In this document: one piece after another, positions 1 to 5,388 of the stretch
How positions within the stretch are numbered: position 1 is the stretch's first letter
Layout of the letters: each line of letters starts with the position of its first letter
Virus record (IMG/VR): IMGVR_UViG_2734482554_000005
Length of the DNA stretch: 5,388 nucleotides
Reading direction: 5' to 3' (one strand)
From: a virus
Taxonomy: Duplodnaviria; Heunggongvirae; Uroviricota; Caudoviricetes
The notes under the pieces: model-generated
Database searches by the model: none
Seen by the model: only the letters and a program-made list of their open reading frames with translations
What the model was told of the DNA's origin: nothing
Position numbers and translations under genes: made by a program

Positions 1-10
1 GGGGCGGGAT

Positions 11-226
11 ATGTATCAGATGGAAAAAATATCAACAGGCATTGCCTACGGCACCTCCGCCGGCAGTGCCGGCTACTGGTTTTTGCAGTGGTTGGATCAG
101 GTCAGTCCATCACAGTGGGCTGCGATTGGTGTGCTGGGAAGTCTGCTTCTGGGGCTTCTGACTTATCTGACAAATCTGTATTTCAAAATAAGAGAAGACA
201 AGCGTAAGGCTGCGAGAGGTGAATAA
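11..226 (+). CDS. S: Phage pinholin (S21-type class II holin; holin/antiholin dual start at Met1 and Met4)
   Basis: 71-aa ORF with two predicted TM segments ([19 protein letters not shown], Gly/Ala-rich SAR-like; [23 protein letters not shown]) and a charged C-terminal tail ([13 protein letters not shown]). In-frame ATGs at 11 and 20 (M-Y-Q-M). Stop TAA 224-226 overlaps the start of the next gene (TAATG). From memory the sequence is very close to phage 21 S21 pinholin. Weak/atypical SD in the 10 nt available upstream. Confidence 0.88.
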
Positions 227-723
227 TGTCGCCATCATTACGCAAGGCTGTTGCAGCTGCTATTGGTGGTGGGGCTGTTGCTATAGCATCTGTGTTAATC
301 ACTGGCCCAGGTGGTAACGATGGTCTGGAAGGTGTCAGCTACATACCATACAAAGATATCATTGGTGTATGGACTGTATGTCACGGACACACCGGAAAAG
401 ACATCATGCTCGGTAAAACGTATACCGAAGCAGAATGCAAAGCCCTCCTGAATAAAGACCTTGCCACTGTCGCCAGACAAATTAACCCGTACATCAAAGT
501 CGATATACCGGAAACAACGCGCGGCGCTCTTTACTCGTTCGTTTACAACGTGGGCGCTGGCAATTTCAGAACATCGACGCTTCTTCGCAAAATAAACCAG
601 GGCGATATCAAAGGCGCATGTGACCAGCTACGTCGCTGGACATATGCTGGCGGTAAGCAATGGAAAGGGCTGATGACCCGTCGTGAGATTGAGCGTGAAG
701 TCTGTTTGTGGGGGCAGCAATGA
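226..723 (+). CDS. R: SAR endolysin (signal-anchor-release lysozyme, T4-lysozyme/GH24-like muramidase, R21-type)
   Basis: 165-aa ORF. N-terminus is an uncharged Gly/Ala-rich weakly hydrophobic segment ([20 protein letters not shown]) typical of a SAR domain, followed by a lysozyme-like core with a plausible Glu-Asp-Thr catalytic triad (LEGVSY...[15 protein letters not shown]). ATG overlaps the holin stop; its own stop TGA 721-723 overlaps the Rz ATG (ATGA). Confidence 0.92.
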
Positions 724-1184
724 GCAGAGTCACCGCGATTATCTCCGCTCTGGTTATCTGCATCATCGTCTGCCTGTCATGGGCTGTTAATCATTACCGT
801 GATAACGCCATTACCTACAAAGAGCAGCGCGACAAAAACGCAAGAGAACTGAAGCTGGCGAACGCAACCATTACTGACATGCAGCAGAGACAGCGTGATG
901 TTAATGCACTCGATGCTAAATACACGAAGGAGTTAGCTGATGCGAAAGCTGAAAATGAAACTCTGCGCGCTGATGTTGCCGCTGGTCGTCGTCGGTTGCA
1001 CATCAAAGCAGTCTGTCAGTCAGTGCGTGAAGCCACCACCGCCTCCGGCGTGGATAATGCAACCAGCCCCCGACTGGCAGACACCGCTGAACGGGATTAT
1101 TTCACCCTCAGAGAGCGGCTGATGACGATGCAGATGCAACTGGAAGGGGCACAGGAGTATATCCGCACTCAGTGCATTAAGTAG
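720..1184 (+). CDS. Rz: Rz i-spanin (inner-membrane spanin subunit, type II membrane protein)
   Basis: ATG 720-722 overlaps the endolysin stop (ATGA). N-terminal TM helix ([20 protein letters not shown]), then a charged, coiled-coil-like periplasmic domain ([51 protein letters not shown]), about the size of lambda Rz. The ORF track extends the frame to a GTG at 708, but the ATGA-coupled ATG at 720 is the more likely start. Confidence 0.85.
940..1122 (+). CDS. Rz1: Rz1 o-spanin (outer-membrane lipoprotein), nested in the +1 frame of Rz
   Basis: 60-aa ORF entirely inside Rz in a different frame. Strong SD AAGGAG (927-932) 7 nt before ATG 940. Lipoprotein signal peptide with lipobox LVVVG-C (Cys20), and a proline-rich mature peptide ([19 protein letters not shown]). 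From memory, near-identical to lambda Rz1. Confidence 0.85.
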
Positions 1185-1226
1185 CCTTTTTATCGTGGTA
1201 AACATTTCGCAGGGTATGAGGTATTT

Positions 1227-1577
1227 ATGCCATCACTAATCCCACGTGCCTGCCGTAAGCGTGGATGTGCAGGTACAACCACAGACAGTTCGGGTTACTG
1301 CGATAAACATCGCGGTGAAGGCTGGGTGCAGCACCAGCGCGGACTGAGCCGCCACCAGCGTGGCTATGGCTCAAAATGGACGGTGATTCGTGCCCGTATT
1401 CTGAAGCGCGATAAAGGTCTGTGTCAGTTGTGTCTGCGTGTCGGTGTGGTGAGCGAGGCGAAAACCGTCGACCACATCATCCCGAAAGCGCATGGCGGAA
1501 CAGACGCAGACAGCAACCTGCAGAGTCTGTGCTGGCCCTGCCATAAAGCGAAAACAGCGCGCGAACGAATCCGGTGA
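1227..1577 (+). CDS. Phage HNH endonuclease (terminase-associated, HK97 gp74-like)
   Basis: 116-aa ORF with SD GAGGT 6 nt before the ATG. HNH ββα-metal motif (DHIIPKAHGG...DSNLQSLCWPCH) flanked by Cys pairs (CQLC, CWPCH), plus an N-terminal Cys/His cluster (CRKRGCAG...YCDKH). Sits immediately upstream of the terminase genes, as in HK97-like cos phages. Tandem stops TGA-TAA. Confidence 0.88.
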   Translation: MPSLIPRACRKRGCAGTTTDSSGYCDKHRGEGWVQHQRGLSRHQRGYGSKWTVIRARILKRDKGLCQLCLRVGVVSEAKTVDHIIPKAHGGTDADSNLQSLCWPCHKAKTARERIR

Positions 1578-1615
1578 TAATTATTCTCACTTGTAGGGAG
1601 GGGCGGGGCAAATCC

Positions 1616-1881
1616 NNNNNNNNNNNNNNNNNNNNNNNNNNNNNNNNNNNNNNNNNNNNNNNNNNNNNNNNNNNNNNNNNNNNNNNNNNNNNNNNNNNNN
1701 NNNNNNNNNNNNNNNNNNNNNNNNNNNNNNNNNNNNNNNNNNNNNNNNNNNNNNNNNNNNNNNNNNNNNNNNNNNNNNNNNNNNNNNNNNNNNNNNNNNN
1801 NNNNNNNNNNNNNNNNNNNNNNNNNNNNNNNNNNNNNNNNNNNNNNNNNNNNNNNNNNNNNNNNNNNNNNNNNNNNNNNNN
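1616..1881. other. Assembly gap (266 N); nothing can be read here
   Basis: Continuous run of n from 1616 to 1881. True length and content unknown. ORF-track frames crossing it (X runs) are not interpretable. Confidence 0.99.
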
Positions 1882-2227
1882 AGAAGATCTCCCTCTCGCC
1901 ACGATCATGTGGCAACTGACAACCAAAGAACTCTGCGGTCAGGGCCTGCTGTGCGTGACTGACCTGGCGGTACTTGAGCGGTGGTGCGTGGCCTATGAGT
2001 TCTGGCGACGTGCCGTGAAAAATATTGCCATACAGGGCAACACCATCACCGGTGCAATGGGCGGCAGGGTCAAAAATCCGGAGCTGACCGCCAAAAAAGA
2101 ACAGGAGTCCGAGATGAGCAGCACGGGGGCAATGCTCGGACTCGACCCCAGCAGCCGCCAGCGTCTGATTGGCCTGGCGGGGCAGAAGAAAGCCACTAAC
2201 CCGTTTCTGAAAATTATCGAATCATGA
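1882..2227 (+). CDS. Terminase small subunit (P27/HK97 gp1-like), 3' portion only; 5' end lost in the gap
   Basis: Visible 115 codons (…[30 protein letters not shown]…[16 protein letters not shown]…) resemble the C-terminal part of P27-family small terminases. Stop TGA 2225-2227 overlaps the terminase large subunit ATG (ATGA). The start lies in or before the N-run; the track's GTG at 1574 is unlikely because it sits in the HNH stop region and frame continuity across the gap is unknown. Confidence 0.7.
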
Positions 2228-3957
2228 GCCGGAAATCTTACCCCAACGTAAATGCTGCAAATCAGTATGCCCGGGATGTCGTGCGCGGAAAGATTGTTGC
2301 CTGCCAGTTTGTGATTCAGGCCTGCCAGCGCCATCTTGATGACCTGATGGCGGAAAAAAGTAAGTCGTTTCGTTACCGCTTCGACAAGGACCTGGCTGAA
2401 CGGGCCGCGAAATTTATTCAGCTGTTGCCGCACACCAAGGGGGAGTGGGCATTCAAACGGATGCCCATCACGCTGGAGCCGTGGCAGCTATTTGTGATCT
2501 GCTGTGCGTTTGGCTGGGTCAATAAAGGCACCCGGTTGCGCCGCTTCCGGGAGGTGTACACCGAAATCCCCCGTAAGAACGGCAAATCAGCAATCTCTGC
2601 CGGTGTTGCCCTGTATTGTTTTGCCTGTGATAACGAGTTTGGCGCGGAAGTGTATTCCGGTGCCACGACAGAGAAACAGGCGTGGGAAGTCTTTCGCCCG
2701 GCGCGACTGATGTGTAAACGCACACCCATGCTGACGGAAGCGTTCGGGATTGAGGTTAACGCCTCAAACATGAACCGTCCGGAGGATGGCGCGCGGTTTG
2801 AACCGCTGATCGGCAACCCAGGTGATGGTTCATCACCCCACTGTGCCGTGGTTGATGAATATCACGAGCATGCCACCGATGCGCTTTATACCACAATGCT
2901 TACCGGGATGGGGGCGCGACGTCAGCCACTGATGTGGGCCATCACCACCGCCGGGTACAACATTGAGGGGCCGTGCTACGACAAGCGGCGGGAAGTCATC
3001 GAGATGCTCAACGGCTCGGTGCCTAACGATGAACTGTTCGGGATCATCTATACCGTTGATGAAGGTGACGACTGGACCGGCCCGCAGGTGCTGGAAAAAG
3101 CCAATCCAAATATTGGCGTGTCGGTTTATCGCGAATTTTTGTTAAGTCAGCAGCAGCGTGCGAAAAATAACGCCCGTCTGGCAAACGTCTTTAAAACAAA
3201 ACACCTCAATATCTGGGTGTCGGCGCGTTCGGCGTATTTCAACTTGGTGAGCTGGCAGAGCTGCGAGGATAAATCACTGACCCTTGAGCAGTTCGAGGGG
3301 CAGCCGTGCATTCTGGCCTTTGACCTGGCGCGTAAGCTGGATATGAACAGCATGGCGCGACTTTATACCCGCGAGATTGACGGTAAAACGCATTACTACA
3401 GTGTGGCCCCGCGTTTCTGGGTACCGTATGACACGGTGTACAGCGTCGAGAAAAATGAAGATCGACGGACAGCCGAACGCTTTCAGAAATGGGTGGAAAT
3501 GGGCGTTCTGACCGTTACCGATGGTGCGGAGGTGGATTATCGCTACATCCTCGAGGAGGCCAAAGCGGCGAACAAAATCAGCCCGGTCAGTGAGTCACCC
3601 ATCGACCCCTTCGGGGCGACCGGGTTGTCACATGACCTTGCTGATGAAGACCTGAATCCCGTCACTATCGTCCAGAACTTCACCAATATGTCCGATCCGA
3701 TGAAAGAGCTGGAAGCAGCGATTGAATCGGGACGTTTTCATCATGACGGCAATCCCATCATGACCTGGTGTATCGGCAACGTGGTCGGCAAAAACATGCC
3801 GGGTAACGATGATGTGGTGAAACCCGTCAAAGAGCAGGCGGAAAACAAAATCGATGGTGCAGTTGCGCTGATTATGGCGGTTGGCAGAGCCATGCTGTAC
3901 GAGAAAGAAGACACGCTGTCTGACCACATTGAGTCCTACGGGATCCGCTCGCTTTAA
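2224..3957 (+). CDS. Terminase large subunit (ATPase + nuclease), HK97-like
   Basis: 577-aa ORF. Walker A-like P-loop (EIPRKNGKS), Walker B-like hhhhDE (AVVDEYHE), and a C-terminal RNase H-like nuclease region with conserved acidic residues ([11 protein letters not shown]…[12 protein letters not shown]). ATGA-coupled to the small subunit. Position and size fit a packaging ATPase. Confidence 0.93.
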
Positions 3958-3968
3958 CTGAGGTAATT

Positions 3969-4151
3969 ATGATCATGCTGATTCTCGCGCCTCTGGTGGG
4001 CGTGCTGGGTGCGCTTTTGCTGGCGTATGGTGCCTGGCTGATTTATCCCCCGGCGGGTTTTGTTGTTGCCGGGGCGCTGTGCCTGTTCTGGTCGTGGCTG
4101 GTGGCGCGATATCTCGACCGTACACGGCAGTCTGTCGGCGGAGGTAAATAG
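3969..4151 (+). CDS. Hypothetical small membrane protein (60 aa, two predicted TM helices), function unknown
   Basis: SD GAGGT (3960-3964) just upstream of ATG 3969, with a second in-frame ATG at 3975. Almost entirely hydrophobic ([49 protein letters not shown]) with a short basic tail ([11 protein letters not shown]). Stop TAG 4149-4151 overlaps the presumed portal GTG by 1 nt. No family recognised, so this could be a real small protein or a chance ORF. Confidence 0.5.
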
Positions 4152-5307
4152 TGTTCTTTTCGGGATTATTTCAACGAAAAAGCGATGTGCCGGTGACCAC
4201 GCCAGCAGAACTGCTGATGCTATCGGGCTGTCATACGACACCTATACCGGAAAGCGGATCAGTAGCCAGCGGGCCATGCGCCTGACGGCGGTCTATTCTT
4301 GCGTCAGGGTGCTGGCAGAGTCTGTTGGTATGCTGCCCTGCAGTCTCTACAAAATCAGCGGTACCCTGAAAACACGGGCGGTGGATGAACGACTGCATAA
4401 GTTGGTTTCGGCAAAACCTAATGGCTACATGACACCGCAGGAATTCTGGGAGCTGGTTATTGTCTGCCTGTGTCTACGGGGGAATTTTTACGCCTACAAG
4501 GTAAAGGCACTGGGAGAAGTGGTGGAGCTTCTTCCGATAGATCCGGGCTGTGTGGAACCGAAGCTGAACAGCCAGTGGCAGCCGGTTTATCAGGTGACGT
4601 TTCCGGATGGTTCCGTGGATGTGTTGACCCAGAATGAAATCTGGCATGTGCGCACCCTGACGCTGGATGGACTTGTCGGGCTGAATCCCATTGCGTATGC
4701 GCGTGAGGCCATTTCACTGGCAGCGGCAACCGAGGAGCACGGTGCCAGGTTGTTTAGTAATGGTGCGGTGACATCCGGTGTGTTGCGTACGGAACAAAAG
4801 CTCACGCCGGATGCTTACGAGCGTCTGAAGAAAGATTTTGAGGAGTGTCACACGGGGCTTGGCAATGCTCACCGCCCGATGATTCTGGAAATGGGGCTGG
4901 ACTGGAAGTCGATGGCGCTGAACGCCGAGGACAGTCAGTTCCTGGAAACCCGCAAGTTTCAGCTGGAAGAAATCTGTCGTCTGTTCCGGGTGCCGTTGCA
5001 CATGGTGCAGAACACCGATCGCGCCACCTTCAACAATATCGAAGAGCTGGGGCTGGGATTTATCAACTATTCACTGGTGCCGTATCTGACCCGCATCGAA
5101 CAGCGGATCAACACCGGACTGGTACGAAAAAGTAAGCAGGGCGTTTATTACGCCAAATTTAACGCCGGGGCGTTACTGCGCGGGGATATGAAGTCCCGTT
5201 TTGAAGCCTACGCCACCGGGATCAACTGGGGAATTTACTCTTCCAATGACTGCCGCGACCTGGAAGATATGAATCCGCGTCCCGGTGGTGTAATGCCGAT
5301 CAGTTAA
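4151..5307 (+). CDS. Portal protein (HK97-family), apparently frameshifted near the 5' end in this sequence
   Basis: The body of the protein (from ~4270 to stop TAA 5305-5307; …AMRLTAVYSCVRVLAESVGMLP…NPIAYAREAISLAAATEEHGARLF…) looks like an HK97-type portal. The likely true start is GTG 4151 with a strong SD GGAGGT (4140-4145, 5-nt spacer), encoding MFFSGLFQRKSDVPVTTPAELLMLSG…, which resembles HK97-type portal N-termini as I recall them. That frame hits TGA at 4283-4285, and the rest of the gene is in another frame. The track's 4060 start lies inside the upstream ORF and its first ~70 residues are not portal-like. Confidence 0.8.
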
Positions 5308-5339
5308 GGATCAGTTGACCGATCCAGTGGCTGTGTAAG

Positions 5340-5374
5340 AATCCGGAAACGCTCACTTGTTTCCGGATTTTTTT
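5340..5374 (+). terminator. Rho-independent terminator (11-bp stem, 8-nt loop, T-tract)
   Basis: AATCCGGAAAC (5340-5350), loop GCTCACTT, GTTTCCGGATT (5359-5369) is a perfect inverted repeat, followed by TTTTT (5370-5374). Orientation fits termination of + strand transcripts; the reverse strand lacks a matching U-tract. Confidence 0.75.
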
Positions 5375-5388
5375 ATGCACATTGGACA

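What the first reader, a model, noticed from the sequence alone, without database searches (positions are those of the whole stretch)
4151..4290. Portal gene split across two reading frames at a short G-run
A portal-like N-terminus (MFFSGLFQRKSDVPVTTPAELLMLSG…) starts at GTG 4151 behind a strong SD and is translationally coupled to the upstream ORF, but that frame stops at TGA 4283-4285. The rest of the portal (…AMRLTAVYSCVRV… to 5307) is in a different frame. One extra G in the GGG run at 4271-4273 would give a continuous …ESGSVASGAMRLTAVYSCVRV… protein. This is either a homopolymer sequencing error in a draft assembly (the window also has an N-gap) or a genuine inactivating mutation, which would make the prophage defective for head assembly. 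No slippery heptamer is visible, so programmed frameshifting looks unlikely.
Basis: partly seen in the sequence, partly recalled or inferred. Interest (0 to 1): 0.55.

Follow-up and report, generated by a model that had tools for sequence, protein, structure and literature searches.

The report
Dead portal gene in Shigella prophage
The phage portal gene in this Shigella sonnei prophage remnant really is broken, by a one-base deletion near its start and by an IS4 insertion near its end, which is ordinary prophage decay in a genome known for it.

Summary
Intact homologues (phiP27, SfIV, ST64B, phi467, E. coli prophages) keep exactly GGG at 4271-4273. They carry one extra G 58 nt upstream: ancestral CTGGCT is CTGCT in the window, with a single G at 4213 (codon 22).

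It is not a sequencing error. Bases 4151-4290 are identical in 10 independent chromosome assemblies and 6 IMG/VR contigs. The resulting 343-aa product is on at least 1000 contigs, all labelled Shigella sonnei.

IS4 is inserted after 5290 (codon 380 of 413), so the "stop at 5307" lies inside IS4. In complete genomes chromosomal genes follow IS4, not head genes.

A few S. sonnei assemblies (19 + 4 contigs) encode the unshifted N-terminus together with the IS4 tail. The frameshift is therefore a polymorphism and most simply a later hit in an already disrupted gene.

There is no slippery heptamer, and all homologues have a single ORF, so this is not programmed frameshifting. Verdict: an ordinary pseudogene in a decayed HK97-type prophage. 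Low interest.

The parts
3969..4151 (+). ymfR-like 60-aa membrane protein ORF. Its TAG stop (4149-4151) overlaps the portal GTG start by one base.
   Evidence: ORF; annotated 'membrane protein'/'YmfR' directly before the portal in phiP27 and E. coli A36; exact sequence named YmfR [Shigella]
4140..4144 (+). Shine-Dalgarno-like GGAGG, 6 nt before the portal start codon
   Evidence: invariant in 8 sequences
4151..4285 (+). 5' fragment of the portal pseudogene: GTG start, 21 native codons (4151-4213), then 23 out-of-frame codons and TGA 4283-4285
   Evidence: no Pfam hit for the 44-aa product; no gene with this exact product on record
4213..4213 (+). Frameshift site: a single G where intact alleles have GG (ancestral GAA CTG GCT GAT; window GAACTGCTGAT). 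A 1-nt deletion at codon 22.
   Evidence: gap column in alignment with 7 intact homologues; IMG/VR L019 has CAGCAGAACTGGCTGATGCTATCGGGCTG, identical flanks with GG; in all 30 listed E. coli matches the record span is one base longer than the query span; repair here gives 371/380 aa identity
4214..5290 (+). Portal body, codons 22-380 of 413, in the frame of 4276. It contains the whole Pfam Phage_portal domain.
   Evidence: PF04860, 359 bits, residues 47-373 of the repaired protein; HK97 portal 8cez, E 4.6e-51
4271..4273 (+). It is not altered.
   Evidence: columns G142-G144 invariant in all 8 sequences
4276..5307 (+). The ORF that gene callers annotate (343 aa). It runs from Met43 of the portal to Gly380, plus 5 IS4-encoded residues (VMPIS) and a TAA inside IS4.
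   Evidence: exact product on >=1000 contigs, named portal protein [Shigella sonnei]
5279..5290 (+). IS4 target sequence GTCCCGGTGGTG (left copy of the 12-bp target-site duplication)
   Evidence: in L025 the right end of IS4 is followed by GTCCCGGTGGTG and then the portal 3' end
5291..5388 (+). Left end of IS4 (terminal repeat TAATGCCGATCAGTTAAG...). The transposase ATG is at 5375, and the window ends inside the element.
   Evidence: 100% match to IS4 InsG region; 1426-bp element with inverted ends in L008/L012; PF13006 Nterm_IS4 + DDE_Tnp_1

Best explanation
The window comes from a decayed phiP27/SfIV/ST64B-like (HK97-type) prophage of Shigella sonnei. Its portal gene is a pseudogene with two independent lesions.

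(1) IS4 inserted after codon 380 of 413, making a 12-bp target duplication. This removed the last 33 residues and uncoupled the portal from the protease and capsid genes. In today's complete genomes the far side of IS4 is chromosomal DNA (bamE or raiA), so later IS4-linked rearrangement moved or removed the head-tail module.

(2) One G of a GG pair was lost at codon 22 (window 4213). Translation from the native GTG 4151 now yields a 44-residue peptide: 21 native residues plus 23 nonsense residues.

The frameshift is inherited by nearly all sequenced S. sonnei. A small minority still encode the unshifted N-terminus joined to the IS4 tail, so the deletion most simply came after the IS4 hit, as a neutral second mutation in a dead gene.

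Shown: both lesions, their positions, and their reproducibility across assemblies. Inferred: the order of events, and that no functional portal is made.
For: Position of the deletion: alignments with 7 intact portals. An intact natural allele has identical flanks and GG (L019). Every listed E. coli hit is one base longer over the region.

Real, not an error: 4151-4290 is identical in 10 chromosome-scale assemblies and in 6 IMG/VR contigs. The 343-aa product is listed in 1695 index blocks and on >=1000 contigs, all named S. sonnei.

IS4: portal homology stops at 5290. The element is 1426 bp with inverted ends and a 12-bp duplication GTCCCGGTGGTG. bamE-recN-nadK or raiA-pheA-tyrA-aroF follow IS4.

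Order of events: the conceptual 385-aa protein (G restored, IS4 tail) exists exactly as 'portal protein [Shigella sonnei]' on 19 contigs, and a 379-aa partial with the same N-terminus on 4 contigs.

Recent decay: dN/dS of the repaired gene against intact homologues is 0.04-0.10.

Family: PF04860 at 359 bits, HK97 portal structure at E 4.6e-51.

Context: IS4 expansion and frequent pseudogenes in S. sonnei are documented (PMC7373316).
Against: The DNA of the 19 contigs with the unshifted allele could not be fetched, so the order of events rests on an exact protein match. A precise +G reversion in a minority lineage is not excluded.

The look-ups for 'frameshift without IS4' and 'fully intact' products were negative. 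These negatives depend on a C-terminal tail borrowed from L025, so they are weak.

ATG 4276 overlaps the TGA 4283-4285 of the short ORF. Low-level reinitiation producing a 343-aa fragment that holds the whole Pfam domain cannot be excluded from sequence alone.

Whether the head-tail module survives elsewhere in S. sonnei chromosomes is unresolved (one search is ambiguous).
Confidence: 0.93

Rival explanations
1. Sequencing or assembly error: the source is a draft assembly with an N gap, and one base was dropped in a short G run, so the real gene is intact.
For: The window has a 266-N scaffold gap that stands for 232 real bases. A few S. sonnei assemblies do encode the unshifted N-terminus.
Against: The 140 nt across the site are identical in 10 independent chromosome-scale assemblies and 6 IMG/VR contigs. 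This includes assemblies that show indel noise in other genes (L006, L010). The frameshift-dependent 343-aa and 336-aa products are each on >=1000 contigs. A GG pair is not an error-prone homopolymer. The gene is also truncated by IS4 in all of them.
Confidence: 0.02
2. Programmed -1 ribosomal frameshifting, or transcriptional slippage, joins the two frames to make a full portal.
For: The two frames overlap by 135 nt (4151-4285), and an A5 run lies at 4177-4181.
Against: There is no X XXY YYZ heptamer anywhere in 4151-4285. All intact homologues encode the portal in one frame with one extra G. A shift at A5 would replace 12 conserved residues. A5 is too short for efficient slippage (own knowledge). 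The C-terminus is cut by IS4 in any case.
Confidence: 0.01
3. The 44-codon ORF is a separate small gene, and the portal naturally starts at Met 4276.
For: Gene callers annotate the portal from ATG 4276. The Pfam portal domain lies wholly downstream of it.
Against: The first 21 codons are the conserved N-terminus of full-length portals that start at the same GTG. Residues 22-42 of those portals are encoded in the other frame of the window. No SD-like motif precedes ATG 4276. No gene with the 44-aa product is on record.
Confidence: 0.01
4. The frameshift came first and inactivated the gene, and the IS4 insertion followed. The unshifted S. sonnei alleles are then revertants.
For: L025 carries the deletion together with an IS4 that still has its target duplication and downstream head genes, so both lesions are old. 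No assembly has either lesion alone except the 19 + 4 contigs that have IS4 without the frameshift.
Against: It needs a precise +G reversion in a gene already dead, which is less parsimonious than retention of the ancestral base. The 'frameshift without IS4' product was not found (a weak negative).
Confidence: 0.1

Closest known systems
Portal protein of Stx2e phage phiP27 (NP_543090.1, L38) and E. coli prophage portals such as WP_240745495.1
   Same: Same gene order: HNH, cos, terS, terL, 60-aa membrane protein, portal. Same GTG start overlapping the upstream stop. 370-371 of 380 residues are identical after repair; about 93% nt identity.
   Different: Those are intact 413-aa ORFs followed by prohead protease and capsid genes. 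The window copy lacks one G at codon 22 and is cut by IS4 at codon 380.
HK97 gp3 portal (PDB 8cez/8fql); Pfam PF04860 Phage_portal
   Same: Clear sequence homology over residues 27-380 (E 4.6e-51). Pfam score is 359 bits against a cut-off of 39.1.
   Different: The homology is distant: HMMER reports it by E-value, and percent identity was not calculated here. The window copy cannot be translated as one protein.
beeE, the portal remnant of cryptic prophage e14 in E. coli K-12
   Same: Same module (terminase fragment ymfN/aaaE, ymfR, portal remnant) in a cryptic prophage. It is another example of this phage type decaying at the portal.
   Different: beeE is a 157-aa N-terminal stump left by deletion and fused to tail genes. 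Here the gene is nearly full length but frameshifted and IS-interrupted.
IS-driven pseudogene formation in Shigella (Hawkey et al. 2020, PMC7373316)
   Same: IS4 is one of five IS expanded in all Shigella. 719 CDS (14%) are inactivated in at least one S. sonnei genome by IS, nonsense or frameshift mutations. This locus shows both mechanisms.
   Different: This particular gene was not looked up in that paper's tables.

Membership tests
HK97-family phage portal protein (Pfam PF04860) | Significant match to the Phage_portal profile above the gathering score | tested here: met
   359 bits vs cut-off 39.1, profile positions 2-321 of 321
HK97-family phage portal protein (Pfam PF04860) | Sequence homology to an experimentally solved HK97-type portal | tested here: met
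   8cez_A (424 aa) E 4.6e-51; also 9lbn, 6te8
HK97-family phage portal protein (Pfam PF04860) | Position directly after the large terminase and before the prohead protease and major capsid genes | tested here: inconclusive
   The upstream side is met (terL 2224-3957). Downstream in the window is IS4. Protease and capsid genes follow only in IMG/VR contig L025, and chromosomal genes follow in complete genomes.
HK97-family phage portal protein (Pfam PF04860) | One uninterrupted ORF of about 413 codons (a functional gene rather than a pseudogene) | tested here: not met
   1-nt deletion at codon 22 and IS4 insertion after codon 380
Programmed ribosomal frameshift site | Slippery heptamer X XXY YYZ in the overlap of the two frames | tested here: not met
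   none in 4151-4285
Programmed ribosomal frameshift site | Two-frame arrangement conserved in relatives | tested here: not met
   relatives have a single ORF with one more base
IS4 insertion | 1426-bp element with imperfect terminal inverted repeats, a DDE transposase with an IS4 N-terminal domain, and an 11-13-bp target duplication | tested here: met
   1426 bp in L008/L012; 18-bp ends with 2 mismatches; PF13006 + PF01609, 442 aa; 12-bp GTCCCGGTGGTG on both sides, left in the window, right in L025. The expected size and duplication length are from my own knowledge of IS4.
Sequencing or assembly artefact | Not reproducible across independent assemblies | tested here: not met
   identical in 10 chromosomes and 6 IMG/VR contigs; product on >=1000 contigs

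The most novel reading that the evidence does not exclude
The 343-aa fragment (Met43 to Gly380 plus VMPIS) holds the complete portal domain. It might be made at a low level by termination-reinitiation, because TGA 4283-4285 lies 5 nt after ATG 4276-4278. It might then be retained in S. sonnei as a dominant-negative decoy that poisons portal ring assembly of incoming SfIV/phiP27-type phages. Nothing here supports expression or selection. S. sonnei is too clonal for conservation to be informative.
Probability: 0.03. Interest if true: 0.5.

Novelty: already known. Interest (0 to 1): 0.08.

Why it matters
It matters little beyond annotation. The locus should be annotated as one portal pseudogene: frameshift at codon 22, IS4 after codon 380. 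It should not be annotated as a 343-aa 'portal protein'. The prophage cannot build heads from this locus. The G/GG polymorphism at 4213 could serve as a minor lineage marker within S. sonnei. It is also a clean small example of stepwise decay, first an IS hit and then a neutral indel, in a genome already known for IS-driven gene loss.

Tried and rejected
GGG is invariant in homologues, and this repair loses 18 identities compared with repair at 4213.
- The TTG 4060 start of the long ORF (415 aa) was rejected. It overlaps ymfR in another frame, and no such product is on record.
- Exact-pattern scans for either allele found nothing in genome contigs (species representatives) or in metagenome contigs. 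S. sonnei is presumably not a separate representative there.
- The look-up of the 44-aa product found nothing.
- A literature search for this specific locus gave nothing relevant.
- Exact look-ups of the L025 protease, capsid and tape-measure proteins, meant to test whether the head-tail module persists in S. sonnei, were ambiguous. The protease is on 43 contigs, one of 4.83 Mb, with one S. sonnei label. The capsid protein is widespread in Enterobacteriaceae. The tape measure is labelled E. coli only.
- No structure prediction was run. It would not change the verdict.

Full report
**What is in the window.**
The ORF list and the gene calls in matching genomes show a phage late region. In order it holds holin (11-226), lysozyme (226-723), Rz with embedded Rz1 (708-1184 and 940-1122) and an HNH endonuclease (1227-1577). 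An N run (1616-1881) follows, then the small terminase and the large terminase (2224-3957). Last come a 60-aa ymfR-like membrane protein (3969-4151) and a portal gene. The order and sequence match Stx2e phage phiP27, Shigella phages SfIV, SfII and SfI, Salmonella phage ST64B and many E. coli prophages.

Both halves of the window are 100% identical to chromosome-scale assemblies. The exact proteins of those assemblies are labelled Shigella sonnei.

**Check of the observation.**
GTG 4151 overlaps the TAG of the upstream ORF and sits 6 nt after GGAGG. The same GTG is the annotated portal start in phiP27 and in E. coli A36. The frame stops at TGA 4283-4285 after 44 codons, and the rest of the portal is open in the frame of 4276. 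These parts of the observation are correct.

**Where the frames really join.**
- Aligned with phiP27 and E. coli A36, the window has a single gap at the position of G4213. GGG 4271-4273 and its surroundings are identical.
- With five more homologues the result is the same. CAGCGGGCCATGCG is invariant in all eight sequences, and the only indel is at 4213.
- Phage phi467 reads GAACTGGCGGATGCT. An IMG/VR contig (L019) reads CAGCAGAACTGGCTGATGCTATCGGGCTG, which is the window's own sequence plus one G.
- In all 30 listed E. coli matches to 4120-4420, the record span is one base longer than the query span.
- Restoring the G gives ...PAELADAIGLSYDTYTGKRISSQRAMRL..., with 371/380 residues identical to the A36 portal.

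So only the first 21 residues of the 44-aa ORF are portal sequence. The lesion is the loss of one G of a GG pair at codon 22, 58 nt upstream of the proposed G run.

- Portal homology ends at 5290, after Gly380 of 413.
- From 5291 the sequence is the left end of IS4. The residues VMPIS and the stop at 5305-5307 are therefore IS4-encoded.
- In L008 and L012 the element is 1426 bp with inverted ends.
- In IMG/VR contig L025, the right end of IS4 is followed by GTCCCGGTGGTG. These are the same 12 bases that precede IS4 in the window (5279-5290). The portal 3' end, protease, capsid and tail genes then follow. This is the signature of a simple IS4 insertion with a target duplication.
- In the ten complete genomes the far side of IS4 is bamE-recN-nadK or raiA-pheA-tyrA-aroF, without the duplication. 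In several of them IS4 itself carries a nested IS3-family element. Later IS-linked rearrangement therefore separated this half of the prophage from its head and tail genes.

**Error or mutation?**
- The 140 nt from 4151 to 4290 are identical in all ten chromosome-scale assemblies read. Two of these show obvious indel noise in other genes (L006 and L010).
- The same 140 nt are identical in six IMG/VR contigs.
- The 343-aa product is what a gene caller reports only if the upstream frame is broken. It is listed in 1695 index blocks and on at least 1000 contigs, all named S. sonnei. A 336-aa contig-end version is on another 1000 or more.

The frameshift is a real, inherited allele.

**Order of events.**
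An exact look-up of three conceptual proteins gave one hit. The portal with the G restored but with the IS4 tail (385 aa) exists as 'portal protein [Shigella sonnei]' on 19 contigs. A 379-aa contig-end version with the same intact N-terminus is on 4 contigs. The versions 'frameshift without IS4' and 'fully intact' were not found. Those negatives depend on a C-terminus borrowed from L025, so they are weak.

The simplest reading is that IS4 hit first, and the G was lost later in the ancestor of most sequenced S. sonnei. This would be a neutral second mutation in a gene already disabled. A precise reversion in a minority lineage is the less parsimonious alternative. I could not fetch the DNA of those contigs.

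**Not programmed frameshifting, and not a separate small gene.**
- There is no X XXY YYZ heptamer in 4151-4285. The only runs are T4 and A5.
- All relatives encode one ORF.
- The 44-aa product has no family match and is not on record as a called gene.
- No canonical start codon lies in the portal-body frame between 4151 and ATG 4276, and no SD-like motif precedes 4276.

Reinitiation after TGA 4283-4285 could in principle give a fragment that contains the whole Pfam domain, residues 47-373 of the repaired protein. Nothing supports this, and I keep it only as the low-probability novel reading.

**Family and age.**
The repaired protein scores 359 bits against PF04860 and matches the solved HK97 portal (8cez) at E 4.6e-51. 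Against intact homologues, dN/dS is 0.04 (phiP27, A36) to 0.10 (SfIV, ST64B). The gene therefore evolved under purifying selection until recently, as expected for a young pseudogene.

**Comparison with what is known.**
- E. coli K-12's cryptic prophage e14 carries the same ymfR-portal module, with a portal stump, beeE.
- IS4 is one of five IS expanded in Shigella. [quoted passage not shown]

This locus is a textbook instance of that process.

**Verdict.**
The feature is real and ordinary. It is a doubly disrupted portal pseudogene in a decayed HK97-type prophage of S. sonnei. The placement at the GGG run and the sequencing-error alternative are wrong, and the IS4 truncation was overlooked. Interest is low.

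Noticed in passing
window 1616-1881: The run of 266 N stands for 232 real bases in complete S. sonnei genomes. Those bases hold a GC-rich inverted repeat (GGGGCGGGGC...GCCCGCCCC) at the place of the phiP27 cos site, and the start of the small terminase gene. The gap length in the window is therefore only an estimate.
   Followed up: partly
window 5291-5388; L003-L012 7016-9777: The IS4 that truncates the portal is 1426 bp in L008 and L012. In L003, L004 and others it spans 2762 bp because an IS3-family element sits inside it. Its right flank is bamE in some strains and raiA-pheA in others, so IS4-linked rearrangements differ between strains.
   Followed up: partly
L025 2433-2838 and 4197-4582: This IMG/VR contig has a 386-nt duplicate (3 mismatches) of the portal 3' end and protease start on both sides of IS4. 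It also has an N followed by an IS4 hairpin with its loop flipped. This is most likely a short-read assembly artefact or two related prophage copies collapsed together. The right IS4 junction with the 12-bp duplication looks genuine.
   Followed up: partly
window 940-1122 inside 708-1184: A 60-aa ORF with a lipoprotein-type signal ([20 protein letters not shown]) lies embedded in another frame of the Rz gene. This is the usual Rz1 arrangement, and it is called PF06085 Rz1 in L011.
   Followed up: no
L006 and L010 (whole loci): These two assemblies split several genes that are intact elsewhere (terL, terS, recN, nadK). This suggests long-read indel errors and is a reminder that single-assembly frameshifts in this species need cross-checking.
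   Followed up: no
window 4214-4219 versus homologues: Next to the deletion the window has GCT where most relatives have GCG, and GAT where phiP27 and A36 have GAG. Both variants also occur in intact alleles (L019, SfIV, phi467). They are ordinary polymorphisms and not part of the lesion.
   Followed up: yes
L026 (E. coli K-12 e14, 3550-4205): K-12's cryptic prophage e14 has the same ymfR gene followed by the portal stump beeE. This is an independent decay of the same phage module.
   Followed up: partly

Follow-up and report, generated by a model that had tools for sequence, protein, structure and literature searches.

HK97 gp15, a YebO-like protein of the inner membrane, is the archetypal moron and superinfection-exclusion protein (PMC3594210). 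Its gene is located among the tail genes, possesses its own promoter and terminator together with an atypical GC content, and is expressed from the prophage, while its homologues are mostly non-phage enterobacterial proteins (PMC3594210). In phage T4, the portal initiator gp20 is a membrane-bound protein that depends on gp40 and can be crosslinked to YidC (PMC9958956). A third point of comparison is b1150, annotated as "IPR020297 domain-containing protein YmfR" in the cryptic prophage e14 of Escherichia coli K-12 MG1655, where it is flanked by a terminase remnant (ymfN/aaaE) and a portal remnant (beeE). Deletion or replacement of ymfR in MG1655 had no reported phenotype, and the locus has served as a neutral integration site (PMC9145139). 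Besides this integration site, the literature that we found on ymfR consisted of gene lists for e14 deletions, one expression table and one overexpression screen, and our search found no functional study.

Here, we analysed a 5,388-nucleotide stretch of DNA from a Caudoviricetes record (IMGVR_UViG_2734482554_000005), hereafter the window. According to the window sequence and its list of open reading frames (ORFs), a 60-codon ORF with an ATG start and a TAG stop occupies positions 3969–4151 on the plus strand. The original prediction had described an unassigned ORF with its own Shine-Dalgarno sequence, set in a 194-nt space between the terminase large subunit gene (terL) and the portal gene, with a stop codon that overlaps the portal start. 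The Shine-Dalgarno sequence was confirmed as GAGG at 3960–3963, and the overlap is real, since G4151 is common to the TAG stop at 4149–4151 and the portal GTG at 4151–4153. The ORF does lie between terL and the portal gene, although the distance from the terL stop (TAA, 3955–3957) to the portal start was computed as 193 nt instead of 194. The description as unassigned did not hold: the ORF is ymfR, a named, widely annotated and already known prophage gene (PHROG 502, IPR020297) that carries this name in RefSeq. The features of the region are as follows.

2224–3957, plus strand: terminase large subunit gene (Pfam TerL_ATPase and TerL_nuclease, PHROG 9; stop TAA at 3955–3957)
3960–3963, plus strand: Shine-Dalgarno sequence of ymfR, GAGG, 5 nt 5′ of the ATG; its context, ctgaggtaattATG, recurs in homologous loci
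3969–4151, plus strand: ymfR, encoding a 60-aa two-transmembrane hairpin of PHROG 502 (ORF, RefSeq "protein YmfR" at the same position, dN/dS)
3972–4043, plus strand: predicted transmembrane helix 1, codons 2–25 (AlphaFold2, hydropathy; conserved G11, G14, G21 and W23)
4044–4058, plus strand: Y-P-P-A-G tight turn, codons 26–30 (AlphaFold2 helix break at residue 26; predicted periplasmic)
4059–4109, plus strand: predicted transmembrane helix 2, codons 31–47 (hydropathy, AlphaFold2; invariant G35; ends at R47)
4110–4148, plus strand: basic C-terminal tail, codons 48–60 (poorly constrained; last codons encode the portal Shine-Dalgarno sequence)
4140–4145, plus strand: portal Shine-Dalgarno sequence, GGAGGT, within the 3′ end of ymfR and conserved in enterobacterial loci
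4151–5290, plus strand: HK97-family portal pseudogene (Pfam Phage_portal, 3.3e-107, in a shifted frame; GTG start)
5291–5388, no strand assigned: end of an IS4 element, truncating the portal gene (100% identical to IS4 copies in many E. coli contexts)

The assignment to ymfR is supported at several levels. RefSeq YmfR proteins are 97% identical to the window protein, and PHROG 502 ("membrane protein") matches its residues 1–55 with E=2.8e-28. A 601-nt query across the ORF retrieved 1,611 records, with matches in 1,600 of 5,426 complete E. coli genomes, and the RefSeq features under the match were terminase large subunit, ymfR ("protein YmfR") and phage portal protein. The GTG at 4151 corresponds to the portal start annotated in RefSeq homologues, as in the intact locus L001, where ymfR spans 5129–5311 and the portal gene 5311–6552. 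The e14 copy is identical to that of the window at 180 of 183 nt and 58 of 60 aa, with no essential difference between the two proteins, whereas their surroundings differ: both neighbours are truncated in e14, while in the window terL is intact and the portal gene is frameshifted and cut by IS4. Cultured phages that carry ymfR include phiP27, ST64B, SfI, SfII and SfIV; in ST64B, the match falls under sb3/sb4. YmfR had 0 significant matches in Pfam, NCBIfam and PADLOC. TctB, DUF2244 and DUF1206 appeared as sub-threshold hydrophobic matches, which were treated as compositional, and they were rejected as relatives.

Comparison with the intact L001 locus by blastn and tblastn revealed a 1-nt deletion in the portal gene of the window, between positions 4213 and 4214; beyond codon 21, the gene is therefore out of frame. 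Portal homology ends near 5285–5290, where the IS4 end begins. The frameshift and the IS4 element together indicate that the source of the window is a defective prophage, with ymfR itself undamaged. Such survival in a decayed prophage may be a matter of chance for a gene of 183 nt, and a Shigella flexneri prophage shows the reverse, a frameshifted ymfR between neighbours that keep full-length protein homology.

As the original prediction had recommended, frame conservation and codon-level constraint were checked in syntenic prophages. Of 18 genomic loci, 17 kept the ymfR reading frame. When diverged loci were taken in pairs, Nei-Gojobori dN/dS was 0.23–0.34 in the ymfR frame, compared with 0.65–1.03 and 1.2–2.4 in the other two frames. 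Variable columns at the three codon positions numbered 28/20/42 over the whole gene, 17/11/31 in the membrane core and 11/9/11 in the last 13 codons, and dN/dS of the 13-aa tail was near 1. Constraint therefore acts on the core of YmfR, and the tail evolves essentially freely save for the GG codons that double as the portal Shine-Dalgarno sequence. Enterobacterial homologues (58–97% identity) are almost always 60 aa long and share 15 invariant positions, namely M1, L6, P8, G11, G14, L18, G21, W23, Y26, G30, G35, C38, L39, W41 and S42. An RNA element in place of a gene was rejected on the basis of the codon-level selection and the Rfam scan of the whole window, which returned 0 families.

The proposal that the ORF encodes a small integral membrane protein was borne out by its hydropathy (GRAVY = 1.155), two AlphaFold2 helices and in-frame purifying selection. 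When 225 segments of 60 aa were sampled from the six frames, the two most hydrophobic both fell inside the ymfR ORF. Residues 1–46 are uncharged and are followed by R47, D50, R51, R53 and K60. AlphaFold2, run with a 116-sequence alignment, predicted helices at residues 2–25 and 27–57 with a mean pLDDT of 88.8. Homologues from outside the enteric bacteria usually have a basic N-terminal extension, with an Asp just before helix 1. Under the positive-inside rule, these extensions and the basic C-terminal tail would place both ends of YmfR in the cytoplasm, and the predicted topology is N-in/C-in with the Y-x-P-A-G turn at the periplasmic face. The parts predicted to be exposed to the cytoplasm are tiny, comprising Met1 alone at the N-terminus and the tail of 13 aa. 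Tandem double-hairpin fusions of YmfR occur naturally, and one of them sits directly 5′ of a portal gene. Together with the invariant glycines along both helices, these fusions suggest that YmfR may self-associate. An AlphaFold2 model of the tandem double hairpin P0185 was of low confidence (pLDDT 64, 4 sequences) and was set aside. Foldseek searches with the YmfR model gave 0 matches in the PDB and, in BFVD, only uncharacterised phage proteins, none at E≤0.001, an uninformative outcome because a 60-aa hairpin holds too little fold information.

The sensitive profile search for which the original prediction had called placed the protein in a large family. With a profile built from 31 enterobacterial sequences and a cut-off of E≤0.001, a search of 1.84 billion representative proteins recovered 413 clusters at 50% identity, nearly all of 45–100 aa. 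At 90% identity, one search gave 166 clusters, nearly all of about 60 aa, and in a second profile search 1,996 were listed. The family core reads G14-x6-G21-A-W-L-I-Y-x-P28-A-G30-F-I-V-x-G35, with family-wide frequencies of 97% for G14, 99% for G21, 84% for W23, 84% for P28, 90% for G30 and 100% for G35; the Y-P-P-A-G turn, to which P28 and G30 belong, is the most conserved motif of the family. All 116 sampled members matched PHROG 502, while a Pfam scan of sampled members produced no convincing match, the family being without a Pfam model. Enterobacterial sources included Escherichia, Salmonella, Citrobacter, Klebsiella, Enterobacter, Yersinia, Hafnia, Serratia and Mangrovibacter, and further members came from Alcaligenaceae, Burkholderiales, Sphingomonadales and Azospirillum phage Cd; the carrier phages span Gamma-, Beta- and Alphaproteobacteria. 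More distant PHROG 7105/502 relatives were present in Ralstonia and Vibrio phages. A tblastn search of the phage collection with a divergent member recovered Azospirillum phage Cd only, a method that is insensitive owing to low-complexity masking of short hydrophobic queries. In a collection of viral contigs, 559 encoded a YmfR relative. With 413 clusters at 50% identity and this number of viral contigs, the YmfR family is far broader than Enterobacterales. Our literature search found no paper stating such breadth or a constant linkage to the portal gene.

This linkage was followed across loci. In a one-genome-per-species collection, the order terL-ymfR-portal was found in all 18 loci, and the ymfR stop always overlapped the portal start in these loci, as TAGTG, TAATG or TGATG. 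Among the analysable viral loci, 78 of 79 showed a stop/start overlap with the next gene, by 1 nt in 68 cases and by 4 nt (ATGA) in 10. The 55 non-redundant genes 3′ of ymfR, which are mutually 25–35% identical, all matched Pfam Phage_portal, and the gene 5′ of ymfR was TerL in 41 of 45 cases. Several loci in which terL has been exchanged have ymfR still accompanying the portal gene: the Serratia loci, where identity to the window was 35% for terL and 77% for the portal, and three pairs of loci (L052/L060, L054/L057 and L087/L099). Across 33 loci, the distance between YmfR sequences was correlated with portal distance when terL was controlled (partial Spearman 0.32, permutation p 0.0005), compared with 0.09 (p 0.05) for terL distance when the portal was controlled. 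Judged from these sequence distances, the data show ymfR to be inherited with the portal gene rather than with the terminase gene. A rough neighbour-joining tree of 59 portals, computed without support values, placed 40 of 47 YmfR-linked portals in one clade that excluded all 12 portals without ymfR, and three small YmfR-positive lineages lay outside this main clade. The tree is only suggestive of an old YmfR-portal association with some loss or transfer. Stop/start overlaps are common in phage late operons, and physical overlap of the two genes could by itself explain their co-inheritance. An N-terminal portal motif, M-x-G-L-F-G-x-L-A, was considered as a membrane handle and rejected, since some of the portals that lack a YmfR partner have similar motifs. 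The constant property of the family is that its gene is joined to, and co-inherited with, a portal gene of the HK97 type, PF04860. Overall, we are nearly certain that the ORF is the genuine late gene ymfR, that it evolves under purifying selection, and that it encodes a 60-aa two-transmembrane hairpin of the large PHROG 502 family and is linked to the portal gene.

Portal homologues were present in 2,066 phage records, and 14 phages with portals 24–39% identical to that of the window were inspected. In eight of them, terL was directly followed by the portal gene: HK97, Streptococcus Javan499, Pseudomonas PstS-pAN, Xanthomonas NP1, Vibrio Marilyn, Rhizobium RHph_TM3_3_14B, Vibrio 1270 and Bacillus Fah. 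The two genes overlap by 1 nt in HK97. This arrangement agrees with the earlier statement that HK97-type modules normally have no intervening gene, at least as a frequent state. Elsewhere in the sample, Vibrio K315 and Ralstonia YO156_1 have a two-transmembrane ORF that overlaps the portal start, and Campylobacter CJIE4-1 carries a mazF toxin gene in the slot between terL and portal. Because many HK97-type portals, that of HK97 included, lack such a gene, ymfR is not generally needed for portals of this type.

The same slot is also occupied in lambda, where W, encoding the soluble head-completion protein gpW, lies between A and B, the large terminase and portal positions, and in some phage records the YmfR homologue is entered as "head-tail joining protein W". 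YmfR differs from gpW in being a strongly hydrophobic membrane hairpin with two predicted transmembrane helices. Identity with gpW was rejected, as a Pfam scan gave four weak sub-threshold matches, none of which was gpW. The gpW labels on YmfR homologues appear to be positional misannotations borrowed from lambda.

We agree with the original prediction that no function can be assigned from sequence alone, and the interpretation that we favour is a tentative one. It holds that YmfR is a late, self-associating inner-membrane hairpin with cytoplasmic ends that serves a portal-linked step, most likely as a membrane site for the portal ring or for prohead initiation. During lytic growth, YmfR would be translated just ahead of the portal protein from one mRNA, would enter the inner membrane so that its two termini stay cytoplasmic, and may self-associate through the glycine-rich faces of its helices. 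It would then serve the portal-linked step by offering a membrane site to the portal ring or to a prohead initiation complex. The analogy is with T4 gp40, a phage factor acting at the inner membrane in portal-initiated prohead assembly (PMC9958956). No homology between YmfR and gp40 was detected in Pfam and PHROG scans, and the T4 portal belongs to a family different from the HK97 type. Genes 40 and 20 are not neighbours on the T4 map, and we know of no membrane step in HK97-type assembly. The more specific idea that the dodecameric HK97-type portal docks or is nucleated on a YmfR oligomer embedded in the membrane, for which the evidence is entirely genomic linkage, seems rather improbable. 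The minimal and variable cytoplasmic parts predicted for YmfR are not what would be expected of a specific interface with a soluble portal, and conservation located in the membrane and in the putative periplasmic turn would be explained at least equally well by a protein that self-assembles or perturbs the membrane.

A membrane-perturbing role is what a holin-like function would involve: a late hairpin accumulating in the inner membrane could permeabilise it or modulate the timing of lysis, by influencing depolarisation or holin triggering. Class II holins are small proteins with two transmembrane helices, an N-in/C-in topology and a variable basic C-terminal tail. YmfR is likewise small, with two predicted helices and a variable basic tail, and by the positive-inside rule its topology would be N-in/C-in; its conservation is confined to the glycine-rich transmembrane helices, and its gene lies in the late operon, with neither promoter nor terminator between terL and portal. 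The S21 pinholin encoded in the window itself (11–226) resembles YmfR in size, two transmembrane helices, predicted N-in/C-in topology, basic tail and late expression. YmfR differs from it in being encoded outside the lysis cassette, in lacking a conserved dual-start motif and in not being reported as lethal. The window already has a full lysis cassette at 11–1184 (S21-type holin, lysozyme and Rz/Rz1), the alignment of YmfR with the S21 holin by hhalign received a probability of 0.7%, and no holin family was found in Pfam and PHROG scans of YmfR. Moreover, ymfR keeps with the portal gene, whereas the lysis cassette differs between two carriers, the window and L001. Weak experimental support comes from an overexpression screen in whose first round the ASKA clone of ymfR produced a D-alanine release halo, as did 65 of 392 clones; the clone was not retained after that round, and according to the authors first-round halos may reflect leakage or lysis through overexpression of membrane proteins (PMC10299036). 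The clone was viable at 0.1 mM IPTG (PMC10299036), a point against a holin-like role. On balance, we consider a holin-like function rather unlikely. A Neisseria protein annotated as "holin", NGO0488, was followed as a lead and rejected; it is encoded elsewhere in its prophage and is unrelated.

A moron-type accessory gene, for example for superinfection exclusion, was the function raised in the original prediction; in this case YmfR would act at the membrane, as HK97 gp15 does, to keep the genomes of incoming phages from entering the cell. The two proteins are alike in being small, residing in the inner membrane and having their genes within a virion-structure operon (PMC3594210). Morons in the sense of Juhala and Hendrix are recognised by their own promoter and terminator, atypical GC content, occurrence in one phage but not in its relatives, and expression while the prophage is repressed (PMC3594210). 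A consensus scan of the window found 0 promoter-like sites at 3600–4500 and no terminator between terL and portal. The GC content of the ymfR ORF (0.57–0.59) is ordinary relative to its flanks (0.50–0.57), and its excess of T over A is as expected from hydrophobic codons. Every relative whose portal is at least 73% identical carries ymfR, and its occurrence is not sporadic. In K-12, ymfR was induced with other e14 genes under LP-600/SOS-type stress (log2FC 4.5; PMC10012262), and this co-induction indirectly suggests that it behaves like a gene repressed in the lysogen. Whereas gp15 has the features of a moron, ymfR lacks those that could be tested, and YmfR is phage-specific and widespread across Proteobacteria, unlike gp15; Pfam and PADLOC scans detected no sequence similarity between the two. 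These observations, with inheritance alongside the portal through a deep clade, show that ymfR is a late-operon gene and not an autonomous or classical moron. PHROG does place the family under "moron, auxiliary metabolic gene and host takeover", but this category appears to stem from the "membrane protein" label rather than from experiment. Likewise, ymfR is intact in two defective prophages, e14 and that of the window, while its neighbours decay, but a gene this short may outlast decay by chance and one Shigella copy is itself broken. A search of PADLOC-DB returned 0 families at E≤1, and Pfam gave no match to a named family. Nothing specific supports a membrane-acting or exclusion role, and we regard exclusion as quite unlikely.

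The overlap itself allows a further explanation, in which ymfR is a translational-coupling leader: ribosomes ending ymfR would re-initiate on the portal gene and set its expression low, with a peptide of little function. The overlap in nearly all analysable viral loci is consistent with this, as are the junction sequences of several high-GC homologues, which have no obvious Shine-Dalgarno sequence before the portal start. Purifying selection nevertheless acts on the amino acids, and the motif is conserved across the 413 clusters; a mere leader would not retain G14, G21, W23, P28, G30 and G35. In addition, HK97 and other phages couple the portal gene directly to terL, and enterobacterial portal genes have a strong GGAGG of their own. 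A leader function is, in our view, very unlikely.

It is highly improbable that YmfR is a virion-associated pilot or ejection protein located near the portal and helping DNA to cross the inner membrane. The portal-adjacent position and the membrane-inserting character are all that would suggest it, whereas the uncharged first 46 residues should insert co-translationally in the membrane of the producer cell, the protein has no soluble domain for incorporation into the capsid, and the literature searched contained no supporting virion proteomics. The likelihood of a chance ORF, which the original prediction had kept open, or of a non-coding spacer is close to nil, as shortness is the one argument left after testing and is outweighed by dN/dS, conserved length, the motif, a gene order shared by hundreds of loci, conservation in over 400 clusters and the lack of an Rfam family. 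The probability that remains after all these readings belongs to functions not yet thought of.

For annotation, the labels "moron" and "gpW" fit poorly with the constant portal linkage, and "YmfR-family membrane protein" is preferable to either of them and to hypothetical protein. The finding of a membrane protein conserved within a capsid-assembly module raises the question of why a deep phage clade keeps a hairpin joined to its portal gene. If a YmfR oligomer does serve as the site where the portal docks or is nucleated, prohead initiation would be membrane-associated in a large clade of proteobacterial phages, as it is in T4, and this would be the first role of a membrane protein in HK97-type capsid assembly.

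The left part of the window (positions 11-1184) carries a full lysis cassette of holin, lysozyme and Rz with an embedded Rz1-like ORF, followed by an HNH endonuclease gene and the small-terminase gene:

11-226, P21-type holin S
226-723, phage lysozyme with a hydrophobic N-terminus
708-1184, Rz
940-1122, Rz1-like lipoprotein ORF, embedded within Rz
1227-1577, HNH endonuclease gene (Pfam HNH, 1.6e-16)
1574-2227, small-terminase gene, a close relative of which is annotated as 'terminase small subunit P27 family'

The lysozyme N-terminus looks like a signal-anchor-release domain. The HNH endonuclease gene directly precedes the small-terminase gene, as in HK97-like cos phages, where an HNH gene just 5' of the small terminase is a known arrangement. 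The small-terminase gene itself contains 266 consecutive N (1616-1881), and its sequence is unreadable here.

At the 3' end of the window (4151-5388), the portal gene is a pseudogene. One base is absent between positions 4213 and 4214, shifting the frame after codon 21, and the last ~33 codons are substituted by the end of an IS4 element, starting from about 5285-5290. Given this frameshift and the replacement of the portal 3' end, the prophage of the window is defective. Among the portals encoded directly downstream of a YmfR-family gene (loci L020-L099), most open with the motif M-x-G-L-F-G-x-L-A, the enteric version of which is MFFSGLF; a few portals that are not linked to YmfR carry similar motifs, so the motif does not separate the two groups.

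Several phage records (H34, H40, H46 and H47) give the YmfR homologue the name 'head-tail joining protein W', which is almost certainly a positional mis-annotation; lambda gpW, the protein of that name, is likewise encoded between terminase and portal. Copies of the E. coli-type locus with 94-97% protein identity were also found in records of unrelated hosts, namely a Bacillota MAG contig (L003), Edwardsiella hoshinae (L005) and the 1,764-bp record of Enterococcus phage Efm 3-10 (H33). These copies likely reflect contamination or mis-binning or, for Edwardsiella, very recent transfer.

The position between the large-terminase gene (terL) and the portal gene is occupied in the window by ymfR. 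In a prophage of Shigella flexneri SFBU0723, the ymfR copy (L011, 3001-3216) is frameshifted and yields an aberrant 71-aa product; on either side of it, the terL and portal proteins still match those of the window over their full length (98.6% and 91% identity, respectively). Proteins in which two hairpins of PHROG 502, the family to which YmfR belongs, are naturally fused in tandem were found in L116 (64-399, 111 aa) and L114 (1500-1808, 102 aa); one of the two genes lies immediately 5' of a portal gene and overlaps it by 1 nt, and the other lies in a head module beside an S78 prohead protease, with no recognisable portal found adjacent. In Campylobacter phage CJIE4-1 (L107, 217-651), a mazF toxin gene lies between terL and portal, and this slot can thus evidently host a true accessory insertion.

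What the first reader, a model, noticed from the sequence alone, without database searches (positions are those of the whole stretch)
5308..5388. Strong intrinsic terminator directly after portal, where a head operon should continue
A perfect 11-bp stem plus T-tract begins 33 nt after the portal stop. In HK97-type operons portal is followed closely by the prohead protease/scaffold and capsid genes in one transcript. A strong terminator here suggests either an attenuator that lowers expression of downstream genes, or a module boundary or truncation point of a defective prophage. A small GGATC…GATCC hairpin with two Dam sites precedes it at 5308-5325. An ATG at 5376 follows the T-tract without a recognisable SD.
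Basis: seen in the sequence. Interest (0 to 1): 0.4.

Follow-up and report, generated by a model that had tools for sequence, protein, structure and literature searches.

The report
IS4 insertion sequence end, not phage terminator
The "terminator after the portal gene" is the first 98 bases of the well-known insertion sequence IS4, which has cut off a decaying prophage in Shigella sonnei, and the hairpin is IS4's own conserved structure just upstream of its transposase gene.

Summary
The hairpin is real: an 11-bp perfect stem at 5340-5350/5359-5369, an 8-nt loop and a T7 run, seen in 0 of 300 shuffles. It is not part of a phage head operon. Portal homology stops at 5290. Window 5291-5388 is 100% identical to the left end of IS4. 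The portal "stop" (5305-5307) lies inside the IS4 terminal inverted repeat, and the ATG (5375, not 5376) starts the IS4 transposase InsG.

The window is 100% identical to Shigella sonnei chromosomes. There IS4 is followed directly by chromosomal genes, with no portal 3' end, protease or capsid. The portal also carries a frameshift, so this is a prophage remnant.

The hairpin is a conserved feature of IS4-type elements. It is present in all 34 relatives examined (transposase identity 56-100%). Covariation is strong: 98% of cells pair and 10 of 11 pairs show double changes. A conserved promoter-like -10 overlaps the foot of the stem.

The most likely function is to terminate and translationally silence transcripts that enter from outside. 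The element's own transcript is predicted to start inside the left arm and escape.

The finding is ordinary. By-products: IS4 also has an inward-facing terminator at its right end, and IS4 relatives insert preferentially into host terminators.

The parts
4151..5290 (+). Portal pseudogene of an SfIV/ST64B-type (HK97-like) prophage. It has a GTG start at 4151 and a 1-nt deletion near 4212 that shifts the frame at about codon 21. It is cut at codon ~380 of 413 by IS4.
   Evidence: tblastn with the SfIV and MSI001 portals: residues 1-21 fall in one frame (4151-4213) and residues 5-380 in another (4162-5289). The alignment shows the 1-nt gap. Portal homology ends at 5290.
5291..5388 (+). First 98 bp of insertion sequence IS4 (left end), cut by the end of the window.
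   Evidence: 100% identity to IS4 in LR595863 (H20). The full IS4 there is 1426 bp, L002 2006-3431. The same junction is present in S. sonnei chromosomes, which carry IS4 at L087 13068-14493.
5291..5308 (+). IS4 left terminal inverted repeat, TAATGCCGATCAGTTAAG. It contains one GATC (5298-5301) and the TAA (5305-5307) that ends the truncated portal reading frame.
   Evidence: Comparison with the right end, which reads TAATGCCAGTCAGTTAAG inward, gives 16 of 18 matches. The sequence fits the subgroup IS4 end signature -AATR--------WTW in Table 1 of PMC2266710. The translation ends ...PGGVMPIS*.
5309..5324 (.). Two GATC (Dam) sites, 5309-5312 and 5321-5324, bracketing the -35 hexamer.
   Evidence: Read from the sequence. 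GATC sites lie at the same three positions (about -77, -66 and -54 from the ATG) in most IS4-like relatives, and in L061, L081 and L082, whose transposases are only 56-58% identical.
5315..5342 (+). Predicted sigma-70 promoter of the transposase gene: -35 TTGACC (5315-5320), a 16-nt spacer, TG (5334-5335), and -10 AAGAAT (5337-5342). The predicted start is near 5349.
   Evidence: The consensus scan scores 9 of 12 matches plus TG. In 24 of 30 relatives the best promoter-like match lies in the same register: -35 near -60, a 16-nt spacer and -10 near -38. The A at -10 position 2 is invariant in 27 of 27 sequences and the T at position 6 is present in 26 of 27. The start site is inferred, not mapped.
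5340..5374 (+). Conserved hairpin (arms 5340-5350 and 5359-5369, loop 5351-5358) plus T-run (5368-5374). It is terminator-like and ends directly at the transposase start codon.
   Evidence: Searches cover this copy. A strong hairpin is present in 34 of 34 relatives and a T-run of 5 or more in 30 of 34. Covariation on a structure-blind alignment: 98.3% of cells pair, against 77.6% in shuffles and 28-58% in slid controls, and 10 of 11 pairs show double changes.
5375..5388 (+). Start of the IS4 transposase gene insG (MHIGQ...), cut by the end of the window.
   Evidence: The ATG and N-terminus align with InsG in L002. The ATG sits directly after the T-run in the relatives. The full 442-aa product, with Pfam Nterm_IS4 and DDE_Tnp_1, follows at the same place in S. 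sonnei (L087 13152-14480).

Best explanation
Window 5291-5388 is the left end of IS4. The element is inserted at codon ~380 of the portal gene of a decaying SfIV/ST64B-type prophage in Shigella sonnei, and the rest of the prophage is missing beyond it. The hairpin and T-run belong to IS4. They lie between its terminal inverted repeat and its transposase start codon.

Proposed mechanism; the anatomy is shown and the function is inferred. A transcript that enters IS4 from outside, here from the portal gene, contains both arms of the hairpin. It either terminates at the U-run just before the AUG, or, if it reads through, has the weak ribosome-binding GGA (5365-5367) locked in the stem.

The element's own promoter has its -10 hexamer on the 5' foot of the stem. 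The predicted start, near 5349, falls at the end of the left arm. The native mRNA therefore lacks the left arm, cannot form the hairpin, and can be translated.

GATC sites in the terminal repeat and on both sides of the -35 suggest additional Dam-methylation control, as in IS10 and IS50. This last point rests on analogy only.
For: Identity and context:
- Portal homology ends at 5290, and 5286/5287-5388 is 98-100% identical to IS4.
- The IS4 boundary is TAATGCC at 5291.
- The window is 100% identical to S. sonnei chromosomes including CP000038.1, where a 1426-bp IS4 follows.
- Nothing resembling the portal 3' end, protease or capsid lies within about 8 kb downstream.

Structure:
- The hairpin occurs in 34 of 34 relatives, with z from -2.6 to -8.4.
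- 98.3% of cells pair and 10 of 11 pairs carry compensatory changes. 0 of 500 shuffles reach the observed values, and the slid controls fall to 28-58%.
- RNAalifold independently predicts the same helix.

Terminator character:
- 30 of 34 relatives have a T-run of 5-8 abutting the ATG.
- The reverse strand lacks a comparable T-run in IS4.

Promoter interlock:
- The best promoter-like match lies in the same register in 24 of 30 relatives.
- The two key -10 positions are the most conserved columns.

Ribosome-binding site accessibility:
- Mean probability unpaired for -12..+3 is 0.64 in the predicted native transcript and 0.23 in a read-through transcript. The native value is higher in 21 of 21 relatives.

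Precedent:
- Terminators upstream of transposase genes are a described class, said to prevent expression when an IS sits in a transcribed region (PMC2965389).
- The IS200 left-end terminator protects against impinging transcription (PMC4513863).

Other end of IS4:
- Term-seq in E. coli K-12 maps a 3' end directly after the T-run that follows the right-end hairpin, read inward (PMC7815308 supplementary file 1).
- That structure is present in all 19 distinct right ends examined.
Against: - No transcription start or 3' end has been mapped at the IS4 left end. The K-12 Term-seq rows retrieved list no insG-labelled 3' end there and none in that coordinate range. This may only mean that little transcription enters that end in K-12.
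- The promoter is a consensus match of moderate quality (9 of 12). In 6 of 30 relatives the best match lies elsewhere.
- The accessibility contrast follows partly by construction once the start site is assumed.
- Three Halomonas relatives keep the hairpin but have no T-run, so termination cannot be the only selected function.
- This IS4 copy has no target duplication, so the present junction reflects a later rearrangement or deletion, not a simple insertion.
Confidence: 0.75

Rival explanations
1. The hairpin is a phage-encoded terminator or attenuator between portal and protease. It would tune expression of the head genes or mark a phage module boundary.
For: It lies just after the stop of a portal-like reading frame and looks like a strong intrinsic terminator.
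Against: - The sequence from 5291 is IS4, not phage DNA.
- Intact relatives have no intergenic space here. In SfIV the portal (locus 2251-3492) overlaps the protease gene (3434-4120), and E. coli MSI001 is arranged the same way.
- The same hairpin sits in front of IS4 transposase genes in unrelated genomic contexts in many genera.
- From established knowledge of lambdoid phages, late transcription modified by the Q antiterminator ignores intrinsic terminators. A Q gene (Pfam Phage_antitermQ) lies upstream in the source genome.
Confidence: 0.01
2. The hairpin works only or mainly at the level of translation, by hiding the ribosome-binding site and start codon. It causes no significant termination, and the T-run serves as an unstructured, U-rich translation leader.
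For: Three Halomonas relatives (L064, L068, L074) keep a strong hairpin with no T-run, and in them the start codon itself is paired. The GGA/GGG in the right arm lies 7-10 nt before the ATG in all relatives. Accessibility of the initiation region drops from 0.64 to 0.23 when the left arm is present.
Against: A run of 6-8 T directly after a GC-containing stem is kept in 27 of 34 relatives, and a run of 5 or more in 30 of 34. That is the signature of an intrinsic terminator. The analogous structure at the other IS4 end coincides with a mapped 3' end in vivo.
Confidence: 0.15
3. The main selected role of the end hairpins is to replace the host terminator that the element destroys when it inserts. 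This would insulate neighbouring genes, lower the cost of insertion, and only secondarily shield the transposase gene.
For: Reconstructed empty sites of IS4 relatives are terminator-like in 24 of 42 cases, against 1 of 420 control windows. Inward-facing terminator-like structures exist at both ends. The right-end one has a mapped 3' end in K-12.
Against: This reading is compatible with the best explanation and is not exclusive of it. It does not explain why the left hairpin is interlocked with the promoter and abuts the start codon. The S. sonnei copy is not in a terminator-like site.
Confidence: 0.3
4. The inverted repeat acts as DNA: a binding site for transposase or a host protein, or a cruciform used during transposition.
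For: It lies within 80 bp of the IS end, a region where subterminal binding sites occur in other elements. This rests on general knowledge and was not tested here.
Against: The stem sequence changes freely while pairing is kept. That fits a folded nucleic acid and not a sequence-specific protein site. The conserved T-run on one strand only and the fixed contact with the ATG point to an RNA-level role.
Confidence: 0.05

Closest known systems
IS4 of Escherichia coli / Shigella (transposase InsG; IS4 family, subgroup IS4)
   Same: The window's 98 nt are 100% identical to IS4. They share the same terminal repeat and the same transposase start. In the source genome the full element is 1426 bp and encodes the 442-aa DDE transposase.
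   Different: This copy has no target-site duplication, and its right-hand neighbour is chromosomal DNA and not the rest of the portal gene. In Ss046-type genomes the IS4 is itself split by an IS3-family element.
[quoted passage not shown]
   Same: [quoted passage not shown]
   Different: IS200 uses two separate hairpins, and its start site (about nt 40) lies downstream of the terminator. In IS4 a single hairpin would do both jobs, and the -10 element overlaps its 5' foot. No antisense RNA was looked for here.
IS10 / IS50 protection from external promoters (fold-back inhibition) and Dam control
   Same: The logic is the same: only read-through transcripts carry the 5' segment that pairs with the initiation region, because the native start lies inside it. 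GATC sites lie in the promoter and the terminal repeat. Davis, Simons and Kleckner 1985 is reference 59 of PMC2965389. The details given here come from my own knowledge.
   Different: As I recall it, those elements have no U-run terminator at this position. Dam dependence of IS4 was not tested here, and I found no report of it.
'Mobile attenuators', class 1 (terminators upstream of transposase genes; Naville and Gautheret 2010)
   Same: [quoted passage not shown]
   Different: The families named in that passage are ISBma2, IS3/IS2/IS600/IS1329/IS407A and ISL3. IS4 is not among them.
Portal-protease junction of HK97-like prophages (SfIV, SfII, ST64B, E. coli e14-like)
   Same: The window up to 5290 is 97-99% identical to these portal genes over their last 390 nt.
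   Different: In those phages the portal runs about 100 nt further and overlaps the protease gene. There is no hairpin and no intergenic region.

Membership tests
IS4 (insertion sequence, IS4 family, subgroup IS4) | Nucleotide identity to the reference element from its terminal base inward | tested here: met
   Window 5286/5287-5388 is 98-100% identical to annotated IS4 copies. The boundary TAATGCC at 5291 was fixed by alignment with an IS4 flanked by a duplication.
IS4 (insertion sequence, IS4 family, subgroup IS4) | Terminal inverted repeats with the subgroup signature -AATR--------WTW | tested here: met
   TAATGCCGATCAGTTAAG fits the signature in Table 1 of PMC2266710. The left and right ends match at 16 of 18 positions.
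IS4 (insertion sequence, IS4 family, subgroup IS4) | A single transposase ORF of the DDE type in an element of 1400-1650 bp | tested here: met
   Only 14 nt of the gene lie in the window. In S. sonnei genomes identical to the window, a 442-aa product with Pfam Nterm_IS4 and DDE_Tnp_1 follows in a 1426-bp element.
IS4 (insertion sequence, IS4 family, subgroup IS4) | A 10-13 bp direct repeat of the target flanking the element (the sign of a simple insertion) | tested here: not met
   The left flank is ...CCCGGTGGTG. The right flank is CAGCCCTTGAGC... or GCTCATTGAGCA..., depending on the strain. This speaks to the history of this copy (later deletion or rearrangement), not to its identity.
Intrinsic (Rho-independent) terminator | A stable GC-containing stem with a short loop, immediately followed by a U-run | tested here: met
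   An 11-bp stem with 5 G:C pairs, an 8-nt loop, dG -15.5 kcal/mol and a T7 run.
Intrinsic (Rho-independent) terminator | RNA 3' ends map in the U-run in vivo or in vitro | not testable with these tools
   No 3' end data exist for the left end. The published K-12 Term-seq tables list only the right-end site.
IS-borne protection against external transcription (IS10/IS50 fold-back, IS200 terminator) | The structure lies between the IS end and the transposase start, and is conserved by selection | tested here: met
   It is present in 34 of 34 relatives, with compensatory changes in 10 of 11 pairs.
IS-borne protection against external transcription (IS10/IS50 fold-back, IS200 terminator) | The native transcript starts inside or beyond the 5' arm, so only read-in transcripts form the structure | tested here: inconclusive
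   The promoter-like -35/-10 lies in a fixed register, with the -10 on the stem's 5' foot, in 24 of 30 relatives. The predicted start is near 5349. No experimental start site is available.
IS-borne protection against external transcription (IS10/IS50 fold-back, IS200 terminator) | Transposase expression from external promoters is reduced by the structure | not testable with these tools
   This needs reporter fusions. Only a computed accessibility contrast is available (0.64 against 0.23).
   SfIV and E. coli MSI001 have overlapping portal and protease genes and no such sequence.

The most novel reading that the evidence does not exclude
IS4-subgroup elements may be 'terminator-swapping' insertion sequences. 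They insert into the apex of host intrinsic terminators, and they carry inward-facing terminators at both ends. These would restore termination for the flanking genes and shield the transposase gene. The left terminator is interlocked with the transposase promoter, so that only the element's own transcript escapes and is translated. In the papers I could search, I found the target-arm specificity described but not the terminator reading, nor the conserved, covarying left-end hairpin.
Probability: 0.45. Interest if true: 0.45.

Novelty: already known. Interest (0 to 1): 0.2.

Why it matters
For the scan, this removes a false lead. An apparent regulatory terminator in a phage head operon is the edge of a common insertion sequence at what looks like an assembly break, in a prophage remnant that is already present in public Shigella sonnei genomes.

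It also shows a useful check: a stop codon, a hairpin and an ATG that appear right where homology to relatives ends should be tested for a mobile-element boundary.

The by-products have modest general interest. They give comparative support for how IS4-type elements insulate their transposase gene from outside transcription. They also suggest that these elements prefer host terminators as targets while bringing terminators of their own.

Tried and rejected
- The consensus terminator scan missed the hairpin. I treated this as a limit of the scan after direct folding and counting.
- No complete E. coli genome contains this portal-IS4 junction. The best whole-window matches there are only about 93% identical.
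- An exact junction search in metagenome contigs found nothing.
- Rfam has no family over the IS4 region.
- Literature searches for an explicit description of the IS4 left-end hairpin, promoter or Dam control found none. The Mahillon and Chandler review was not held. The SspA/CRISPR paper mentions insG only in another context.
- The K-12 Term-seq rows retrieved list no insG-labelled 3' end at the IS4 left end and none in that coordinate range.
- I did not adopt the reading of GGATC...GATCC (5308-5325) as a structural mini-hairpin. The MFE fold does not use it. Its 5-bp arms never vary among the relatives that have it, so they carry no covariation information. The bases between them change without compensation. 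The motif is absent in distant relatives that keep the large hairpin. Dam sites bracketing the -35 hexamer are the more economical reading.
- The ORF 4060-5307 with a TTG start is not the portal gene's true extent. The real start is the GTG at 4151, in another frame.

Full report
**1. Observation**

The features are in the sequence. AATCCGGAAAC (5340-5350) pairs perfectly with GTTTCCGGATT (5359-5369) across an 8-nt loop. A run of seven T (5368-5374) follows, and an ATG at 5375-5377 comes directly after it.

- The region folds far better than shuffles: z = -4.9, with 0 of 200 shuffles as good.
- The core hairpin has dG -15.5 kcal/mol.
- It is the only perfect hairpin of 9 bp or more in the window. 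In dinucleotide shuffles, 5 of 300 contained any stem of 11 bp or more, and 0 of 300 contained one followed by a T-run.
- The simple terminator scan did not list it. My reading, not tested, is that A:T pairs flanking the stem let the scan extend the stem into the T-run.
- Corrections: the ATG is at 5375, not 5376. There are three GATC sites, not two: 5298-5301, 5309-5312 and 5321-5324.

**2. What it is**

Homology to portal genes of SfIV, SfII, ST64B and related HK97-like prophages is 97-99% up to window 5290 and stops there. From 5286/5287 to 5388 the window is 98-100% identical to DNA annotated as IS4, transposase InsG.

I aligned the window with an IS4 copy that is flanked by a target duplication in a lambda-like phage record. 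This fixes the IS4 boundary at TAATGCC, window 5291, and shows that the element is 1426 bp long.

- The TAA that ends the portal reading frame (5305-5307) lies inside the IS4 terminal inverted repeat. The last residues of that frame (...VMPIS*) are encoded by IS4.
- The ATG at 5375 is the start of InsG (MHIGQ...).
- In intact relatives the portal continues for about 100 nt and overlaps the prohead protease gene, and the capsid gene follows. There is no intergenic region and no hairpin.

**3. Source and downstream sequence**

The exact large-terminase protein of the window is encoded on Shigella sonnei chromosomes, including CP000038.1. It is also found on thousands of contigs of 2-10 kb.

The window is 100% identical to these chromosomes, apart from a run of 266 N at 1616-1881.

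- In some genomes (L087, L088, L089) a complete IS4 follows the portal. Chromosomal genes come next (Pfam Ribosomal_S30AE, PheL, chorismate mutase/prephenate dehydratase).
- In others (L084, L085, L086, L090, L091) the IS4 is itself split near its nt 1120 by an IS3-family element. Chromosomal genes follow there too (BamE, an SMC_N protein, NAD kinase, GrpE).
- Neither arrangement has a target duplication. Neither has any trace of the portal 3' end, protease or capsid within about 8 kb.
- The portal also carries a 1-nt deletion near 4212, which shifts the frame at about codon 21.

This is therefore a prophage remnant cut off at an IS4.

The window ends 98 nt into a repeated element, and most contigs carrying this segment are 2-10 kb. 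That suggests an assembly break in the IS. This point is inference.

**4. The hairpin as a feature of IS4-type elements**

I collected 80 loci that encode InsG relatives, 56-100% identical in protein, from many genera. I then read the 100 nt upstream of each start codon.

- All 34 distinct upstream regions fold into a strong hairpin that ends at or just before the ATG, with z from -2.6 to -8.4.
- 30 of 34 have a run of 5-8 T between the stem and the ATG.
- The stem sequences differ. Examples are AATCCAGAAAC/GTTTCTGGATT, TTCCGGTATCAG/CTGATACCGGA and AATCTGAGTTC/GAACTCGGATT.

On a MAFFT alignment that knows nothing of structure, the 11 pairs of the IS4 stem score as follows:

| Measure | Value |
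|---|---|
| Cells forming a standard pair, observed | 98.3% |
| Cells forming a standard pair, column shuffles | 77.6% |
| Cells forming a standard pair, partner slid by 1-3 columns | 28-58% |
| Pairs showing changes on both sides | 10 of 11 |
| Shuffles reaching the observed values | 0 of 500 |

RNAalifold predicts the same helix on its own. The sequences are related, so the shuffle counts are not probabilities. The slid controls and the many independent pair types still make a selected helix the only reasonable reading.

**5. Promoter interlock**

The consensus scan finds TTGACC (5315-5320), a 16-nt spacer and AAGAAT (5337-5342) preceded by TG.

- In 24 of 30 relatives, the best promoter-like match in the whole 100-nt upstream region lies in the same register. 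The -35 is near -60, the spacer is 16 nt, and the -10 is near -38, although the hexamers differ.
- The -10 hexamer sits on the 5' foot of the stem.
- Its two critical positions, A at position 2 and T at position 6, are the best-conserved columns of the alignment: 27 of 27 and 26 of 27.
- A start about 7 nt after the hexamer falls near 5349, at the end of the left arm.
- With that start, the region from -12 to +3 is mostly unpaired in the native transcript (mean 0.64). It is mostly paired in a transcript that begins 100 nt upstream (mean 0.23). This holds in 21 of 21 relatives.

This contrast is partly built into the assumption about the start site. What the data add is that a conserved promoter-like signal sits exactly where that assumption needs it.

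**6. Mechanism proposed**

Shown by the data:
- the identity of the sequence as the IS4 left end;
- a conserved, covarying helix;
- a conserved T-run that abuts the start codon;
- a conserved promoter-like signal overlapping the 5' foot of the stem.

Inferred:
- Transcripts that read in from outside form the helix. They either terminate at the U-run or have the weak GGA ribosome-binding site sequestered.
- The native transcript starts inside the left arm and escapes.

Three Halomonas relatives keep a GC-rich helix with no T-run, and in them the start codon itself is paired. Translational occlusion must therefore be part of the function, and in those elements probably all of it.

GATC sites lie in the terminal repeat and on both sides of the -35. 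They recur at the same positions in relatives whose transposases are only 56-58% identical. By analogy with IS10 and IS50, this suggests Dam control, which was not tested.

In the S. sonnei remnant, any transcription from the phage late region would run into this structure. From established knowledge of lambdoid phages, Q-modified polymerase ignores intrinsic terminators.

**7. Comparison with what is known**

- IS4 itself is a long-known element.
- Terminators upstream of transposase genes are a described class, said to prevent expression when the IS lies in a transcribed region (PMC2965389).
- IS200 has a left-end terminator against impinging transcription and a separate stem-loop that hides its Shine-Dalgarno sequence (PMC4513863).
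- IS10 and IS50 use fold-back structures that only read-in transcripts can form (cited; the details are from my own knowledge).
- IS4 would combine these in a single hairpin that is interlocked with its promoter.
- I found no curated RNA family for this region. I found no paper that describes this for IS4.

**8. By-products**

The right end of IS4:
- The terminal repeat itself is the 5' arm of a hairpin, GCCAGTCAGTT/AACTGACTGGC, and a T-rich run follows it when read inward.
- This holds in all 19 distinct right ends examined.
- Published Term-seq data for E. coli K-12 list a 3' end at 4502127(+), antisense to insG. From the layout of the table it falls directly after that T-run.
- IS4 thus appears to have inward-facing terminators at both ends, one of them with experimental support.

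Target sites:
- I reconstructed the empty target sites of 42 distinct insertions of IS4 and its relatives. Most are textbook intrinsic terminators: an A-run, a GC stem, a loop, the other stem arm and a T-run. The 11-14 bp duplication covers the apex.
- 24 of 42 pass strict criteria, against 1 of 420 control windows from the same loci.
- A published survey noted striking specificity in the target arms of subgroup IS4 but did not call them terminators.
- The S. sonnei portal site is not terminator-like.

**9. Verdict**

The object is the left end of IS4, which is already known and already present in public genomes.

Interest in the finding as given is low. The comparative picture of IS4-type ends is a modest lead worth a bench test: a covarying left-end hairpin interlocked with the promoter, terminators at both ends, and terminator targets.

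Noticed in passing
L004-L083, both flanks of the IS4-type element in each locus: Reconstructed empty target sites of IS4 and its relatives are mostly intrinsic-terminator-like hairpins (A-run, GC stem, loop, stem, T-run), with the 11-14 bp duplication at the apex. 24 of 42 pass strict criteria, against 1 of 420 control windows. The published description mentions target-arm specificity but not terminators.
   Followed up: partly
L002 3385-3431, L087 about 14450-14493, and the right ends of 19 relatives: The right terminal repeat of IS4 is itself the 5' arm of a hairpin followed by a T-rich run when read inward. This holds in all 19 distinct right ends examined. K-12 Term-seq maps a 3' end directly after it, at 4502127(+), antisense to insG.
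   Followed up: partly
window 1616-1881: A run of 266 N replaces 232 nt of the complete S. sonnei genomes, covering the intergenic region and the start of the small terminase gene. The listed ORF 1574-2227 runs through these N and is not a real extent.
   Followed up: yes
window 4151-4285, near 4212: The portal gene has a 1-nt deletion relative to its relatives. Its true GTG start at 4151 is therefore out of frame with the body of the gene, and the long ORF starting at TTG 4060 is an artefact of the other frame. Whether this is a real mutation or an assembly error was not resolved, but the complete S. sonnei genomes are identical to the window there.
   Followed up: partly
L084, L085, L086, L090, L091, about 14190-15520: In Ss046-type S. 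sonnei genomes the IS4 next to the portal is itself split near IS4 nt 1118-1123 by an IS3-family element about 1.3 kb long.
   Followed up: no
L087/L088/L089 from 14494; L085/L091 from 15830: Two different right-hand neighbours of this IS4 occur among S. sonnei genomes: the ribosomal S30AE/pheL/pheA side and the bamE/SMC-type/NAD kinase/grpE side. Neither has a target duplication, which points to IS-mediated rearrangement.
   Followed up: no
L064, L068, L074 (Halomonas), 50 nt upstream of the transposase ATG: These relatives keep a stronger, GC-rich hairpin but have no T-run, and the start codon itself is paired. This looks like a translation-only variant of the left-end structure.
   Followed up: no
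L021 (Phytobacter sp.), positions 1-90: The left end of an IS4 copy is replaced by unrelated sequence that carries its own terminator-like hairpin (GCCACCTGC...GCAGGTGG, then a T-run). The transposase start codon reads ACG, so this copy is probably dead.
   Followed up: no
left flanks of E. coli/Shigella IS4 copies: window 5278-5290, L002 1992-2005, L007, L011, L012, L016: Several target duplications of E. coli and Shigella IS4 copies begin with C and end in GGTG next to the left end. Examples are CTGCCGACCGGTG, CAGCATTCTGGTG and CTCCCCCGGTG. Here the flank reads ...GTCCCGGTGGTG. This suggests a sequence preference inside the duplicated segment.
   Followed up: no
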